From assembly GCA_030041545.1 (NCBI GenBank), contig JASHNQ010000050.1:22374-86373 (forward strand): a DNA stretch of 64,000 bases. The letters run 5' to 3'. The notes under the pieces are model-generated. The model saw nothing but the letters and a program-made list of their open reading frames with translations, made no database searches and was not told the origin of the DNA. Within the stretch, counting starts at the first letter, position 1. The number at the start of each line of letters is the position of its first letter. A program made the position numbers and the translations under genes. Positions 1 through 64,000 of this stretch are shown here, one piece after another. Source of the stretch: a candidate division FCPU426 bacterium (lineage in GTDB: Bacteria; Oederibacteriota; Muellerivitia; Muellerivitales; Muellerivitaceae).

Positions 1-2
1 GC

Positions 3-1340
3 ATGGTTTATGAGAAGCTCCGGGAGGACCTGGAAAGCAAAAAATACCTTATTGACCAATTTTTCGGGCGACCCTTGACCATGGTGTTCCAATTCCTGTC
101 CGCCGAAGGCGGGAAGTTGGGGGCCATCGCCCACCAGAGGGTCACTCACCAGTACCACCTGCACGTGGCCCAGACCCTGGAGCGCAGCGGGCCGGCTGGC
201 GAGGTCATGTGGGTCAGCTTCGCCCGGTTGATGGACCTGCACGCCATGTTCAAGGAAATGAACTACCGTTTCTTCGAGCGCAACATCCGCGCCAGCCTCT
301 CCGAGGACGCCCCCACCAACCGTTCCCTCTACGAGGCCTTCGAGAAGCTGGTGTTGAAAGGGGAGGCCGACCCGTCGGTTTTCGCCTTCCACCACAACGG
401 CGTCACCCTCTTTGCCGAAAAGATCGTGCGCGAAAAAGACCGTTTCGTCCTTACCGAACCCCGCCTCTTGAACGGCGCCCAAAGCATCACCACCTTGGAC
501 CGCTTCCTGAAGGACCACGGCGGCGACCCCGCCTTGAAGGAGCGGGAGGCGTCCCTGGGGGAGCTGTGGGTCATGTGCAAGATCATCACCGACGCCCGCA
601 ACGAGTTCGTGCTGGAGGTGGCCATCAACAACAACCGCCAGAACCCGGTCAAGCCCTGGAACCTGCACGCCAACGACATGATCCAGTTGGAGCTGCAGGA
701 CAAGCTGCGGGAGGACCTGGGGCTTTACTACGAGCGCCAGGAGAAGGCTTTCTCCAACCTGCGGCTGGAGGACCTGGAGGAGATGGAAATCAAGGAAGGA
801 AAGGCCGTGGAGTTGCTCAAACTGGCCCAGGTCTACCTGGCCTCCGACGGGGAGCTGGACAAGATGTCCCGCCTGCAGGAAGTCTTCGAGGAGGAGAAGG
901 ACTACAACGAGGTGTTCAGCCCGGAGCGACTCAGGGCCGACTTCAAGAAGGTCGTCCTTTGTTACAAGGTCCATTACCGCCTGACCCGGCTGATCCGGGA
1001 GATCATGGAGAAGGGCGAGAAGAAATACGCCTACCTGCGCCGGGCCCGCAACCTCATTTGGGCGCTCCTATGCCAGGCCCTCCTCAACGACGAACACCTG
1101 GAGGAATACGCCGGACGGTTCGGCCGGAGCCTCGCCGTCGAGAACGAGTACGTGGAATGGCTGGCCCACCTGTCTTCCTCCAAGGCCCGGTTCCTCATTT
1201 CGGCGGTGGTGGACAAGGAGCCCTACGCCTCCAAGGCCGCCGACGAGCGGTACAGCTTCCTGAGGACCAAGGCGGTTTTCGACCAGTGCATGGACCAGGG
1301 CAAGAAAAGGTTCGGCTGGGTGATGAAAAGGCTGCTATAA
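3..1340 (+). CDS. AIPR-like abortive-infection family protein, 3' part (5' end lies outside window)
   Basis: ORF open to the window edge with no start codon in window. LLNGAQSITTL core and long helical C-terminal region recall AIPR/Abi proteins. Family assignment made from memory only. Confidence 0.35.
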   Translation: MVYEKLREDLESKKYLIDQFFGRPLTMVFQFLSAEGGKLGAIAHQRVTHQYHLHVAQTLERSGPAGEVMWVSFARLMDLHAMFKEMNYRFFERNIRASLSEDAPTNRSLYEAFEKLVLKGEADPSVFAFHHNGVTLFAEKIVREKDRFVLTEPRLLNGAQSITTLDRFLKDHGGDPALKEREASLGELWVMCKIITDARNEFVLEVAINNNRQNPVKPWNLHANDMIQLELQDKLREDLGLYYERQEKAFSNLRLEDLEEMEIKEGKAVELLKLAQVYLASDGELDKMSRLQEVFEEEKDYNEVFSPERLRADFKKVVLCYKVHYRLTRLIREIMEKGEKKYAYLRRARNLIWALLCQALLNDEHLEEYAGRFGRSLAVENEYVEWLAHLSSSKARFLISAVVDKEPYASKAADERYSFLRTKAVFDQCMDQGKKRFGWVMKRLL

Positions 1341-1426
1341 AAGGATCCTTCCCCCTTACCGGACGCCCGGATTTCGGGTAATATTACGGTTCCTTATTAA
1401 AATTGTTTAATTAAAGGAACTGGTTT

Positions 1427-2689
1427 ATGCGTCTTACCTTCCCCCCACTTCTCGCCGCTTCCGCCTTGCTCTTGGCCTTGGCCCAGCAAGGCTGCGGGGT
1501 CAAACAGACCGTGGTCCAACAGGAACCCGCCGAAATCGGCCCCAACGCCTACCAAATCGAGCAGGAAGTGGAATCCCAGCTTGCCCGCATCGGGCAGGCC
1601 CAAAAGACCGGTGATTTCGAGCCCCCCATGGTGGTGGGGCTGGCCGAAAACGACGAGCTGGTGCGCGGCCTTTCCTTGAAATTCCGCGTGGCCAGCCCCA
1701 CCCACGACCTCAGCGGGAACCAGGCCGCTTTCCTCGAAACCCTTTTGAACGGCAACTCGGCCGCCATCGACGACGCCCTGCAACGCCGGGACGCCTGGGT
1801 GCAGGCCTTCGAGGGGAGTTGGAACTACGACTTTAATTCCCCGGGCGACCGCTTGCTCTTCATCACCGTCCTGCAGTTCAACCTCAAGGACCAGGAAAAC
1901 ATCCTGCGCAACAGCGTGCAGGCCGGCAACGTCTCGCCGGACCAATCCCTCTTGGGCAAGCAGCGGATCCAGTCCGTCCGCGACGCCGAAATATCGGATT
2001 TCGGCCAGAACAACGCCCTGGACTTGAGTTCCGATGAAATCCTGGAACTGCAGCAAATGTCCCAGGACAGCGGCAGCTTCATCCGTATGCTCAGCCAACA
2101 AACGGGCGGCGCTTTCGCCCAAGCCCCCCCGCCGGGAGGCGGAGGGGGGGACGCCACCGCCCTATCTTTTTCCGATTTTCCGCCCCCGGGCTCCTATTCG
2201 GCGCCCGCCGCCAACGCGGTCAGCACCCATCCCTATTGGAACAGTCGCTCTCCCAATTCCGGGTTGAAACCGGCCGTGGACGACTCCACGGCTTCGGTTT
2301 CCTCCTCTCCCGTGGCGCCCACAGCCACCCCTGTTCCGCCGCCCACCTTCACCCCCACGCCCGTACCCGCGGCGCCCTCCGCCGAAGACAACCCAGCCAC
2401 CCCCAGCCCCACCGCAGCCCTCCTCCCCCCCGATCCCCTGAAAGCCCGCGATAAGCAGCTGGACCGGCTTTTCGATTCGGCCCGCAAACAAGGCAGGGGG
2501 ACCCAGGAAGAAATAGCCGCCGCTGGGAAGTTGCGCAAAGCCTTCCACCAGGCCTTAAAAGGTTTCCTCCAGCAAAACCAGCAGCAAGGCATCACCCAGG
2601 ACCAGATGGACCAGCTGTCCGGGATGTTGGACGACTTTGAGAAGTCCATCGCCGGCTTGTCGTCCCCCACGCCCGTTCCCGTTAAATAA
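1427..2689 (+). CDS. Pro/Thr-rich lipoprotein, unknown function
   Basis: N-terminal signal peptide ending in LAQQGC (lipobox-like); long PT-rich low-complexity linker; AAGGAA ~9 nt upstream of ATG. Confidence 0.6.
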   Translation: MRLTFPPLLAASALLLALAQQGCGVKQTVVQQEPAEIGPNAYQIEQEVESQLARIGQAQKTGDFEPPMVVGLAENDELVRGLSLKFRVASPTHDLSGNQAAFLETLLNGNSAAIDDALQRRDAWVQAFEGSWNYDFNSPGDRLLFITVLQFNLKDQENILRNSVQAGNVSPDQSLLGKQRIQSVRDAEISDFGQNNALDLSSDEILELQQMSQDSGSFIRMLSQQTGGAFAQAPPPGGGGGDATALSFSDFPPPGSYSAPAANAVSTHPYWNSRSPNSGLKPAVDDSTASVSSSPVAPTATPVPPPTFTPTPVPAAPSAEDNPATPSPTAALLPPDPLKARDKQLDRLFDSARKQGRGTQEEIAAAGKLRKAFHQALKGFLQQNQQQGITQDQMDQLSGMLDDFEKSIAGLSSPTPVPVK

Positions 2690-2738
2690 GTCTCAAAAAC
2701 AGTTCGAAGTCCGCAATGTGATGAAGTGCGAAGTCCTT

Positions 2739-2771
2739 GAAGTTTTGTTTGGCTTTGCCAAACAAAACTTC
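2739..2771. terminator. bidirectional intrinsic terminator hairpin
   Basis: Perfect 15-bp stem gaagttttgtttggc / gccaaacaaaacttc with ttt loop, followed by an A/T-rich tract. Lies between the convergent genes 1427..2689(+) and 2786..3268(-). Confidence 0.6.
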
Positions 2772-2785
2772 AAATTGCATTTTGA

Positions 2786-3268
2786 TTAATCCAGCACCGC
2801 TTCCGCTTCCATGGCTTCCCTCATGCGCTTTTCCATCTCGTTGGGCGCCATGTCCTTGATGTGGGTCCCCAGGGTCCACTTATGGCCGAAGGGATCCTCC
2901 AGGGTTCCCGAACGATCCCCGTAAAATTGGTCCTTCGGGGGCCGCGTCACCTGGGCCCCGGCCGCCATGGCTTGTTGGAACTGATGGTCCACGTCCTCCA
3001 CGTAAACCATGAGGCCCACCGGCGAACCTCCCAGGCTCTTGGGCGACCGGCCCCCCATTTCAGGATTCTCATCGGCCAGCATGATCCGAGAGTCGCCGAT
3101 CTGGATCTCGGCATGGCCGATCCTGCCGTCCGGGGCGGGCATGCGGTACAACTCCTTCGCGCCGAAGGCCTTCTTGTAAAACTCAATGGCCTCCGCGGCG
3201 CCGTCGATGGACAGGTACGGCGTGACGCTGTGATAGCCCTCGGGTATGGGCCTTACATTCGTCGTCAT
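2786..3268 (-). CDS. VOC (glyoxalase/bleomycin-resistance fold) family protein
   Basis: 160 aa with the PhnB/glyoxalase-like pattern HSVTPYLSIDGAAEAIEFYKKAFGA...GHAEIQIGDS. Confidence 0.8.
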   Translation of the reverse strand: MTTNVRPIPEGYHSVTPYLSIDGAAEAIEFYKKAFGAKELYRMPAPDGRIGHAEIQIGDSRIMLADENPEMGGRSPKSLGGSPVGLMVYVEDVDHQFQQAMAAGAQVTRPPKDQFYGDRSGTLEDPFGHKWTLGTHIKDMAPNEMEKRMREAMEAEAVLD

Positions 3269-3379
3269 AAGTTCCTCCTAAAAAATTTCATGAAGTTCTT
3301 GATTTCAACCTAGCACCGAGGCCCGTCGGAAGGAACCACCGTCCGGTGAAATAAGTGTTTAATTTGGGTAAAGACTTTC

Positions 3380-3432
3380 CTAGCAGGTTGCTGAAAAAGT
3401 CCCTAAAACGGACTTTTTCAGCAACCTGCTAG
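3380..3432. repeat. 23-bp perfect inverted repeat with 7-nt spacer in a divergent promoter region
   Basis: ctagcaggttgctgaaaaagtcc ctaaaac ggactttttcagcaacctgctag; no T-tract follows; sits between divergently transcribed 2786..3268(-) and 3559..4158(+). Confidence 0.5.
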
Positions 3433-3558
3433 AGTTCCCTCGAATCGTTTCAAATGCTTTTCCCACCCCACCCACACCCGCTGAAACCGCATCAAGCTTT
3501 GATTAACGGCCCGGTTGGATTTAACATAGAGCTAGGAACTTTTGGAAAAGGGGGAACC

Positions 3559-4158
3559 ATGAAAGCAAGAATACGTCCGTGGATGGCCGTGGTTTTTATC
3601 CTGGCTCTGGGGATTCCGCTCCGTGTCCTGGCCGATGACGACAACCGCGTCATCGCCAAGTTCGACCAAAACAGGCCCCAGGACGCCTTGAGCGCGGCTT
3701 CGGTCTATCTTACCTTGAAGGGCGACCAGGCGGAGGGCCTTCCGGCCCTTGCCTCGGGCGACGAAACCCGTTTTTACATCAAGGTTTGGGACGGCCTCTA
3801 CCTGCAAATCACGACCGAAACGGGCGACAACGGCACCCGGGGTTATATGTTCGCCTTTTCCAGTGACGAAGCGGGCCAGGACCTCCTCCCACCCAAGGAA
3901 AACGCCGATGACCCTGCCCTGCGGGAACTCGCCGCCAGTGATTTCCGCACCGACGACAACTTCGAACCCCGGCCCCTGGTTCCGGGACCCGGAACGCCGG
4001 ACAACCGTGGCCCCTACCGGATCATCCATTACCCCGGCTTTGACGTGGATATGCGGGTCTTGGAATTCAGCATCGGTGACGCCCAATTGGGGAAAAAACC
4101 CTTTTTCAAGTCCGTGTCCTGCCTAGTCACGGTCCAAGAGGTCAAGAAAAAACACTAA
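3559..4158 (+). CDS. secreted hypothetical protein
   Basis: Start reassigned to the internal ATG (MKARIRPWMAVVFILALGIPLRVLADD signal peptide), which is preceded by AAAAGGGGGAACC. Confidence 0.55.
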   Translation: MKARIRPWMAVVFILALGIPLRVLADDDNRVIAKFDQNRPQDALSAASVYLTLKGDQAEGLPALASGDETRFYIKVWDGLYLQITTETGDNGTRGYMFAFSSDEAGQDLLPPKENADDPALRELAASDFRTDDNFEPRPLVPGPGTPDNRGPYRIIHYPGFDVDMRVLEFSIGDAQLGKKPFFKSVSCLVTVQEVKKKH

Positions 4159-4175
4159 TAATATAATGGTTTCCC

Positions 4176-6650
4176 ATGAACCCGGCTTCCCTGCCCATCG
4201 ACGCCCTCCTTCCCCAAATCCGGGGGGCCTTGGATAAAAACAACGCCGCCGTGGTGGTGGCCGAACCCGGAGCCGGTAAAACCACCCGCGTGCCTCCCGC
4301 CCTTCTTTCCACTGCTTTTGTTGGGGAAAAGGAAATCTGGGTCCTCCAGCCCCGTCGCCTGGCGGCCAAGTTGGCGGCCCTGCGCGTGGCCGGGGAACGG
4401 GGTGAGGAAATCGGCCAGAGGGTGGGCTACCAGTTCCGTTTTGAGAAGGTGGCGGGCCCCCAAACCCGGCTAAAGTTCATGACCGACGGCATGCTGCTGC
4501 CCCTGGCGCGTGAGGACTCCGGGCTTTCCCGCGTGGCTGCGGTGGTCCTGGACGAGTTTCACGAGCGTAGCCTGGAGCTGGACTTTACCCTGGGTTTCCT
4601 CCGCCGCCTCCAACTAGGCCCCCGCCCGGACCTCCGTATCTTGGCGATGAGCGCCACCTTGGACGCCCAGTCCCTCTCCGCCTACCTTTCCAACTGCCCG
4701 GTTTTCGAAAGCCGGGGTCGCGCCTTTCCCGTGGCCGTGGAATACCACCCCTTCCCCCAAGAGTCCGATTTGGCCCTCAAGGTCCGGTCGGCCATCCGCC
4801 GCCTAACAGCCCAAGGCGTGAGGGAAACCACCCTGGTTTTCCTGCCGGGCTTACCCGAGATCCGGCAATGCCAAAGAGCCTTGGAGAAGGAACACGCCGA
4901 AATCCATGCTCTTTATGGCGACCTGCCGGTGTCCGAACAACAGGCCGTACTCAAGCCCACGGCCGGAAACAAGGTCATCCTGAGCACCAACGTGGCCGAA
5001 ACGTCCCTCACCGTGCCCGGCGTCACGGCGGTCGTGGATTCGGGCCTCACCCGCCAAGCCCGCGTTTCCGCCTGGTCGGGCCTCACCCGCCTGGTCACGG
5101 TCCCCGCTAGCCAGGCTTCGGCCGCGCAAAGGACAGGCCGGGCCGGCCGCCTCAAAGAAGGCCTATGTTTCCGGCTTTTTACCCAATTCGACTTCGACCA
5201 CCGGGCCGCCTTTGACCTTCCCGAAATCCTTCGCGCCGACCTGTCGCGAAGCCTCCTGGACCTGATGTCCCTGGGCGTTGAGGACCTGGACGCCTTCCCC
5301 TGGTTTTTGAAACCCTCCCCTTCTTCCCTTCTCTCTTCCTTGGCTTTGCTGGAGGGGCTTGGGGCGGTTTCCGGCGGAAATCTCACGGCCCGGGGACGGG
5401 AAATGGCCGGCTTTCCCGTGGCGCCCCGCCTGGCCAAGTTTCTCCTGGAGGCCAGGACCCTGGGGAAGGGAAATTATCCCGTTGTGGAGAAAGCCTGCCG
5501 TTTGGCGGTCCTGGTCGGCGAGGAACGTTCCGAATCCGAGGACTTGCTGGAAGAACTCGCCAAGTACCGACCGGACGCGGAAGCTAAAAAACTAGTGGAA
5601 AAACTTTGGGATTGGGTGGTTAAGAAATTTCCATCTTCCCCGGCGGGAAAGGGAGAAATCCCTGGCATCCTCGCCAAAGCCCTCCTCTCCGCCTTCCCCG
5701 ACCGGGTGGCCAAGGTGAGGCCCGGCGAATCCACCGGCTCGCGGAACCTGGGAGGCCGCAAAAGGGAACTCCTGCTTTCCGGCGGCGGCTCGGCCGTGGC
5801 TTCCGACAGCCCCCTCACCCGCGCCCACGACTATTTCGTGGTGGTGGAGGCCCGGGAATCGACCCAAGGGCTGAAGGACCGGATGGGTGGGGGAGCCCAA
5901 GCCCAGGTGAAGGCCCGGTCGCTGTGCCCCATTGAAATGGATTGGCTCCTGGACCTTTTCCCGGATCGCCTAGCCGAAGGGGTGACCGTGGAGTGGAACG
6001 AAAAGTCCAAGCGGGTGGAGGGTTTCAAGCGGCTGAAATACGGCGAATTGGTCCTAGATGAAAAACCCCTGTCGCCCAAGGACTTCGGCCCCGAAACGCG
6101 GGATTTGTTGTTCAAGGAAGCCCTGGCGGCCGGCCCTTCGGCCTATTGCGATCCCGAGGAACTCCAGGATTTTTTGAATCGGGTGAAATTCGTGGCCGGG
6201 AGGGTGAAGGAATATCCCGGAATGGTTAAAGCCGAGGTGGAAGAAACCTTTAAGGGGCTCTGTGAAGGTTGCCGGAGTTTCGAGGATTTAAAGGCGGCGG
6301 GACTGGTGGCGGCCCTGCGGTCCCGCCTTTCCCCCAAGGAACAATCGTTGCTGGAAAAACTAGCGCCCGCCCAGGTCGCCCTGCCCTTGGGCCGCCGCAT
6401 GGCGATCCACTACGAAGAGGGGAAACCCCCCTGGGGCCAGGCCCGCATCCAGGATTTTTTCGGTTTAAAACAAGGGCCTTCGGTCGCGGGCGGCGAGGTC
6501 CCGGTCGTGTTGCACCTTCTCTCGCCCGCCCAGCGGCCCGTGCAGGTCACCAGCGACCTAGCGGGTTTTTGGAGGAATCATTATCCCCAAGTCCGAAAGG
6601 AACTCTCGCGGCGGTATCCAAAACACAAATGGCCAGAAAATCCCATGTAA
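4176..6650 (+). CDS. hrpB: ATP-dependent RNA helicase HrpB (DEAH-box)
   Basis: 824 aa; Walker A GAGKTTRVP, DEAH-type LDEFHERS, and an HrpB-type C-terminal domain. Confidence 0.85.
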   Translation: MNPASLPIDALLPQIRGALDKNNAAVVVAEPGAGKTTRVPPALLSTAFVGEKEIWVLQPRRLAAKLAALRVAGERGEEIGQRVGYQFRFEKVAGPQTRLKFMTDGMLLPLAREDSGLSRVAAVVLDEFHERSLELDFTLGFLRRLQLGPRPDLRILAMSATLDAQSLSAYLSNCPVFESRGRAFPVAVEYHPFPQESDLALKVRSAIRRLTAQGVRETTLVFLPGLPEIRQCQRALEKEHAEIHALYGDLPVSEQQAVLKPTAGNKVILSTNVAETSLTVPGVTAVVDSGLTRQARVSAWSGLTRLVTVPASQASAAQRTGRAGRLKEGLCFRLFTQFDFDHRAAFDLPEILRADLSRSLLDLMSLGVEDLDAFPWFLKPSPSSLLSSLALLEGLGAVSGGNLTARGREMAGFPVAPRLAKFLLEARTLGKGNYPVVEKACRLAVLVGEERSESEDLLEELAKYRPDAEAKKLVEKLWDWVVKKFPSSPAGKGEIPGILAKALLSAFPDRVAKVRPGESTGSRNLGGRKRELLLSGGGSAVASDSPLTRAHDYFVVVEARESTQGLKDRMGGGAQAQVKARSLCPIEMDWLLDLFPDRLAEGVTVEWNEKSKRVEGFKRLKYGELVLDEKPLSPKDFGPETRDLLFKEALAAGPSAYCDPEELQDFLNRVKFVAGRVKEYPGMVKAEVEETFKGLCEGCRSFEDLKAAGLVAALRSRLSPKEQSLLEKLAPAQVALPLGRRMAIHYEEGKPPWGQARIQDFFGLKQGPSVAGGEVPVVLHLLSPAQRPVQVTSDLAGFWRNHYPQVRKELSRRYPKHKWPENPM

Positions 6651-6689
6651 AAAAACAACCCTGCCCGGCGCATGGCCGGAGAATCCTGT

Positions 6690-7097
6690 TTAATTCGCGG
6701 CCAAACCGGCCGTTTTCCCGTTCGCCTGGAGCCGAACCGTCTTCACCAAATCTTCCCATTTCAAGCCGGTTTTCGGTAGGAAGGCCCGCGCGCCCATTTG
6801 GAGGGCCGAGGAAACAAATCGTTCATCGAAAAAAGAGCTCATGGCGATGACGGGAACGCCGGGATGGGCCTTCGCCATCCGGGAAACACCCTCCAATCCT
6901 TCGACGTCGGGCAGGAAAAGGTCCATCAAGACGGCATCCACCGGATGCGAAACCATCTCGTCGAGGGCGCCTTGGATGCTGGAAGCATGGAGCAGCTGAA
7001 ATTCGCCGTTCCCATAAAGTTTGAACGCTTCCTCGGCCAAGCGCACATCGCCTGGATTGTCTTCCACTAAAAGAACTTGCCGGACTTTAAGGGCCAT
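6690..7097 (-). CDS. single-domain response regulator (CheY-like receiver)
   Basis: VLLVEDNPGDV...VDAVLMDLFLPD receiver motifs; start placed at MALKV, preceded by CAGGGGGAA. Confidence 0.7.
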   Translation of the reverse strand: MALKVRQVLLVEDNPGDVRLAEEAFKLYGNGEFQLLHASSIQGALDEMVSHPVDAVLMDLFLPDVEGLEGVSRMAKAHPGVPVIAMSSFFDERFVSSALQMGARAFLPKTGLKWEDLVKTVRLQANGKTAGLAAN

Positions 7098-7228
7098 GGG
7101 TTCCCCCTGATTTTTAATTTTCCTGGGCACCATTAAAGGCTGCGCGAAAGCCTTATTTCAACCTGTCTCCGAAGATTTTCAGGAGCATCGGGCATATTTC
7201 ACTACCTATGCGGGAATCCTCCGGGAAC

Positions 7229-9007
7229 TTACTTCAACGTCACCGGAAGAGTCAGCCCTTCCTTACCCAATTGGACGGGCACGGTCACGGTTTGGGTACC
7301 CTGGGTGACCGTCACCTCGTAGTCCCCCAAGAAACCCCGGACAAAGTAGGAACCCTGGGTGTCCGTGGCGCCGTCGGCGTTGGTCCACCAGTCATGGAGC
7401 ACCAGGTCCTCGTAAACCTTTTCGGCGGGCTTGGGGGTCCAATCCTGGTTGAAAAGGGGCGCCTTGTGGTGCCAATGGGCGCCGTCCCAGAACCCCCACA
7501 TGAGGAAACCCTCGACCGAGGGATGGCTGAAAACCGCCGTCAGGAAGTCCCTGAAAAACTGGGCATCCAACTGGTCGTCCTTGATATCCGTGTCGTATTC
7601 GGTGATCTCAATCGGAAGACCGTGGGCCCCCAGCTTGTCCAGCGCGGACAATAAGGAAGGGATGGACCAGGGCGAACCGCCCACGTGCCCCTGGAGGCCG
7701 ACGCCCTGCAGGGGCGCGTGGTTGTCCAGTAGGAACTGGATGTCCTGGTCGTAGCCGTCCAAATGACCGGCATCGTCGGGGCTGGGATAGTCGTTCACGA
7801 AAAGAAGGGCCGTGGGATCCGCCTTGCGGGCGGCCCAATACCAGGTCACCATGGCCGACTTGCCCAGTATGTCGGTCAAGTCGTGCTCCGGGACCGGTTC
7901 GTTGACCACGTCCCACTCGATGACGTGCCCTTTCATGGCGCCGCCCACGTCCGCGATACGGCTTTCAATGGCCGCTTCCAGGGCCTTGGGGTCTCCTTGG
8001 AGCTGCTTCATGGAGGTGGGCAGCCACTTCCAGGAACCCCAGACCATGTTGTGACCCCTCACGTCAAAGTGCCGGTCCGAAAGCCACCTTAAGGCGTCCA
8101 TCACGTATTGGCGCCGCCAATAGCCGGTATTGGAGGCGCCATCTTCCCAGGGGCCCCATTTGAGGTCGTTCTCGAAGACGATGCGGTTGAAAAGCCTTTC
8201 CACTTCCTTTTGGTACTGGTCGTTGTCGTCCCCGGCCGTCGCCAGCTTCTGGGCCACCACCGCGGTCCCCCAGCCGAAAGCCTGCTTCTTCATGCGCACG
8301 GAAACTGTGGCGCCGGAAACCGGCTGGCCCGATGCGTCCTTCACCACCACCGTCAGGTCGCCCTTGCGGAGCTTCTCGATGCGGTCCTGGGCTGCCTTGC
8401 GCCAGGGGGCGTCCTCCTCCATGCCTTCGTAGCCGATCTTGGTCTGGGGCATGTCCGAGAGTTTCTTGCTGGTTCCGTAGTCCAGGAGGGTCAGCCCGGC
8501 CAGGTCGAAGGCCTGGGGCTGGTAACCCATGCGGAAACAGATGTGCGATTGGCCCGCGTCCAGGTCCTCCACGGCCGTGAAGGCGATGGAGTATTGTTTC
8601 CACTTGGGGCCTGCCGCAAGGGCGATGGTGGACGCCTTGGTCCATGGGTCGCCGTTGCGCTCGAAGTCGAATTCGCTCTTGGCTTCCCCGCTTTCCACGT
8701 GGGTTTGGTCCGCCCGCATCCAGAACTGGCAAAGGATCACGTCGCCCGCTTTGACCGGTGAGGTGCACACGGCGTCCACCTGGATGTCCCAGGCGTTGGT
8801 GCCAACGGCCAAGGTGGTCAACCGGACGACCTCCTGGCCCTTCACGGTCATCCTGTCCAAGGTTCCCTTGTCCTTCTGGTTGTCCAGTCGGAGCGCGTCC
8901 AAGCCGGGCTTGTCGAAAAGGGATTTTCCACCCGCTGGAGGAGGCGTTTGGGCCAAAAGGGTAAAAGGCAGCAACAACAAGGCTAGGCCCAGGGAAATTT
9001 TCTTCAT
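7229..9007 (-). CDS. secreted glycoside hydrolase family 10 endo-1,4-beta-xylanase with N-terminal carbohydrate-binding region
   Basis: Signal peptide MKKISLGLALLLLPFTLLAQ; GH10 catalytic motifs WDVVNEP and IEITEYD; GGAGG upstream of start. Confidence 0.85.
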   Translation of the reverse strand: MKKISLGLALLLLPFTLLAQTPPPAGGKSLFDKPGLDALRLDNQKDKGTLDRMTVKGQEVVRLTTLAVGTNAWDIQVDAVCTSPVKAGDVILCQFWMRADQTHVESGEAKSEFDFERNGDPWTKASTIALAAGPKWKQYSIAFTAVEDLDAGQSHICFRMGYQPQAFDLAGLTLLDYGTSKKLSDMPQTKIGYEGMEEDAPWRKAAQDRIEKLRKGDLTVVVKDASGQPVSGATVSVRMKKQAFGWGTAVVAQKLATAGDDNDQYQKEVERLFNRIVFENDLKWGPWEDGASNTGYWRRQYVMDALRWLSDRHFDVRGHNMVWGSWKWLPTSMKQLQGDPKALEAAIESRIADVGGAMKGHVIEWDVVNEPVPEHDLTDILGKSAMVTWYWAARKADPTALLFVNDYPSPDDAGHLDGYDQDIQFLLDNHAPLQGVGLQGHVGGSPWSIPSLLSALDKLGAHGLPIEITEYDTDIKDDQLDAQFFRDFLTAVFSHPSVEGFLMWGFWDGAHWHHKAPLFNQDWTPKPAEKVYEDLVLHDWWTNADGATDTQGSYFVRGFLGDYEVTVTQGTQTVTVPVQLGKEGLTLPVTLK

Positions 9008-9132
9008 GGGAATCGGCCTCCGGGATGCGGTTGGATTGTAATGGGAGCGCCATGGTACATGGATTCGGCGTGGAATACGACAAGAAGCGATGGGGGGTAG
9101 TGCATCAGTTTCGTTTCAACAAAAATCTCAGA

Positions 9133-9222
9133 CACCCCTCACCCTACCCTCTCCCCCAAGGGGCGAGGGTTTTTGCGGGTATTTCCCCCTCTCCCTTGAG
9201 GGGAGAGGGAGGGGTGAGGGTG
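9133..9222. repeat. GGGGAGAGGG-core palindromic repeat, copy A (modules X-Y)
   Basis: cacccctcaccctaccctctcccccaaggggcgagggt ... ccccctctcccttgaggggagagggaggggtgagggtg. The same modules recur near 43.3, 46.2, 51.6 and 61.4 kb. Confidence 0.7.
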
Positions 9223-9297
9223 AAGTTGGATTAGGTCATTCAAACTGAGACACTACCCGATCGAGAGGTTAAACTCCCGGAAACTGTTTAAATACGT

Positions 9298-9843
9298 TTA
9301 GGGTGAGGAGGAGGCTTCCAGCTCCTCCAGTTGGGGCCCCATGGCGTTGCCGATTCGGTTCCCCGCCGTGAAAAAAGCGTAGGTGAAAAGGCCCGCCACC
9401 AAGGCCAGGGCCGCAAAGGCCCAAACGTGGCGCGACTCAAAGCGCTCGATGGTGCGGGCATAAGCCACCAGGCCGATCAGGGCCGCCACGCCGATGACCG
9501 CGTCCACGCTGGCCCGCTGCCAATAGCTGCCGCCCAGGTGGAGCCACATGCCGAACTCGTCGAAGGTCAACCCCAGGGCGATGCCGTAAACGAAGGCCGT
9601 GGCCTCGGCTTTCAGGCCCGTGGGCCTTCCCAGGATGCCGTAGCCCGCCACCGCCGACAGCAGGAAGATGCCGTAGTTCAGGTGGTGCACGTGGGTGCCG
9701 CGCATGAACAGGTACATGTTGGGGATCTGATGGGACATGATGAGGAACACCACCGCCCGCGCGATGAGGAAGGCGAGGATAAAGCCGAACAACGACCACC
9801 GGGCCAGCCGGGGGGCGCTCTCGCGGGGATGGGGATGAACCAT
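9298..9843 (-). CDS. hypothetical membrane protein
   Basis: Several hydrophobic helices; the ORF-track start is a TTG, so the first ATG (MVHPHP) is used; start uncertain. Confidence 0.5.
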   Translation of the reverse strand: MVHPHPRESAPRLARWSLFGFILAFLIARAVVFLIMSHQIPNMYLFMRGTHVHHLNYGIFLLSAVAGYGILGRPTGLKAEATAFVYGIALGLTFDEFGMWLHLGGSYWQRASVDAVIGVAALIGLVAYARTIERFESRHVWAFAALALVAGLFTYAFFTAGNRIGNAMGPQLEELEASSSP

Positions 9844-9940
9844 TGCGGCTTTCAATAGATCAATTCGGAGGTTTTTAAGCCAACGGCTCAAAAACCCACT
9901 TTAACTCAAAATTCAGAACTCAAAACTCATAACTGCCTTC

Positions 9941-10564
9941 TTAGGGGTTGATGCAACCCTCGGCCTGGGAAACCACCGTGCGCAGCGGGCGCAGCGTCGG
10001 CCTGCCGGTATTCATGTCGCGGGCGATTTCATAGCGCGGCACTTTGCTGTCCACGTCCTGCGACCAGGCGTCGATTCCCCCGGTCATGGACTTGGCGTTG
10101 GTGAAGCCGTGGCCCGCGAAATAGGCGGCCGCGTCCATGCTGCGGTTGCCGTGGTGGCAGAAAAACACGATGGGAGTGTCCTTGGGCCAGGTGTAGATCT
10201 CCTGGGCCAAATCCTCGGTAATGAGTTGGGAGCTCTCGATGTGGGCCAGTTTGTATTCCTCCGGCGTGCGCACGTCAATCAGCCGTGGTTTTTGTCCGTT
10301 TTCGCTCTTCAGGGCCTCCACCACTTCCTTGGGGCTGACCTTGATCTTTTGATCGATCTGCTCGGCTTCCTCGATGAAAGCAAGCACCTCGTTGACATCG
10401 GCATTGTGGCGGGCCACCACCTCCCCCAAAATTTCGTCGGGCTCGTACCCGCAGCTGTGGCAGCCGCCGATGTGGTAGCGGCGGAAAAGGGCGCGCTGGG
10501 CGCTGGGGTAGTTGTCCAGGACCTCCTGCATGGTGCTTTGGGGGGTGATCTTCGTGGCTGGCAT
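9941..10564 (-). CDS. rhodanese-like sulfurtransferase with N-terminal DUF1858-like Cys-rich domain
   Basis: Active-site loop FFCHHGNRS; N-terminal RYHIGGCHSCGYEP. Confidence 0.75.
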   Translation of the reverse strand: MPATKITPQSTMQEVLDNYPSAQRALFRRYHIGGCHSCGYEPDEILGEVVARHNADVNEVLAFIEEAEQIDQKIKVSPKEVVEALKSENGQKPRLIDVRTPEEYKLAHIESSQLITEDLAQEIYTWPKDTPIVFFCHHGNRSMDAAAYFAGHGFTNAKSMTGGIDAWSQDVDSKVPRYEIARDMNTGRPTLRPLRTVVSQAEGCINP

Positions 10565-10774
10565 CTTTTCGTCTCCTCGCCCGGCCGGTTTCCCCGACCT
10601 TGGGTGAAATGAACTTACGGTTAAACTTTACGCCCTTCCCCGGTCGATGGCAAGGGGGTTGATAACACGGCGTTTTCGCGCGTTGAGAAGCCGGTAAAGC
10701 CGGACGGTCCGGCGACACCCTTGCCGGGGCGCGCCCGTCTTAATGGCATAACCATGATTCAGGGAAGGACGCCC

Positions 10775-11068
10775 ATGACCCCGGCCCACAGAACAACCCC
10801 AGCCGTTGTTGAGAAAGTAATGGTGGCCCACCCATTCGGATTGCACTTGCGGGCCGCCGCCAAGCTCGTTTTGCTCAAGCGCCGGTTCAAAAGCCGAGTC
10901 ACGGTCAGGAAAGGGGCGGAATCCGCCGCAGCGGAAAGCATCCTGGGCCTGATGAACCTGGCCGCAGGCCGCGGGACCGAGTTGGAGGTCCTCTGCGAAG
11001 GGGAGGACGCCGGGGAAGCGGCGGCGGAAATCCGGCGTTTTTTCAACAACCCCCAGGATTGGGCTTAG
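10775..11068 (+). CDS. ptsH: HPr-family phosphocarrier protein
   Basis: VAHPFGLHLRAAAKLV and SILGLMNL...GTELEVLCEGEDA motifs; start set at the ATG preceded by AGGGAAGGA. Confidence 0.7.
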   Translation: MTPAHRTTPAVVEKVMVAHPFGLHLRAAAKLVLLKRRFKSRVTVRKGAESAAAESILGLMNLAAGRGTELEVLCEGEDAGEAAAEIRRFFNNPQDWA

Positions 11069-11092
11069 GGCCTCTAGAAGTTTCGTGAGGGC

Positions 11093-11632
11093 CTAAAACT
11101 TGTTCTCGTTGATCCAGCGCTGGACTTCGGCCTCGACGGAGAAGGCCTGGGTGGGGTCCTTAAAGAATTTCTCCTCCAAAAGGCGTGCGTTGGCTTCCAA
11201 GGGGATTTTCTCATAGCTTCCCCGCGACAGGAGCCCCCGGACGTACTTGTTGGCGAACTGTTTCAAGCCCAACTTTTGATACTGCACCGCGTGCACCAGC
11301 TCGTGAAATTGGATGTTGGGCTCCAGGTCCCGGTAGAAAACCACCATGTCCACAAAGGTGATGGCTTCCAGGCGGTCCCACGAAAAGGCCACGCCACGGT
11401 CATTCAATTCTTTGAGGAATGCCGGTGTTTCCATCGGGCCGTCCGGCTTGCGGGAAAAAAGCGTGGTCCTCAAGATCCCCTCATTAAAAAAGGGCCTGAA
11501 AACTTCCTGCTCCCGGGGGGAAAGGGGCGCGGCATCGGGGAGGTAGGCTTCCCTTTGGGTTTTGATGTAAGTGGCCGTCTCGTTGACGTAACGGGCGATA
11601 TCGTTTTCCGGGAAACTGGTCGTAAAGAGCAT
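11093..11632 (-). CDS. hypothetical protein with HExxH motif (possible zinc metallopeptidase-like)
   Basis: HELVHAVQY motif; no other recognisable family. Confidence 0.45.
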   Translation of the reverse strand: MLFTTSFPENDIARYVNETATYIKTQREAYLPDAAPLSPREQEVFRPFFNEGILRTTLFSRKPDGPMETPAFLKELNDRGVAFSWDRLEAITFVDMVVFYRDLEPNIQFHELVHAVQYQKLGLKQFANKYVRGLLSRGSYEKIPLEANARLLEEKFFKDPTQAFSVEAEVQRWINENKF

Positions 11633-11754
11633 GAGGTTTCAGCCTTTTGGGGTTTAGGGAAGTATACACCCGGCAACCTTCTTTTTTGATCACTGCCCTG
11701 TAAATTATAAAAAAGCCGGGGGCGATTTTCCCTGGCTTTTGAGTAAAAGGTGGT

Positions 11755-11964
11755 TTATTGGTTATTGTTATTGTTGTTGGGGTGGTACTCGTCCCAATGG
11801 TCGCCGTGAGCCCGGTGCCAGTCGTCGTCATGGCCGTCCCGCCAGATCCGGTGTCCGTCATGGTCGTAATAATAGGGGGCAACGCAGGCCAAGTGCAGGA
11901 GGCCCCCGGCGAAAAGGATCAACAGGCCCGTCAAAGCCGCAGCTAGCTTCCGTTTCGGATGCAT
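11755..11964 (-). CDS. small secreted His/Asp-rich peptide
   Basis: 69 aa; signal peptide followed by DHDGHRIWRDGHDDDWHRAHGDHWDEYH and NNNNNNQ. Confidence 0.45.
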   Translation of the reverse strand: MHPKRKLAAALTGLLILFAGGLLHLACVAPYYYDHDGHRIWRDGHDDDWHRAHGDHWDEYHPNNNNNNQ

Positions 11965-12051
11965 GAAAACCTCCTTTTGGGATTAAATCGCCTTGCGACT
12001 ACCGCCAAAGGAAAGCTTACCGGCATTGGGCCCTTCGTCCGTGACCAATGC

Positions 12052-12834
12052 TTAAAAAAGGTTTTTTTCTATTACAAAATCGGTGGTGGTGCCCGTCTGG
12101 CCGGGCGTCACGCCCAGTCCCACCTCGAAAAGCCAGCCCCCGGTTTTGAAGCCCACCTCGGGCACCAGCACCCATTGGCTGGAAGTCCCTCCGTTGTCCG
12201 GAAGCAGGTTGTCGGTCCAATCCCCCTCCACTTGGATGGCCCAATGGGCGCCCAGGGCGTAACCCAGGGCCGTGAAGGCGAACCAGTTGGCAGTGAAGTT
12301 GTTGTCCAAGGCCCCGTTATAGCCGTAGTTCCCCTGGAGGAAAACCCTTCCCATGCGCACGGCGTCCAGCGCCTGGAAGGTGTAGCTGCTTCCAACGCCG
12401 GGAAACCGGCTGTCGGGAGTCGCCCAATAAAATCCCTGGGCTTCCAGGGAGAAAACGCCGCCCGCGCCGCCGTCCGGATCGTGGAAGCGCCCGAAGACCC
12501 AGCGGGGCCCGCCTCCCAAGGGGCCCAAGGCCGCGGGCCCGTGGCCCAGGGGTTCCTCCAGCAAAAGGTCGGGGAAAGTGATGTCCAGCCCCCAATCCCT
12601 GGCCAGATGGATAAGCCCCTCGCCTTGCAGGTTGGTAAAGGTGCCCGCCGCGTTGCTGTTGTCAATGGAACCGGTCACGTAATAAACGCTGGACACCTCG
12701 GCCTCGTCCAGGTTGATGGCGCGCGTGATGGTGGGAACCTCCTGGGCCTTGGCGGCGCCGGCGAAAAACGCAATGGCCGCGGCCAGCCCGAGGGCCCGGG
12801 AAAAGGAACCAAGCCGGCTAAAAAGGTTTTTCAC
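12052..12834 (-). CDS. hypothetical secreted/outer-membrane protein (C-terminal Phe)
   Basis: Signal peptide; beta-rich composition with aromatic C-terminus ...IEKNLF; GTG start with AAGGAAAGG upstream. Confidence 0.5.
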   Translation of the reverse strand: MKNLFSRLGSFSRALGLAAAIAFFAGAAKAQEVPTITRAINLDEAEVSSVYYVTGSIDNSNAAGTFTNLQGEGLIHLARDWGLDITFPDLLLEEPLGHGPAALGPLGGGPRWVFGRFHDPDGGAGGVFSLEAQGFYWATPDSRFPGVGSSYTFQALDAVRMGRVFLQGNYGYNGALDNNFTANWFAFTALGYALGAHWAIQVEGDWTDNLLPDNGGTSSQWVLVPEVGFKTGGWLFEVGLGVTPGQTGTTTDFVIEKNLF

Positions 12835-13019
12835 GCCTTTCCTTTCTTCGGAAGCGGGAGGGACGGGACCATGATAGGGGCGGGAATCCCAAAAAGGAAG
12901 GGCGAAGGACCGGGGGCAGTGACTCGTTTGAGGCTGTTGAAAAAGTCCCGGGGACAGGGTTCCAGGGACAAAAGGCTACGTCACTATTTTTCCTGGTACG
13001 GCCAGTCGCCAGCCGCCCT

Positions 13020-14678
13020 TCACAACTGCTTCACCGGGTAGCCTTTTTGGGAGAGGAGGGCCGGCAGGCCGTAGGAACCCACCAAGTGGCCGCTTCCCAC
13101 GACGATGAAATAGGTGCCCCGGCTCGCCAATATGCGGTCCATTTGCGGGATCCAGTACTGGTTCCGCTGCACAAGGATTTTTTCCATGATGGCACGGTCG
13201 TCCGGCGCCAGGCCGCTGTACATGAGCGAGGCCATGTCCACCGTGTTGCCTGTCTTCCAATCGGCGAAAATCTCGTCCACGAACCGGACTTGGTTGAGGG
13301 AGGCCGCCGAGGACCCGAAAAGGTAATAAACCTGTTCGGGCTCCGGCAGGCTGTCCAGGACCTGGAAGGGTTCGTACCAGAATTCCATCCCGAAGACAGG
13401 CTTGCCGGCCTTAAGGGCCTTGCGCAGGAAGATCGAATCAATGCCGTTTTGCTTCAGGGGCTTGAGGCCCTCCAGCCTCCCCCGGCGGGCCAGGTAGTCG
13501 TTCACGATGCAAGGTTTCAGGTTTTGGATTTCGGAAACGGGCACCCCTTCCATGGCCGCCGCCTTTTGCACGGCCTGCCACTGGCCCAGGGTCAGGTGGT
13601 TCGGAAGGCTGTCGCCCGGGGGGTAGGAAAAATGGTCCCGGACGTACCGGGGATAGTCCCTTTGCACCTCGGCTTGTTGGGAGAGGTCGTACTCAAACCC
13701 GACGTAATCCGAGGCTTCGAAGGCCCTTTCCACGATCTCGGGCACCTGCAGGGGCGTATGGGGCCGCACATGGATGGCGCCCAATAGGTAGACCGTGGCC
13801 GTGGGGGAGCTCACCTTCCAGAAGAAATGCCGGGCGCCCGGGTTTTCGGAAGAGGCCGGAACCACCTGGGTATCTCCGTTGTCGCCGCCCGGCATGAGGG
13901 CGGCGGCCTGCTGGACCTCGTAATCCGCCAGGGTGAAGGTGGCCTGGAAGAGCTGGCCCGGGCTGCGCTGGTAGAAAGTGAGGGACGCGGGAAGTGGGTA
14001 GCCCTCAACAGGCTGGTATTGGATCACCAGGTCCATCGCCACGGGGATGTTGTCCATGGGCATGCGTATCTGCATTCCGATGTGCTGGGGAAGCGCGCCC
14101 TGGGGGGAAGGCAGGAAGTCCAGCTGCAGTTCCCGGGTTTCCCCCAGGACCTGGATCACCATCTTCTTGCCCAGGGACCTTTCATCGAAATCCATAGTCA
14201 CCGTGGTTTTGGGCGTCTTTTGGACGATGGTGAAGGCCGCGCCCCCGTCCCGCGTGATGCGGTAGGAGAACTTTTTCGACGGCGGGACGAACAAGGGCGA
14301 GGCCACGAAGCCCCCCCAGATTTCCAGGAGGGAATTGGCCATGTTGCTCAAAAGCCGCACCCTCTCGGGCGTGGCCTGGGGATCGCCCCCGTTGGAGGAA
14401 AAGCTCAGGATGGGCATGATCCCCGACCCCACGTAGGAAAAATCGAATTGGGGATGGGTCTCCTGCCAGTCGAAGTCCCGCCAGGCGCCGGCCATGCCCT
14501 TGGGCAGCTGGCCCGAAAGGGCCACCGTGGCCTTGGCCTGGAAGCTTTTGAGGCCTTCTCGGGAGAAGCAGTAATAGTAGCGGTCCAGGCGTTGCAGGTA
14601 GGACGCCATGTCGAAGTCGTCGGCCCAGGCCGGGAGGGCGAAGAGGCAGAGGGTCAAGGAAAGGAAACGGGATTTCAT
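13020..14678 (-). CDS. TraB/GumN family protein with N-terminal domain of unknown function
   Basis: Signal peptide; C-terminal half carries TraB/GumN-like YLLGAIHV...FGSGHLVG motifs. Confidence 0.6.
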   Translation of the reverse strand: MKSRFLSLTLCLFALPAWADDFDMASYLQRLDRYYYCFSREGLKSFQAKATVALSGQLPKGMAGAWRDFDWQETHPQFDFSYVGSGIMPILSFSSNGGDPQATPERVRLLSNMANSLLEIWGGFVASPLFVPPSKKFSYRITRDGGAAFTIVQKTPKTTVTMDFDERSLGKKMVIQVLGETRELQLDFLPSPQGALPQHIGMQIRMPMDNIPVAMDLVIQYQPVEGYPLPASLTFYQRSPGQLFQATFTLADYEVQQAAALMPGGDNGDTQVVPASSENPGARHFFWKVSSPTATVYLLGAIHVRPHTPLQVPEIVERAFEASDYVGFEYDLSQQAEVQRDYPRYVRDHFSYPPGDSLPNHLTLGQWQAVQKAAAMEGVPVSEIQNLKPCIVNDYLARRGRLEGLKPLKQNGIDSIFLRKALKAGKPVFGMEFWYEPFQVLDSLPEPEQVYYLFGSSAASLNQVRFVDEIFADWKTGNTVDMASLMYSGLAPDDRAIMEKILVQRNQYWIPQMDRILASRGTYFIVVGSGHLVGSYGLPALLSQKGYPVKQL

Positions 14679-14747
14679 GTTCGTCTTTCACAAACGGGGT
14701 TAGGGAAGCTTGGAGAGGGATCTTCCTTTGGTTCCGGCTCGCCCGGG

Positions 14748-15662
14748 TTAGGGGCTGTACTGCAGGCCCAGGTTGATCGGGATGAACGAGAAATTTTCGT
14801 CCTCGTTGTCGGTCACGTAAAGGGCCCAGTCGTAATCCACCTCAGCGAAGAGATCCCATTCGCGCCCCAAGGGAACGGCCATACCGGCCCCAAACCGGAA
14901 GAGGGGTACGGTCGTGGCGTAAGTGTAGGAATAACCCTCTTCAGATTCCGTGCTCAAGGTCAGGTTGGCCCCCATGCCGACGGAAATATAGGGCCGCACC
15001 GCACCGGAGCCCATGAGGTAGCGGCAAACCGTCAAAAGCTGCCATTCCTGCAGGCTCGTGGATTCGCCGGGGGCGTTTTGCGGGATTCCGTCGTCAACGT
15101 AGGTGTAGGGCAGGTTGTACACGGATAAGTCCAGCGCCACGGAAAAATGGCGGTCGAACTGGCAGCCCACGAAAAACCCCCCGCCCAGGCCCGTACTGAA
15201 ATCCTCGGTTTCCAGTTCGTCCTCTTGGTTGGCGATTCCGCCCCAGAAGGCGGGGCCACCGAACAGGCCCAGGATGGCGTGGGGCCGGTCCGGGTCAAGT
15301 GAATCCCGCGGAGGGGCCGGTGGTGGCGGAGGCGCAACGGGCGTGGGCAAGGGCGGCTGGGATTGGACAAAGGACCTCAAACCGGGATTGTTGGGCTGGA
15401 GGGAGAGGGACAGCTGGTACTCGGCCATGGCCTCGGCCTTCCGGCCCTGGACGAAATAAACGTTGCCTAGCAATTGGTGGGCCGTGGCATTTTGGGGGTC
15501 TAAGCCCAGGGCGGCCTGAAGGGCCTGCTCCGCCCCCGCGTAGTCCTTAACCTGGTAAAGCCTTTTGGCCTGGCCCAGGTAGGCCAGGGCGCTTTCCTGC
15601 GCCCGCGCCGGGAAAACCAAGGCTAGGGCGCCCATAAAAACCCAAACATATTTCTTGATCAT
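14748..15662 (-). CDS. TPR-repeat protein with C-terminal beta-barrel-like domain (putative outer membrane)
   Basis: ATG (MIKKYVWVF signal peptide) preceded by GAGGGGA; TPR motifs AEAMAEYQLSLSLQPNNP; C-terminal aromatic-rich beta region ending YSP. Confidence 0.55.
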   Translation of the reverse strand: MIKKYVWVFMGALALVFPARAQESALAYLGQAKRLYQVKDYAGAEQALQAALGLDPQNATAHQLLGNVYFVQGRKAEAMAEYQLSLSLQPNNPGLRSFVQSQPPLPTPVAPPPPPAPPRDSLDPDRPHAILGLFGGPAFWGGIANQEDELETEDFSTGLGGGFFVGCQFDRHFSVALDLSVYNLPYTYVDDGIPQNAPGESTSLQEWQLLTVCRYLMGSGAVRPYISVGMGANLTLSTESEEGYSYTYATTVPLFRFGAGMAVPLGREWDLFAEVDYDWALYVTDNEDENFSFIPINLGLQYSP

Positions 15663-15848
15663 ACGTCCCCTCAAGAAGACCAGCCTTCAAACAGGCCTAT
15701 TATAGCAAAGGGGATTGCGGCCCAAACCGCCCTCTCAAAGGAACGAAGCAAGGAAACGGCCTTTTACCATTCAACGCACCTGGGTCAGTGGTTCGATGCG
15801 ATTTTGTTGACTGCGTCCTGAGGCTCTCGAAGGGCTCACCATCCCGTA

Positions 15849-16409
15849 TTACCGTACCTGGGTCAAGTAAAGGGGGGTGCCGTCCGGGTCCTTGAAGAAG
15901 GCCAGGATGTTCACTTCGTTCTCCTGGAAATGGAACCGCACGCCCTTGGCTTCCATTTCTTTGGCGGTAGCCCGGATATCCTTAACCTCGAACCCGATGG
16001 ACAAGTTGATGTGGTGCGATGGGGCCACCTGCCCCCCGGCCCTCAAGCCGGGGGGCTCGCTTTGGTTGTGCCCAGCCAAGGCGCCGGAGCCTGCGGAGGC
16101 GCCACTGATGGGCTGGGCATGGCTTGGGTTGTGCCCAGCCCCGGCGCCGGAGCTAGGCGCCGCGCCACCCCCGGGTTGCCCGTGTTGGCGCGGCGTCAAG
16201 GCGCCCCAACCCATTAAGGCCGCGGTATCGGATGGGGTCCCCTGCCTTTGGGGATGCAGGCCGATGGTGATGCCTTGGGCGGTCATCTCCGCCCAGTTAT
16301 CCCCGAAGCGCAGGTCCTCATAGAGTCCCAGGACGTTGGTGTAAAAATCCACCGCGTGGTCCAGGTTATCCACCATAATCGTGACGTAGGCTTTCTTGAT
16401 CTCGGGCAA
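15849..16409 (-). CDS. VOC/glyoxalase-fold protein carrying an in-frame Gly/Ala-rich insertion
   Basis: VOC ends (VTIMVDNLDHAVDFY ... FHFQENEVNILAFFKDPDG) separated by a low-complexity insert encoded by a ~63-bp tandem DNA duplication (~16062..16186); TTG start preceded by AAGGAGAG. Confidence 0.65.
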   Translation of the reverse strand: MPEIKKAYVTIMVDNLDHAVDFYTNVLGLYEDLRFGDNWAEMTAQGITIGLHPQRQGTPSDTAALMGWGALTPRQHGQPGGGAAPSSGAGAGHNPSHAQPISGASAGSGALAGHNQSEPPGLRAGGQVAPSHHINLSIGFEVKDIRATAKEMEAKGVRFHFQENEVNILAFFKDPDGTPLYLTQVR

Positions 16410-16446
16410 GTTTTCTCTCCTTGTTAAGAACCCTAACAAAAATACA

Positions 16447-16575
16447 AACGCTTACCACAAAGTTCACGAAGGACACAAAGTGAAGCATGGAAACGTCGGG
16501 AAAACCTAAGGTTTTTAACTTCGTGTCCTTTGTGCCGATTCACCTTGTGGTGAGCGTTTTTGGTTAGGGACTCTA
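16447..16575. repeat. compound palindromic element P1 (CACAAAGT-family arms within ctaacaaaaa-type outer inverted repeats)
   Basis: cttaccacaaagttcacgaaggacacaaagt ... aacttcgtgtcctttgtgccgattcaccttgtggtgagcg tttttggttagggactc; near-identical reverse-complement copy at 18876..19000. Confidence 0.7.
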
Positions 16576-17544
16576 AGAAAGTTCTTCGCGGGTCACGACC
16601 CGGGGATCGTCATAAAAAGCTCGGATTTCCTCCGGCGTATTCTCCCTTTCCAGGTAGTCGCACCAGATCATGAACCAGGCCCAGCGGGGCTGGCGCTTCA
16701 ACAAGCCGGGGGCGGGCACCTTCCCGATCTCCCCCAAGGCCACGGGCTTTCCCTCCGCCACGGCCAGCAGTTCCTCGTAATGCCGGTCCTGGAAGTCCCC
16801 CTTGTAAACATCCGTGGCCAGGATGTCCACGTAAGCGTGGCCCGGGTAGTAGTCGCGGTAGGGGCCCGCGTTTCCCTCGTCGTTCACCTTGTTGGCGTTC
16901 CATACCCACAGCAGGTTGTTCAAGCCGTATTTCTTCGTGAAAACCTCGATCATCAGGCGGTAGAGCGCCTGGGCGCCGCGGGGGCCGGGGCGGCCGCCCC
17001 ACCAAAACCAGTCACCGTTCCCCTCATGGTAGGGCCTCCAAAGGACGGGGACGCGGGCGTCCCGCAGCTTGGTCAGATGACCCGCCACCACTTTCAAATG
17101 CCTCAGCCAGCGGTTGTGGAGCGGCGTCCCGGGTATGGTCAATTCCCTCCACTCGAGGTCGGTCAGCTTGTTCTGGACGCTTTCCTTCCAGCCATTAGGT
17201 TCCTCGTCCGTGGGCCTCACCGCGTGCCACATGAGGGTGATGATATTCCCCTCCCGGTGGCGCTTAATGGCTTCCTCCATATTGGCCTCGCGGTTCCAAA
17301 CAGCGTCCTTGTCCTCCAACCCGGCCGTGAAGCCGAAATCCTGCCCCCAAATGGCCGGGTAACGGCCGGTGATCCCGCTGGCCTTCTCCGAGTAGCCGGA
17401 ATGGAAGCCGGGGTAGTTGTGCTGGCCCGACAGGGTCTTTTGGCCGGAAATGGAATAAAGATATTCGAGGAGCTTTCGGGCCTCGGGCGAGGCTTGGGGG
17501 TTGACGGGTTCCAAAGACATAAGAGGCCTCAATTGATCCCTCAT
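16573..17544 (-). CDS. glycoside hydrolase family 26 (beta-mannanase-like)
   Basis: WHAVRP and RPYHEGNGDWFWWG GH26 signature motifs; no obvious signal peptide; start could alternatively be the MSLEP ATG at 17520. Confidence 0.8.
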   Translation of the reverse strand: MRDQLRPLMSLEPVNPQASPEARKLLEYLYSISGQKTLSGQHNYPGFHSGYSEKASGITGRYPAIWGQDFGFTAGLEDKDAVWNREANMEEAIKRHREGNIITLMWHAVRPTDEEPNGWKESVQNKLTDLEWRELTIPGTPLHNRWLRHLKVVAGHLTKLRDARVPVLWRPYHEGNGDWFWWGGRPGPRGAQALYRLMIEVFTKKYGLNNLLWVWNANKVNDEGNAGPYRDYYPGHAYVDILATDVYKGDFQDRHYEELLAVAEGKPVALGEIGKVPAPGLLKRQPRWAWFMIWCDYLERENTPEEIRAFYDDPRVVTREELS

Positions 17545-17708
17545 TTTTCACCAACGGAGGCATTGCGGGAAAGGGACGCCCTGCTTTTGTGCCCGGGGAG
17601 ATTTTAGTCGAACGGTGGCGGGTATAAAAGGAAAGAGGTGGAGGTAGGGGGAATCAAAAGGGTTCCCGGGGGGTGGGAACCCCCGGGAGCCGCAACCAGA
17701 CGGAAGGC

Positions 17709-17909
17709 TTAGTTGGCGGGAGTCGGCGTGGGTGTCTCCATGTGATGGTGGTGGTGTCCCCTGCCATGTTTAGGGGTTGGCGTGGTGGAAGGCGTAGCCG
17801 CCACGGAGTCGTCCCCCGAGGCCGTCACGGCCCCGTCCTGCGCCCGGACCAACAGGGCCCCGGAGGCCAAGAAAGCGGCGGTTAAAACCCAAGCGAATTT
17901 CTTTTTCAT
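17709..17909 (-). CDS. small secreted His-rich peptide
   Basis: 66 aa; signal peptide MKKKFAWVLTAAFLASGALLVRA then ...KHGRGHHHHHMETPTPTPAN. Confidence 0.45.
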   Translation of the reverse strand: MKKKFAWVLTAAFLASGALLVRAQDGAVTASGDDSVAATPSTTPTPKHGRGHHHHHMETPTPTPAN

Positions 17910-18198
17910 GAGAACTCCTTTCCCGCAAAAATTGAAACAAAAAGCGTTTCAGTGGGATTAGACGTTGCCGGTTTATTTATCGGGTCACCGGTGGGTGGAC
18001 GATTTCGGATTTCCAGGCGCTTTTTCCGGCTGGGGGGGCTCCCACGGGCAAGGCCTGGAGGGAGCGTCATGACGTTGATTCCATGAATTCATTTTCCCGG
18101 GGGAAAGTCCGGCCGGACCCCTGGACGGAATCAGCATTGGCCGCCGAATAGGCGAGGGTGAGATCCCGCTTTTAAGGATCCCCAAGCGGTGAAACGCC

Positions 18199-18645
18199 TT
18201 AATTCTGCGCCACGGACCGGTTGACCTGCTTGCGTTCGAAAAAGACCTTGCGGAATTCCTGGGCGACGGCCGAGTTCCTCATGAGGACTTCCTCGAAATG
18301 GATCCGGTTCAGCACGAAAAGTGCGGTGTCTTCCTCGGCCACCACGGAAGCGTTGCGGGGTTCTTGGGAAATGAGCGCCATTTCGCCGAAGAACTGGTCG
18401 GGGAAAAGTTCCGCTACCTTGGCCGTGCGGAAGCCCTTTTTGACCCACACCGAAACCCGCCCCGAGGCGATCAGGTAAAGGGAAAGCGCCGGGTCCCCCT
18501 GCCGGATGATGGGATTTCCCTTGGGGACCTTTTGGGTCCGCATGTACTTGGCCAACACATCCAGCTCGAACATTTTCAGGGACTGCAGGATATTGTTCTT
18601 GCGCAAAATACGGCCCAGGCGGGCAATACTGAAAGCATCTTCCAT
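18199..18645 (-). CDS. cyclic nucleotide-binding domain protein
   Basis: cNMP-binding motifs IIRQGDPALSLYLIASGRVSV...FGEMALIS; start set at MEDAFS, preceded by GGAGGA. Confidence 0.7.
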   Translation of the reverse strand: MEDAFSIARLGRILRKNNILQSLKMFELDVLAKYMRTQKVPKGNPIIRQGDPALSLYLIASGRVSVWVKKGFRTAKVAELFPDQFFGEMALISQEPRNASVVAEEDTALFVLNRIHFEEVLMRNSAVAQEFRKVFFERKQVNRSVAQN

Positions 18646-18875
18646 CTTCGTCCTCCAGGAAAAATACGGGATTTGACCTAAAGCCGGTGGGTTCAACCGG
18701 CGCAAGGCGCTCGAGGCTTCAACCTGGATTTTGAATTGAATTGGGGGAAAGAGAAGCGGGGACAGCCGCTGGAAATGACGTCGACTGGGCATGATTCTAC
18801 CTTAAAAATTGGGAAACGCAAGGGCCAAAAGCCGGCGATGAAAGCGTTTTGATGGGCATTTAGAGTCCCTAACCA

Positions 18876-19000
18876 AAAATGCTCACCACAAGGTGAATCG
18901 GCGCAAAGGACACGAAGTTAAAAACCTTAGGTTTTCCCGACGTTTCCATGCTTCACTTTGTGTCCTTCGTGAACTTTGTGGTAAGAGTTTAGAGCGAAGG
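18876..19000. repeat. compound palindromic element P2 (reverse-complement copy of P1)
   Basis: gagtccctaaccaaaaatgctcaccacaaggtgaatcggcgcaaaggacacgaagtt...cactttgtgtccttcgtgaactttgtggtaagag, which is the reverse complement of 16447..16575 with a few substitutions. Confidence 0.7.
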
Positions 19001-19055
19001 AGGATGCCAGGGCGGAGGCGGATGGAAAAAGTCCCTTCCCACGGCCCCAGGGCCG

Positions 19056-20348
19056 CTAATTCTTCCGCCATTCCAGGAAACTGCGGTAATCCATGGTCAC
19101 CTGGTCGGCATAGGCGTGCGCGATGACCTGGAGCATGGAAACGAATTTCCTCTCCCGCCCTTTCAGCCGCTTCCAGGCCTTGCGGGCGAAATGCTCGCGG
19201 GCCCGGCAATGGGCCCGGGCCAGCGCCCCGCCCATTTGGCTCGCCACTCCCGCGTCCACCTTGCGGTAGGGCAGGGCGGCCTTGTAGGGCGACCTCTCCC
19301 GCACGCAATACTCCCCCTCTTTGAGCTTAAGCCATCCCAGCCAGGGGTCCGCGTCGCGGCCCAGGGCTTGGTAGGCCAGCACCACCCTCAAGGCGTGGTT
19401 TCCCCCGCAAGCCTCCTTGGTCTTTTGCTTGGCCCTCTTGGGAAGGTAGGGCCAGGGGCTGGGTTTGGGCTGGAACTTGACGTCCAGGATGCGGTAATTC
19501 CACTTGCCGCCCGACTCCACCTCCACCAGCGCGTAGTAACGGTTGAACCCATAGGAGCCCACGCCCTGGTGCAGCCGAAGCGCGATGTCCTTCACCTCGA
19601 AAAAGCCGATCTGTTTGACGGGCCAGGGCTTGAGCTGCTCCGCGTAGTCCCCCAGGGCCTCGCGCAGGGCCGGCTCCATGCCCGGCGCCACCGTGTCCAG
19701 GTCGGTTTTCCCGCGGTTGAAGGCGAAATCGTCCCCCGCCTCCACGCACCAGCGCTCCAGCATGCGGGCGCGGCCCTGCTTGGATTGGACGTGCTCCAGG
19801 AAATGCTTGAGGGCCCCGTGGGCGCTTTTGCGGTCGAGGGCCTCGCGGGCCCCCTTGGGGTCCTTGGCCAGGCGTCCCACCTCCCGGAAGTATCCCTTGG
19901 CGCAGGCCTTGACCAGGACCCTGCGGTGGTGGGGCTTCATCCGGTTTTCCCGCGCCAACAGGTTCAGGCTCACCACCAGCCGCCAGAGGTCGAACTGGTA
20001 ATCGGCGATGACCGATTCGTCGAAATCGGTCACGTCGTACACCAGCCGGCCTTTGGCGTCGGTGAAGGCGCCGAAATTGCCGCAGTGCATGTCCCCGCAC
20101 AGCCAGGTGCGCGTGCCGTTCTTGCCGCCGAAGGCCTTGGCCAGGTGGGCGCCGCCGAAGTCGGCCCAAAACAGGTGGGCCGTGCCGCGCAGGAACACGA
20201 AGGGCGAAAGGGCCATTTCCTTGAACTTTTCCTCGCGCCGGATGGGCAACAGTTCCTTGTTGAAGAGGGCGACCTGTTCCCTCACCCACTCGGGGCGGGG
20301 TTGGGGAAAAAGCAGGTCGGCTTGGGGGTTCACGAAGGATTTCGACAT
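19056..20348 (-). CDS. DUF2252 domain-containing protein
   Basis: 431 aa resembling DUF2252 proteins (recognised from memory; not confirmed). Start set at the MSKSF ATG. Confidence 0.6.
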   Translation of the reverse strand: MSKSFVNPQADLLFPQPRPEWVREQVALFNKELLPIRREEKFKEMALSPFVFLRGTAHLFWADFGGAHLAKAFGGKNGTRTWLCGDMHCGNFGAFTDAKGRLVYDVTDFDESVIADYQFDLWRLVVSLNLLARENRMKPHHRRVLVKACAKGYFREVGRLAKDPKGAREALDRKSAHGALKHFLEHVQSKQGRARMLERWCVEAGDDFAFNRGKTDLDTVAPGMEPALREALGDYAEQLKPWPVKQIGFFEVKDIALRLHQGVGSYGFNRYYALVEVESGGKWNYRILDVKFQPKPSPWPYLPKRAKQKTKEACGGNHALRVVLAYQALGRDADPWLGWLKLKEGEYCVRERSPYKAALPYRKVDAGVASQMGGALARAHCRAREHFARKAWKRLKGRERKFVSMLQVIAHAYADQVTMDYRSFLEWRKN

Positions 20349-20447
20349 TTTGGCTCCAGGAAGCGGCCCTTGGAAATAAGGATAGTTCAAAAGGCGGATG
20401 GTAGAAGCCGCTTTTTTTGTGGACGGTTTGGCCTTTGGGGGATCCCT

Positions 20448-20915
20448 TCAACCCAGCAGGTCGGGGTCCAACAGCCAGCGAAGGGTCCACGAGCCCGGCT
20501 TCCCCGCCCTTTCCAAGCAGGCCACGCTTCCCTTGGGAAAATCCACGAAGTCCGCGCCCCCGCCGCCCGAGAGAAGTTCCGAGGCCAGGCGCCCCAGGAA
20601 GGGTTGGTGCCCCACTAGCATCAGGTCCTTGTCCATGGCCGAGAGCTGTTTCCGGAAGGCGCCGGTGGATTGGCCCGGCCCCAGCCCGCGGAATTCCCTC
20701 AGCGCCTTCTTGCGGCCCAAGGCCTTGGCCAAGCCCTTGGCGGTTTGGGCGGCCCTCTTCAAGGGACTGTGCCGGATTTCAAAGCCATCCAAGCCCAACT
20801 CGCGGAGGCATGTTCCCACGAGCTTGACTTCCTTGCGCCCGGCCTTGTTCAAGGGCCTTTTGGCGTCGGGCACACCGTCTTTGGCCGTACCGTGACGGAC
20901 TAAATAGAGCCTCAT
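20448..20915 (-). CDS. sixA: phosphohistidine phosphatase SixA (histidine phosphatase superfamily)
   Basis: MRLYLVRHG catalytic motif; ATG preceded by GAAGGAGG. Confidence 0.7.
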   Translation of the reverse strand: MRLYLVRHGTAKDGVPDAKRPLNKAGRKEVKLVGTCLRELGLDGFEIRHSPLKRAAQTAKGLAKALGRKKALREFRGLGPGQSTGAFRKQLSAMDKDLMLVGHQPFLGRLASELLSGGGGADFVDFPKGSVACLERAGKPGSWTLRWLLDPDLLG

Positions 20916-20960
20916 AGTCAACCTCCTTCTTGCGCCTTACCCCGTCCTTTTTTGGAAAAC

Positions 20961-22823
20961 CTATGGGCCGCCCGCCTTTTTATGGAGCATTTGGCGCGTG
21001 GCTTCCAGGATGCGGGCCACCGGCTTTCGCCGGTAGTCCCACCGGGGATCGGGGCCGGGCGGGGTGACGTTCATGCAGGCATTGGCTTCGTAAAGCAGCA
21101 GGTTGCCTTCCCCGTCCAGGCCGAAATCAACGCCAGCGTAATCGAGGGCCAATTGGTCCCGGATAGCCTCCAGGGCCCGGAAGGCCCGTTCCCCGATGGC
21201 GGACCTCGTGTCGCCAAGGAATGCCTGGTCCTCAGCCCGGTTTTCAGGGTGGTCGTCCATGTCGGCGGTGAAATAATGCACCTTCCAATCCCCGGAGAGG
21301 GCCAAGTGGGCCGGGTAAAGTTCCCCGCCGATCATCATGACCCGGTATTTCCGCGTCTTCCCGTCCTTGCCCCGGCCGTCCAGGTAACGCAGGACGGTCA
21401 GCACTGATCCGGGAAGGGACGCCACCGCCAGGGCCAGGTCCTTTTCGTTGGAAACCAGGCGGAAATAACGGCCCAAGTGGTATCCCGGCGAGCGCAGGAG
21501 GAACGGATAGGAAAACCCCCTCCTGGCGACTTCGGTGTAACCGTCCGGTTTCGCCAGCAGCTCCTTGGGCAGGTTGACGATGTCGGGGGTGACGACGCCC
21601 TTAATCCCTCGCAGGCGCACCGCGTTTTCGGCGCGGCCCGTGGCCAGCACCCGGGAAGGCGGGTTGACGACGGGCGCCCTCGACCGGGCCAGGATGGTTT
21701 GGACGGCGCGCAGGGCGGGGCGGCAAAGGTCGGCCTCCCCGACGCAGTTGACCGCCAGGCGGTGCGGGGGAAGGGGCTGGGTGGGGTCGTAAAAATCGGT
21801 CACAATCACGGAGGGAAGGAAAGTCCCGTCGTCCATCATTTTGAGGAAGGGACCGTTGTTGTCGAACGTGGAGGTTAAGAGAAGCACCGGCAAAGGCCGG
21901 GGTTCGCCGCGCCGGGGCTTGGCCCCGGCCGCCGTGTCCCCGGGAGGCCCGCCTTCCGGAGGCGGCAGGAGGGACAGGGCCTGGCGGGCCTCTGGACAAT
22001 CGGCCTGAAGTTCCAGGACCTTCGCGTACTGGGCGCGAGCCGCCTCGGTCTTTCCTTTTTCCCGCAGCAGGCCGGCCAGGGTCAAATGTCCCTGGACGTT
22101 TCCGGGGTGGTGCCTCAGCGCCTCGGGGAGGGCCAACAGGAAAAACCCATCGGGATCGTCCGTCTTTCCCGGCAGGGAGGGCGAAAGTTCCAGGACCCGC
22201 CCATAGGCCAGCCGCGCTTCATCGTCCCGGCCCAGTTCCTTAAGCAGTCGCGCCCGGTAAAAATGGGCTTCCACGTCGTCGGGGGACGCCCTCAGCCGTG
22301 CGTCCGCCTCCTCGAGGGCCGCCAGCCGCGACACCCGCAGCATTTCCTTCGTCGCCTCCGATACGGCTTCAAACCGTTGCCGGGCGGCCGCCGGGTCCTC
22401 GGGCTTTAATTGCACGTTGGAAAGCCGGCGCAACCGCCCCAAAAGCACCTGCCGCCTGACCGCGAAGGCCAGCCTGCGCCCAAGGGAATCCGCGTCCCTG
22501 TCCATCTTGGTCAGGCAGTCCACGGCGCCATCCTGCAGGGCGCGGAAGGACAACTTGACATCCTTGTCCGTGAGGACGATGGAAGGCGCCCCTGGGGCCA
22601 AGGTTTGGACTTCCAGGAAAAAGGGGAGGCTGTCCTGCCCGGGCAGGTCCACGGCGATGAAGTCGGGGGCCCTTTCCCCGATGGCCCGCCGGACGTCCTC
22701 CAGGCCTTGAAGGTGGAGGAATTCCACATCCTCGTCCCTGATCCGGGAAAGGACCTCTTTCCAAAAATCGGCGTCGCGTCCGCTTTCCTGGAGGAAATAG
22801 CACCGAATGGGGCTTGCGTTCAT
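20961..22823 (-). CDS. receiver (REC) + TPR + ATP-grasp (RimK-like) fusion protein, paralogue 1
   Basis: N-terminal CheY-like domain with acceptor context PDFIAVDLPG; central TPR repeats; C-terminal ATP-grasp motifs YRVMMIGGELYPA...VDFGLDGEGNLLLYEANACM. Confidence 0.7.
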   Translation of the reverse strand: MNASPIRCYFLQESGRDADFWKEVLSRIRDEDVEFLHLQGLEDVRRAIGERAPDFIAVDLPGQDSLPFFLEVQTLAPGAPSIVLTDKDVKLSFRALQDGAVDCLTKMDRDADSLGRRLAFAVRRQVLLGRLRRLSNVQLKPEDPAAARQRFEAVSEATKEMLRVSRLAALEEADARLRASPDDVEAHFYRARLLKELGRDDEARLAYGRVLELSPSLPGKTDDPDGFFLLALPEALRHHPGNVQGHLTLAGLLREKGKTEAARAQYAKVLELQADCPEARQALSLLPPPEGGPPGDTAAGAKPRRGEPRPLPVLLLTSTFDNNGPFLKMMDDGTFLPSVIVTDFYDPTQPLPPHRLAVNCVGEADLCRPALRAVQTILARSRAPVVNPPSRVLATGRAENAVRLRGIKGVVTPDIVNLPKELLAKPDGYTEVARRGFSYPFLLRSPGYHLGRYFRLVSNEKDLALAVASLPGSVLTVLRYLDGRGKDGKTRKYRVMMIGGELYPAHLALSGDWKVHYFTADMDDHPENRAEDQAFLGDTRSAIGERAFRALEAIRDQLALDYAGVDFGLDGEGNLLLYEANACMNVTPPGPDPRWDYRRKPVARILEATRQMLHKKAGGP

Positions 22824-23049
22824 TTGGACCGCTCCGGTCCGCCGGCCAAAGGCGGTTTTCAGGTAACAATCATGTTTCGACGGGCGAGAATGGAAAAACC
22901 GCCCGGAAAAACGTCATTTTACCTTGGAGCGGGAAGAAAGGGATCGCGGGTTGGGCCGGTCTCAATAACTCTTTTAGGGAGATGTGGGACATCGGATTTG
23001 ATCGGCGGTTGAGTCTTTTTTGTTTACTTATTTTTAGGAGATAATCACC

Positions 23050-25137
23050 ATGTTTACCTGCCAAACGCTATATCGGGAAAAGCGTTTGGTGCAACTCGAC
23101 AACGCGAACATGGGTAAGCGGCTTCATTTTGGGGGCCAACCACCCGCGTCTGGGGATGGCGCTTGGGCCGGGTCCAAGCCAGGTAAGGGTTCCACTTTTG
23201 GGGGAACTGGCCAGCCGGACGGGTTTGGCGAGGCGGAAATCATCGAAATCCTCAACAGGCTCAAAACGAAACGGGAACCATCCTTCCCCGCCCTTTCTTC
23301 CATCCCGTCATGGGAGCCGGTAGGGGCTGCCTGCTTTCTCTTGGTTTCGGCGGTTTTCCTCTTTTATCTTCCCGTCTTAAGGAACCCCTTCGTCAACTGG
23401 GACGACATGGATTGCATCGCGGGCAACCCCCACCTCCGCCGCTTGGATATTCAAAACCTGTCATGGATGTTGACGACCTACTACTCGGGGAATTGGCTGC
23501 CGCTGACTTGGCTTTCTTTCGCGATGGATTACCTCTGGGGCGGGCTGGATCCCCGGGCTTACCACGCCACGAACGTCGTCCTCCACGGCCTTAATACCCT
23601 CCTTGTTTTCCTTGTTTGCCGGAAAATCCTCGAACAGGCGGTGGACGGAAAAAAGGAGGATGCCGGCCCCAAAGTCCCCGCTTATCCGGCGGCTTTCCTG
23701 GCGGCCCTTTTATTCGGGTTGCACCCCATCCACGTGGAGTCCGTGGCTTGGGCCGCCGAGCGAAAGGATGTGCTTTACGCTTTTTTCTACCTGGCGGCCA
23801 TGGGGCTTTATCTCCAGGGCCCCTCCCCACTGGATTGGAAAAAACCCAAGCCCTGGGCCTTGTTGGGGCTTTACTCGCTGGCCCTGATGTCCAAACCCAT
23901 GGCCGTCACCCTTCCCTTGGTCTTTTTAATCCTGGATTATTGGCCGCTGGCGCGCCCCTCAACGGACGGCTTAAAACCCCTCGCCGAAAAAGCGCCCTTT
24001 TTCGCCTTGGGCCTAGCGGACGGGCTGGCGGCGATCCAATCCCACGGAAGCGCGATCGTATCCACCGGCGGCTCGGCCCAGGTCCTATGGTCGTTCAACG
24101 CCTTTCGCGCCCCGGTCTTTTATCTGTGGAAAATGGCCGTGCCCCGCCACCTGGTTCCGTTGTACCCCTTCCCCCCCGGGACCAACCCCGCGTTCCAATG
24201 GGAATCCTACGCGGCCGCACTGCTGGTGGCCGGGACCGCCGCCGTCCTCTACCGTTTCCGAAAGCAAATCCCTTATGCCGCGGCCGCGGGGCTGTACTAC
24301 CTGGCGACCCTGGCGCCTGTTTTGGGTTTCCTGCAAATCGGAAGCCAGGCGGCGGCGGACCGTTATACTTACCTTCCCAGTTTGGGCGTCTTCCTTCCTT
24401 TTTCCGCCGGCGTGGCGTTCCTGCTGCGCAGGCGCCGGTGGGCGCTGGGATTTCTCACGGCCCTTTTGGCCTTGGCGCTGGGGCTGGCAACCATGGCCCA
24501 AATCAGCCTTTGGAGAAATTCGGAAATCCTTTGGGAAAGCGTGGTTCGGGCCTATCCCGGCTGGTCATCGGTGGCCTATACCTACTTGGGCGTCACCTAC
24601 ACGCGGGAGAAAAAATGGCCGCAAGCCCAGGCGGCGCTGCGGCAGGCCCTTTCCATTCCCCCTCCCCTGGCCGTCACCCACCAGGCTTATGGCCTCCTTC
24701 TTCTTTATTTAGGGAGGTTGGACGACGCCATCGGTGAATTCAAGGAAGCCCTTGCGCTCAACCCCGAATTCGTCCTGGCTTACCAAAACCTATGGGTGGT
24801 CTATGAGCACCTGGGAAGGCATGGGGAAGCCCTGGCCCAGATCAAGGAGGCGGTCCGGCTGGAGCCCCAAAACGCGGATTTTACCCGCGATATGGGGGAA
24901 AGCAACCTGGCATTGGGGCGCTATGGGGAGGCGGAGACGGCCTTTCAACGGGCCCTGGAGCTGGACGCCCATTCCGCGCAGAGCCTGGTGGATTTGGCAA
25001 CGCTTCGCCTCCAACAAGGCCGCCCCGGGGAAGCCCGGGGCTTGCTCAAGGCCGCGTCGGCCTTGAACCCCCAGGACCCCCGGACCCTCCGGGAAATGGA
25101 GGAGGATTCCCAAAAAGCCGGCCCTGCCACCCGCTGA
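23050..25137 (+). CDS. TMTC/PMT-like (GT39-type) integral membrane glycosyltransferase with C-terminal TPR repeats
   Basis: Multiple TM helices; NPFVNWDDMDCIAGNPHL motif (DUF1736/TMTC-like); C-terminal TPR array; AGGAGA 8 nt upstream of ATG. Confidence 0.65.
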   Translation: MFTCQTLYREKRLVQLDNANMGKRLHFGGQPPASGDGAWAGSKPGKGSTFGGTGQPDGFGEAEIIEILNRLKTKREPSFPALSSIPSWEPVGAACFLLVSAVFLFYLPVLRNPFVNWDDMDCIAGNPHLRRLDIQNLSWMLTTYYSGNWLPLTWLSFAMDYLWGGLDPRAYHATNVVLHGLNTLLVFLVCRKILEQAVDGKKEDAGPKVPAYPAAFLAALLFGLHPIHVESVAWAAERKDVLYAFFYLAAMGLYLQGPSPLDWKKPKPWALLGLYSLALMSKPMAVTLPLVFLILDYWPLARPSTDGLKPLAEKAPFFALGLADGLAAIQSHGSAIVSTGGSAQVLWSFNAFRAPVFYLWKMAVPRHLVPLYPFPPGTNPAFQWESYAAALLVAGTAAVLYRFRKQIPYAAAAGLYYLATLAPVLGFLQIGSQAAADRYTYLPSLGVFLPFSAGVAFLLRRRRWALGFLTALLALALGLATMAQISLWRNSEILWESVVRAYPGWSSVAYTYLGVTYTREKKWPQAQAALRQALSIPPPLAVTHQAYGLLLLYLGRLDDAIGEFKEALALNPEFVLAYQNLWVVYEHLGRHGEALAQIKEAVRLEPQNADFTRDMGESNLALGRYGEAETAFQRALELDAHSAQSLVDLATLRLQQGRPGEARGLLKAASALNPQDPRTLREMEEDSQKAGPATR

Positions 25138-25178
25138 TGGGTTGGGAAAGTACAAGCCTTGAGGGGTGACTCCGCGAC

Positions 25179-27041
25179 CTATGGGCCGGCCGCCCTTTGA
25201 TGGAGCATTTGGCGCGTGGCTTCCAGGATTCGGGCCACCGGCTTTCGCCGGTAGTCCCACCGGGGGTCGGGCTCGGGAGGGGCGACCGTCATGCAGGCAT
25301 TGGCTTCGTAAAGCAGCAGGTTGCCTTCCCCGTCCAGGCCGAAATCAACGCCCGCGTAATCGAGGGCCAATTGGTCCCGGATAGCCTCCAGGGCCTGGAA
25401 GGCCCGCTCCCCGATGGCGGACCTCATGTCGCCAAGGAAAGCCTCGTCCTCGGCCCGGTTTTCAGGGTGGTCGTCCATGTCGGCGGTGAAATAATGCACC
25501 TTCCAATCCCCGGAGAGGGCCAAGTGGGCCGGGTAAAGCTCCCCGCCGATCATCATGACCCGGTATTTCCGCGTCTTCCCGTCCTTGCCCCGGCCGTCCA
25601 GGTAACGCAGGACGTTCAGCTCCTTTCCGGGAAAGGACGCCACCGCCAGGGCCAGGTCCCTTTCATTGGAAACCATGCGGAAATAACGGCCCAGGTGGTA
25701 GCCCGGTGAGCGCAGCAGGAAGGGATAGGAAAACCCCCTCTGGACGACTTCGGCGTAACCGTCCGGTTTCGCCAACAGGTCCTTGGGCAGGCTGACGATG
25801 TCGGCAGTGACGACGCCCTTAATCCCACGCAGGCGCACCGCGTTTTCGGCGCGGCTGGTGGCCAGCACCAAGGAGGGCGGGTTGACGACGGGCGCCTTGG
25901 ACCGGGCCAGGATGGCTTGGGCGGCGCGCAGGGAGGGGCCGCAAAGGTCCGCGTCCCCGACGCAGTTGACCGCCAGGCGGTGCGGGGGGAGAAGCTTGTC
26001 GGGGTCATAAAATTCGGTCACGATCGCCAAGGGGAGGAAGGTCCCGTCGCCCAGCATTTGGTACAAGGGACAATTGCCGTCGAGCGTGGTTAACAACAGC
26101 ACCGGCAAAGGCCGGGGTTCGCCGCGCCGGGGCTTGGCCCCGGCCGCCGTGTCCCCGGGAGGCCCGCCTTCCGGCGGCGGCAGGAGGGCCAGGGCCTGGC
26201 GGGCCCCTGGACAATCGGCCTGAAGTTCCAGGACCTTCGCGTACTGGGCGCGAGCCGCCTCGGTCTTTCCTTTTTCCCGCAGCAGGCCGGCCAGGGTCAA
26301 ATGTCCCTGGACGTTTCCGGGGTGGTGCCTCAGCGCCTCGGGGAGGGCCGACAGGAAAAACCCGCCGGGATCGCCTGTCGTTCCCAACCAGGAAGGCGCA
26401 AGTTCCAGGACCCGCCCATAGGCCAGCCGCGCCTCATCGTCCCGGCCCAGTTCCTTAAGCAGTCGCGCCCGGTAAAAATGGGCTTTCACGTCGTCGGGGG
26501 ACGCCGCCAGCCGCGATTCCCTCTCTTCGAGGGCCGCCAGCCGCGTCACCCGCATGGTTTCCTTCGCCGCCTCCAATACGGCCTCCCTCCATTGCCGGGC
26601 GGCCGCCGGGTCCGCCGGCCTCGCTTCTGGGGTGTAAAGCCGGTACAAACGCCTCAAAAGGACCTGCCGCCGGGCCCAAAGGGCCAGCCTACGCCCAAGC
26701 GAATCCACCTCCCCTTCCCCCATGACCAGGCAGTCCTCGGCGCCCTCCTGTCGGACGTGGAAGGACAACTTAGGATCGCCATTTTCCGTGACGGCGATGA
26801 AAGGCGACTCGGGGGCCAAGGTTTGGACTTCCAGGAAAAAGGGGAGGCTTTCCTGCCCGGACAGGTGCACGGCGATGACGTCGGGGGTCCTTTCCCCGAT
26901 GGCCCGCCGGGCATCCTCCAGGCCTTGGAGGTGGGGGAATTCCATGTCCTCGTCCCTGATCCGGGAAAGGACTTCTTTCCAAAATTCGGTGTTGCGTCCG
27001 CTTTCCTGGAGGAAATAGCACCGAATGGGGTTTGCGCGCAT
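25179..27041 (-). CDS. receiver (REC) + TPR + ATP-grasp fusion protein, paralogue 2 (acceptor Asp replaced by His)
   Basis: About 95% nucleotide identity to 20961..22823 over most of its length; N-terminal region diverged (PDVIAVHLSG instead of PDFIAVDLPG); start set at MRANPIRCYFL by homology to paralogue 1. Confidence 0.7.
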   Translation of the reverse strand: MRANPIRCYFLQESGRNTEFWKEVLSRIRDEDMEFPHLQGLEDARRAIGERTPDVIAVHLSGQESLPFFLEVQTLAPESPFIAVTENGDPKLSFHVRQEGAEDCLVMGEGEVDSLGRRLALWARRQVLLRRLYRLYTPEARPADPAAARQWREAVLEAAKETMRVTRLAALEERESRLAASPDDVKAHFYRARLLKELGRDDEARLAYGRVLELAPSWLGTTGDPGGFFLSALPEALRHHPGNVQGHLTLAGLLREKGKTEAARAQYAKVLELQADCPGARQALALLPPPEGGPPGDTAAGAKPRRGEPRPLPVLLLTTLDGNCPLYQMLGDGTFLPLAIVTEFYDPDKLLPPHRLAVNCVGDADLCGPSLRAAQAILARSKAPVVNPPSLVLATSRAENAVRLRGIKGVVTADIVSLPKDLLAKPDGYAEVVQRGFSYPFLLRSPGYHLGRYFRMVSNERDLALAVASFPGKELNVLRYLDGRGKDGKTRKYRVMMIGGELYPAHLALSGDWKVHYFTADMDDHPENRAEDEAFLGDMRSAIGERAFQALEAIRDQLALDYAGVDFGLDGEGNLLLYEANACMTVAPPEPDPRWDYRRKPVARILEATRQMLHQRAAGP

Positions 27042-27140
27042 TTTGAGCGTTCCGGTCCGCCGTTGAGGGTGGTTTTCAGGTAACATCCATGTTTCGGGAA
27101 ACCGCCCTGGAAAACCTTATTTTACTTTCCGGCAAGAGGA

Positions 27141-27587
27141 CTAGGACGGAAAATCTCCGATCCACCTGAGGGCCACCGGAGCGCCCTTGAGCCGCTTGAG
27201 GAGTTTTTGGTCCGCAGTCACCAGGGGCGCCTTCAGTTCCTCGGCCAGGGCCAGGTAGCAGGCGTCATAGGCCGTCACTTCCCATTCAAGGGCCAGGTCC
27301 AGGGCCCGGGGCGCCAGCAGGGCGGTGGAAACGGCCTTCAACCCCAACTGCCGCAAGGCGGAAATGTCCTTGAGGGCGTCCGAGGGGGAATAACCCGAAT
27401 GGCGGACATATTTCCAAAGGATATTAGCGCACTCCGCGTAGAACAGGTCGGGAACATGGGGCTGGAAATGGGGTTCCCCCCCAATGGCCTGGAAAAGCGT
27501 TTTAGCCTGGGGCGAATGTTCCTCCGCCACAAAAAGCTTGGCCCCCACGCTGGCGTCCACCACTAGATGGGGCGGGAGGCCGCTCAC
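27141..27587 (-). CDS. vapC: type II toxin VapC (PIN domain ribonuclease)
   Basis: PIN-domain acidic residues (LVVDASV...AYDACYLALAEEL...VTAD); overlaps the upstream antitoxin gene by 4 nt. Confidence 0.75.
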   Translation of the reverse strand: MSGLPPHLVVDASVGAKLFVAEEHSPQAKTLFQAIGGEPHFQPHVPDLFYAECANILWKYVRHSGYSPSDALKDISALRQLGLKAVSTALLAPRALDLALEWEVTAYDACYLALAEELKAPLVTADQKLLKRLKGAPVALRWIGDFPS

Positions 27588-27832
27588 CGTCCCCTGTCTT
27601 CCCTCAAAAGGTCCAAGCTGGTGGGAGCCCCTGGTTTCAGTTTCCGCTTGGCCCTTCGTTTGAGGATTCCATCAAGGGCCTTCTTATGGTTGTAAACGGC
27701 CTGTTCCTCATGCACGGCGTTGCCCAGCAAATGGACGACTTCCGAGTTGAAGGAACGGCTTTGTTCCTCGGCTAATTTTTTGATGTCCCGGTAAAGTGGC
27801 TCAGGGACGTTTCGCACGTGTAAGATCGGCAT
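27584..27832 (-). CDS. vapB: ribbon-helix-helix antitoxin (VapB/FitA-like)
   Basis: MPILHVRNVPEPLYRDIKKLAEEQSRSFNSEVVHLL RHH fold; ATG preceded by AAGGAGA. Confidence 0.65.
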   Translation of the reverse strand: MPILHVRNVPEPLYRDIKKLAEEQSRSFNSEVVHLLGNAVHEEQAVYNHKKALDGILKRRAKRKLKPGAPTSLDLLREDRGR

Positions 27833-28020
27833 GGCGTCTCCTTTCCTGGAAGTTAGGGCCATTATCGGGGGTTTGGTTGCATTATGCAACCAGGAAGAGG
27901 GCCCGCCGATCGCGCATGGGAAATCAACGGCAAAAGATGTTTTGGGCCAAGAGGATTATCTTATTTCTTTTTTCAGGCCCGACCCTTTTCCCCCGCCTTG
28001 AGGAGCGAGGCTGAGCCCTT

Positions 28021-28392
28021 TTATTGGCTCTCGCCGCCGGGGGTGCCGTGATAAAGGCCGGTGGTCAGGAACCAGCCGCTGACCGTGGCGCCCGCGGAAT
28101 TCACCCCGGTCTGCTGGTTCAAATCGTAGTGGTACACCGGAACCCCGCCACTGTAGGGCGTCACGGTGGTCTCACCCCCACAGGCATAACGGATTTCGGG
28201 AACAAATAAAATTACCTGTAATCCCCAACCATGATCCATGGATTGGGGCGTATCAAACCCCAGTACCTCCGACCCGGTATCCAAACGGCCGGCGGAATAC
28301 GCCAAATCCGGGAATTGGCCCTCCAGGACAGGTTTTACAGCCTCCTGAAAAAATCCCTCGCAAAGCCGCATCCCTTTTTCAAACCTCGGCAT
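28021..28392 (-). CDS. hypothetical protein with degenerate minimal nucleotidyltransferase-like motif
   Basis: GSEVLGFDTPQSMDHG resembles the GS..G....SD.D MNT motif with substitutions; AGGGAG RBS present; possibly a truncated remnant. Confidence 0.4.
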   Translation of the reverse strand: MPRFEKGMRLCEGFFQEAVKPVLEGQFPDLAYSAGRLDTGSEVLGFDTPQSMDHGWGLQVILFVPEIRYACGGETTVTPYSGGVPVYHYDLNQQTGVNSAGATVSGWFLTTGLYHGTPGGESQ

Positions 28393-28439
28393 TTTGGCTC
28401 CCTGAAAACTACCTGTTCTACGACTTTTCCTGTAGAGTA

Positions 28440-29310
28440 GGGCACTGGCGCATATGCGTTAGAATCCGGTGGCTTTTCCAACCCTTTAGGATTGGGCCTC
28501 AGTCCGGCTTTCTTGGCTATGTTTCCAGCGCCCCCTCATCAGTACGTGACCTTTTCGATCATACGGCTTTCCGACAACCTTTCCTCCGTCGGCTTTGCGG
28601 GTTCTGCTTTCTCTTGGCCGCTCGGCATAGTTCTTGTTGAAGATTACGCGCTTTTGTCCTTCAGAGTTGTTAGCCGTTTCCGGCATTCTCCAGCGCCACC
28701 CTTCTTGAATGCACGTGGTTGAAGCAGGGGACCTTCCCTCGGGAGAGGTTTTGTTGTCCTCCCCCTCTAAGCGGTACTATTTCCCCCTCCGACTTCCTCC
28801 CGTCACGCCTCCCTTTCGGTCGCCCTTATAGGAGCCGCTCTTTTAACGGGTAGGATCTCCCAGGTTGATGCATGAGCCTTTTCAGCGTTCCGCTCCCCAT
28901 ACGCCGGAGGATTTGCCTCACCCAATCCTGTTTCAGGGTGAGATTGTTGCCTTCGCCGGTGGACACGCGGCTCGGCCTCCCCTGTAGCCTTTCGGCGGAC
29001 TCTTCACGACGCGGCAGGATTCACTTCATGTTGCGGACTGCGGAGTTGTTCCCTTCCTTTCGAAGGTTTATGACCTCGTTTCGGACAAAGCCTCTCGACT
29101 TTGCCACGGAGGCTGACTTCGGGGCCCTCAGGCGGTTACCCCGTCAGGACTTGGTCCATATCGAACCTCACCTGCTGGCTACTGCACCCTTGTTCCTGGC
29201 ACACTGTCCACGACGGGTCCCAATCGTGGACACTCAAAATCAGCTGTACCTTTTTACAACTTCCTCCGTCTCTTTTGAGGCTCATTCCCATCAATAGCTA
29301 TTTTCCAAAT
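28440..29310 (-). other. ORF-free, lower-GC region; candidate structured RNA or degenerate group II intron fragment (unresolved)
   Basis: ~0.9 kb with only short low-complexity ORFs; plus strand pyrimidine-rich, so the minus transcript would be purine-rich; reverse complement of ~28548..28582 reads AAGCCGUAUGAUCGAAAAGGUCACGUACUGAUG, partly matching the group II domain V consensus GAGCCGUAUGCGAUGAAAGUCGCACGUACGGUUC. Confidence 0.3.
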
Positions 29311-29312
29311 AT

Positions 29313-30389
29313 TTATCGGCTTCTCCTCAACGACCTTTTGACGGCCCCTTCCACCAGGTCCACGGTCAAGTCCATCATGCATTTGAAATGGCCCAACGGA
29401 CACCTGTTTTTACCGTGCGCGTCGCAGGGACGGCAGGGCAGGTTGGCGGCCTCCACCACCGTGTGGGGGCCCCAGGGCTCGAAACCCAATGAAGGGGTGG
29501 TGGAACCGTAAATCACCACCACCCGGCATCCGCGGCCCGAAGCCAGGTGGATGAGGCCCGAATCGTTGCCGACGAAAAGGTCGCAACGCCCTAAAAGCGT
29601 GATGGCCTGTTCCAAGGAATATTCTCCGGCCAGGTTGAGGCCCCGTTCCAAGGGCGTGCCGCGCATCTTGGCCTTGATGGACTCGATCAAGGGGGCTTCC
29701 TCCGGGCTTCCGAACCATAAAAGGGCGCAGCGGTAGTCCTCCACCAGGCGGGAGGCTAGCTCCGCGTACCGTTCGGGCATCCAGCGCTTGGTGTTCCACC
29801 TGGCGCCCGGCCCTAATCCGACAACCAGTTGGGAAGGGGAGATCCTTCGCCGTTCCAAGAACTCCCTTAAAAAAGACTGGTCCTTCCGGGAAACTGGGAG
29901 CTCGAATTTGATCTTCAGGTGGGGTTTCACCCCCAAGGGTTCCAGGATACGCAGGTATTTTTGGATCGTGTGGAGCCCCGCGCCGCCCGTCCGTTTTTTC
30001 ACCAGCAGCCTGCGCCGCGCCGCCTCGCTGTCATAGACCCAAAGCCGCGCCTTCCGGAGGAAAAGGGAAACGAGATGGCTCCTCCAAGAGTCGTGCAGGT
30101 CCAAAACCAGCGTGGGGTCCATGCGCCGGATTTCCTGGACATGCTCCCAAAAACGGAAGGGGCCCGGCCCTTCCAGGGGAATCACGCGGGTCAGGGCCGG
30201 ATGGTTCTGGAGGACGGGAACATACCGCCTTTTAGTGGCGAAATAAACCTGGGCGCGGGGGAAAGCCGCCAAAAGGCCGTCCAAGACTGGGTTGGCCAAA
30301 GCCACGTCGCCGAGGGAAGAGTACCTCATGACCAATATTCTGGGAATAGGGGCAGACACGGTTTTGTCGGCTTGGGATTTCGGAACCAT
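29313..30389 (-). CDS. glycosyltransferase family 9 (LPS heptosyltransferase-like)
   Basis: ILVMRYSSLGDVALANPVL N-terminal GT9 motif and GT9-like C-terminal half. Confidence 0.75.
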   Translation of the reverse strand: MVPKSQADKTVSAPIPRILVMRYSSLGDVALANPVLDGLLAAFPRAQVYFATKRRYVPVLQNHPALTRVIPLEGPGPFRFWEHVQEIRRMDPTLVLDLHDSWRSHLVSLFLRKARLWVYDSEAARRRLLVKKRTGGAGLHTIQKYLRILEPLGVKPHLKIKFELPVSRKDQSFLREFLERRRISPSQLVVGLGPGARWNTKRWMPERYAELASRLVEDYRCALLWFGSPEEAPLIESIKAKMRGTPLERGLNLAGEYSLEQAITLLGRCDLFVGNDSGLIHLASGRGCRVVVIYGSTTPSLGFEPWGPHTVVEAANLPCRPCDAHGKNRCPLGHFKCMMDLTVDLVEGAVKRSLRRSR

Positions 30390-30396
30390 CGCCTCT

Positions 30397-30430
30397 CTCG
30401 AATTTTAAATTTAAGAATTCAAAATTTTTC
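30397..30430. repeat. short AT-rich palindrome of the GAATTTTGAATT family
   Basis: cgaattttaaatttaagaattcaaaatttttcg, between the GT9 gene start and the lpxK end. Confidence 0.45.
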
Positions 30431-30431
30431 G

Positions 30432-31553
30432 TCAGGTGTTTGAGCAGGTCAGCGATATATTTTTCAGCACCGACTCCCAGTGGTTCTTCCCTCCGGTCAC
30501 CTCCCACTTGATCTCCAGCACCAGGATGGGGATTTCCAACTCCATTTCCCGGGGAAGTTTCACTTCGTCTTTCTGCGTCGTGACAAGGTATTGCAGGCCC
30601 CGGAGTTTAGCGTCCCCCAAAATATCCTTTAATTTCTCCTCCGTATAGGGGTAATGGTCGCGTAGGGTATAGGCATGCCGGATGAGCACCTTGAACTCCG
30701 CCAGGGAGCGGATAAAGGACAGGGGGTTGGCCACGCCCGAGAAGGCTCCCACCGAGGCCCGGTCCAGGGAGGACGGTTTCACTTCCTTCCCGCTTTGAAA
30801 ATCCTTCAAAACAATGGGTTTGTAACGGGATTCCACGACATAGGCCCGTGGGTTGTGCCGGTGAAGGACGGTGCGGATATCCTCCGGGCTTCGCGCCAGG
30901 TTCACCTTGTTCAAGACGAACACGTCGGCCTCGGCCAGGGCGCCCAGGGGCTCCCGCAGGAGTCCCGCCGGAAGGACCCACCCCGTGCTGAAGGGGTTGA
31001 TGCCGTCCACGATCAGGATGTCCAAATCCCGGTGGAGTTCGAATCGCCGTTGGTAGCCGTCATCCAGGATAAAAAGGTCGGGTTTGAATTCCCGTATCGC
31101 CTCCTTTCCCGCCTCATACCGATTCTTGGCCACCAGCACGGCCGCCTCCGGCACGCTTTGGGCGATTAAAAGGGGTTCGTCACCCCCGTCCTTCGCGTCC
31201 ACCAGCAACTTTCGGCCGTTGGACACCCAAACCACGGGGGAACGATTCCGAAGCCGCCGGTAACCCCGGCTTAAAACCGCGACTCGCCGGCCTTCCTTGG
31301 AGAAATGCCGGGCCAGGGAAATGACCACCGGCGTCTTTCCCGTCCCCCCCGTGGTGAGATTGCCAACGCTCACCACCGGGCAGGTCAGCCTTTTGCGGCG
31401 TAAAAGGCCCGAGCGATAGGACGTTTTTTTGGTCCACCAGCCCGCCAGGAATATAAAGGAAAAAACTTTCAAGATCGAGAACAGGACCTTGTCCCCCAAC
31501 TTATGGGGTTTGTCATGGAGGAATTTAAGGTAGGAGGTTTCAAAATCGCTCAT
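30432..31553 (-). CDS. lpxK: tetraacyldisaccharide 4'-kinase
   Basis: VVSVGNLTTGGTGKTPVVISLARHF P-loop and LpxK-like length. Confidence 0.85.
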   Translation of the reverse strand: MSDFETSYLKFLHDKPHKLGDKVLFSILKVFSFIFLAGWWTKKTSYRSGLLRRKRLTCPVVSVGNLTTGGTGKTPVVISLARHFSKEGRRVAVLSRGYRRLRNRSPVVWVSNGRKLLVDAKDGGDEPLLIAQSVPEAAVLVAKNRYEAGKEAIREFKPDLFILDDGYQRRFELHRDLDILIVDGINPFSTGWVLPAGLLREPLGALAEADVFVLNKVNLARSPEDIRTVLHRHNPRAYVVESRYKPIVLKDFQSGKEVKPSSLDRASVGAFSGVANPLSFIRSLAEFKVLIRHAYTLRDHYPYTEEKLKDILGDAKLRGLQYLVTTQKDEVKLPREMELEIPILVLEIKWEVTGGKNHWESVLKNISLTCSNT

Positions 31554-31570
31554 TCACACTTCCAGACCGC

Positions 31571-31672
31571 CCTCACCACGAAGTACACGAAGACCACGAA
31601 GTAAAATCAATGTTGTTCAATACATTTTCGACCTACTTTGTGTACTTTGTGCCCTTTGTGGTAAGAGTTTTA
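31571..31672. repeat. compound palindromic element P3 (CACrAAG tandem-unit arms)
   Basis: cctcaccacgaagtacacgaagaccacgaagt ... actttgtgtactttgtgccctttgtggtaagag, in the lpxK-waaA intergenic gap. Confidence 0.7.
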
Positions 31673-31687
31673 GTTTTGAGACAGCTT

Positions 31688-32959
31688 CTAGTCATGGTCC
31701 ATCGGCCAGTGGGCGAGGACTTGCTGCACCGTCCGTTCCGTGGCCCCGCGCATGGAAACCACCGAATCATGGGCCCTATTGCCCGCTTCCCTAGCCGTGT
31801 CCGAGTCCATGAATTTTTGGAAGGCCTTCAACAAGTCGGGCCCGTCATCCACCAGGACCCCTCCACCTGACTCGATCAAGGCCTGGGCCGCCTCCCCCAC
31901 GTTTTGCGTGTAACGGCCGAAGCAAACCGGCACGTGGGACAAGGCCGGCTCCATCACGTTGTGCCCTCCGATGGGAACCAGGGTGCCGCCCACGAAGGCG
32001 GCCCGAGACAGGGCGTAAGCTAAAGATAACTCCCCCACCGTATCCAGCACAATGACCCGTTCGGGCCCGAGGCCTTTTTCCAGCTCGCCGCGGAAAACAT
32101 GGCTGATGCCGAGGGCCTTTAATTTTTGCCGGTAAATTTCGACATTCTTCAAATGGCGGGGCGCGATGAGGACCTTCACATCCGGGGAAAAACGCAACAT
32201 TTCAGGCACAAGGGGAAGCAATGGGTCCTCCTCCCCGCCGCGCAAGCTGCCCAAGGTAAAAAGGATATCCCGGTTCAACAGCCGCAATTTTTCCTTGAAA
32301 TTCTGGGCGGTCAAGGCCTCCGGGGCCTGGAGGTCGTACTTCATTTGGCCCATCACCTGGATGCGCTCGCGGGAAACCCCCAAGGATTCGAGGCGGTCGG
32401 CGTCCTGGCGGGTTTGCACCAGGCAGGCGTTGAAGCGGTTCAACGCCGGGGCGAAAAGTCCCCTCAAGCGGCGGTAGGAAGGGAAACTCCTGTCCGATAT
32501 CCGGCCGTTGACCAAAAGGAGGGGAATGCCGTTTTGCCCGGTCCGAAGAAACCAATTGGGCCAAAATTCAGTTTCCGCCACCAAGACCATTAGCGGCCGG
32601 AAGGCTTGGAAGGCCCTTTTCAAAGCGGGGGTCATGTCCAGGGGCGCCAAAAAAACGGCGTCCGCCACTTCCTTTTCCAGGGCGACCTTTTTCCCCGTTT
32701 CCGAGGTGGTGGTAAGGACGATGCGGGCTTCCGGTTTGGCCTTGCGCAAAGCCTGGCAAAAGGGCCTGATGGCGTTCACTTCCCCGGCCGAGGCCGCGTG
32801 CAGCCAGACGTTGTAACCCACGGCTAGTTTTTGGCGGCTTTCGGGGGAGTAGGAACCCAAGCGTTCCCGGAAAGAATCCTGGCGATTAAAAAAAGAAACC
32901 AGCCTTGCCGGGAAATAAAGGAAAACCATGAGGCACCGATAAATCCAGGGCAAACCCAT
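31688..32959 (-). CDS. waaA: 3-deoxy-D-manno-octulosonic acid (Kdo) transferase
   Basis: 423 aa with KdtA/WaaA family architecture, sitting inside the lipid A gene cluster. Confidence 0.85.
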   Translation of the reverse strand: MGLPWIYRCLMVFLYFPARLVSFFNRQDSFRERLGSYSPESRQKLAVGYNVWLHAASAGEVNAIRPFCQALRKAKPEARIVLTTTSETGKKVALEKEVADAVFLAPLDMTPALKRAFQAFRPLMVLVAETEFWPNWFLRTGQNGIPLLLVNGRISDRSFPSYRRLRGLFAPALNRFNACLVQTRQDADRLESLGVSRERIQVMGQMKYDLQAPEALTAQNFKEKLRLLNRDILFTLGSLRGGEEDPLLPLVPEMLRFSPDVKVLIAPRHLKNVEIYRQKLKALGISHVFRGELEKGLGPERVIVLDTVGELSLAYALSRAAFVGGTLVPIGGHNVMEPALSHVPVCFGRYTQNVGEAAQALIESGGGVLVDDGPDLLKAFQKFMDSDTAREAGNRAHDSVVSMRGATERTVQQVLAHWPMDHD

Positions 32960-32989
32960 GTTAAAGAAACCTTCCTTAATTTAAAAGTT

Positions 32990-33643
32990 CTAACGGTTAA
33001 AAAAATTCTCCGCTTCTTGGGTTACCCGGTCCATTTCGTTTTGGATCTTTCGAAAGTATTCCTGGTCATTCCCTTCCTCGGCCGGGATGCGGATGGGCTC
33101 GCCATAGACGAAAACCGCCCTGGAAAAAGGCTTGGGGATGATGAATTGGTCCCAGCTCTTGAGGCGCCAGCAACGCTCGGCCGCGAAGCCGAAGGGCACT
33201 ACCGGGCAGCCCGCCAGCCGGGCGATCTGCACTACGCCCATTTTCATCCGCCGGCGGGGCCCCCGGGGGCCGTCCGGGGTGATGGCGCAGCGCTTTCCCG
33301 CTTTCAAGTCATCCACCATTTCCCGCGTGGCTTCCTGTCCCCCTTTGGAGCTGGAGCCCCGGACGGCCGTGTACCCGAAAAATTTGCCGATGGCGGTGAT
33401 CAGCTCGCCGTCCCGGCTGGCCGAGATCATCACGTGCACGTCCTGGTCCCGGTGGTGCCAGACGCTCATCAGGATCGTCTCGTGCCAGAGGGCCCAAAGG
33501 GGCGGCTCAGGCTGCCGGGCCCGGGGGCCCCAGTCGGCCCTCCCCTGCTCCTGCATCCTCAAGGTCAAACCCAACAAGTGGACGAGCGGCGTGGCCAGGA
33601 GGACGATCAGCCAGTCCATCGGGGATAGTCGATGGGTTCTCAA
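32990..33643 (-). CDS. DUF374 / lysophospholipid-acyltransferase-like protein commonly adjacent to waaA
   Basis: LWHETILMSVWHHRDQDVHVMISASRDGELI pattern typical of DUF374; position next to waaA. Confidence 0.6.
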   Translation of the reverse strand: MRTHRLSPMDWLIVLLATPLVHLLGLTLRMQEQGRADWGPRARQPEPPLWALWHETILMSVWHHRDQDVHVMISASRDGELITAIGKFFGYTAVRGSSSKGGQEATREMVDDLKAGKRCAITPDGPRGPRRRMKMGVVQIARLAGCPVVPFGFAAERCWRLKSWDQFIIPKPFSRAVFVYGEPIRIPAEEGNDQEYFRKIQNEMDRVTQEAENFFNR

Positions 33644-33660
33644 GAAATCGTTCCCAAAAA

Positions 33661-33772
33661 CGAATTATGAATTATGAATTTTGAATTTTGAATTGCGGTT
33701 GGTTTCGCTTCCAAATTCGAATCGAAATTCTTCTTACTATAATTCAAAATTGAGAATTCAAAATTCAAAATT
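33661..33772. repeat. AT-rich compound palindrome Q1 (GAATTWTGAATT tandem-unit arms)
   Basis: gaattatgaattatgaattttgaattttgaatt ... aattcaaaattgagaattcaaaattcaaaatt, between the DUF374 gene start and the lpxB end. Confidence 0.65.
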
Positions 33773-34922
33773 AGCCTTTCAACAGCTTCAGGATTTCCCG
33801 GGCGACATTTTCAGAGGCTTTGGGCGGGCGGGCAATGCTCTTTTTGATTTTTTGGAAGGCCTTGGTTTGGCGGTCCCGGAAAGCCTTTTGGTCCAAAAGC
33901 CGGTGGGTTTCCTCGACGAGGCGCTTGGCCGTGGCCTTTTCCTGGAGAAGCTCGGTGACCACCGTCTGGCCCGCCAAGAGGTTGACCAAAGAGACGTTTT
34001 TTACCCTCAAAAGCCCCTTCACCAGCCAACCCGTGACGGCCGCCACCTTGTAAACCACCACCATGGGCGTTTTTAAAAGAGCCGTTTCCAGGGTGCTAGT
34101 GCCGGATTTAACCCAAGCCACATCGCAGGCCTTGCGTAGGTCGTAGGCCGGCCCCTCCACGAAAAAAAAAGGGTCGTCGGGGGTCAAGCCGTGAAAATCG
34201 TCCTGCTCCAACCCATGGGATTTGGGCACGATAAAGGCCGCGTCCGGGCAGGCCTTGCGCAGCAGCCGGGAGGCCTTTAAAAATAGCGGCCAAAGCCTTT
34301 CGATCTCGTCCTTGCGGCTTCCGGGCATGGCGCAAACCACGGGAAAGCGGGAATAGGAAATGCCCTTTTCCTCCAAAACAGCCTTTCGGTGGATGGGCCC
34401 AAGGTCTATCTCCTCCACCAACGGGTTTCCCACGTAAACCGCTTGGATGCCATGCTTGCGGAAATAAGCCGTCTCAAAAGGGAAAATGACAAGGAGCTTC
34501 CGCAGGATTTTTTTCATCACCTTGACCCGGCCCTCGTTCCAGGCCCAGACCTTGGGCGCGATGTAATAGCAAACGGGCACCTTGAGCCGGTAGGCGGCTT
34601 GCGCCAGCCGCAGGTTGAAACCGGGGTAATCCACTAGGAAAAGGAGGTCGGGTTTTTCGGCCTTCAGCCAGTTTTCGCAATCCCTGAGGCGCCTCAAACT
34701 GGCCGGAAGGTGCCGGAGGACCTCCGCGAAACCCATCACGGCCTTGGAGGTGAGGTCTTCCCGCGCTTCCATGCCCGCTTTCGCCATGCGGGGACCGCCA
34801 AAGCCGAAAATCCTTAATTTTTTATTCTTTCCAAGGAGCGCCCGAATGACCCTGGACGCGTGAAGGTCGCCGGAGGCTTCGCCGGCGACCATCAGGATGG
34901 ATCGGGGTTGGGGAGAGCGCAT
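33771..34922 (-). CDS. lpxB: lipid-A-disaccharide synthase
   Basis: ILMVAGEASGDLHASRVIRAL N-terminal motif and LpxB length. Confidence 0.85.
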   Translation of the reverse strand: MRSPQPRSILMVAGEASGDLHASRVIRALLGKNKKLRIFGFGGPRMAKAGMEAREDLTSKAVMGFAEVLRHLPASLRRLRDCENWLKAEKPDLLFLVDYPGFNLRLAQAAYRLKVPVCYYIAPKVWAWNEGRVKVMKKILRKLLVIFPFETAYFRKHGIQAVYVGNPLVEEIDLGPIHRKAVLEEKGISYSRFPVVCAMPGSRKDEIERLWPLFLKASRLLRKACPDAAFIVPKSHGLEQDDFHGLTPDDPFFFVEGPAYDLRKACDVAWVKSGTSTLETALLKTPMVVVYKVAAVTGWLVKGLLRVKNVSLVNLLAGQTVVTELLQEKATAKRLVEETHRLLDQKAFRDRQTKAFQKIKKSIARPPKASENVAREILKLLKG

Positions 34923-34956
34923 GCGGGCCTTCCAGGGATGGGACCTGCCCCCGGAT

Positions 34957-36156
34957 TCACGGGAGCGCGGCTTTCTTTTCTTCCAGGAGTTGCCGATACC
35001 ACTGGAGGTGCCGCTCCACCCAGGGTTCCAGGCTGAAACGCAGCGCTATTTTACGGGTTTCCCGCCGGAATTTCGCCATTAAAGCTTTAGACCCTAAAAC
35101 CTTCTCCAAAGCGTTCGCCCATTCCTGGGGATCGTCCGTGTCAAGCACCAAACCGCCTTGGGCCTTGCCGGGCTTTGACTCGAGTATCTCCGCCAATCCT
35201 CCGCCCCGGCGCGCGACCACCGGCCGGCCGCAGGCCATGGCTTCCACCACCGCCATGCCGAAGGATTCGGCCTCGGCCGCGTGCACCGCCAAATCCAACG
35301 CGGAAAGGAAACCGGCCACATCCTGAACGTAACCTTCATAGATGAACGCCTTTTCAATCCCCAGCTTCTTACGGAGGTCCAGGCACCGGTCGAAATACCA
35401 TTTTTCGTCGAGAGTATGTTTTCCGATGACCCTGAAGCGCACTTTCGGCCTTTGGGCGATCAGCTTGGCGGCGCAACGCAGCAAGAGTTCGTGGCCTTTG
35501 CCGGGTGTGACGCGGGAAACCATGCCGATCACCTCGTTCGGGCCCCAACCCCAGGCTTTCCGGAGCCTCTTGCGGGCGTCCGCCTTGAGCCGGAACTCCC
35601 GGAGGTCCACCGGCATGAAGGAGGTTTGGACCTTTTCCGGCTCAACAGGACAGGTTTCAACGACGTTTTGCCGGATGAATTCGGAACAGGTAAGCAAAAG
35701 GTCGACTCGTCCGTAAAGCCGCCGGTGGAGCAAGTCCTTTTTAGCGACGCCGGAAGCCACGTGTTTGGTGAGGAAGAGAGGCCCCTTCCAGCCCGCGAGG
35801 GCCAAGGCGGGAACCACCGACCACAAATCCTTCGTGTGGTGGAGGTGAATCACGTCCGGCGCCTCTTTCCGGAGGGCCTTCAGGATTTCCAGTGCGCTGG
35901 GAGGGCTGAAATGTCCGTGGAAGTGGAAAGCCTCGGTCAAAAGGCCCGCTTCCTGGGCTTTTTTCCCTAGGAACGAGCCGGGGTCGGCCCAAATGGAAAC
36001 TTCGTGTCCCTTTTTCCGCAAGGCCCGGGCCAGCAGGAGGGGGGCCAGTTCCCGGCCTCCCTCGCCCCGGGATGCGAGCGCTTGGACGATGCGGTAGCGG
36101 GAATGACGGTTCACGAAAACCCCTGGGCGCGGATTAAAAACATTTAACAAAACCAT
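34957..36156 (-). CDS. glycosyltransferase family 4 (GT-B fold)
   Basis: C-terminal GT4 motif ...ESFGMAVVEAMACGRPVVA. Confidence 0.75.
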   Translation of the reverse strand: MVLLNVFNPRPGVFVNRHSRYRIVQALASRGEGGRELAPLLLARALRKKGHEVSIWADPGSFLGKKAQEAGLLTEAFHFHGHFSPPSALEILKALRKEAPDVIHLHHTKDLWSVVPALALAGWKGPLFLTKHVASGVAKKDLLHRRLYGRVDLLLTCSEFIRQNVVETCPVEPEKVQTSFMPVDLREFRLKADARKRLRKAWGWGPNEVIGMVSRVTPGKGHELLLRCAAKLIAQRPKVRFRVIGKHTLDEKWYFDRCLDLRKKLGIEKAFIYEGYVQDVAGFLSALDLAVHAAEAESFGMAVVEAMACGRPVVARRGGGLAEILESKPGKAQGGLVLDTDDPQEWANALEKVLGSKALMAKFRRETRKIALRFSLEPWVERHLQWYRQLLEEKKAALP

Positions 36157-36159
36157 AAA

Positions 36160-36256
36160 CTCTTACCACAAAGTTCACAAAGGACACAAAGTAAAGACTC
36201 ATTCTTTGGAAAAATCATCGGTTTTACTTCGTGATCTTCGTGTACTTCGTGGTGAG
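36160..36256. repeat. compound palindromic element P4 (CACAAAG tandem-unit arms)
   Basis: ctcttaccacaaagttcacaaaggacacaaagt ... acttcgtgatcttcgtgtacttcgtggtgagaaa. Confidence 0.7.
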
Positions 36257-36273
36257 AAATTTTTTTAAGGCCT

Positions 36274-37389
36274 CTAATAAGGCGGGGGCACGGGGATGAT
36301 GGTGAACCGGAAATTGAAGTAACCCAACACCGCGTAGCCGCTGTCCCACCTCTCATAGCCCAAGTTGAAGGCGAAAAGCCCGTCAATCTGCGAATCCAAC
36401 ATGACCGGGTTATATTCCATGGGGAAGGGCTTCCAAATCTCGAATTTCATGTTGGTACCCAAAAGCCTTGTGTTGAAACCGGTGTAAAAAATGTTGGGCG
36501 GCGAGTTTTGGACGTTGGACAAAGTCGGGCTGGTGGTTGTCAGGGGGATCAGTTGGGAATAGGTCATGCTGGGCCCCAATCCCCAATCGTTGTTGGACGT
36601 GGCTTGGCCGAACCCGTAAATATAGCCGAAATGGACCGCCGAAGTCCGCGACACGCTCTTGCTCATGACCGTATAGACGCCGCCCATCGAACTGCCGGTC
36701 AACGTGAAAGTATTGCTGCCCGCCGACCCTGAGGAGCTGGGGGTGCCCCCGTTGAGGAGCATGGATAAGAGGAGTCCGGAGGCGAAAGCCGGCGTGTCCC
36801 CCTTCTCGTCCAGCCAGGCGTATTTCACGTCGCTGGTCAAGAGCCACAGCCTCAACGGATTCAGGTAGTTCGTCGGCTGGCCGATATCCTTTTCCGCGAT
36901 GGTCCCGATGAGGTAAGTGAAGGCGATGTCCCAATTGAAGCCGTCCCAACGCTGCCAGTCGTTGGAATAGGCCGTGGGCCAAAGGGCCAGGGACGCCCGT
37001 GAAATGCTGGGCGTGTCGGTCATGGTGGGGGTGTTCGTGGGGATGGTCCCCGTGACCGTGGGGGTGAAGGTGTAGGTGATGGTCGGCGTGGCGGTCGGGG
37101 ATCCCGGCGTGGGGGTGTCGGTGTAAAAGGAGGCAAAGGGATCCCAAGTCGGAGTCCATGTGGGGGTGGCGAAGGGGTTTTCGGTGAAGGTGGACGTGGG
37201 AGTCGCGGTGGGCGTGTCGGCAACCGTCGGGGTGTCAGTGTTGGGCGCGGCGGCGGTGAAGGTGGGCGTGGGAGTGCCCGTGGGGGGGAAGGTAGGCGTC
37301 GGGACCGCGGACTGCGCCCATAGCCAGCCGGCCGCGGAAAACGCCAAAAGCTCAACGCAAAATATAAACCTTAACTTTTTTGCGCCCAA
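36274..37389 (-). CDS. secreted Thr/Pro-rich repeat protein with conserved C-terminal domain
   Basis: TTG start; signal peptide; TPTxT repeats; aromatic-rich C-terminal region. Confidence 0.5.
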
Positions 37390-38203
37390 ACTGGACCGCC
37401 TGTTCGTAAGTGTCGAAGCACAGATCTATCTTCCCACCCTTGATGGCCCCGCCCGTGTCCGCCGCGATGGCGTAGCCGTAACCCTCGATGTAAAGCGGGG
37501 TCCTCAGCCGGATAAACCGTGGGTCCACCGCCGCCACCCCGTAACCCGCCTTGAGTCCCGATGCCGTGGTGCCCGAGGCGTAAGGCCAGGTATCCTCCGG
37601 CCCGGGATAATAAGCCGTGGCCTCCAGGGTTACGACCTTGCGGACCCTCGCCCTGTTCTTCAGGGAATAAAGTTTTTGCCGGAAACCGGTTCCTTCCACC
37701 ACTTGGGCGTCATGCGCCGGCTCCAATATGGTGCATTGGAGGACTTTTTCAAAGGCCTCCTCGCCGTTCAAGGTGTAGGATTCGGTTTGAAGCTCCTCGA
37801 GGCCGTCCTGGCCCGGCTCCACGTCGATGATCTCCCCCACGTTCAAGGTGTCCGTGTAGTCCGTGTGCGTCGTGAAGGGAACGGTCTTCTTGACGTCTTT
37901 CACGTGGCGCTCGACGATCCCCAAATCAATTTCCATTCCCTCGGTGACCGGCTCCGAGGGATCGGGCGCCACCACGTCCCGGGGTTTCAGGCGGATGCCT
38001 TGGTCCCAAAGCGCCTCGCCGACGGTCTTACCGGCGGCCAAAACCCCGGAAGCCTTCCCCGATTCATAAAAAACGAGATGATGGTAATCCGTGTGCGCCC
38101 TTTGATGCCCATACCAGCCCACCAGGCTAAAAACGACGGCAAGCACGGTGAAGGCCGCCATGGAATAGACGTTTCGCCATCCCTTTTGTTTCACCTGAAC
38201 CAT
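37352..38203 (-). CDS. 3D-domain protein (YabE-like; G5-like + 3D domains)
   Basis: N-terminal TM anchor; C-terminal 3D-domain motifs ATAYYPG...YASG...AVDP...[18 protein letters not shown]. Confidence 0.65.
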
Positions 38204-38288
38204 TGTCTGATTTTAAGCCCCTGGAAAGGAGAATAAACCGCAAACCGACGCCCCAAGCTGTCCAGTGGTCGAAAAGGGGTCTTTACCG

Positions 38289-38867
38289 TCAACGACGGAT
38301 CAGGGAGGATTCCAAAAAATTCTTCAATAAGGCCTTTCCCGACTCGGTCAGGATGGATTCGGGGTGGAACTGGACCCCTTCCACCGGAAGCGTTTTGTGG
38401 CGCACCCCCATGATTTCCCCGTCCTCGCTGGTAGCGGTGACCTCCAGGCATTCCGGCAAGGTTTTTTTTTGGATGACCAGGGAATGGTACCGGGTCGCGC
38501 GGAAGGGATTGGGCAGGCCCTTGAACACGCCCTTTCCGTCATGGGTGATCTGGCTGGTCTTGCCGTGCATGAGCTTTTGGGCCCGAACGATGTCTCCCCC
38601 AAAGGCGTAACCGATGCTCTGGTGCCCCAAACAAACCCCCAGGATGGGGATTTTACCGGCTAGTTCCTTGATGGTTTCCACCGATATGCCGGCCTCTTTG
38701 GGCGAGCAAGGCCCCGGCGAGATGAGGATATGGGTCGGCTGGCGCTTTAAGATCTCCTCCACCGGGATCTCATCGTTGCGCGCGACTTGGATATCCGCGC
38801 CAAGTTCGCCCAGATATTGCACCAGGTTGTAGGTGAAGGAGTCGTAGTTATCGATCACGAGGATCAT
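38289..38867 (-). CDS. trpG: anthranilate synthase component II / glutamine amidotransferase
   Basis: [18 protein letters not shown]...GVCLGHQ class-I GATase motifs; overlaps trpE end by 4 nt. Confidence 0.8.
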
Positions 38868-40537
38868 TTGCGTCCTCCTTTCGCGGGAGAAACCCTTTTT
38901 CTTTTTTTGTTTTTCCCAAGCTTTGGCTTTCTTAGTGCCTTGGTGCCTTGGTGGTTGGAGGTTATCTTTTCCGCCTGTCCCACCGCCATCAACACCGCTC
39001 GGGCCTTATTGCAGGATTCCATATACTCGGCTTCCGGAACCGAGTCCGCTACCAGACCGGCCCCGGCCTGAACGTAGGCTATTTGCGTTGTTACCGAACC
39101 CGTCTTACGGGTTCGCCCCGAGCGAGCGGAGCGAGTCGAATGGGCCTTTTTGAGGACTACGGAGCGGATGGTGATGGCCGAGTCCATGTTTCCGTCGAAC
39201 CCGAAAGCCACTACCGCCCCACCGTAAATCCCCCGGCGGGAGGGCTCCAGTTCCTCGATGATCTCCATGGCGCGGATCTTAGGCGCCCCCGAAAGGGTGC
39301 CCGCTGGGAAGCAGGATTGGAACGCGTCATAGGCGGTTTTGTTTTTTTGCAGCCGCCCCGCCACGTCGGAGACGATGTGCATGACGTGGGAATAACGCTC
39401 GACGCGCTTGAAATGCCCCACCTTGACCGTGCCGAAATCGCAGACTCGTCCCAGGTCGTTGCGGGCCAGGTCCACCAGCATCACGTGTTCGGCCAGTTCC
39501 TTCTCGTCGGCTAGGAGGTTTTCCTCCAGTTGTTTATCTTCCTCCGGTGTCTTTCCCCGGGGCCTGCTCCCGGCGATAGGCCGGGTCTCCACCACGCCGT
39601 TCTGCACCTTGATCATCATCTCGGGCGAGGAGCCCACCAATTCCAAACCTCCCATCCTCAGGATGAACATGTAGGGGGATGGATTCAATCTCCTTAAAAC
39701 CCGGTAAATGGAAACCGCATCGGCTGAAACATCCCTTTCGAATCGCTGGGAGCCCACCACCTGGATGATGTCCCCCGCCTTGATGTATTCCTTGGATATA
39801 TCCACCATTCGCATGAAATTCTCGGGAGTCATGTTGGAGGAGAACCCAAAAAGGTCGTTAGGGCCCATCTTGACCGCGGAAGTCACGGGGATTTCCCTCA
39901 CTCCTTTTAATGGTTTTTCCATTTTTTGGGCCAAGGCGGCCAATCGCCGTATGGCGCCCAGGTAAGCCTTGAGCCGGTTGGTCCCAGGGCCGACTTCCAC
40001 ATTGACCACCAAGCGGAGCGTCCTTTTCAGGTGGTCGAAGAGGGCCAGTTGGTCGGTCACCATCAGGTAAAGGTCCGGGAGGTCCAGGATATCTGGTTTT
40101 TGGGACGGAAGTTTCTCGAAATACCGGACGGCGTCATAGCCGACGAAACCGACCAGCCCTCCCAGGAACCCTTGTGTCCCCGCCAGGGGGGCTTGCCGGA
40201 TGCCCGAGACCTCTTTTTGAATGACTTGCAACGGGTTGGCCGCCTTCTGGGACAACTTTTTCTTGCCCCGGCGGTGGGTAAGCATGCCGTTCTTGGCCTC
40301 ATAGACCGCGGTGGGCTCGAACCCCACAATGGAGAACCGGGCGACCTGCTCGTTCTTTTCCACGCTTTCCAGCAGGAACCCGTTCTCGCCTTGAGCCAGT
40401 TTCAAATAGACCGAAAGCGGGGTTTCCAAATCCGATTGGAAAACCATGGACACCGGAACGCGATTGTAAGATTCGGCGAGTTGGACGAAAGAATCGATGG
40501 AAGAAGGAACAATGTTTGAGGAAATTGCGGTTTTCAT
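38864..40537 (-). CDS. trpE: anthranilate synthase component I with unusual Lys-rich C-terminal extension
   Basis: Chorismate-binding domain conserved to ...[12 protein letters not shown]; an extra ~40 aa basic tail (..[22 protein letters not shown]) is encoded by palindrome-element-like DNA. Confidence 0.8.
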
Positions 40538-40651
40538 GGAAGAAACCCCCTTGGTTTGAAATTTAAATCGAGACGGCGGCGGCTATCCTGGGCTCTCAGG
40601 CGAGCCAAGAGAAGCGACGCCAATGACTTAAATTCGCAACCAAAGCAGGTT

Positions 40652-41038
40652 TCATTTGTGGCCGTAAACCTTTTCGGGATCAAACACCTGGACCCCCACT
40701 TCCTTCCAGTTGTCCCCCGACAATTCATTGAAGAAACAGGAGCGCTTGCCCGTGTGGCAGGCGGCTTCCCCGACTTGCTCTATTTTTACCAGAATCACGT
40801 CCTTATCGCAATCGGTATAAAGGGCCTTGAGCTTCTGGACATTCCCCGATTCCTCGCCCTTTTTCCACAGCTTTTTGCGGCTGCGGCTCCAATAGGTCAC
40901 GTTGCCGGTCTTAAGGGTATGCTCGAGGGCCTCTCGGTTGGCGAAGGCGAACATCAGGATCTCGCCGGTCTTCGCGTCCTGCGCGATGACGGGGATCAAA
41001 CCGTCTTCTTGGAATTTCAAGGTGTCAATCCAGCCCAT
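40652..41038 (-). CDS. hisI: phosphoribosyl-AMP cyclohydrolase
   Basis: LIPVIAQD...YWSRSR..LW.KGE.SGN..CD.D..L..V.Q.G.ACHTG..SCF. Confidence 0.85.
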   Translation of the reverse strand: MGWIDTLKFQEDGLIPVIAQDAKTGEILMFAFANREALEHTLKTGNVTYWSRSRKKLWKKGEESGNVQKLKALYTDCDKDVILVKIEQVGEAACHTGKRSCFFNELSGDNWKEVGVQVFDPEKVYGHK

Positions 41039-41217
41039 GAGTTTCCTCCAAAAATTAAATCGCTGTCATTGCGACCTGGCTTCGCTAAAGCTACGCCAGG
41101 CGGGGGAATAAGGATGACGACTTGTCCCCATAGCTCGAAGAGCGAAGGGGGAAGCAACCCCAGTTAAAGTTAGGGAGAGGCGATATTACCCGAAGGTAGG
41201 ATGGGATGCAAATTGAT

Positions 41218-41772
41218 TCAATGGCGGCTTCGGGGATCGCTTTCCAAAATGGCGTAAAGATAAGAATCCCGCCATGCGCCTTTTTGAAAAACATTTTTAC
41301 GAAGCAGCCCTTCCCTTTTCATGCCAGCTTTTTCCAGGACACGGGCCGAGGCCCTGTTCCGGGTGTCGCAGGTGGCCCAAATGCGATGCAGCTTGAGTTT
41401 GGAAAAGCCAAAATGAATCAAGGCCATGGCCGCTTCGGTGGCGTAGCCGTATCCCCAATAGCGCCGGTTGAGAACGTAACCCAAGCCGGCATCCATTTGC
41501 GTCGAGTTGAGGCAGTTAAGTCTGCACGCGCCAATAATCCGGTTTTCCCCCTTTAAAAAAATCGCTGTTGGAAAATCCTTCCTGGTTTTCGGCCGATGGG
41601 TCGCCAATACCTTTTTGGCGTAGGCCTTGGTCTGGGACACTGTATTGGGGCCAAAGGGAACGTAACGAACAACTTCCGGGTCGGAAGCATATTCGTGCAT
41701 AAACTTCCATTCCCCCGGGGCAAAATCCCTGAGGATCAACCGTTTCGTTTCAATCCATGTTGTTTTTTTCAT
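41218..41772 (-). CDS. GNAT family N-acetyltransferase (RimJ/RimL-like)
   Basis: GNAT core motifs (...IGACRL...GYGYATEA...). Confidence 0.75.
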   Translation of the reverse strand: MKKTTWIETKRLILRDFAPGEWKFMHEYASDPEVVRYVPFGPNTVSQTKAYAKKVLATHRPKTRKDFPTAIFLKGENRIIGACRLNCLNSTQMDAGLGYVLNRRYWGYGYATEAAMALIHFGFSKLKLHRIWATCDTRNRASARVLEKAGMKREGLLRKNVFQKGAWRDSYLYAILESDPRSRH

Positions 41773-41797
41773 ATGAGTCGCAGGACTTAAAAACCTG

Positions 41798-42376
41798 TTA
41801 TTTATTCGCTCGAGGCCAAACTCCCAATTCAGGCCAAGGATCGTTACAAAGTCGTTCCACCAGTTTCTTAGGTTCCGCCTCCAAAACTAGGGCCTCCACC
41901 AGTCCTGGTTTTACGAAACCTTCCTCTTCTGTGGTGGCAAGAAAATGAAAAAGACGGTCGTAAAAGCCTTCCACGTTGAGGAACCCGATGGGCTTGGCCT
42001 GGAAACCCAGTTGGTTCCAGGTGACCATTTCCATGGTCTCATCCAAGGTGCCGAACCCGCCCGGCAAGGCAATGAAGGCGTCGGCCAGATCCGCCATTTT
42101 GGCTTTTCGCGCGTGCATACCCTTGACGATATGCAGTTCACTCAACCCGGGATGGGCCACTTCATTGGTTTTTAAGGCCTCAGGCAGGACGCCGATCACC
42201 CGCCCGCCCCTGGCCAAAACCGCGTCCGCCACTTGTCCCATGAGGCCGATCCGGGAGCCGCCATACACCAAGGACAGCCCTTGTTCCACCAAGGCTTCCC
42301 CCAATTGCTTCGCCTTTTCAGCGTAGCAGGGCTTCATTCCCGGACTGGAGCCGCAATAAACGCATATCGCTTTCAT
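41798..42376 (-). CDS. LOG family protein (TIGR00730; cytokinin riboside 5'-monophosphate phosphoribohydrolase-like)
   Basis: KAICVYCGSSPG...GGFGTLDE motifs; ATG overlaps the upstream gene stop (ATGA). Confidence 0.8.
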   Translation of the reverse strand: MKAICVYCGSSPGMKPCYAEKAKQLGEALVEQGLSLVYGGSRIGLMGQVADAVLARGGRVIGVLPEALKTNEVAHPGLSELHIVKGMHARKAKMADLADAFIALPGGFGTLDETMEMVTWNQLGFQAKPIGFLNVEGFYDRLFHFLATTEEEGFVKPGLVEALVLEAEPKKLVERLCNDPWPELGVWPRANK

Positions 42377-42834
42377 GGATTCAGTGGGACCTTTGCCTTT
42401 TTCTTGCCGAATAATCGCTCCAGCGCCAGCACAATGCCGGTCGCTACCGAGCATCCGATGAAAAACCAGTGCCCCACCGTCTTAAGGCCGCCGGGCGGGC
42501 AAAAAATCCAAAGGGCCAGGCTCCAGGGAAGCGGATTCGTGACCACCAGCCCAAGCGAAAAACCGGCCATAGCGCCCACCCTTTTCGTTCCTTGGGGTAT
42601 TTCCTTGATGCGCTCGTGGATGCGGTGGACGGAATGAAAATAGATAAAGCCGGCGATCAGCCCTAAAATCCAGAAGGCCCCGGTCCCAAAACCGGCCAAC
42701 CATATCCTCAGCTTGAAGAATCCCCAATAGGCCTGGATCCCCAGCCATCCGAGGCCGACAAGGGCAAGCAGGTAGAGGGTTAGTTTGAATTTGGTGAACC
42801 GCTTTTGGGGAGCGGTAGGGATGGGGTCGTTCAT
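42373..42834 (-). CDS. hypothetical integral membrane protein
   Basis: 153 aa with 4-5 predicted TM helices. Confidence 0.5.
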   Translation of the reverse strand: MNDPIPTAPQKRFTKFKLTLYLLALVGLGWLGIQAYWGFFKLRIWLAGFGTGAFWILGLIAGFIYFHSVHRIHERIKEIPQGTKRVGAMAGFSLGLVVTNPLPWSLALWIFCPPGGLKTVGHWFFIGCSVATGIVLALERLFGKKKAKVPLNP

Positions 42835-42864
42835 AGTGCCGCTTAGTTTACAGGAGGTTGGACT

Positions 42865-43146
42865 TTAATACTTCCCAGGCTCTTTTTCCACGATCTGGAT
42901 CGCAAATTCCAGGGTTTCCTTGTTGATGGCGGCCTTGGCGATAAAGGGATTCTTTCCCCGCCAGGCCCGGAACACCTCCGGCGATTGTTTCATCATGCCA
43001 TCGATGAAGAAATCCAGCTGTTTTTGCGCGAAGGCTTCCACTTTCTCAAGGGTCTTTTCCTCGGAAGGGCGGTTGGCGAAATACAGGATGACGTTCTTGC
43101 GGATGAGTTTTTCGATCTCGGTGAGCATCCCCTTGGATTCAGGCAT
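42865..43146 (-). CDS. small conserved hypothetical protein (paralogue of 43427..43699)
   Basis: Shares the FAQKQLDFFIDG core with its neighbour; AAGGGAAA upstream. Confidence 0.5.
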   Translation of the reverse strand: MPESKGMLTEIEKLIRKNVILYFANRPSEEKTLEKVEAFAQKQLDFFIDGMMKQSPEVFRAWRGKNPFIAKAAINKETLEFAIQIVEKEPGKY

Positions 43147-43282
43147 AATTTCCCTTTTTCGTCATCGCAGGGGGGGGCCGCAAAACCCGGCGCGGCGACC
43201 CAAAACAATCGAAAAACGGCCGCCGGTGGAATGATTTGGATGGCTTCGTCGGGCTAAAAGCCCCCTATGAAACAACCCCAGG

Positions 43283-43366
43283 CACCCCTCATCCCCCCCT
43301 CTCCCCCAAGGGGCGAGGGTGACGAGTACCCCTTCTCCCTTGAGGGGAGAAGGATGGGATGAGGGT
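43283..43366. repeat. GGGGAGAGGG-core palindromic repeat, copy B (modules X-Y)
   Basis: cacccctcatccccccctctcccccaaggggcgagggt gacgagta ccccttctcccttgaggggagaaggatgggatgagggtg. Confidence 0.7.
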
Positions 43367-43426
43367 GATTTTTTCTGGTTCAAATCACCCGGCGCCTTCC
43401 GGCGGGCCCTGGCTCACAATGACGCC

Positions 43427-43699
43427 TTACTTCTCATCTTCGCTTATTTCGATTTCAAACTTATTGGCTTCGGGCGACATCCGCAGGTGGACGTGATAGG
43501 GATGGCCCTGGGCCCATCTCACCCGCAGTTCGGGCATTTCCTTGACGATGCCGTTGATGAAGAAATCAAGTTGTTTCTGGGCGAAAAACTTCACCTTATC
43601 GGGGGTCTTCTCAGCGGGCTTCAATGGCCCGAAATACCGGTTCACGTTGTCTTGGACGAGTTTTTGAAGCTGGTGGAGGGCGGGTTGGGGTAGGCTCAT
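43427..43699 (-). CDS. small conserved hypothetical protein (paralogue of 42865..43146)
   Basis: FAQKQLDFFINGIVKEMPEL core. Confidence 0.5.
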   Translation of the reverse strand: MSLPQPALHQLQKLVQDNVNRYFGPLKPAEKTPDKVKFFAQKQLDFFINGIVKEMPELRVRWAQGHPYHVHLRMSPEANKFEIEISEDEK

Positions 43700-43736
43700 G
43701 AAGGCTCCTTAATAACCCTAGGGGTGCGGCTACAGG

Positions 43737-44507
43737 TTAAATCCTAACCGGTATCCCCTTTTTCTGTAAATATTCCTTGGCCTGTTTCACCGAATATTCC
43801 CGGTAATGGAAGATGGAAGCGGCCAAAACGGCGTCCGCCCTTCCCTGGAGGATTCCCTCAGCCAGGTGCTCCAAATTCCCTACGCCTCCCGAGGCGATGA
43901 CCGGCACCGAAACCGCCTCGGAGATGGCCCGGGTCAGCTCCAAATCATAGCCGTTTTTGGTGCCGTCCCGGTCCATGCTGGTCAAAAGGATTTCCCCCGC
44001 TCCCAAGGCAGCCCCCTGTTGGGTCCATTCCAGCGCGTCCTTACCCGTCGCGGTGCGGCCTCCATGGGTGTAAACCTCCCACCCCTTCGAGGGGTCGTTG
44101 GCGTTCCTGCGCTTGGCATCGATCGCTAAAACAATACATTGGGCCCCAAATTTTTCCGCGCCTTCTTTGAGTACCTGGGGGTTTTCAACAGCGCGGGTAT
44201 TCAGGGAAACCTTGTCGGCGCCGGATTTCAAGAGGGTTCGGATGTCATCGGTGGTGCGCACTCCCCCACCCACGGTCAAGGGCATAAAGACCGCTTCCGC
44301 CGTTCGGGTGACCACGTCCAGGAGGATATTCCGTTTCTCGTACGAGGCGGTGATATCGAGGAAAACCAGCTCGTCGGCGCCCTCGGCGTCGTATTGCTTG
44401 GCGATCTCCACCGGGTCGCCCGCGTCGCGGAGGTTCTCAAATTTGACGCCCTTGACCACCCGGCCTTCTTTAACATCCAAACAAGGAATAATCCTTTTCG
44501 CCAACAT
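43737..44507 (-). CDS. hisF: imidazole glycerol phosphate synthase cyclase subunit
   Basis: Canonical HisF sequence; ATG preceded by GGAGG. Confidence 0.9.
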
Positions 44508-44555
44508 CAAAAAACCTCCGGCAATTTAGCCACAGATACGTGGGGTACATATGAA

Positions 44556-45314
44556 TTATTTCTTTTTCTTTTTGGTCCGTGGCGCAAGGGGTTCCTTGGC
44601 GATCTTGATGGCCTGCTTGAGGTCGATCTTGCCCGTGTAAAGGGCCTTGCCGATGATGACGGAAGTGATCCCGTATTTTTCCAGCCGCTTGGCGTGCTCG
44701 ATGTCTTTGTAGCTGGACATGCCGCCGGAGGCGATGACCGGCACTTTAACCGCCACGGCCAGTTCCTTGGTACTTTTGAAATTGGGCCCTTCCAGCATTC
44801 CATCCCTTTGTATGTCGGTAAAGATGATCTGGCCCACGCCAAGATCCACCATTTCCTTGGCCAGGTCGATGGCGTTCACCTTGGTGACCTGCTTCCAACC
44901 CTTGATGGCCACCATTCCTTTCTTGGCGTCGATCCCCGCGATGATGGACTTTCCGTATTCCTTGACCGCGTCCCTGACGAAGTCCTTGTTCTGCACCGCC
45001 GAGGTACCCAGGATGACGAAATCCACCCCGATTGAAAGGACTTTCTCGATGGTTTTCAGGTCCCGGATGCCTCCGCCCACCTGCACCTTCAGGTCGGTGG
45101 CCTTGATGATGTCCTTCACGTAATCCAGGTTCGCTAGCTTGCCGGAAAAAGCGCCATCCAGGTCGATGACATGCAGGCGCTTGGCGCCCTTGAGTTTCCA
45201 CAGTTTGGCGACGGAAACAGGCTCTTGGGAATAAACGGTTTCGTCCCTCAGGTCCCCTTGGACCAGCCGCACGCAGCGGCCCTTGCGGATATCTATAGCC
45301 GGGATTACATACAT
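44556..45314 (-). CDS. hisA: 1-(5-phosphoribosyl)-5-[(5-phosphoribosylamino)methylideneamino]imidazole-4-carboxamide isomerase
   Basis: Canonical HisA (VIPAIDIRKGRCVRL...); ATG preceded by AAGAGG. Confidence 0.9.
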   Translation of the reverse strand: MYVIPAIDIRKGRCVRLVQGDLRDETVYSQEPVSVAKLWKLKGAKRLHVIDLDGAFSGKLANLDYVKDIIKATDLKVQVGGGIRDLKTIEKVLSIGVDFVILGTSAVQNKDFVRDAVKEYGKSIIAGIDAKKGMVAIKGWKQVTKVNAIDLAKEMVDLGVGQIIFTDIQRDGMLEGPNFKSTKELAVAVKVPVIASGGMSSYKDIEHAKRLEKYGITSVIIGKALYTGKIDLKQAIKIAKEPLAPRTKKKKK

Positions 45315-45332
45315 CAAAAACCTCTTTTACCC

Positions 45333-45418
45333 CGAAGACACGAAGTACGCAAAGAACGACTAAAAGTTTTATTTTTAACCACTTTTTGCCTTTTTCGCGT
45401 GCTTCGCGCTTTCGCGGT
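45333..45418. repeat. compound palindromic element P8 (CGCGAAG/CACGAAG tandem-unit arms)
   Basis: cgaagacacgaagtacgcaaagaacg ... ttcgcgtgcttcgcgctttcgcgg, in the hisA-hisH gap. Confidence 0.6.
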
Positions 45419-46044
45419 TAATTTATTTCGACTAAGGTTTTGAAGTTTTCGTAAATCTTGAGCCCGACCGTTTGGCTCTTTTCGGGGTGGAACTGGGTGC
45501 CGAACACGTTCTTTTCCCAAACCATGCAGGTGAAATCCACTCCATAGGAGCATTGGGCGGCGACAATGGATGGGTTTTCCGGAACCACGTAATAAGAGTG
45601 AACGAAATAAAGGAAATCGCCGTCTTTAACCCCTTTTAGCAGGGGATTCCCGTTTTTCTTGACCTGGATTTGGTTCCAACCCATATGAGGTACTTTTTGG
45701 CCCTGGGCAAACTTTACGACCCTGCCTGGAAAGACGCCCAGGCCCTTCGATAAGCCGAATTCCTCGCTTTCGGCGAAAAGCATCTGCAGCCCCACGCAAA
45801 CCCCCAAGAAAGGCTTTCCCGAAGCGATATAAGACTTGATAGCCTTAGCCAGGTCTGACCGGTTCATGGCGTCCATGGAATCCTTGAAGGCCCCCACGCC
45901 GGGCAAAACCACGCCGTCGGATTTTTCCACGTCCCTCCAGTCGGACGTCACATGGGTCTTGGCCCCAACCTTTTCCAGGGCCTTGGCCACGCTGTGCAGG
46001 TTGCCCACGCCGTAATCCACGACAGTTATCATTAAAAACCCCAT
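45418..46044 (-). CDS. hisH: imidazole glycerol phosphate synthase glutamine amidotransferase subunit
   Basis: Canonical HisH (ITVVDYGVGNLHSVAKAL...GVCVGLQ). Confidence 0.9.
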   Translation of the reverse strand: MGFLMITVVDYGVGNLHSVAKALEKVGAKTHVTSDWRDVEKSDGVVLPGVGAFKDSMDAMNRSDLAKAIKSYIASGKPFLGVCVGLQMLFAESEEFGLSKGLGVFPGRVVKFAQGQKVPHMGWNQIQVKKNGNPLLKGVKDGDFLYFVHSYYVVPENPSIVAAQCSYGVDFTCMVWEKNVFGTQFHPEKSQTVGLKIYENFKTLVEIN

Positions 46045-46290
46045 CTCTTACCACAAAGTAGACGAAGTACACAAAGTAAAGAATGAAAAACCTTTATGTT
46101 TTACTTCGTGGACTTAGAGACTCTAACAAAACCCTGTTTTTAAGGAATATCTCCCTCTCCCTTGAGGGGAGAGGGATGGGGTGAGGGTGGCAACTGCAGG
46201 GTTTTCCACACCTCTCACCCTACCCTCTCCCGCAAGGGGCGAGGGTCTGCGGCGGTTTTGTTAGAGTCTCTTAGTGTACTTTGTGGTGAG
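46045..46290. repeat. compound palindromic element P5 interrupted by a nested MITE-like insertion
   Basis: Left arm tcttaccacaaagtagacgaagtacacaaagt...ttttacttcgtggactta, then the insertion, then right arm ttagtgtactttgtggtgagag. Confidence 0.65.
46117..46270. mobile_element. MITE-like element copy C (GAGACTCTAACAAAACC terminal inverted repeats, GGGGAGAGGG core, modules Y-X) with TTA target duplication
   Basis: gagactctaacaaaaccctgttttt...core...ggttttgttagagtctc flanked by tta/tta; near-identical to copy D at 61389..61542. Confidence 0.65.
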
Positions 46291-46302
46291 AGTTATTAAT
46301 TG

Positions 46303-46896
46303 TTACAAGTTGCCTTTGGTGGAAGGGATTCCCTTCACCTTGGCGTCGTGCGCCACCGCCATCTTGAATGCCCGGGCGAAACTCTTGAAGGCCGCTTCCA
46401 CAATATGATGGCTGTTGCGGCCGTGTATCTTCTCCAGGTGCAGGTTGAACTTGCCGTTGTCCGCCACCGCCCGGAAGAAATCCTCCACCAGTTCGGCGTC
46501 GAAGTGGCCGATGCGTTTCTTGACCGCCAGGTCCAGGGCGAAGTTGATGTAGTTGCGGCCACCCAGGTCCACCACGGCCCGCACCAGGGCCTCGTCCAGG
46601 GGCACGTAAAAGAAACCGAACCGGGAAATGCCGGCCTTGTCCCCCAAGGCCTTTTCCAAGGCCATCCCCAGGCAGATGCCGATGTCCTCCACCGTGTGGT
46701 GGTCATCGATATGGGTGTCGCCCTTGGCCGCGACTTTCAGGTCGAACCCGCTGTGTTTGCTGAAGGCCTCCAGCATGTGGTTGAGGAAGGGCACGGGCGA
46801 CTTGACCTGGTGGGCGCCGGTCCCGTCCAAATCCAGCACAAGGTCTATCTGGGTCTCTTTTGTTTTTCGGCTGATTTTTCCGATGCGGTGTGACAA
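46303..46896 (-). CDS. hisB: imidazoleglycerol-phosphate dehydratase
   Basis: Canonical HisB motifs (HIDDHHTVED...). Confidence 0.9.
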   Translation of the reverse strand: MSHRIGKISRKTKETQIDLVLDLDGTGAHQVKSPVPFLNHMLEAFSKHSGFDLKVAAKGDTHIDDHHTVEDIGICLGMALEKALGDKAGISRFGFFYVPLDEALVRAVVDLGGRNYINFALDLAVKKRIGHFDAELVEDFFRAVADNGKFNLHLEKIHGRNSHHIVEAAFKSFARAFKMAVAHDAKVKGIPSTKGNL

Positions 46897-46907
46897 AGGA
46901 AACTTCC

Positions 46908-46983
46908 TTAAGTTAGGGGTTAGGAATGAGGAGTTAGGAGTTTACGGATTTCACTCCTCACTTCTAACTCCCAACTCATAACT
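46908..46983. repeat. palindromic element R1 (GAGTTAGGA-type arms) overlapping the hisC 3' end
   Basis: gttaggggttaggaatgaggagttaggagt ttacggatttc actcctcacttctaactcccaactcataac. Confidence 0.6.
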
Positions 46984-48032
46984 TCCTTTAATGCTTTTAA
47001 AAACCGGTGGTTTTGGGCCGGTGTTCCCACTGTAATCCTCAAGGAATCCTTGAGCCTCGGATGGGGGAAGTATCTTACCAAAACGCGCTTTTTTTTGAGA
47101 TTTTTGTAAAGTCCTTCCGATGAAGGGCTTCCACGGCGGGTGGCAAGGATGAAGTTGGACTGGCTGTCGGGGACGGTGAAGCCGAGATTGCGCAGTTCCT
47201 TGGTGAGGCTGTTGCGGTCGAGCCGGATCCTGCGGACGTTCTTTCGCATGTCCGCCAATCCGGCGGGCGAAAGGGCCGCAAGCCCTACGGCTTGGGTTAT
47301 CCGGTTCACATTGTAGGAATCCTTCACTTTCATCAGTTCAGCGATGACCCAAGGATGGCCAAAAACAAAACCCAACCGGGCTCCGGCCAATGAGAAGGAC
47401 TTGGATAGGGTGCGAAGAACCAGCACATTCGGACAGGCCTTGGCGATGTCCAGGCAGTGGTCCTTGGCGAAATCCACGTAGGCCTCGTCGATCAGCACGA
47501 GCCCTTTGGCTTTCCGGCAAAAAGCCTTTATGTCGGTTTGGGGAAAGCAATTTCCAACCGGCGGATTCGGGTAACCCCAAAGGGTCAGCCGGGCGGCGGG
47601 GGAAAACTTTTTAAAGTCCAGGCCCCAGTCGGGCTTTAACTTCACCTCTTTGATTTTGGCTTCACGGAGTCGGGCCAAAACCGGGTAAAGGCTGTAAGTG
47701 ATGTCCGGATATTGGACGAGGTCGTCCTTCCCCACTGAGGCGTGAAAAAGGATGGAAAGGATTTCGTCCGACCCATTCCCCACCAGGATTCCCTCCACCG
47801 GCCAGCGGTAAACCTGGGACAGGCGCTTCCGGAGGGTGTCGGCGGCCGGTTCGGGATAAAGGCGCAGGCGCTGGTCAGCCTGGTCGCGGACCGCCTTGAG
47901 GACTTCAGGGGAGGGTGGATATGGATTTTCGTTGGTATTGAGTTTGACAGTGGTCGTGTCTTTGGGTTGTTCACCCGGAACATAACCCTTCATTTTTAAA
48001 ACAGCCGGCCTGAACCAGTTTTCTAAGTTCAT
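46920..48032 (-). CDS. hisC: histidinol-phosphate aminotransferase
   Basis: Canonical HisC PLP-fold; the last ~20 codons (..SWELEVRSEIRKLLTPHS) are encoded by palindromic element R1. Confidence 0.85.
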   Translation of the reverse strand: MNLENWFRPAVLKMKGYVPGEQPKDTTTVKLNTNENPYPPSPEVLKAVRDQADQRLRLYPEPAADTLRKRLSQVYRWPVEGILVGNGSDEILSILFHASVGKDDLVQYPDITYSLYPVLARLREAKIKEVKLKPDWGLDFKKFSPAARLTLWGYPNPPVGNCFPQTDIKAFCRKAKGLVLIDEAYVDFAKDHCLDIAKACPNVLVLRTLSKSFSLAGARLGFVFGHPWVIAELMKVKDSYNVNRITQAVGLAALSPAGLADMRKNVRRIRLDRNSLTKELRNLGFTVPDSQSNFILATRRGSPSSEGLYKNLKKKRVLVRYFPHPRLKDSLRITVGTPAQNHRFLKALKEVMSWELEVRSEIRKLLTPHS

Positions 48033-48099
48033 AAATCTCTTTCGTCGCGAAGGCCTTCAAAAAAACGACTTAAAAGGGCAATGTTTTACGCGTAGCGGA

Positions 48100-48127
48100 A
48101 AACCATCCACAATTTAAAATTCAAAAT
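48100..48127. repeat. single-arm AT-rich GAATTTTGAATT-family unit array (Q2)
   Basis: ccacaatttaaaattcaaaattcacgattcaaaatt in the hisC-hisD gap; partner arm not evident. Confidence 0.4.
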
Positions 48128-49489
48128 TCACGATTCAAAATTATCTTTCTTACCCATCCTAAACAACACGCTTTGGGCGTGGGCGCCCAAACCCTCTTCG
48201 TTGGCAAAATCCACCGTGGCCTTGCCCAGCGCCTTCACGCCGGGTTTCTTGATCTCCAGCAGGTTGGTGCGTTTGAGGAAGTCGAACACCGAAAGCCCCG
48301 ATGAATAGCGGGCCGTGCCGCCCGTGGGCAGGACATGGTTGGTGCCCGCCGTGTAGTCGCCGAAGGCCTCGGCGCTGTGGGGGCCGATGAAGAGCGCGCC
48401 CGCGTGCTTGATGTCCGGCAGCCAGGCACGGGCGTCTTTGGCCAATATTTCGAGATGTTCGGGCGCGAAACGGTTGGCGAACTCGATGGCTTGCCTCCGG
48501 TTCTTCACCACGAGGATGGCCCCACGGCTCTTGATGGAATCGGCCGCGATTTGCTCCCGTTCCAGGAGTTCCAACTGCAATTCCACTTCCTTGGCCACTT
48601 CCTTGGCGTAAGGGGCGGAAGTGGTCGCCAAAAGGGGCATGGCCATTTCGTCGTGTTCCGCTTGGGCCAGAAGGTCCGCCGCCGCCCAGGAGGCCGGCAC
48701 TGTGCCGTCGGCCAGGATCAGCACCTCGCTGGGCCCCGGAAAACCGTCGATTCCAACTTGTCCGAAAACCTTGCGCTTGGCCAAGGCCACGAAGAGGTTG
48801 CCTGGTCCCGTAATCTTGTCCACGGCCGGGACTGACTTGGTACCATAAGCCAGGGCCGCGACGGCCTGGGCTCCACCGATCTTGAGAATGGTATCGGCTC
48901 CCGCGAAATAGGCAGCGGCCAGCACAATGGGGTTCACCTTGCCATCTTTCTTGACCGGCGTGACCACCACCACTTCCTTAACCCCCGCCACCTTGGCCGG
49001 AATGACATTCATGATGACCGAAGAAGGATAGGCGGCCAGGCCGCCCGGCACATAAAGTCCAACCCGGTCCAGGGGCGTCCAGCGCTGGCCTAGGGCCACC
49101 TGCGGGCCGTTGTGGAACCACCGGGATGGTTTTTCCTTGGCATGGAAAAAGCGGACGTTGCGGATGGCCGTGCGAATGGCGAATTCCACGGGAACTTCAA
49201 GATGATTGAGTGCCTGCTGGATTTCAGCTTGGGTGACGCGGATGTTTTTGGCGTTGGCGGCGAAGCCGTCCAGTTTACGGGTATAGCTGAAGAGGGCCGT
49301 GTCGCCTTTCTCCTTCACGTCTTCCACGATGCGCTCCACGGCCTGTTCAGGTGTCAGCTCCCGCCCGAAGACCTTCTTGGTCAAGGACGCCCGGCTGCCC
49401 GCGCCCTTTAAGGCGAAGATGGGTTCACGCTTAATAAGCTTTTCGACCAAAAAGCGGTCTTTATTCTTCGAATAGTTCAAGATTCGCAT
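48128..49489 (-). CDS. hisD: histidinol dehydrogenase
   Basis: Canonical HisD; ATG preceded by GAAGAGG. Confidence 0.9.
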   Translation of the reverse strand: MRILNYSKNKDRFLVEKLIKREPIFALKGAGSRASLTKKVFGRELTPEQAVERIVEDVKEKGDTALFSYTRKLDGFAANAKNIRVTQAEIQQALNHLEVPVEFAIRTAIRNVRFFHAKEKPSRWFHNGPQVALGQRWTPLDRVGLYVPGGLAAYPSSVIMNVIPAKVAGVKEVVVVTPVKKDGKVNPIVLAAAYFAGADTILKIGGAQAVAALAYGTKSVPAVDKITGPGNLFVALAKRKVFGQVGIDGFPGPSEVLILADGTVPASWAAADLLAQAEHDEMAMPLLATTSAPYAKEVAKEVELQLELLEREQIAADSIKSRGAILVVKNRRQAIEFANRFAPEHLEILAKDARAWLPDIKHAGALFIGPHSAEAFGDYTAGTNHVLPTGGTARYSSGLSVFDFLKRTNLLEIKKPGVKALGKATVDFANEEGLGAHAQSVLFRMGKKDNFES

Positions 49490-49500
49490 CACAACCTCTT

Positions 49501-49606
49501 CGCCAATTTTGAATTTTTAGTTTTAAATTTTAAATATTGGTGGTTTTCGATCAAAGATCGAAAACTTCCACAATTTAAAATTCAAAATTCATAATTCAAA
49601 ATTTCA
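49501..49606. repeat. AT-rich compound palindrome Q3 with perfect inner hairpin
   Basis: aattttgaatttttagttttaaattttaaatatt ... ggttttcgatcaaagatcgaaaac ... aatttaaaattcaaaattcataattcaaaattt, in the hisD-murA gap. Confidence 0.65.
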
Positions 49607-50863
49607 GTTTATCCTTTGAATATCCGCGCCCAAAACCAAAAGCTTCTGTTCGATTTTCTCATATCCCCGGTCCAAGTGGTAAATGCGCTGCACCAGGGTT
49701 TCCCCTTCCGCCACCAGTCCCGCCAGGATCAGGGCCGCGCTGGCCCGAAGGTCCGAGGCCATGACCGGCGCGCCGGTCAATTGTTTCACGCCTTTCACCA
49801 CCGCGTGGCTGCGGTCGATATTGATGTCCGCGCCCATGCGGTTCAGTTCGAAGACATGCATGAAGCGGTTCTCCCAGATGGTTTCGGTGATGACGCTGAT
49901 ACCCGGCACCACGGCCAAAAGCGCCATGATCTGGGCCTGCATGTCCGTGGGGAAACCGGGATAAGGAAGGATCCAGACATCCGCCGGTTTGTAGTCTCCC
50001 CCGCCCTTTACCCTTAGGCCCTCGGCGGTCCCTTCGACCGTTACTCCGATCTGCTTCAACTTGTCGGTAACCGCCGTTAAGTGGGTTGAATCGGCTTTCT
50101 TGAGCAGGACGTCGCCCCGGGTGATGGCGGCGGCCGCCATGAAGGTTCCCGCTTCCACCCGGTCGGGGATCATCGAATAATCGGTGCCCTTCAGGGTCTT
50201 TTTTCCGTCGATGACCAGGCGGGAGGTTCCCCCGCCCTCGATATGGGCTCCCATGGCCTTAAGGAAATTGACCAAATCCCCCACTTCGGGTTCGGTGGCG
50301 GCGGATTCGATGACCGTGGTTCCCTCGGCGGCCGTGGCGGCCATAAGCACGTTCACCGTAGCGCCCACGCTGGGGCCGTGCGGGCCGGCCAGGTAAATGG
50401 TGGTCCCCTTGAGTTTGGAAGCCTTGGCGTGGATGTAGCCGTGCTCGATGGTCACCTTGGCGCCCAACTGCTCCACGCCCTTCAGGTGAAGGTCAATGGG
50501 CCTTGCGCCGATGGCACAGCCCCCGGGCAGGGAAACCTTCGCTTCCCCCAGGCGGGCCAGGCAGGCGCCCAATGAGTAAATGGAGGCCCGCATGGTCTTG
50601 ACCAGCTCGTAAGGCGCCTCGAACTTATTGAACCCTTTGGGGTCGATATGCAGCCGGTGGTCTTCCAGGACGGCGGAAGCGCCCAGCTTGCGCAGCACCT
50701 CACCCATGGTCTTGATGTCGTTCAAGTAGGGCACGTTATGGATGACCGAGGGAGACTCGCCCAAAAGGGCGGCGGTCATGACGGGCAGGGTGGCGTTCTT
50801 GGAGCCGCTGATCTCAACCGTGCCCCGGAGGGTCTTACCGCCCTTGACGGAAATCTTTTGCAT
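49604..50863 (-). CDS. murA: UDP-N-acetylglucosamine 1-carboxyvinyltransferase
   Basis: Canonical MurA from MQKISVKGGKTLRGTVEISGSKNATLP onward. Confidence 0.9.
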   Translation of the reverse strand: MQKISVKGGKTLRGTVEISGSKNATLPVMTAALLGESPSVIHNVPYLNDIKTMGEVLRKLGASAVLEDHRLHIDPKGFNKFEAPYELVKTMRASIYSLGACLARLGEAKVSLPGGCAIGARPIDLHLKGVEQLGAKVTIEHGYIHAKASKLKGTTIYLAGPHGPSVGATVNVLMAATAAEGTTVIESAATEPEVGDLVNFLKAMGAHIEGGGTSRLVIDGKKTLKGTDYSMIPDRVEAGTFMAAAAITRGDVLLKKADSTHLTAVTDKLKQIGVTVEGTAEGLRVKGGGDYKPADVWILPYPGFPTDMQAQIMALLAVVPGISVITETIWENRFMHVFELNRMGADINIDRSHAVVKGVKQLTGAPVMASDLRASAALILAGLVAEGETLVQRIYHLDRGYEKIEQKLLVLGADIQRIN

Positions 50864-50885
50864 GAAAACCCCCAAAATCAAATGG

Positions 50886-51010
50886 AACCACAAAGGCACT
50901 AAGGGCACAAAGTAAATCCAAAACGATTTTGAGTTAAAACTAAAAAAGCCGTCCTAAGACGGCCTTTCAATGTTTAGAAAATTTTCGACTTTCTTGGTGC
51001 CCTTGGTGCC
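50886..51010. repeat. compound palindromic element P6 with perfect inner hairpin
   Basis: ggaaccacaaaggcactaagggcacaaagt ... gccgtcctaagacggc ... cttggtgcccttggtgcctttgtggttc, between the rnpB 3' end and the murA start. Confidence 0.65.
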
Positions 51011-51040
51011 TTTGTGGTTCAATGCCTTTGAAAATAAAAA

Positions 51041-51507
51041 AAGAAGCAGGTCATAAGCCGAATTCTGTTAAGTGTGATCATTTCTCTCGCGGGGTCCGTT
51101 GCCGGCCCCGTCGATGCGATCTTACCCGAAGGCCTCCCCTTCCCGTGAAGGAAAGGGATGGGACGGACCGCCCCAAAGCCTCCCTATTTGATCTTGCTCC
51201 GGATGGGGTTTGCCATGCCGCCCCACTTGCGTGGGGGCGCGGTGGGCTCTTACCCCACCTTTTCACCCTTACCCTTCGACTCGGCCTTACGGCCTCGCTC
51301 AGGGCGGGCCCCTTTAGGGAACCTGCTCTGGTCTCGCCAACGGGCGGTTTGTTTTCTGTGGCACTTTCCTTCAACCCAGTCCTCATCACCAAAGGTTAGA
51401 GGAAGGCTGGGCCGACCGGGCGTTACCCGGCATCCTGTCCTGCGGAGTTCGGACTTTCCTCACCCCCGGGCCCAAAAGGCCGGGAGCGCGATCACGGACC
51501 TGCTTCC
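51041..51507 (-). ncRNA. rnpB: RNase P RNA (bacterial type A)
   Basis: Minus-strand transcript: P1 GGAAGCAGGUCC pairs with GGACCUGCUUC; P4 5' strand GAGGAAAGUCCGAACUCC; GGGUAACGCC; P4 3' strand ACAGAAUUCGGCUUAUGACC; U-tract after the 3' end. Only spurious ORFs overlap. Confidence 0.85.
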
Positions 51508-51591
51508 AAGGGCATAATAGGGGTAAATCCGGCTGAAATCCAGCTTGGCAAACCCGCGGTAGTGGTTCAGTTTGAATGAACCAATCCAGCT

Positions 51592-51700
51592 TCACCCTCA
51601 CCCCGCCCTCTCCCCTCAAGGGAGAGGTGGAAATACACACAAAACCCTCGCCCCTTGAGGGAGCCCTTCGAGGGCCTCAGGGCAGGAGGGTAGGCTTGCG
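51592..51700. repeat. degenerate GGGGAGAGGG-family repeat, copy E
   Basis: caccctcaccccgccctctcccctcaagggagaggtgg ... ccctcgccccttgagggagccc. Confidence 0.5.
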
Positions 51701-51809
51701 GTGAGCGACTCGTGGTGAGCAAAGTCGAACCACCGAAGGGAGTCGAAACCGGTGAGGGGTGTCTAGATGTTTGTGCTGAAATGAAACTGATACACCACCC
51801 AAACCCCTT

Positions 51810-52277
51810 TCAGGCTTTGGATTTGGGCTTGCGCGGAAGAGGACTGGAAAACAGTTGGAGGTCGGACCGTTCGACCCAGCCCATCCGTTTCCAAAACCGC
51901 CGGCCTTCCGCGTTGTTTTTGAAAACCATGAGATGGGTGCGCAAAACACCAGACCTTTCGAGTTTTTGGAGGCAAATCGAAGTCAGCCTCCTTCCCAAAC
52001 CACGGCGGCGGAAAGCCCTTGCCACGGCCAAGTGAAAGATGAACCCGCGCCTTCCATCGTGCCCCCCCAGGATGGTTCCCACCACCTTACGGCCCGATAC
52101 CGCCACCAGGCTGAGACCGGGATTGCGCTTGAGGTAACGGGCCAGGTTGGCCCGACTGTCCCCCCACAGTCCGATCCCTTTGGATTTCCGCCAGAGGTCG
52201 AAGGCCTGCGGGTAGTCGCCCGCCCTCATGAGCCGGATGGAAACGGGAGGATTTTCAGGCTTTCTCAAAGTGCCCAT
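51810..52277 (-). CDS. GNAT family N-acetyltransferase
   Basis: GNAT core motifs (..IFHLAVARAFRRRGLGRRL..); the start may instead be the internal ATG at 52229. Confidence 0.7.
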   Translation of the reverse strand: MGTLRKPENPPVSIRLMRAGDYPQAFDLWRKSKGIGLWGDSRANLARYLKRNPGLSLVAVSGRKVVGTILGGHDGRRGFIFHLAVARAFRRRGLGRRLTSICLQKLERSGVLRTHLMVFKNNAEGRRFWKRMGWVERSDLQLFSSPLPRKPKSKA

Positions 52278-52662
52278 CGATGCCCCGGTTGGCCAACTTG
52301 TCCGCGTGTTTGTTCAATTCGCGGGGCACATGTTTGTAACCCGTAATCTTCAGGTGGACCAGGTACTCCCGGGCCCTTTGGTAGAGGGGCTTGATGTTCT
52401 CGTGTTTCACCCGGTATTCCCCGGACAATTGCTTGATCATGAGCTGGCTGTCGGCCAGGATCTCCACCGGCGAGAGCTTCTTCTTCACGCAATAGTCGAG
52501 GGCCTCCAACAGCGCCTCGTATTCCGCCACGTTGTTGGTGGTGGTTCCGATATACCTCGCGATCTCATGGACGACCTGGCCATCCTTCAGGATCACCGCC
52601 CCGATGCCCGCCGGGCCCGGGTTCCCCCGCGAAGCGCCGTCGCTGTAGATCTGGTAGCTCAT
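52255..52662 (-). CDS. rnhA: ribonuclease HI
   Basis: YSDGASRGNPGPAGIGAV...E.EAL...HVPRE.N..AD.LA. Confidence 0.85.
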   Translation of the reverse strand: MSYQIYSDGASRGNPGPAGIGAVILKDGQVVHEIARYIGTTTNNVAEYEALLEALDYCVKKKLSPVEILADSQLMIKQLSGEYRVKHENIKPLYQRAREYLVHLKITGYKHVPRELNKHADKLANRGIDGHFEKA

Positions 52663-52688
52663 GGCCTTAAACCCCTAAACAAAATCCC

Positions 52689-52795
52689 TCTTACCACAAA
52701 GTACACAACGGACACGAAGTTTAAACCTTTACTTTTTCCCAAATGTTCTACTTCTTTAAACTTTGTGTACTTCGTGAACTTGGTGGTGAGAGTTT
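52689..52795. repeat. compound palindromic element P7 (CACAAAG/CACGAAG arms)
   Basis: ctcttaccacaaagtacacaacggacacgaagttt ... aaactttgtgtacttcgtgaacttggtggtgagag. Confidence 0.7.
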
Positions 52796-52815
52796 AAAGG
52801 TGTTGTTACAGTCTT

Positions 52816-53550
52816 TTATTTCAAAAAAACGATGTCGTCCACCCGCAGGTCGAAGTTGGCTTCGTGTAATTCGGGCGCGAAGGCCAGGTTGGTCACATCC
52901 TTCCAATCGCGGTCCAGGTGGGATCCCCAGTTGGGCTGGTTGAAATCGCTCAAGGGGATCTTGATGAGCCCCCAATCCTTGGGAGCGGTAAAATCCGCCT
53001 GGAACTGGGCGTAATCCTTCACGGCTTGGCGCTCCAAGCGCACGGCATAGGCTTTTCCGTCTCCCTTGGCGTAGAACATCAGGGCGCCGTAAGAGCTTAA
53101 ATCCGTGACCCCGCCCTGGCTGGCCAGGGAAGTCAGGAGGGCGACCCAGGTATAGGGGTCTTCATTAGGCCCTAGGTAGCCCTTGAAACCGGCGCAATAG
53201 CCCGGGGTGGCGGGCGACCCGCCTTCCAGTCGCTGGTAGGAGGAAGGCGTGACGGTGGTGCCCATGTTGTTCTGGTCGCAGCCCAGCCACCAATTCCGGT
53301 CCTGGGTTTCGAAATCGTCGATAACCCATGTGCCAGCGGGATATTTCACTTCCTTGCCTTCCTTCTTTACCAGGGGGGCAAGGGAGGCTTGCAGTTTGTC
53401 GCGCAGTTCCTGGTTTTCGCGCCGGAGGCGCAGGATTTCATATTTCAACTGGTCCTCGGTCCAGCCCTGGAATGAGTCGTCCGTTTGGGCCCAAACCGCC
53501 AAACCGGACATGAAAAAAAACAATGGCAAGGCCGTCTTGAAAAAGCGCAT
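52816..53550 (-). CDS. secreted CIA30/CBM-like domain protein
   Basis: ATG (MRFFKTALPLFFFMSGLAVWAQ signal peptide) preceded by GGAGG; coiled-coil then a beta-sandwich-like domain resembling CIA30. Confidence 0.5.
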   Translation of the reverse strand: MRFFKTALPLFFFMSGLAVWAQTDDSFQGWTEDQLKYEILRLRRENQELRDKLQASLAPLVKKEGKEVKYPAGTWVIDDFETQDRNWWLGCDQNNMGTTVTPSSYQRLEGGSPATPGYCAGFKGYLGPNEDPYTWVALLTSLASQGGVTDLSSYGALMFYAKGDGKAYAVRLERQAVKDYAQFQADFTAPKDWGLIKIPLSDFNQPNWGSHLDRDWKDVTNLAFAPELHEANFDLRVDDIVFLK

Positions 53551-53650
53551 AAAGCCTCCGCAAAAGGTGGGCCCATTATGGCCCAACCCCACCCCGATTT
53601 CAGCAGCGAAAGCCTTGAGGACATCCGTGGGATGGGTCTATCCTTGTTCC

Positions 53651-55267
53651 ATGTCCAACCGACCTTGGTCCGCCCTGTTCCTGGCCTTCGGAATCGTCCT
53701 GTGGGGGGCTGCCTCGCCTTCCCACTCCCAAACCTCCCTTCCCCCCCTGACCGAAGACCAGCAATGCCTCCAGGCCCTCAACCGCATCACCTTCGGTCCC
53801 CAACCCGGCGACCTGGACAGGGTGAGGCGAATGGGCGTCCAGGCCTTTATCGAAGAGCAGTTGGCCCCGGAAAAGATCGACGATTCCGCCTGCGAAAAGG
53901 ACCTGGCGCGTTTTCCCGTGCTTCGGGATTCCATCCTCGCCCTTTACCTGGAATACCCGCACCCCGCCATCCGCCTTTTCCGCCCCGACCTGAGGAACAA
54001 GGTCTACACGCCCTCGGAAGAAAGCATGGGCTATGAGCATATCAACGGGATCGCTTCCCAACTAGCCGCGGCCAAGCTGACCCGCGCGGTGGAGAGCAAG
54101 CGCCAGCTTTACGAGGTGATGGTGGATTTTTGGTACAACCATTTCAACGTGGATTTCGACAAGGACGGCGTCCAATGGCTCGTGCCTTCCTATGAGAAGG
54201 AAGCCATCCGCCCCTATGCCATGGGCAAGTTCCTGGACCTCCTGACCGCCGTGGCTAAAAGCCCCGCCATGCTCATCTACCTGGACAACAACACCAGTTT
54301 GGCCGATCCGAAGTTCAAACCGCAGCCGGCGCCCGGCGGACCTGGGGGCTCGGGCGGCATGATGATGCAAAGCCCCCCCGGGAAGGGCATGCGCCTGAAC
54401 GAGAACTACGCGCGGGAGCTGATGGAGCTTCACACCCTGGGCGTGGACGGCGGCTACACGCAGAAGGACGTGATCGAGGCCGCCCGGGTCTTGACCGGAT
54501 GGGGGGTCAGGGGCCTCAATACCGACACCGCGCCGGTGCCCATCGCCTTTGAATTCAAGCCTTGGCACCATGACACGAACCTGAAAACCGTCCTGGGCCA
54601 CAGCTTCGGGCCGGATGACGGCGTCAAGGAGGGCGAGGAGCTCCTGGCCATGCTCAGCCTCGAGCCCGCCACGGCCCGATTCATCGCCAAAAAGCTCTGT
54701 CAGCGGTTCGTGGCCGACGACCCGCCGCCCGCCCTGGTCCGGAAGGTCGCGGAAAAATTCCTGGAAACCGGCGGGGATATCCGGGAGACCTTGAGGGCCC
54801 TTTTGGAGTCGCCCGAGTTCCTGGATCCCCGGTATTACCGGGCCAAGGTCAAGACGCCTCTCGAGTACGCGGCCAGCGCCCTGAGGGCCGTCGGCGCCCA
54901 ATCCACGGACTGGGGCTGGGTGAACCAGAACCTGGAAGCCATGGGCGAACCCCTTTACCGCTGCGAGCCTCCCACGGGTTATCCCCAAGTGGCCTCCCTC
55001 TGGGTGAGTTCCTCGGCGGTCCTGGCCCGCGCCAACTTCGCCACCCGGCTCTTCGCCTACCCGGACAAGGGTTCGCAGCGCTTCAACCTGGAGCCTTTCA
55101 AGCCCAAAGGGCCGGAAAACAGCCTGGACCGGGCTTTTGGCTTTCTTTTGGAGGACCAGGTTTTCGATTCCACCCGGAAGGCACTGGCGGCCGGCGACGT
55201 TTCTTCGCTGGACCCCCAAAAAGCCGGGGCCTTGGTTTTGGCCTCGCCCGATTTCCAAAGGAGGTAG
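53651..55267 (+). CDS. DUF1800 domain-containing protein
   Basis: Signal peptide; DUF1800-like sequence; located immediately upstream of a DUF1501 gene. The ORF-track 5' extension looks spurious. Confidence 0.75.
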   Translation: MSNRPWSALFLAFGIVLWGAASPSHSQTSLPPLTEDQQCLQALNRITFGPQPGDLDRVRRMGVQAFIEEQLAPEKIDDSACEKDLARFPVLRDSILALYLEYPHPAIRLFRPDLRNKVYTPSEESMGYEHINGIASQLAAAKLTRAVESKRQLYEVMVDFWYNHFNVDFDKDGVQWLVPSYEKEAIRPYAMGKFLDLLTAVAKSPAMLIYLDNNTSLADPKFKPQPAPGGPGGSGGMMMQSPPGKGMRLNENYARELMELHTLGVDGGYTQKDVIEAARVLTGWGVRGLNTDTAPVPIAFEFKPWHHDTNLKTVLGHSFGPDDGVKEGEELLAMLSLEPATARFIAKKLCQRFVADDPPPALVRKVAEKFLETGGDIRETLRALLESPEFLDPRYYRAKVKTPLEYAASALRAVGAQSTDWGWVNQNLEAMGEPLYRCEPPTGYPQVASLWVSSSAVLARANFATRLFAYPDKGSQRFNLEPFKPKGPENSLDRAFGFLLEDQVFDSTRKALAAGDVSSLDPQKAGALVLASPDFQRR

Positions 55268-55269
55268 CC

Positions 55270-56499
55270 ATGGAAAGTAAAACACCCAACCTATCCCGTA
55301 GGGATTTCCTCAAGCTCAGCGGCGCGGCCATGGCGGGCCTGGCCTATTGGTCCATGCCCCCCTGGCTCCACGCTGCGGCCAGCCTTTCGGCAAGCAAGTC
55401 CAAAACCCTGGTGGTGCTCTTCCAAAGGGGCGCGGCCGACGGGTTGAATATCCTGGTGCCCTTCAAGGACCCCCTCTACCAAAAGGCCCGGCCCACCCTG
55501 GGTTTGGCCTATGCCGGGGGAGGGGTGCTGGATCTGGATGGTTCTTTCGGGCTTCACCCTTCCCTTGCCCCGCTTTTGCCGCTTTGGAAATCCGGCCAGC
55601 TGGCCTTTGTCCATGCCGCCGGATCCCCCAACCCCACCCGGTCCCATTTCGACGCCCAAGACAACATGGAATCCGGGACTCCCTTCAACAAGGGGACTTC
55701 CGACGGATGGCTCAACCGAAGCCTCACTTGCCTGCCCTCGGCGGGCACCGACCCCCTTTGCGCCATCGCCTTTTCCGCCCGCCAGCCCCGTATCTTGCAG
55801 GGAGGGTTTCCGGTGGCGTCCATTGACAACCTGGAAAACTACGGCTTCACCCACGGCCCCATGGACCTGGACGCGCTGCAAAGGATGTACGGGGATGCTT
55901 CCGGTTCCCTGCTTTCCAAAGCTGGGCGCCAAACCTTTGATACCGTGAGCCGCGTGCGGGACATCCTGAAATCAAGCCCGGCCGCCCCCGAATCCGCGGG
56001 TTACGGCTATGGCGACTTCAACCACAGGCTTTCGGACCTGGCCCGGATCCTCAAATCCGGGGCGGGCGTCAAGGCCGCTTTCCTGGATATCGGCGGCTGG
56101 GACCACCATAACGAGGAAGGTTACCGGCTCGACTACTTGTTAAGGGAATGGTCGAAGGGGTTGGCGGCCTTTTGGAGGGACTTGGGCGACAAGGCTTCCG
56201 GCGTGGTGATGGTTTCCATGACCGAATTCGGCAGGACCCTGGCGGAAAACGGCGCCCGGGGCACGGACCACGGGAGGGGCGGAGTGATGTTCCTGATGGG
56301 CGGCCCGGTCAAGGGCGGCAAGGTTTACGGGAAATGGCCGGGCTTGGAGACGGAAAACCTGGAGGATGGCCGCGACCTGAAGGTGACCACCGACTTTAGG
56401 CAGGTGCTCTCCGAGGTGCTCGCCGGTCATTTGGGGATTCAAAGGCAGGCCTCGGTATTCCCGGATTTCAATCCGGGTCCGGCCTTGGGGTGGATTTGA
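55270..56499 (+). CDS. DUF1501 domain-containing protein (Tat signal)
   Basis: SRRDFLKLSGAAMAGLA twin-arginine signal; AGGAGG 5 nt upstream; canonical DUF1800-DUF1501 pairing. Confidence 0.8.
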   Translation: MESKTPNLSRRDFLKLSGAAMAGLAYWSMPPWLHAAASLSASKSKTLVVLFQRGAADGLNILVPFKDPLYQKARPTLGLAYAGGGVLDLDGSFGLHPSLAPLLPLWKSGQLAFVHAAGSPNPTRSHFDAQDNMESGTPFNKGTSDGWLNRSLTCLPSAGTDPLCAIAFSARQPRILQGGFPVASIDNLENYGFTHGPMDLDALQRMYGDASGSLLSKAGRQTFDTVSRVRDILKSSPAAPESAGYGYGDFNHRLSDLARILKSGAGVKAAFLDIGGWDHHNEEGYRLDYLLREWSKGLAAFWRDLGDKASGVVMVSMTEFGRTLAENGARGTDHGRGGVMFLMGGPVKGGKVYGKWPGLETENLEDGRDLKVTTDFRQVLSEVLAGHLGIQRQASVFPDFNPGPALGWI

Positions 56500-56511
56500 T
56501 AAATGAAGTCT

Positions 56512-57501
56512 TTATTCAGTCGCTTTTAGGATATTTTTAGCTAATTTCTTAAAATCTTCGTAACAATCTTTAACAGCACTAACATGAGCACCTATTGCAC
56601 CATCAGCAGGTTTTAAAAAAAACATCGGCTTACGAGCTTCCATTGCCATTGGCATCAAGCTTCGATAATGTTTAATAGTAGAAAAACGATACGGATCATT
56701 GTCGGTGGCGGGGGCAGAATTTTCGCTTTGTTCCAAAATATAACTTCGATAGTACATTGGAACTTTTTTTATCCATCTGTCATAAGCTTTAACTGGACGA
56801 TCCTGACGAATCGCATGTTGCATTACAACATAACCAATAGGCTTCATCGTACCTTTCGGTATTAATAAGTCTTTTGATATTTTCTTTTGATTTTTTACTT
56901 TTTGACGGCTTGCCCATTCTTCACGCCAATTGACTAGTGTAGGGCCCAAATTTCTCAACCCTTGAAGCGAAAACAAATCGGGAGCCAATGGGATAACAAC
57001 AAATTCTGCAGAAATAAGAGCCGATCTGTTTATAGCACCAAGATTTGGCCCAACATCAACCAATACTAAATCCGCTTTATTTTCATTCGATGCTTTTAAC
57101 AAAATTCTATAAAAAGCGGAAACTGCTCTAAAGGATGCTTCGTCTCCATCCATACAACGCGGCCAAGCATCTGACAATTTCGCTTCAAAATTCGACAATT
57201 CTAGGTCACCAGGTATGATCCCTAAATGTTTATTGATTCTCTCAACGTTGGGATCACCTATATCACCCGTCCCCTTTTGAATCGGATTTACCGCACCTTG
57301 AATGCTCAAATAGTGAGGGCCATCTGGCCACAATTCTTCCAACCGATTTTCTGCCAAAAACATGGATGTCAAATTTGCTTGGGGATCCAAATCTGCCGCT
57401 ATCACATTCAAACCCAATTCGGTGTACATCCAAGCCAAGTGATATACCAAAGAAGTTTTTCCGACACCTCCCTTGTTGTTAAAGAATGCAATGGTTTTCA
57501 T
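56512..57501 (-). CDS. ParA/MinD-family ATPase with ~100-aa C-terminal extension (low-GC island)
   Basis: MKTIAFFNNKGGVGKTSLVYHLA deviant Walker A; AT-rich codon usage unlike the rest of the window. Confidence 0.75.
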   Translation of the reverse strand: MKTIAFFNNKGGVGKTSLVYHLAWMYTELGLNVIAADLDPQANLTSMFLAENRLEELWPDGPHYLSIQGAVNPIQKGTGDIGDPNVERINKHLGIIPGDLELSNFEAKLSDAWPRCMDGDEASFRAVSAFYRILLKASNENKADLVLVDVGPNLGAINRSALISAEFVVIPLAPDLFSLQGLRNLGPTLVNWREEWASRQKVKNQKKISKDLLIPKGTMKPIGYVVMQHAIRQDRPVKAYDRWIKKVPMYYRSYILEQSENSAPATDNDPYRFSTIKHYRSLMPMAMEARKPMFFLKPADGAIGAHVSAVKDCYEDFKKLAKNILKATE

Positions 57502-58688
57502 TTTTTCCCTCTCAAGATTGCTAGAACATAAGTATCTTCAAAAGAAAAATCAGCTACTGGATTTCCGTTCTTTATCAATGACTCTTGTGCTCTCTCAACC
57601 CCACGGCCAAACTTGTTAACATAACCCAGATTATTCATGGCTTCCGCAATTATCGGATTCCTGTAGGCGGTTTGTTTCGGAAAATTTTTGGGAGTGGCTT
57701 CCCCGTACAAGCCACCTGGACTTTGAATTTCTATTCTATCTTCGAACCAATAAAATCGAACAGGGGCGGTAGCCTCATAATCTCTGTGCATCATCCCGTT
57801 CATAAGTATTTCTCGTATCGCTATTTCGGGATAATCTTTTATATCTTTATCTCGTAGAGCATCTTCCCTAACAACAGACTTAGTAATTTGAATTGAAACA
57901 AAAGAATTTAAATCTTTTAGAACCGTCAACAAATCCCCAGAAAATCTTTTGTTATCCAATACGTCATCAGAAAGTTTTTTCCCATTAAAACGGACAAACT
58001 CAACATAGGCGCCAGGAAACCAGTTTAGTGGGTTTTTACCAAATAGAAGCATTCCAGCATTTGTGGGGCAAGATTTTGAGAGGTTAAAAAAACGCAAAGA
58101 AGCCAACTGTAAATCTACGGAACGATGATTTTCAGCGAGCACATCAGAAGCAACCGCAGTTTCTCGATATCCAACCACAAACAGCTCTTGAGATAAATCA
58201 GTGATTGATGAGCCAACACATGGACGAGCATCAAGTGTTTTTGCAGAATCGGTATTTTTCTCAGTTAATCTTCGCTCTTCTTGTAAGGTTGCAAAACCTC
58301 TCCTTGGACCAACGCGAATACACGTCCTGCCTTTGTACCGAACCGGAGTTAATTCCGATGGAAGCACCTCAACAATTGCAATTTCTCCAGTTCTCATTGG
58401 ATGTTCAAGTTTATATACACTCATGATTGGAAATGGTTGGATATTTGCATCGGATCTTAAACTTCCAAGTTGTTCCAATAATAGTTCAGTAACTTTTAAT
58501 CCAGATGCGGTTCCATCTGGATTCACACCAATAAGCAAATATCCGGGTAATCCGTGGTTCGGCAAGTCATTTGAAAATGAACATATAGCTTCACAAAATT
58601 TATCTATATCCTCAGTTGAAATGGTTTTTTCAACTCGATCTTGTTCATCGCTCTTAAGAAGTTTTTTCAATTCTTTGGGAGTTAGCAA
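57498..58688 (-). CDS. Schlafen-like AlbA_2 domain + HATPase_c_4 domain protein (annotated elsewhere as ATP-binding protein / putative regulator)
   Basis: N-terminal ...GYLLIGVNPDGTASGLKV (AlbA_2-like); C-terminal IREILMNGMMHRDYEATAPVRFYWFEDRIEIQSPGGL (HATPase_c_4-like); overlaps the ParA-like gene by 4 nt; low GC. Confidence 0.7.
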   Translation of the reverse strand: MLTPKELKKLLKSDEQDRVEKTISTEDIDKFCEAICSFSNDLPNHGLPGYLLIGVNPDGTASGLKVTELLLEQLGSLRSDANIQPFPIMSVYKLEHPMRTGEIAIVEVLPSELTPVRYKGRTCIRVGPRRGFATLQEERRLTEKNTDSAKTLDARPCVGSSITDLSQELFVVGYRETAVASDVLAENHRSVDLQLASLRFFNLSKSCPTNAGMLLFGKNPLNWFPGAYVEFVRFNGKKLSDDVLDNKRFSGDLLTVLKDLNSFVSIQITKSVVREDALRDKDIKDYPEIAIREILMNGMMHRDYEATAPVRFYWFEDRIEIQSPGGLYGEATPKNFPKQTAYRNPIIAEAMNNLGYVNKFGRGVERAQESLIKNGNPVADFSFEDTYVLAILRGKK

Positions 58689-58763
58689 TTGGACTCCAGT
58701 GAATCAATAAAATGTTAAACATTCATTATCAAATTGTAGTAATCCGATTACAAATTATTAAGG

Positions 58764-59576
58764 TTATCTATTTTTTAAAAGAATTTTTTGGATAGCAAGA
58801 CTATCCCTGAGGACCTGACGGAAGGTCTCGAAGGTGATTTGGGTGGCGGCGTCGGACTTGGCTTTGGGCGGGTCCGGGTGCACCTCCATGAAAAGGCCGT
58901 CCACTCCCACGGCCACCGCCGCCCGCATGAGGTCCGGCGCGTGCTCGCGGGTTCCGCCGCTGGAAGTCCCCTTGGCCGCGGGCTGCTGCACGCTGTGGGT
59001 GCCGTCGAATATAACCGGGCAGCCGGTCTTTTTCATTTCCGGGATGCCCCGGAAATCCACCACCAGGTTGTTGTAGCCGAAGGAAGTTCCCCGTTCGGTA
59101 AGCCAGATGTTCTTCTGGCCCACTTCCATCATCTTGCCGATCACATGGATCATTTCCAAGGGAGCCATGAATTGCGCCTTTTTCACGTTGACCACTTCCC
59201 CATGCCGGGCCGCCTCCCTTAAAAGGCTGGTTTGGCGGGAAAGAAAAGCGGGGATTTGGAGTACGTCAGCCACCTTGGCGGCCGCCTTCACCTCGCCGAT
59301 CTCGTGGATATCCGTTAAAACGGGGATGTTGAATTTCTTTTTCACTAAAGCCAGGTCGGCCAGGCCCTTCTTGAGTCCGGGCCCCCGGAAACCCTTCATC
59401 GAAGTGCGGTTGGCCTTGTCGTAGGAGGATTTGAAGACCAGGGGCACGCCGAACTCGTCCGCGATACCCTTGATGGTCCTGGCGGTCTTTAAAAGAAAAT
59501 CCGTGCCCTCGATCACGCAGGGCCCCGCGATCACGAAGAACTTGCCGTTTTTGCCTAACTGTTTTACGTCGATCAT
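58764..59576 (-). CDS. kdsA: 3-deoxy-8-phosphooctulonate synthase
   Basis: Canonical KdsA; ATG (MIDVKQ) preceded by AAGGGG. Confidence 0.9.
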   Translation of the reverse strand: MIDVKQLGKNGKFFVIAGPCVIEGTDFLLKTARTIKGIADEFGVPLVFKSSYDKANRTSMKGFRGPGLKKGLADLALVKKKFNIPVLTDIHEIGEVKAAAKVADVLQIPAFLSRQTSLLREAARHGEVVNVKKAQFMAPLEMIHVIGKMMEVGQKNIWLTERGTSFGYNNLVVDFRGIPEMKKTGCPVIFDGTHSVQQPAAKGTSSGGTREHAPDLMRAAVAVGVDGLFMEVHPDPPKAKSDAATQITFETFRQVLRDSLAIQKILLKNR

Positions 59577-59587
59577 AAAACCCCTTA

Positions 59588-59697
59588 TCACCGCGAAGAC
59601 ACGAAAACCGCGAAGGAAGATTTAAAAAGGAAAAATGATGTTTTTCAAAACAAAATTTTTTTGCTTTTCTTCGCGAACTTCGCGCCTTCGCGGTTCA
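59588..59697. repeat. compound palindromic element P9 (CGCGAAG tandem-unit arms)
   Basis: caccgcgaagacacgaaaaccgcgaaggaag ... cttttcttcgcgaacttcgcgccttcgcggttca, in the kdsA-pyrG gap. Confidence 0.6.
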
Positions 59698-61314
<1,617 letters not shown>

Positions 61315-61324
61315 TCACTTCCTC

Positions 61325-61610
61325 CCATTGAGTATCGATACCCGTCGCGTCCAATAGTTGTGAGTTTCGAGTGTTGAGTTTTGAGTCAGAGACTCTAACA
61401 AAACCCTGTTTTTAAGAAATATCCCCCTCTCCCTTGAGGGGAGAGGGACGGGGTGAGGGTGGCAACTGCAGGGTTTTCCACACCCCTCACCCTACCCTCT
61501 CCCGCAAGGGGCGAGGGTCTTGGGAGGTTTTGTTAGAGTCTCTTAATGAAATTTTCGGATTCACGGATGAATCCGAAAACACCCACAACTCAAAACTTTT
61601 TTCTCCTCAG
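61325..61610. repeat. palindromic element S1 (GAGTTTTGAGT-type arms, inner hairpin ttttcggattcacggatgaatccgaaaa) interrupted by MITE copy D
   Basis: Left arm gttgtgagtttcgagtgttgagttttgagtca | insertion | right arm ...acccacaactcaaaactttt. Confidence 0.55.
61389..61542. mobile_element. MITE-like element copy D (GAGACTCTAACAAAACC terminal inverted repeats, GGGGAGAGGG core)
   Basis: Near-identical to copy C (46117..46270); flanks tca / tta. Confidence 0.65.
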
Positions 61611-62411
61611 GTACTTTTCAACCTTTCTCACGTCCGCCGGGACATCCACTGCGATGGATTCGACCTTCCGAATGGCCGCGCGGATCACCACCCCGTTCTC
61701 CATGGCCCGCAATTGTTCCAGTTTTTCGGTTAATTCCAGGGGCGTGGGTTTCAAGGTCGCCATCAGTTGAAGCCAGGCGGGCCGGTAGCCGTACAGTCCC
61801 ATGTGTTTATAGGCTTTAGGCATACCGCCGCCCGCGGTGAGCCTAGCCCGCCCTGATCTGCCCCGCGGTGAGCCTGCCTGCCCTGAACTTGTCGAAGGGG
61901 TCGAACCGTCGCGAGGGTAAGGAATAGGCGCCCGCGAGAAATAAAGCACGCCCCCCTTGGGGCCCAAAACCGCCTTGACCACGTTGGGGTCCAGCCATTC
62001 CCTCTTGTCCGCCAGGGGAATCACCACGGTGGACATCAAAACCCTCGGGTCCTTTTGAAGCACTTCCACGACCGCGTCCACGGCCGCCGGAGCCATGACC
62101 GGCTCGTCGCCCTGGATGTTCACGATGATATCGGCCTTTTGATTCCGTACGGCGAAGGCGATCCGGTCCGTGCCGGACTTCAGGGAAGAAGGGGTCATGA
62201 CCGCCTTGGCCCCGGCCTTTTCCACCGCGTCGGCGATCCGCCGGTCGTCCGTGGCGACCCAGACTTCGCTCAATCTTTTGGCTTTTTGGGCCCGGCGGAC
62301 GACCCGGACGATCATGGGCACGCCCGCAATCAACGCGAGGGGCTTTCCGGGGAATCTCTGCGCGCCATATCTCGAAGGAATAACGCCAATAACCTTTTCT
62401 TTGCCCGCCAC
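61590..62411 (-). CDS. kdsB: 3-deoxy-manno-octulosonate cytidylyltransferase with in-frame low-complexity insertion
   Basis: MAGKEKVIGVIPSRYGAQRFPGKPL... canonical KdsB; a ~25-aa insert (DGSTPSTSSGQAGSPRGRSGRARLTAGGG) is encoded by a ~30-bp tandem duplication at ~61831..61890. Confidence 0.85.
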   Translation of the reverse strand: MAGKEKVIGVIPSRYGAQRFPGKPLALIAGVPMIVRVVRRAQKAKRLSEVWVATDDRRIADAVEKAGAKAVMTPSSLKSGTDRIAFAVRNQKADIIVNIQGDEPVMAPAAVDAVVEVLQKDPRVLMSTVVIPLADKREWLDPNVVKAVLGPKGGVLYFSRAPIPYPRDGSTPSTSSGQAGSPRGRSGRARLTAGGGMPKAYKHMGLYGYRPAWLQLMATLKPTPLELTEKLEQLRAMENGVVIRAAIRKVESIAVDVPADVRKVEKYLRRKKF

Positions 62412-62430
62412 TTGTTTCGCCCTTCGAATC

Positions 62431-62925
62431 CTAGATTTTAAAATTTGATTTTCCGAATCTCTGAACCACCATTTGGATCAGGTTGGTCGTCGAACGGCCC
62501 TCCACCACGGGAATGTTCAGGACCTTGCCGCCCCAGGACTGAACCAAGTCGCTTCCGATGATCTTGTCCACGGCCCAGTCGCCGCCCTTGATGAGGACGT
62601 CAGGGCGCAAAATTCGGATCAGGTGATGCGGATTGTCTTCTTCAAAAAAGGTCGCGTAATCCACGCAGGAAAGGGCCAGGAGCATTTCGGCCCGTTCCTC
62701 CAAGGGAAGGAGGGGTTTCAAGGGGCCTTTGATGCGCCGGACGGAGGCGTCGCTATTGAGGCCCACCACCAATAAATCCCCTTGTTTGCGGGCTTCCTGA
62801 AGATAAGTGACATGGCCCAGGTGGAGGAGGTCGAAGACCCCGTTGGTGAAGACTACTTTCTGACCTTGGTTTTGAAGGTTTTTGAGGACCGGCGCTAACT
62901 TGGCGGGTTCTAAAAAGTGATCCAA
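62431..62925 (-). CDS. D-glycero-beta-D-manno-heptose 1-phosphate adenylyltransferase (RfaE domain II / HldE C-terminal type)
   Basis: VVFTNGVFDLLHLGHVTYLQEARKQGDLLVVGLNSD cytidylyltransferase-like motif. Confidence 0.8.
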   Translation of the reverse strand: MDHFLEPAKLAPVLKNLQNQGQKVVFTNGVFDLLHLGHVTYLQEARKQGDLLVVGLNSDASVRRIKGPLKPLLPLEERAEMLLALSCVDYATFFEEDNPHHLIRILRPDVLIKGGDWAVDKIIGSDLVQSWGGKVLNIPVVEGRSTTNLIQMVVQRFGKSNFKI

Positions 62926-62946
62926 TTCATCTCAATCTCAATGCGG

Positions 62947-62965
62947 CCAACCGCGAGTTGGCCCG
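62947..62965. terminator. short hairpin downstream of the RDD gene (possible terminator)
   Basis: ggccaac cgcga gttggcc, 7-bp stem; weak T-tract. Confidence 0.3.
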
Positions 62966-63060
62966 CGTTGTGCCGAAGCTCAAGGAACTTCGGCCACTTG
63001 GGATGGGTAATTATAGGAGATGCCCTTCCACCTGGCAAGGATGACGTCAAAACGCGGGAA

Positions 63061-63882
63061 TTATTTTAAAGGGCCCCTGTTGTAAAGGACATCCACCGTA
63101 TTGCGCACATACTGCTCATCCGAAAGACCTTCCACGGCTTCCTCGGGAAACTTCGCTAAGGGCCTTAGGTGATCGGCGATGGTTTTGAACAATTCCACGC
63201 GCGGTTCGGATAAAAGATCGTTGCGCTTCAAGAGGGCCTGGAGCACTATTCTCGCCTGCACCGGCGAGATGTTTTTCCGGAGTTTGGCGCAAAGATGGGG
63301 ATATTTGCGGAAGGAATTGTACTTACCAGCCATGAGTTGGCGGAAATCCGGCTCAAAAACCGGGGCGTAACGGATGACCACCGTATTCGCCACCAAATCG
63401 CCCAGTCTCTGGGCCTTGCGGCTGGACAGGGAAACGACTCCTCCCACCATGTAAAAAATCGGCAGGGAATCCACAACCCGGAAAAGATTGCGGATGACCA
63501 CCTGACTGAAGTGTAGTTTAAGTCCCTGCTCATCCACGACGCGCAATCGAAAAAGCCGCTTACCCAAGGTCTGCCCGCGCCATCCCCATTCGCAGAGGAT
63601 CCCGTATCCAATGGCGATGACAAAGTTGCCGAAGATCAATGCCGCAAACGCCGCGTCCGCGCTGATCAGCCGCAGGAGGGCCACAATGGTTCCCAATGCG
63701 GTAAGAATGGTGCTAATACAGGCCAAATCGATAAGCCAAGCCATGAACCGTGTGATCGGTCCGGCCAAAAGCAGGGAAAAGGTGATTCCTTCCGGCGTCT
63801 GAATCTCCAAGTGGTTGGTTTTTTCCTGGTTCATGGGAACTGGTTTTTCCCCTCCCGGCGCCCTGAAAAGCCGAGGAAACAA
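63061..63882 (-). CDS. RDD family membrane protein
   Basis: RDD motif region (FMAWLIDLACIS...LCEWGWRGQTLGKRLFRLRVVD). Confidence 0.7.
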   Translation of the reverse strand: MFPRLFRAPGGEKPVPMNQEKTNHLEIQTPEGITFSLLLAGPITRFMAWLIDLACISTILTALGTIVALLRLISADAAFAALIFGNFVIAIGYGILCEWGWRGQTLGKRLFRLRVVDEQGLKLHFSQVVIRNLFRVVDSLPIFYMVGGVVSLSSRKAQRLGDLVANTVVIRYAPVFEPDFRQLMAGKYNSFRKYPHLCAKLRKNISPVQARIVLQALLKRNDLLSEPRVELFKTIADHLRPLAKFPEEAVEGLSDEQYVRNTVDVLYNRGPLK

Positions 63883-64000
63883 ATTAATAACACCAATTCC
63901 ACGCAGCCAAAAGCGATCTTCAAGGGATAAGGCAAGGCCGGCTCATGGTACTGGGATAAGAAAGATTCCACAAAACCGGCCCAGACCAGCATCAAAGCCG

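Follow-up and report, generated by a model that had tools for sequence, protein, structure and literature searches.

In a 64,000-nt stretch of DNA from an uncultured soil bacterium of candidate division FCPU426 (hereafter, the window), the last codons of hisC, the gene for histidinol-phosphate aminotransferase, run through an imperfect palindrome made of tandem heptamers, and the enzyme ends in a tail that none of its aligned orthologues carries. In the reading that we favour, and which we consider probable though by no means certain, a repeat element overran the hisC stop codon, the encoded tail is a tolerated passenger, and the hairpin probably keeps the translation of the downstream gene, hisB, coupled to that of hisC. 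An element of some 75 nt, or some 95 nt if an outer stem is counted, would sit across the former hisC stop, following the plan 5′-(GAGTTAG)n-loop-(CTAACTC)n-3′ with four tandem heptamers in each arm, as a divergent member of a GARTTNN family. With the native stop displaced, the ribosome would continue through the 5′ arm and the loop and would terminate in the stop-rich 3′ arm, at the first TAA that it meets in frame, adding 18 residues (353-370) to an intact HisC. That the element arrived by an insertion event is what we infer from the comparison of sequences.

The element is best filed in a known class, that of heptamer-array or palindromic intergenic repeats that now and then overrun gene ends, in which the phylum and the unit are new; it opens no new kind of biology. 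What the case shows is repeat DNA rewriting the end of an essential enzyme without killing the enzyme, with the ancestral state visible in 14 relatives and the added peptide being whatever the repeat encodes in the frame left open.

The palindrome at the hisC-hisB junction

The minus strand of the window carries murA-hisD-hisC-hisB-hisH-hisA-hisF in this order, a synteny common to the relatives; in this his operon stretch, murA occupies 49604-50908 and hisD 48128-49492. The hisC open reading frame spans 46920-48032 on the same strand and encodes 370 amino acids, including the element-encoded tail, with a translated C-terminus that reads ..KEVMSWELEVRSEIRKLLTPHS (or ..ALKEVMSWELEVRSEIRKLLTPHS). 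Its product has a full-length Aminotran_1_2 domain (Pfam, E 4e-57) that covers residues 28-348 and ends at residue 348, the PLP-lysine motif SKSFSLAG, which is invariant across the alignment of 27 orthologues, and the his-operon context of a HisC among the class II aminotransferases; with this motif and all the invariant columns intact, hisC is no pseudogene. The downstream gene, hisB (imidazoleglycerol-phosphate dehydratase; 46303-46896, minus strand; Pfam IGPD, E 7e-62), starts with a TTG codon at 46896-46894, and the hisC stop codon, TAA, lies at 46922-46920, which leaves 23 nt between the two genes, exactly as given in a preliminary description of this DNA.

The palindrome spans 46910-46984, with arms of 32 nt each (46910-46941 and 46953-46984) that are 78% complementary and stand 11 nt apart. 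On the mRNA, read from the minus strand, the 5′ arm (46953-46984) consists of the heptamers AAGTTAT, GAGTTGG, GAGTTAG and AAGTGAG followed by GAGT, and the 3′ arm (46910-46941) of ACTCCTA, ACTCCTC, ATTCCTA and ACCCCTA followed by ACTT, the latter arm being rich in stops (CTAA). Each arm amounts to four tandem heptamers (GTTAGGA in one orientation, TCCTAAC in the other); both were picked up by a lag-7 scan, and Tandem Repeats Finder gave a period of 7 with 4.6 copies at 46911-46942. As arrays of tandem repeats, the two arms also permit a pairing shifted by one heptamer, and this alternative register (46911-46934 with 46953-46976, 83% complementary) is the one used by the minimum-free-energy fold. 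The loop, at 46942-46952 of the minus strand in the first register, grows in the second to 18 nt (46935-46952); the sequence of this loop region is GGAGTGAAATCCGTAAACTCC.

Inside the palindrome lie hisC codons from about 350 to 370, plus the stop codon. The preliminary description had claimed that the last 20 or so codons of hisC run through such an element, and this is borne out over a measured span of 75 nt. It had also assigned the element to a GAGTTAGGA type: the palindrome is real, but the window contains the exact word GAGTTAGGA a single time, so that the focal element is no multi-copy exact repeat there. An exact search, blastn-short and a clustering of heptamers at one mismatch or fewer returned no other GAGTTAGGA-type copy in the 64-kb window.

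A stable hairpin in the path of the ribosome, which had been proposed on inspection of the letters, is also predicted by folding. The mRNA-sense RNA of 46890-47000 folds at -39 kcal/mol, against a mean of -21.3 +/- 3.2 kcal/mol for shuffled sequences (z -5.55), and 0 of 200 shuffles folded as well. In a 141-nt context, the pair list of the full predicted mRNA hairpin, including an outer stem, extends from 46894 to 46994 of the minus strand at -42.7 kcal/mol; in the outer stem, the hisC codons for A-L-K-E-V (46994-46980) are predicted to pair with the hisB spacer and start (46902-46893), and in the 3′ arm the hisC stop codon is fully base-paired (unpaired probability 0.00). Rfam, searched at the gathering threshold and with a permissive E-value, returned only sub-threshold matches, namely to models of miRNA-precursor hairpins (21.8 bits, where the threshold is 96). 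The palindrome is not among the terminator-like sites of 43600-51100 either: it has no G+C-rich stem with a U tract, the stem being followed by AAGGAAGUUUCC.

A 9-nt direct repeat, AAGGAAGTT, can be read from the sequence on the minus strand, with its left copy at 46980-46988 and its right copy at 46901-46909. It may represent a target-site duplication or a chance match; it flanks the palindrome but overlaps its first 5 nt and the hisB Shine-Dalgarno sequence, and the other members of the heptamer-array family that were compared have nothing of the kind on their flanks. An empty-site allele would join ..KEV(M) directly to TAAGGAAG.

The junction in relatives and the tail of HisC

For comparison, 21 related FCPU426 loci with the same gene order were collected (numbered with the prefix L), 20 of which extend across the hisC-hisB junction. 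Of these 20, 14 have a compact junction, the hisC stop, the Shine-Dalgarno sequence and the hisB ATG following each other within 12-15 nt and with no element. A neighbour-joining tree of HisC and HisB places the window as sister to L002, and the clade of L001, L003 and L082 as sister to this pair. All four of these loci have the compact junction, and the DNA alignment gives the window about 65 extra nucleotides there, which makes the element a derived feature of the lineage of the window. A check suggested at the outset, whether relatives have a shorter hisC, thus turned out positive, for L002 and for 13 others.

Window and L002 agree at 74 of 77 positions in the last 100-column block before the junction, the identity breaks exactly at TTTTTAA| (after ..CGGTTTTTAA), and it recovers to 94-98% about 25 codons into hisB. 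Furthermore, a second TAA in frame with hisC (46908-46910, minus strand) abuts the hisB Shine-Dalgarno sequence and sits at the stop position of the relatives, where TAA is followed by GGAG. The closest relative found has 84% HisC identity in the genome scan and 80% in the metagenome scan. An import of the divergent tract 46997-46822 from the lineage of L007 was considered and rejected, L007 being no closer than other relatives (68%).

Given that the source is a metagenome-assembled genome, and that its mosaic identity to L002 could in principle reflect a mixing of strains, one may ask whether the palindrome is a fold-back chimera of the assembly, or whether the annotation missed a true hisC stop upstream. 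We regard such an artefact as very improbable. A fold-back produced by assembly would have perfect arms, and these reach only 78% complementarity; the reading frame is continuous, the NCBI record of the protein (P0001) has the same C-terminus, and an analogous element stands at the same junction in two independent assemblies, L165 (NCBI) and L166 (Logan).

The element-encoded tail comprises residues 353-370 (SWELEVRSEIRKLLTPHS; 46923-46976, minus strand). All 27 aligned HisC sequences (46-79% identity) end at ..LKxLL, opposite residues 347-352 of the window protein (ALKEVM), and SWELEVRSEIRKLLTPHS is found neither in these 27 nor in the 120 best database matches. A search of 5.8 billion proteins yielded thousands of orthologues, and among the best 120 none covers more than 96% of the query; the window's own HisC, 100% identical, is the NCBI record already mentioned. 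The alignments to 14 solved HisC structures in the PDB stop at query residues 342-357, and at 348-353 for 11 of the 14. With the tail present in no orthologue, the reading of these codons as repeat DNA, against which the same C-terminal residues in unrelated HisC orthologues would have spoken, survives.

From a structural perspective, the last helix of the AlphaFold2 prediction (338-366) runs on into the tail, with a pLDDT that falls from above 90 to 69 and then to 61, so that the model describes the tail as a protruding extension outside the HisC fold. As to its unusual length, the hisC frame is the sole open one of the three through the 5′ arm, running for 23 codons counted from L348, and it stays open where the other two close after 0 and 12 codons, which makes the length an accident of frame. 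In the alignment of 27 sequences, some orthologues bear unrelated C-terminal extensions of 3-20 residues, and the opposite strand of the repeat encodes a mirror-image peptide, ..ELGVYGFHSSLLTPNS. Frequent extensions among the orthologues, a position beyond the HisC fold and a mirror peptide from the other strand together make it most likely that the tail is no more than a tolerated passenger, which prolongs the last helix into the solvent.

The contrary proposal, that the tail is an ancestral and functional extension of HisC whose DNA is palindromic by chance, could draw on the helical continuation in the AlphaFold2 model, but it is effectively refuted: the tail is missing from every orthologue and solved structure, the junction is compact in the sister lineage, and the mirror peptide of the opposite strand fits repeat DNA and not a selected peptide. 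The preliminary description spoke of a structured element recruited as C-terminal coding sequence. The coding tail does come from the repeat, but nothing indicates that it is more than a tolerated passenger. The parallel that it drew with trpE is a loose one, the trpE tail holding a single arm of a different repeat type, with a hairpin that is not significant (z -1.26). All in all, a word of caution for annotation follows, as the final 5-30 residues of many proteins from uncultured lineages rich in repeats (here those of HisC, HisD and TrpE) may be repeat-derived, and such ends are unfit for inferring homology or structure.

A family of heptamer-array palindromes

Period-7 arrays fill intergenic gaps elsewhere in the window, at 9902-9935, 33653-33702 / 33739-33775, 48102-48143, 49504-49539 / 49567-49607 and 61356-61386. 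The full copies form long hairpins, such as the one at 49505-49603 (-35.9 kcal/mol, z -6.8). All the arrays of the family run in one polarity, 5′-(GARTTNN)n ... (NNAAYTC)n-3′, and this architecture and polarity are found in the window, the site at 33656-33779 included, and in the relatives L001, L002, L010, L011, L012 and L089. Most copies have a central core, AATTGTGGA.GTTTYCG..CGRAAAC.TCCACAATT, as at 49535-49575 and 48070-48110, and this core is also present in the hisH-hisA gap of L001 and in the hisB-hisH gaps of L010 and L011. As the same core stands in different gaps of different relatives, the heptamer-array palindromes constitute a dispersed family, and one that has not been described before, in a candidate phylum without cultured members.

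The focal element belongs to this family by its architecture: it has at least four tandem heptamers per arm, inverted arms, and the polarity, unit consensus and stop-codon position of the other members. The outer units of its arm match the array at 9924-9939 at 15 of 16 positions. On the other hand, it lacks the conserved core (AATTGTGGAAGTTTTCG..CGAAAACCACC) of the GAATTTT-type copies, and its units are GAGTTGG, GAGTTAG and AAGTGAG, as against GAATTTT, GAGTTTT and GAGTTCT in other arrays. Sharing the unit length, the copy number, the polarity and a related unit, with the central core missing, it is a divergent member.

Members of the family usually abut or overlap the upstream stop. The murA element opens with the TGA of that gene, a half-element takes in the final 4-5 hisD codons (..DNFES*), and the stops of lpxB and of a kdsB-like gene lie inside arrays; the largest overlap of all is that of hisC, about 62 nt. 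The 20-kb contexts of three further relatives contain almost no heptamer arrays, and a fold screen of 200 nt around every stop codon was dominated by generic multibranch structures. Similar arrays were also seen in loci of Planctomycetota, Binatia and Thermodesulfobacteriota.

The hisC stop itself is overlapped by heptamer arrays in four lineages: that of the window, L007, L011 and L012. The array of L007 reads AATTAGG, AATTCGT, AATGCGG, AATTAGG .. AATTCCT, AACTCCT, AACTCCT, AATTTCT and gives the tail IRNS*, and this junction sequence is also present in the independent Logan assembly L166; L011 and L012 carry AATTTTA-type units, with the tails NTKF* and KFEF*. In the neighbour-joining tree, clades with compact junctions stand between these three and the window, and the arrays of all four lineages start from one and the same codon position, after ..LK(E/A/I). 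The GAGTTAG type, moreover, was found only at the hisC-hisB junction (in the window and in L007/L165/L166) across about 330 kb of FCPU426 sequence, and a type confined to one junction fits poorly with the random insertion of a dispersed element. Its recurrence could reflect a site preference, an old polymorphism spread by recombination, or growth in situ.

The last of these deserves to be considered as an origin of the focal element in its own right, and we judge it rather unlikely. In this scenario, the palindrome would have grown at the junction from a small native hairpin, (G)CTCCTTTAA..TAGGAG(C), by slippage of heptamers and copying from arm to arm, which would expand CTCCTAA and TTAGGAG units until the stop was engulfed. 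The units CTCCTAA and TTAGGAG do resemble the junction words CTCCTTTAA and TAGGAG of L001, L003, L082 and L002, the GAGTTAG type is restricted to this junction and to the same codon position after ..ALK(E/A), the central core of the family is missing, and heptamers are a classic slippage-prone unit (Mrazek 2007, as summarised in PMC4679880). Its polarity is reversed, however, given that the native hairpin has a C-rich and then a G-rich arm, whereas the element has a G-rich and then a C-rich arm like the other members of the family; its outer units agree, as said above, with those of another array of the window; and the sister lineages show no intermediate stages.

More speculatively, the arrays of FCPU426 could be self-renewing "junction modules" that home to junctions of a stop with a Shine-Dalgarno sequence and set the coupling between neighbouring genes, a view that we hold to be improbable. 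The arrays would supply stops in all frames and would replace the native hairpin, which sequesters the Shine-Dalgarno sequence, by a larger one that mimics both this sequence and its complement, GGAG units pairing with CUCC units. Were this so, targeting or selection, and not chance, would lie behind the recurrence of GAGTTAG-type arrays at an identical hisC codon in two distant lineages.

Probable translational coupling, and known repeat systems

The start of hisB differs between the window, where it is TTG, and every relative examined, where it is ATG. The putative Shine-Dalgarno sequence of the window gene, AAGGAAG (46903-46909, minus strand), stands 6 nt before the TTG and is partly open in an internal loop of the predicted fold (unpaired probabilities 0.13-0.97), and the TTG itself (46894-46896, minus strand) is paired in the outer stem (unpaired probability 0.03-0.09). 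The relatives have at this place a mini-hairpin, in which GCUCCUUUAA, comprising the last hisC codons and the stop, pairs with AGGAGC, the hisB Shine-Dalgarno sequence.

Under our preferred reading, a ribosome translating hisC would melt the entire 5′ arm and would release 23 nt upstream of the weak hisB TTG. Such a release upstream of a weak start is a textbook arrangement for translational coupling. It is thus plausible, on the predicted fold, that hisB translation is probably still coupled to that of hisC, as in the relatives; against this part of the reading stand the only partial sequestration of the hisB Shine-Dalgarno sequence and the purely thermodynamic nature of the prediction. Hairpin-mediated translational coupling in the his operon is, at any rate, an idea that the case offers for testing.

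A stronger version holds that the hairpin is a selected regulatory device, which would tune or enforce the coupling of hisC and hisB, or would stabilise or process the mRNA, whichever way the element originated. We find it unlikely. It is in keeping with the sequestered and weak TTG where all the relatives have ATG, with the sequestration of the hisB Shine-Dalgarno sequence by the last hisC codons of the relatives, with the arrays over the hisC stop in the four lineages named above, and with the half-element between hisD and hisC, which is 98% identical to that of L002 while the HisC proteins are 84% identical. Nevertheless, the junction has no element in 14 of the 20 relatives, a recent exchange of tracts, in a mosaic that extends over coding DNA too, accounts for the 98% identity, and the palindrome shows neither an intrinsic-terminator signature nor an Rfam family.

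Two other roles for the hairpin were considered and rejected. Programmed frameshifting has no slippery site and no extended alternative frame to work with. A binding array of the TRAP type (GAG/UAG) or of the CsrA type (GGA) is rejected on reading of the sequence: the spacing of the motifs is wrong, a long stem buries them, and the commoner GAATTTT-type copies are without them.

Close in plan, among the described repeats, are the GGGAATC heptamer repeats of Xanthomonas, which form convergent inverted pairs, 70-75 per genome, with a possible stem-loop or cruciform structure (Rehm et al. 2015, PMC4692102). Both systems consist of intergenic arrays of about four tandem heptamers in inverted pairs. 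The unit described here is, however, A/T-rich (GARTTNN, with GAGTTAG in the focal element) and not G-rich, and therefore has no G-quadruplex potential; the phylum is different as well, and the Xanthomonas elements are not reported as reading into coding sequence (PMC4692102).

A second likeness is with the TAACTGA heptamer direct repeats of marine Beggiatoaceae, cyanobacteria and Bacteroidetes (MacGregor 2015, PMC4679880), which also occupy short gaps between co-directional genes, carry stops in all three frames and overlap the upstream stop. The unit of the 3′ arm of the focal element (TAACTCC / TAACTCA) is only one or two bases apart from TAACTGA. Yet the TAACTGA arrays are direct repeats (one indirect case is reported) that mostly lie just upstream of start codons, whereas the arrays described here are paired as palindromes.

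As to palindromic DNA turned coding, the Rickettsia palindromic elements (RPEs) offer a palindromic repeat that housekeeping enzymes have taken into their coding sequence (Ogata et al. 2000, as reviewed in PMC10969869). In both cases the DNA was turned into part of a housekeeping enzyme that was not destroyed by it. Unlike the focal element, RPEs are, in the terms of that review, about 150 bp long, internal and in frame, the open reading frame continuing beyond them. The hisC frame is not that of a host gene open on both sides of the repeat: it ends inside the 3′ arm, and the result is a replaced or extended C-terminus.

In E. coli, roles of REP sequences in mRNA stability and in the differential expression of operons are established, and the REP-associated tyrosine transposases (RAYTs) are thought to mobilise these sequences. 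Like the focal element, REPs and BIMEs, in enterobacteria and pseudomonads, are short imperfect palindromes that lie between co-transcribed genes and can form hairpins in the mRNA (PMC3333891, PMC3733652), a REP being defined as a palindrome of 20-40 nt of which one end bears GTAG or CGTC as a tag (PMC3733652). Whereas REPs are single palindromes tied to RAYT transposases, the focal element is longer, at 75 nt, and built of tandem heptamers; GTAG, CTAC, CGTC and GACG are all absent from 46908-46986.

Finally, intragenic ERIC elements and other MITEs provide open frames that are fused to genomic reading frames (Delihas 2007, as cited in PMC10969869), and the focal element is likewise a small repeat with an open frame fused to a genomic one. 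In contrast to them, it has no known parent insertion sequence and no terminal inverted repeats separate from its body, and it is present in one copy in the window, not in the several near-identical copies of a MITE. Separately, a true MITE-like element lies elsewhere in the window, in two copies at 46112-46275 and 61380-61551, with a mean column identity of 93% over the aligned stretches.

The hisC start codon and the hisC-hisB junction

In the public annotation (P0001, 357 aa), the window's HisC begins at M14 (window 47994-48032). The 13 residues upstream of this methionine (MNLxNWFRPAVLK) are conserved among HisC orthologues, and the ATG at 48032 is therefore a likelier start codon than M14.

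At the other end of the gene, the junction with hisB is particular in several respects. hisB starts with a TTG codon (46894-46896), the equivalent position being occupied by ATG in every relative examined. Its first ~25 codons share a DNA identity of only 56-72% with any relative, and the following 75 codons reach 96% identity with those of L002, the sister locus to the window. In five other related loci (L001, L003, L082, L008 and L084), the sequence (G)GCUCCUUUAA, composed of the last hisC codons and the stop codon, forms base pairs with the Shine-Dalgarno (SD) sequence of hisB, AGGAGC(C). The conservation of this mini-hairpin suggests that the two genes are translationally coupled in these relatives.

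Furthermore, the palindrome at the hisC 3′ end is flanked on both sides by a 9-nt direct repeat, AAGGAAGTT (46988-46980 and 46909-46901). It could be a target-site duplication or a duplication of the SD sequence; it could also be a chance match, for which a rough estimate gives a probability of ~5e-4 within 20-nt flanks.

Heptamer elements in the his region, and the trpE 3′ end

Two other heptamer elements lie upstream in the operon. The murA-hisD gap carries a canonical full heptamer-array palindrome (49505-49603; -35.9 kcal/mol, z -6.8), whose first heptamer opens with the murA stop TGA (49606-49604) as its first triplet. A half element (48060-48143), composed of the arrays AATTTTG AATCGTG AATTTTG AATTTTA and a central hairpin, spans the hisD 3′ end and the hisD-hisC gap and contains the hisD stop with the last 4-5 codons (..DNFES*). 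This hisD-hisC stretch of 140 nt is 98% identical to L002, while the HisC proteins share only 84% identity.

More generally, window positions 43900-48170 present a mosaic nucleotide identity to L002, with tracts of 95-99% interleaved with tracts of 67-80%. This alternation indicates either that FCPU426 lineages have recombined recently or that strains were mixed in the assemblies.

The preliminary description had proposed hisC as a second case comparable to trpE. TrpE is indeed longer in the window (557 aa; 3′ end at 38864-38960) than in relatives (520-547 aa), and its tail, which overlaps the trpG start, includes a single arm from an array of the CACCAAGG type. However, no significant hairpin was found when this 3′ end was folded (z -1.26), and trpE is therefore not a true parallel.

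The phenomenon itself is wider than FCPU426, since heptamer arrays with other units, including GATTTAC, GAATTGC, GATAACC, TAACTGA and TGGTCAT (inverted partner AAATGAC), are also present close to hisC in loci from Planctomycetota, Thermodesulfobacteriota, Binatia and further phyla ( L018, L019, L024, L031, L040, L058, L059 and L153).

Longer-unit hairpins and a MITE-like element

A second class of tandem-unit hairpins is built from 8-9-nt units such as CACAAAGTA, CACCAAGG, CACAGAGG and CACGGATGA, among others, and is found at 31577-31660, 36167-36251, 46045-46292 (outer arms), 50882-51023 and 52688-52792, as well as in the hisB-hisH and hisA-hisF gaps of relatives. Because the architecture is kept in the same orthologous gap while the unit sequence varies from genome to genome, a rapid turnover under a conserved structure is suggested.

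Moreover, a MITE-like element of ~165 bp, with terminal inverted repeats AGAGACTCTAACAAAACC / GGTTTTGTTAGAGTCTCT and core CCCTCTCCCTTGAGGGGAGAGGG, is present in two copies (46112-46275 and 61380-61551), whose aligned stretches have a mean column identity of 93%, and related cores exist at 9136-9220 and 43286-43365. Each copy sits within the loop of a further hairpin element: in the hisB-hisH gap the enclosing hairpin is of the nonamer type, in the kdsB-pyrG gap of the heptamer type.

Two RNA features were also detected on the minus strand: at 51039-51506 a bacterial class A RNase P RNA (258 bits), and at 29026-29162 the domain D1-D4 of a group II intron (64 bits).

Follow-up and report, generated by a model that had tools for sequence, protein, structure and literature searches.

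The locus analyzed here poses a question of function: what do two AT-rich genes of foreign composition, lying between DUF1501 and kdsA, do for the bacterium that carries them, and do they act together? The original prediction was that they form a defense or addiction module in which a ParA-type ATPase is coupled to a Schlafen-like protein. Our preferred reading, which we hold with moderate confidence, is that these two genes make up a conflict module of the abortive-infection/toxin-antitoxin type that is complete in itself and was acquired horizontally; its ParA-like ATPase would gate a Schlafen RNase that depends on ATP.

Anatomy and composition of the island

Throughout, the window refers to the whole 64-kb stretch of DNA that was analyzed (64,000 nucleotides). 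The island within it consists of two minus-strand open reading frames, 57498..58688 (396 aa) and 56512..57501 (329 aa), which overlap by 4 nt exactly as had been proposed. The upstream gene encodes a protein of the "Schlatpase" class and the downstream gene a ParA-like ATPase with a C-terminal extension, referred to here as ParA-ext. The features discussed below are as follows.

58689..58763, minus strand: AT-rich spacer of 75 nt between the kdsA stop (58764) and the Schlatpase start
57498..58688, minus strand: Schlatpase gene, 396 aa, TTG start (open reading frame and Pfam)
58305..58643, minus strand: SLFN_AlbA_2 nuclease domain, residues 16-128 (Pfam PF04326)
58623-58646, minus strand: putative active-site motif E15-x4-E20-K21-T22, within the Schlatpase
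57516..57833, minus strand: GHKL (Bergerat-fold) ATP-binding domain, residues ~286-391 (Pfam PF13749)
57498..57501, minus strand: ATGA overlap of the Schlatpase stop and the ParA-ext start (from the sequence)
56512..57501, minus strand: ParA-ext gene, 329 aa (open reading frame and Pfam)
57454-57474, minus strand: Walker A of ParA-ext, K10-T16 (motif)
56515..56919, minus strand: ParA-ext C-terminal region specific to the family, residues 195-329 (alignments)

A GAGGG ribosome-binding site precedes the ATGA stop/start overlap, and 12 nt separate the convergent stop codons of ParA-ext and DUF1501 (56499). The predicted drop in composition relative to both flanks is borne out by calculation. The two cassette genes have a GC content of 0.39 and a GC3 of 0.28-0.32, as opposed to 0.57-0.63 and 0.73-0.82 in the flanking DUF1501, DUF1800, kdsA, pyrG and kdsB genes, whose identities are supported by the Pfam matches (DAHP_synth_1, CTP synthase, DUF1501 and DUF1800) obtained for a syntenic relative, L001. 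At 0.386, the island has the lowest GC of all 2.2-kb segments of the 64 kb (mean 0.580, sd 0.041), some 4.7 sd below the mean, and the interval 58400-58799, which covers the spacer, has a GC of 0.32.

Two pairs of sigma-70-like hexamers are present on the minus strand of this region, at 58761-58733 and 58753-58725. Promoter and terminator scans of the region gave nothing beyond chance, however, and because the sigma-70-like matches are no more numerous than in shuffled sequence, we infer rather than observe that the 75-nt AT-rich spacer is likely to be the cassette's own promoter region. The window holds no tRNA genes and no convincing direct or inverted repeats flank the island. In agreement with the original prediction, no integrase, ParB or rep gene was found beside the island here or in L001; there is no transposase gene beside it either.

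The upstream gene encodes a Schlafen-GHKL protein

In the Schlatpase, a Schlafen/AlbA_2 domain at the N-terminus is followed by a middle domain and, at the C-terminus, by a GHKL domain; the protein has neither a wHTH nor a sensor domain. Both of the domains first proposed for it lie above the Pfam cut-off when membership is judged against the gathering score, with SLFN_AlbA_2 matching residues 16-128 (E 5e-10; 40.3 bits, cut-off 25.3) and HATPase_c_4 matching residues 309-391 (PF13749, E 4e-16; 59.3 bits, cut-off 26). A profile search also matched PDB 2KYY, an AlbA_2 domain (E 3e-5). The GHKL domain, whose structural matches are histidine-kinase CA and PDK domains, contains the motifs E293-x3-N297 and D317...G325-G326...G329 and the invariant residues N297, H301, R302, Y304, D317, E320, G325 and G329; the peptide quoted in support of it at the outset (IREILMNG...SPGGL) corresponds to residues 291-327.

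Prokaryotic Schlafens share the catalytic motif Ex4(E/D)xK and defend against phage through tRNA cleavage (PMC13056530). Both E15 and E20 are invariant among 53 paired homologues of the window's protein. The residue at the position of the motif's lysine is Lys in 30/53 and Thr in 22/53, and 27 of the 30 Lys-bearing homologues have the full E-x4-E-R-K signature. Two Schlatpase subtypes can be told apart, Lys22/Gln293 and Thr22/Glu293. In the subclade of the window, the canonical Lys of Ex4ExK is replaced by threonine (Thr22), with a Lys or Arg one position earlier (Lys21 in the window), and nuclease competence is therefore not assured. We read the Schlatpase as a putative Schlafen-family RNase, with tRNA as its most likely target.

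Database records often name this protein "transcriptional regulator" or "RecG-like helicase". Pfam identifies no helicase domain in the Schlatpase, and the "RecG" label has been carried over from the title of the Pfam family. The closest relative found without a ParA partner, a protein from Alistipes with 46% identity, carries a C-terminal Fic-like_C winged-helix domain.

The downstream gene encodes a ParA-like ATPase with a family-specific extension

ParA-ext is a deviant-Walker-A ATPase of the ParA/MinD type (SIMIBI class), as originally proposed. It matches AAA_31 (E 4e-27) and CbiA (E 5e-13) in Pfam, and the ParA fold is present together with KGGxxK[ST] and its signature lysine (here KGGVGKT), the switch D37-x-D39-P-Q-x-N43 and the Walker B residue D149. 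The C-terminal extension noted at first sight proves to be a family-specific region that spans residues 195-329 and is marked by a motif, (H)YRSLMPxAQExxKPxFxLxxxDGxxGAH, conserved across the family, in which S281, P292, D300 and G304 are invariant or nearly so in our alignments. A search with this region alone yields 872 clusters (50% identity), of which 494 reach E<=1e-10. The orphan crystal structure PDB 3PG5 is homologous to ParA-ext over its full length, C-terminal region included. The labels of the structure matches identify 3PG5 as DIP2308 and 3LMM as DIP2311, both from C. diphtheriae. These labels suggested that the two genes are neighbors, a lead that was dropped: in strain L025, a distance of 7 kb and seven unrelated genes separate ParA-ext from a Schlatpase-like gene, which moreover does not encode the 3LMM protein.

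The ParA fold also raises the possibility that the island is the remnant of a partition system of a plasmid or integrated element, consisting of a ParA and an adaptor or centromere-binding protein. The structural matches of ParA-ext include DNA-binding ParA proteins, the PHROGs label is "ParA-like partition protein", and there are weak matches to RepA and ParA partition models. The NCBIfam scores are nevertheless far below their cut-offs (57 bits against 180 for ParA_partition and 66.6 against 348 for RepA), there is no ParB or rep gene near the pair here or in more than 80 other loci, and no integrase here or in L001. Gene order and a nuclease-ATPase partner are likewise unlike parAB, a Vibrio ponticus plasmid encodes a canonical ParA-ParB separate from its own ParA-ext-SIR2 pair, and the two proteins of the present pair also occur as a single fused protein (see below). 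We therefore reject a partition origin, which is highly improbable and close to refuted given the missing ParB, the sub-threshold partition models and the fused pair; the view that this is no plasmid or partition fragment stands.

The two genes form a conserved pair

Whether the two genes belong together was addressed from both sides. In a metagenome scan that used an alignment of the C-terminal region of ParA-ext as the query, a Schlatpase gene lay directly upstream on the same strand in 72/73 assessable loci. Reciprocally, ParA-ext was found downstream in all six loci picked by Schlatpases of ~394 aa (L001, L002, L006 and L167-L169). The pair is also present in genomes of Acidobacteriia, Bdellovibrionales, Omnitrophota, Bryobacteraceae, Verrucomicrobiota and Undibacterium, so that the co-occurrence put forward as a check on the original prediction extends well beyond the window. 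In most of the 72 paired loci, and in L109, L111 and L167-L169, the genes either overlap by the same 4 nt or lie <=30 nt apart. A conserved third gene was not found, the commonest neighbor appearing in 7/84 loci.

The two proteins have co-diversified (Mantel r = 0.56, a value reached by 0/2000 permutations), and the ParA-ext phylogeny splits cleanly by partner type. Furthermore, one organism encodes a natural fusion, P0399, in which Schlatpase and ParA-ext form a single 731-aa open reading frame, seen in several samples and on no fewer than 15 contigs. Because the loci are paired from either side, the proteins co-diversify and a fusion exists, the association of Schlatpase and ParA-ext is not due to chance. 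The arrangement is that of a two-gene operon of a ParA-like ATPase and a gene with an RNase domain, with an effector of the Schlafen type, not HEPN. Two further sequences, P0376 and P0412, resemble internal-deletion chimeras of both genes and could be pseudogenes or assembly artefacts.

Related operons and genomic context

ParA-ext is also encoded with partners other than the Schlatpase. An overlapping SIR2_2 gene follows ParA-ext in 21/23 of the neighboring open reading frames scanned, and the same order of ParA-ext then SIR2 is seen in loci from Salmonella, Paeniglutamicibacter, Spirosoma and Vibrio ponticus; these SIR2 partners resemble the ThsA/Dsr defense sirtuins. On Burkholderia glumae plasmids, ParA-ext is followed by HEPN_RiboL-PSP, and the ATPase of this dyad is 29% identical to that of the window over 319 aa (E 2e-33), extension included. 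The SIR2- and HEPN-type operons are often found in prophages and on plasmids, where in prophages they fill cargo positions beside integrases and methylases.

The Schlatpase/ParA-ext pairs themselves occupy varied surroundings. Some are nested between HmaA and HmaB of the Hma restriction-like systems, others adjoin an integrase with AAA_21/RloB, toxin-antitoxin genes or MNT/HepT, and one (L010) lies on a predicted viral contig. In the window and several other genomes, the cassette stands alone among housekeeping genes, outside any defense island, which weighs against the defense reading; its core-gene neighbors include kdsA, glnS, proS and glnA, and no Hma genes are present in the flanks of the window's cassette. 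Taken with the published activity of Schlafens, the SIR2 and HEPN sister clades, the prophage and plasmid sites and the Hma nesting strengthen the reading of the cassette as a defense or addiction module, a function we infer from these associations. None of the three outcomes named beforehand as refuting the original prediction, namely a pair not conserved elsewhere, a fragment of an integrated plasmid or an unremarkable GC content, was seen.

Which of the two roles applies is a closer question. The cassette could be purely a toxin-antitoxin or addiction module, with the Schlatpase as an RNase toxin, the ParA-like ATPase as its antitoxin and no immune role, which would persist because its loss is harmful. 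The occurrence of isolated two-gene islets between housekeeping genes without mobility genes, the translational coupling of the genes, the toxin-like nature of all three partner types (Schlafen, HEPN and SIR2) and the toxin-antitoxin genes adjoining several loci are all consistent with this, as is an explicit earlier prediction for ParA/Soj-HEPN dyads (PMC3710099). Conversely, both proteins are large ATP-dependent machines where typical antitoxins are small, some pairs lie inside Hma restriction-like operons, and the sister operons are prophage cargo beside integrases and methylases. We consider an exclusively addictive role unlikely and, because one module can be both a toxin-antitoxin and an abortive-infection system, closer to a sub-case of the conflict module than to a true rival of it.

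Horizontal spread and inheritance

Across 45 loci, cassette GC averages 5 points below that of the flanks. The cassette shares ~57-65% identity with relatives across many phyla, its distribution is patchy, and its insertion site is different in every lineage examined. The cassette was thus horizontally acquired in the lineage of the window and has spread horizontally between lineages. Comparison of the window with L001 adds a more recent chapter: cassette dS is ~0.8, similar to that of the flanking genes, and dN/dS for the Schlatpase is 0.07, so that the cassette has passed down vertically, with purifying selection acting on it, ever since the lineages of the window and L001 parted, a history compatible with any useful function.

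These observations bear on a housekeeping or regulatory role, in which the ParA-like ATPase would position or regulate an RNA/DNA-binding protein, for example in RNA processing or in regulation linked to DNA. The strong purifying selection and vertical inheritance relative to L001 are what such a pair might show, and the frequent location beside the core genes kdsA, glnS, proS and glnA and the source annotations as "transcriptional regulator" or "RecG-like helicase" point the same way. However, the patchy distribution across many phyla at ~57-65% identity, a composition foreign to the host, an insertion site that varies by lineage and sister clades whose partners, carried by prophages and plasmids, are SIR2 and HEPN toxins all speak against it, and the Schlatpase lacks a helicase domain. 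On balance, a housekeeping function appears distinctly improbable.

A model for the cassette

Returning to the conflict module, we propose that the Schlatpase is the effector, a Schlafen-family RNase with tRNA as its most likely target. By analogy with the RzAgo supradomain, the GHKL domain's binding of ATP would drive oligomerization and thereby assemble the active nuclease. Translational coupling would ensure that ParA-ext, the dedicated partner, is made in a fixed ratio. As an ATP-dependent dimerizing switch of the ParA/MinD class, whose nearest relatives by structure are non-specific DNA binders, ParA-ext would then provide the sensing or gating absent from the stand-alone Schlatpase, presumably through physical interaction with it. 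It is plausible that ParA-ext keeps the nuclease inactive until an invader-linked cue appears, acting as an antitoxin or guard; alternatively, regulation may run in the other direction, with ParA-ext licensing nuclease assembly. In either case the infected cell would end up arrested in translation and in growth, from which an anti-phage phenotype might be expected.

A broader proposal, which we advance tentatively as possible rather than probable, is that ParA-ext represents an unrecognised class of immune regulator, which detects an invader-linked state by way of its ATP-dimer cycle, perhaps aided by binding to DNA, and licenses interchangeable suicide effectors. If so, those effectors would be a Schlafen-GHKL tRNase, a HEPN RNase and a SIR2 NADase. 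The cassette in the window would then belong to a modular and widespread family of defense systems, and 3PG5 and 3LMM, crystal structures so far orphan, would gain a function. Confirmation would unite three kinds of operon, those that join ParA-ext to a Schlatpase, a SIR2 or a HEPN gene, add SIMIBI/ParA as a new ATPase class among the regulators of abortive-infection effectors, and extend the evolutionary link between bacterial tRNA-targeting immunity and human Schlafens. Stand-alone Schlafen-GHKL proteins have neither a sensor domain nor a demonstrated function despite being the commonest architecture, and a near-obligatory ParA-like partner offers a testable account of control for one large Schlatpase clade. 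Since the ParA-ext family includes cultured hosts (Undibacterium, Burkholderia glumae, Vibrio ponticus and Salmonella), experiments are practical; the pair of Undibacterium danionis, for instance, comprises P0216 and its neighbor at L109 8820-10987.

Comparison with known systems

The cassette is probably an undescribed two-component anti-virus or toxin-antitoxin module. The pairing of Schlatpase and ParA-ext was not found described in the literature, and in this respect the claim of novelty stands; it does not extend to the parts, as stand-alone Schlatpases of the Schlafen-GHKL class and ParA-HEPN dyads (PMC3710099) have already been published. The first reading also held that this is no described anti-phage system, and PADLOC-DB v2 agrees, returning domain-level matches and no complete known system. 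The required components of the systems it covers (pAgo/SPARSA, Thoeris, Hma and others) are incomplete, with the pAgo-associated matches at domain level and no Argonaute gene. PADLOC v2 has no model for ParA-ext, which gave Walker-A-level matches to PDC-M28B only, and overall PADLOC, NCBIfam and PHROGs gave generic or sub-threshold matches to the cassette proteins.

At both Pfam and fold level, the upstream protein resembles the Schlatpase/pSlfn-HisKinase class through its supradomain of SLFN_AlbA_2 and PF13749 GHKL. This is reported to be the commonest prokaryotic Schlafen architecture, accounting for 34% of 5,930 and 58.6% of 103,533 proteins in two surveys (bioRxiv 10.64898/2026.05.29.728809; PMC13056530). 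In these papers the small Schlatpases figure as lone genes that may or may not encode a C-terminal HTH, with no conserved partner and no mention of ParA, whereas the clade of the window lacks the HTH and almost always has ParA-ext downstream. Activity against phage has been published for other Schlafen architectures (PMC13056530; bioRxiv 10.64898/2026.05.29.728809); two Enterobacterales Slfn-HisKinase fusions gave no protection when assayed (PMC13056530), which counts against the defense reading, and Schlafen-histidine-kinase proteins have been described as "backup suicidal effectors" inside BREX-related loci (PMC12839542).

Dyads of a ParA/Soj ATPase and a HEPN protein were predicted as toxin-antitoxin systems in 2013 (Anantharaman et al., PMC3710099). 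They resemble the cassette in combining a SIMIBI/ParA ATPase with an RNase toxin as a two-gene operon; the ATPase was proposed to be a nucleotide-dependent antitoxin, and fusions to Schlafen are noted to occur at times in the HEPN family in question (PMC3710099). No experimental test of this proposal was found in the searchable literature. The cassette differs in that its effector is a Schlatpase encoded upstream of the ATPase, whereas HEPN lies downstream, and the HEPN protein of the ParA-ext dyad identified here belongs to the RiboL-PSP family where the published dyads contain MAE_18760 HEPN (PMC3710099).

The Schlatpase module is also shared with the anti-phage system SLFN-pAgo (RzAgo), and PADLOC pAgo models match the window's protein over residues 10-337. 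The spacing of the catalytic E314/N318 of RzAgo equals that of E293/N297 in the Schlatpase, an equivalence drawn from motif spacing and not from direct alignment. Experiments on RzAgo have shown that ATP binding by GHKL drives oligomerization and assembles the active nuclease. There, sensing and restraint are provided by a fused Argonaute core and its guide RNA, while the window has no Argonaute and a separate ParA-like ATPase as the candidate regulator.

PARIS is an ATPase-controlled tRNA-targeting nuclease. PARIS (AriA/AriB) and SIR2-HerA both resemble the cassette in that a P-loop ATPase controls a toxic effector encoded alongside it, whether a tRNA-targeting nuclease or an NADase. The class of ATPase is different, AriA being ABC-type and HerA RecA-like as opposed to SIMIBI/ParA here, and the partners are unrelated in sequence and fold. 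To our knowledge, no ATPase of the SIMIBI class has been shown to act in phage defense. Finally, when compared with ParABS and positioning ATPases (Soj, McdA, pSM19035 delta and MinD), the cassette is without a ParB, adaptor or centromere, ParA-ext has insertions and a C-terminal motif common only to 3PG5-like proteins, and its partners are nucleases and NADases.

Anatomy of the island

Two minus-strand genes, together forming a cassette, occupy the interval between DUF1501 and kdsA:

57498–58688, minus strand: Schlatpase, 396 aa (SLFN_AlbA_2 nuclease and GHKL ATP-binding domains)
58623–58625: Thr22 codon of Schlatpase
57810–57812: Glu293 codon of Schlatpase
56512–57501, minus strand: ParA-ext, 329 aa (deviant-Walker-A ParA/MinD ATPase with a C-terminal extension)

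The original prediction of a low-GC two-gene island was borne out in every particular, including the ORFs and their 4-nt overlap. The Schlatpase stop and the ParA-ext start share the sequence ATGA, preceded by a GAGGG ribosome-binding site. The drop in GC, from about 0.60 to 0.39, coincides exactly with the interval bounded by the stop codons of convergent DUF1501 (56499) and of kdsA (58764). GC3 is 0.28–0.32 in the island genes against 0.73–0.82 in five neighbouring genes, and no other 2.2-kb stretch of the 64-kb window has so low a GC content, the island lying about 4.7 standard deviations below the mean. Mild dips at 50600–51200 and 40500–42000 (0.49–0.52 against a mean of 0.58) are far weaker. 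The window contains no tRNA genes, no convincing repeats were found flanking the island and, as predicted, no integrase, ParB or replication gene adjoins it.

The 396-aa protein has the domain architecture of a described class, the Schlatpase supradomain (bioRxiv 10.64898/2026.05.29.728809), termed pSlfn-HisKinase in PMC13056530 and the commonest prokaryotic Schlafen architecture in both reports. Its nucleotide-binding motifs are intact, with the GHKL Glu-x3-Asn (E293, N297) and glycine-rich loop present. Both glutamates of the nuclease motif, E15 and E20, are invariant in an alignment of 53 homologues, and the window subclade carries Thr at the canonical Lys position of Ex4ExK. Covariation among the paired Schlatpases is near-strict: Lys22 is accompanied by Gln in place of the GHKL catalytic Glu (n = 29) and Thr22 with intact Glu293 (n = 21, including the window), a single protein combining Thr22 with Gln293.

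ParA-ext is family-specific beyond about residue 195 (YRSLMPxAQE..KPxFxL...DGxxGAH) and homologous to the PDB entry 3PG5 over its full length, C-terminal region included; that region as sole query recovered 872 clusters at 50% identity. Its fold is that of a ParA/MinD ATPase, but neither its scores against partition models nor its neighbourhood, which lacks ParB, qualifies it as part of a partition system. That reading was therefore rejected, and descent of the locus from a partition remnant is highly improbable.

3PG5 (DIP2308, a ParA-ext) and 3LMM (DIP2311, a Schlatpase-HTH protein) are orphan structures of proteins encoded in a single genome, their locus tags differing by three. A second C. 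diphtheriae strain (L025, 4170–5279 and 12329–13279) has ParA-ext 7 kb from a different Schlatpase-like gene, and ParA-ext is conserved in many Corynebacterium species.

Pairing of Schlatpase with ParA-ext

A metagenome scan with the C-terminal half of ParA-ext alone confirmed relatives in 586 of 600 candidate stretches, of which the best 80 loci were kept. The pairing is near-obligate. A Schlatpase gene lies directly upstream on the same strand, typically 0–30 nt away, in 72 of these 80 loci; seven others end at a contig edge before the upstream gene, and one (L059) has room but no detectable Schlatpase, its ParA-ext following an HmaA-like gene. In the reverse direction, ParA-ext lies downstream in all six loci picked through Schlatpases of about 394 aa (the syntenic relative L001, Acidobacteriia L002, Bdellovibrionales L006, Bryobacteraceae L167 and L168, and Omnitrophota L169), with the 4-nt overlap recurring in those that are annotated. 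No further gene is conserved across 84 loci. The two proteins are correlated in their pairwise distances (Mantel r = 0.56, reached by none of 2000 permutations), and in one organism they are fused in frame through a short linker into a 731-aa polypeptide, P0399 (L170, 6001–8196, also L171–L173; between proS and a yhdP-like gene), an ORF present in identical form in several samples, on at least 15 contigs. Two other sequences, P0376 and P0412, resemble internal-deletion chimeras of the two genes.

In a Firmicutes MAG (L110, 4850–6153), where MNT/HepT toxin-antitoxin modules abound nearby, only a 104-aa ORF with no Pfam match precedes ParA-ext, with a 4-nt overlap; this ORF could be the remnant of a Schlatpase or another, small kind of partner. 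The nearest ParA-less Schlatpase relative found, from Alistipes (46% identity), has a C-terminal Fic-like_C winged-helix domain in place of the partner and is located on an integrative/mobilisable element. More distant Schlatpase-like genes on plasmids (27–28% identity; Klebsiella, E. coli, Yersinia, Pseudomonas), annotated as 'RNA-binding domain-containing protein', directly adjoin a 'TrlF family AAA-like ATPase' (e.g. NZ_CP091149.1, 43570–44643; 'histidinol-phosphatase' in one record) and may represent another Schlatpase-plus-ATPase pairing.

Other effectors beside ParA-ext

Viral contigs and annotated plasmids supplied more distant ParA-ext genes (24–43% identity in the C-terminal half). 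Some 20 of them are followed by an ORF of 280–300 aa, usually with a 4-nt overlap; 21 of the 23 such ORFs scanned contain SIR2_2, with likeness to the ThsA/Dsr defence sirtuins (PADLOC). A DNA methylase or prophage integrase often lies upstream. The associations are:

ParA-ext with SIR2_2 (~290 aa), viral contigs: L140, L141, L143, L144, L147–L161, L163, L166
ParA-ext with SIR2_2, other records: L008 5001–6919 (Salmonella); L028 8001–9892; L175 4001–5889; L176 4001–5856
ParA-ext with HEPN_RiboL-PSP: L174 3995–5634 (Burkholderia glumae plasmid); more than 10 similar plasmid records

Besides the Salmonella record, the SIR2 operon occurs in Paeniglutamicibacter, Spirosoma and Vibrio ponticus; the V. 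ponticus plasmid encodes its own canonical ParA–ParB pair as well. PADLOC v2 does not include this operon type, which is a candidate for a separate defence system. The B. glumae HEPN gene overlaps ParA-ext, forming the kind of dyad predicted as toxin-antitoxin by Anantharaman et al. (2013; PMC3710099). In a neighbour-joining tree the Schlatpase-paired and SIR2-paired sequences form separate clades, apart from a third group that comes mostly from prophage contigs and mostly lacks either partner. Effector exchange is thus modular, one ATPase family being combined with toxic effectors of three kinds, all familiar from anti-phage systems.

Genomic context and selection

The cassette has spread horizontally, and its site differs in every lineage examined. 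It lies among housekeeping genes (kdsA/DUF1501 in the window, glnS, glnE/glnA, proS/yhdP), beside toxin-antitoxin genes or MNT/HepT in some loci, and in one context against an integrase and AAA_21/RloB; one copy is on a contig predicted to be viral (L010). A nested position inside the restriction-like Hma system, with HmaA (SNF2 helicase/NOV_C) on one side and HmaB (DUF1156 methylase) on the other, is seen in about 7 of 84 loci (L054, 44–11860; L046; L033; L087; L064; L080; L059), in agreement with the Schlafen-histidine-kinase proteins reported as 'backup suicidal effectors' within BREX-related loci (PMC12839542). Toxin-antitoxin action alone, with no immune role, seems unlikely. Cassette GC follows host GC (r = 0.79) while averaging 5 points lower, which fits repeated transfer followed by amelioration.

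The island is syntenic in L001, and Schlatpase dS (0.79) is similar to that of kdsA and pyrG, so insertion predates the split of the two lineages. Schlatpase is clearly under purifying selection (dN/dS 0.07), an estimate confined to this gene because ParA-ext synonymous sites are saturated. Such constraint would also suit a housekeeping or regulatory pair, a reading that we consider improbable for genes so variably placed. Between the window (56512–57501) and L001 (6894–7889) ParA-ext retains 78% amino-acid and 72% nucleotide identity, against 91% amino-acid identity for Schlatpase. Over the family as a whole, ParA-ext is the better conserved of the two. DUF1501 next to it is likewise strongly diverged, and local recombination or faster evolution at that end of the island could account for the excess divergence of ParA-ext.

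Downstream of the pair in Undibacterium danionis, at a distance of about 2.5 kb and past an Unstab_antitox gene, are Thg1/Thg1C (a tRNA 5'-end repair family) and AAA_33 kinase-like genes (L109, 13351–14575); connecting the pair with tRNA damage or repair on this basis is speculative.

Discussion

On sequence grounds, we consider the pair to be probably a conflict module of the abortive-infection or toxin-antitoxin type, with Schlatpase as effector and ParA-ext as sensor or gate. Schlatpase would act as an ATP-dependent RNase: in RzAgo, a SLFN-pAgo anti-phage protein with the same GHKL domain, ATP binding by that domain leads to tetramerisation and an active tRNA-cleaving site. ParA-ext, whose class comprises ATP-dependent dimerising switches and whose closest structural relatives are DNA-binding proteins, might either restrain the nuclease, the antitoxin or guard role proposed for the ATPase of ParA–HEPN dyads (PMC3710099), or activate it, and its sequence fits both directions. 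Against a conflict module, many cassettes, including that of the window, lie outside recognisable defence islands, two single-gene Slfn-HisKinase constructs gave no defence (PMC13056530), and the window subclade has Thr at the position of the canonical nuclease Lys.

The two Schlafen papers (bioRxiv 10.64898/2026.05.29.728809; PMC13056530) and the BREX survey (PMC12839542) make no mention of a ParA partner, PADLOC v2 holds no ParA-ext model, and no description of the pairing was found in the full-text literature searched, whose coverage is incomplete, so that an earlier mention elsewhere is possible. The proposed widespread family of SIMIBI-ATPase-gated Schlafen, SIR2 and HEPN modules merits testing by defence-systems specialists. 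Operons of a ParA/Soj ATPase with an RNase toxin were predicted in 2013 for HEPN (PMC3710099), and the Schlatpase–ParA-ext pair extends these existing themes while overturning none.
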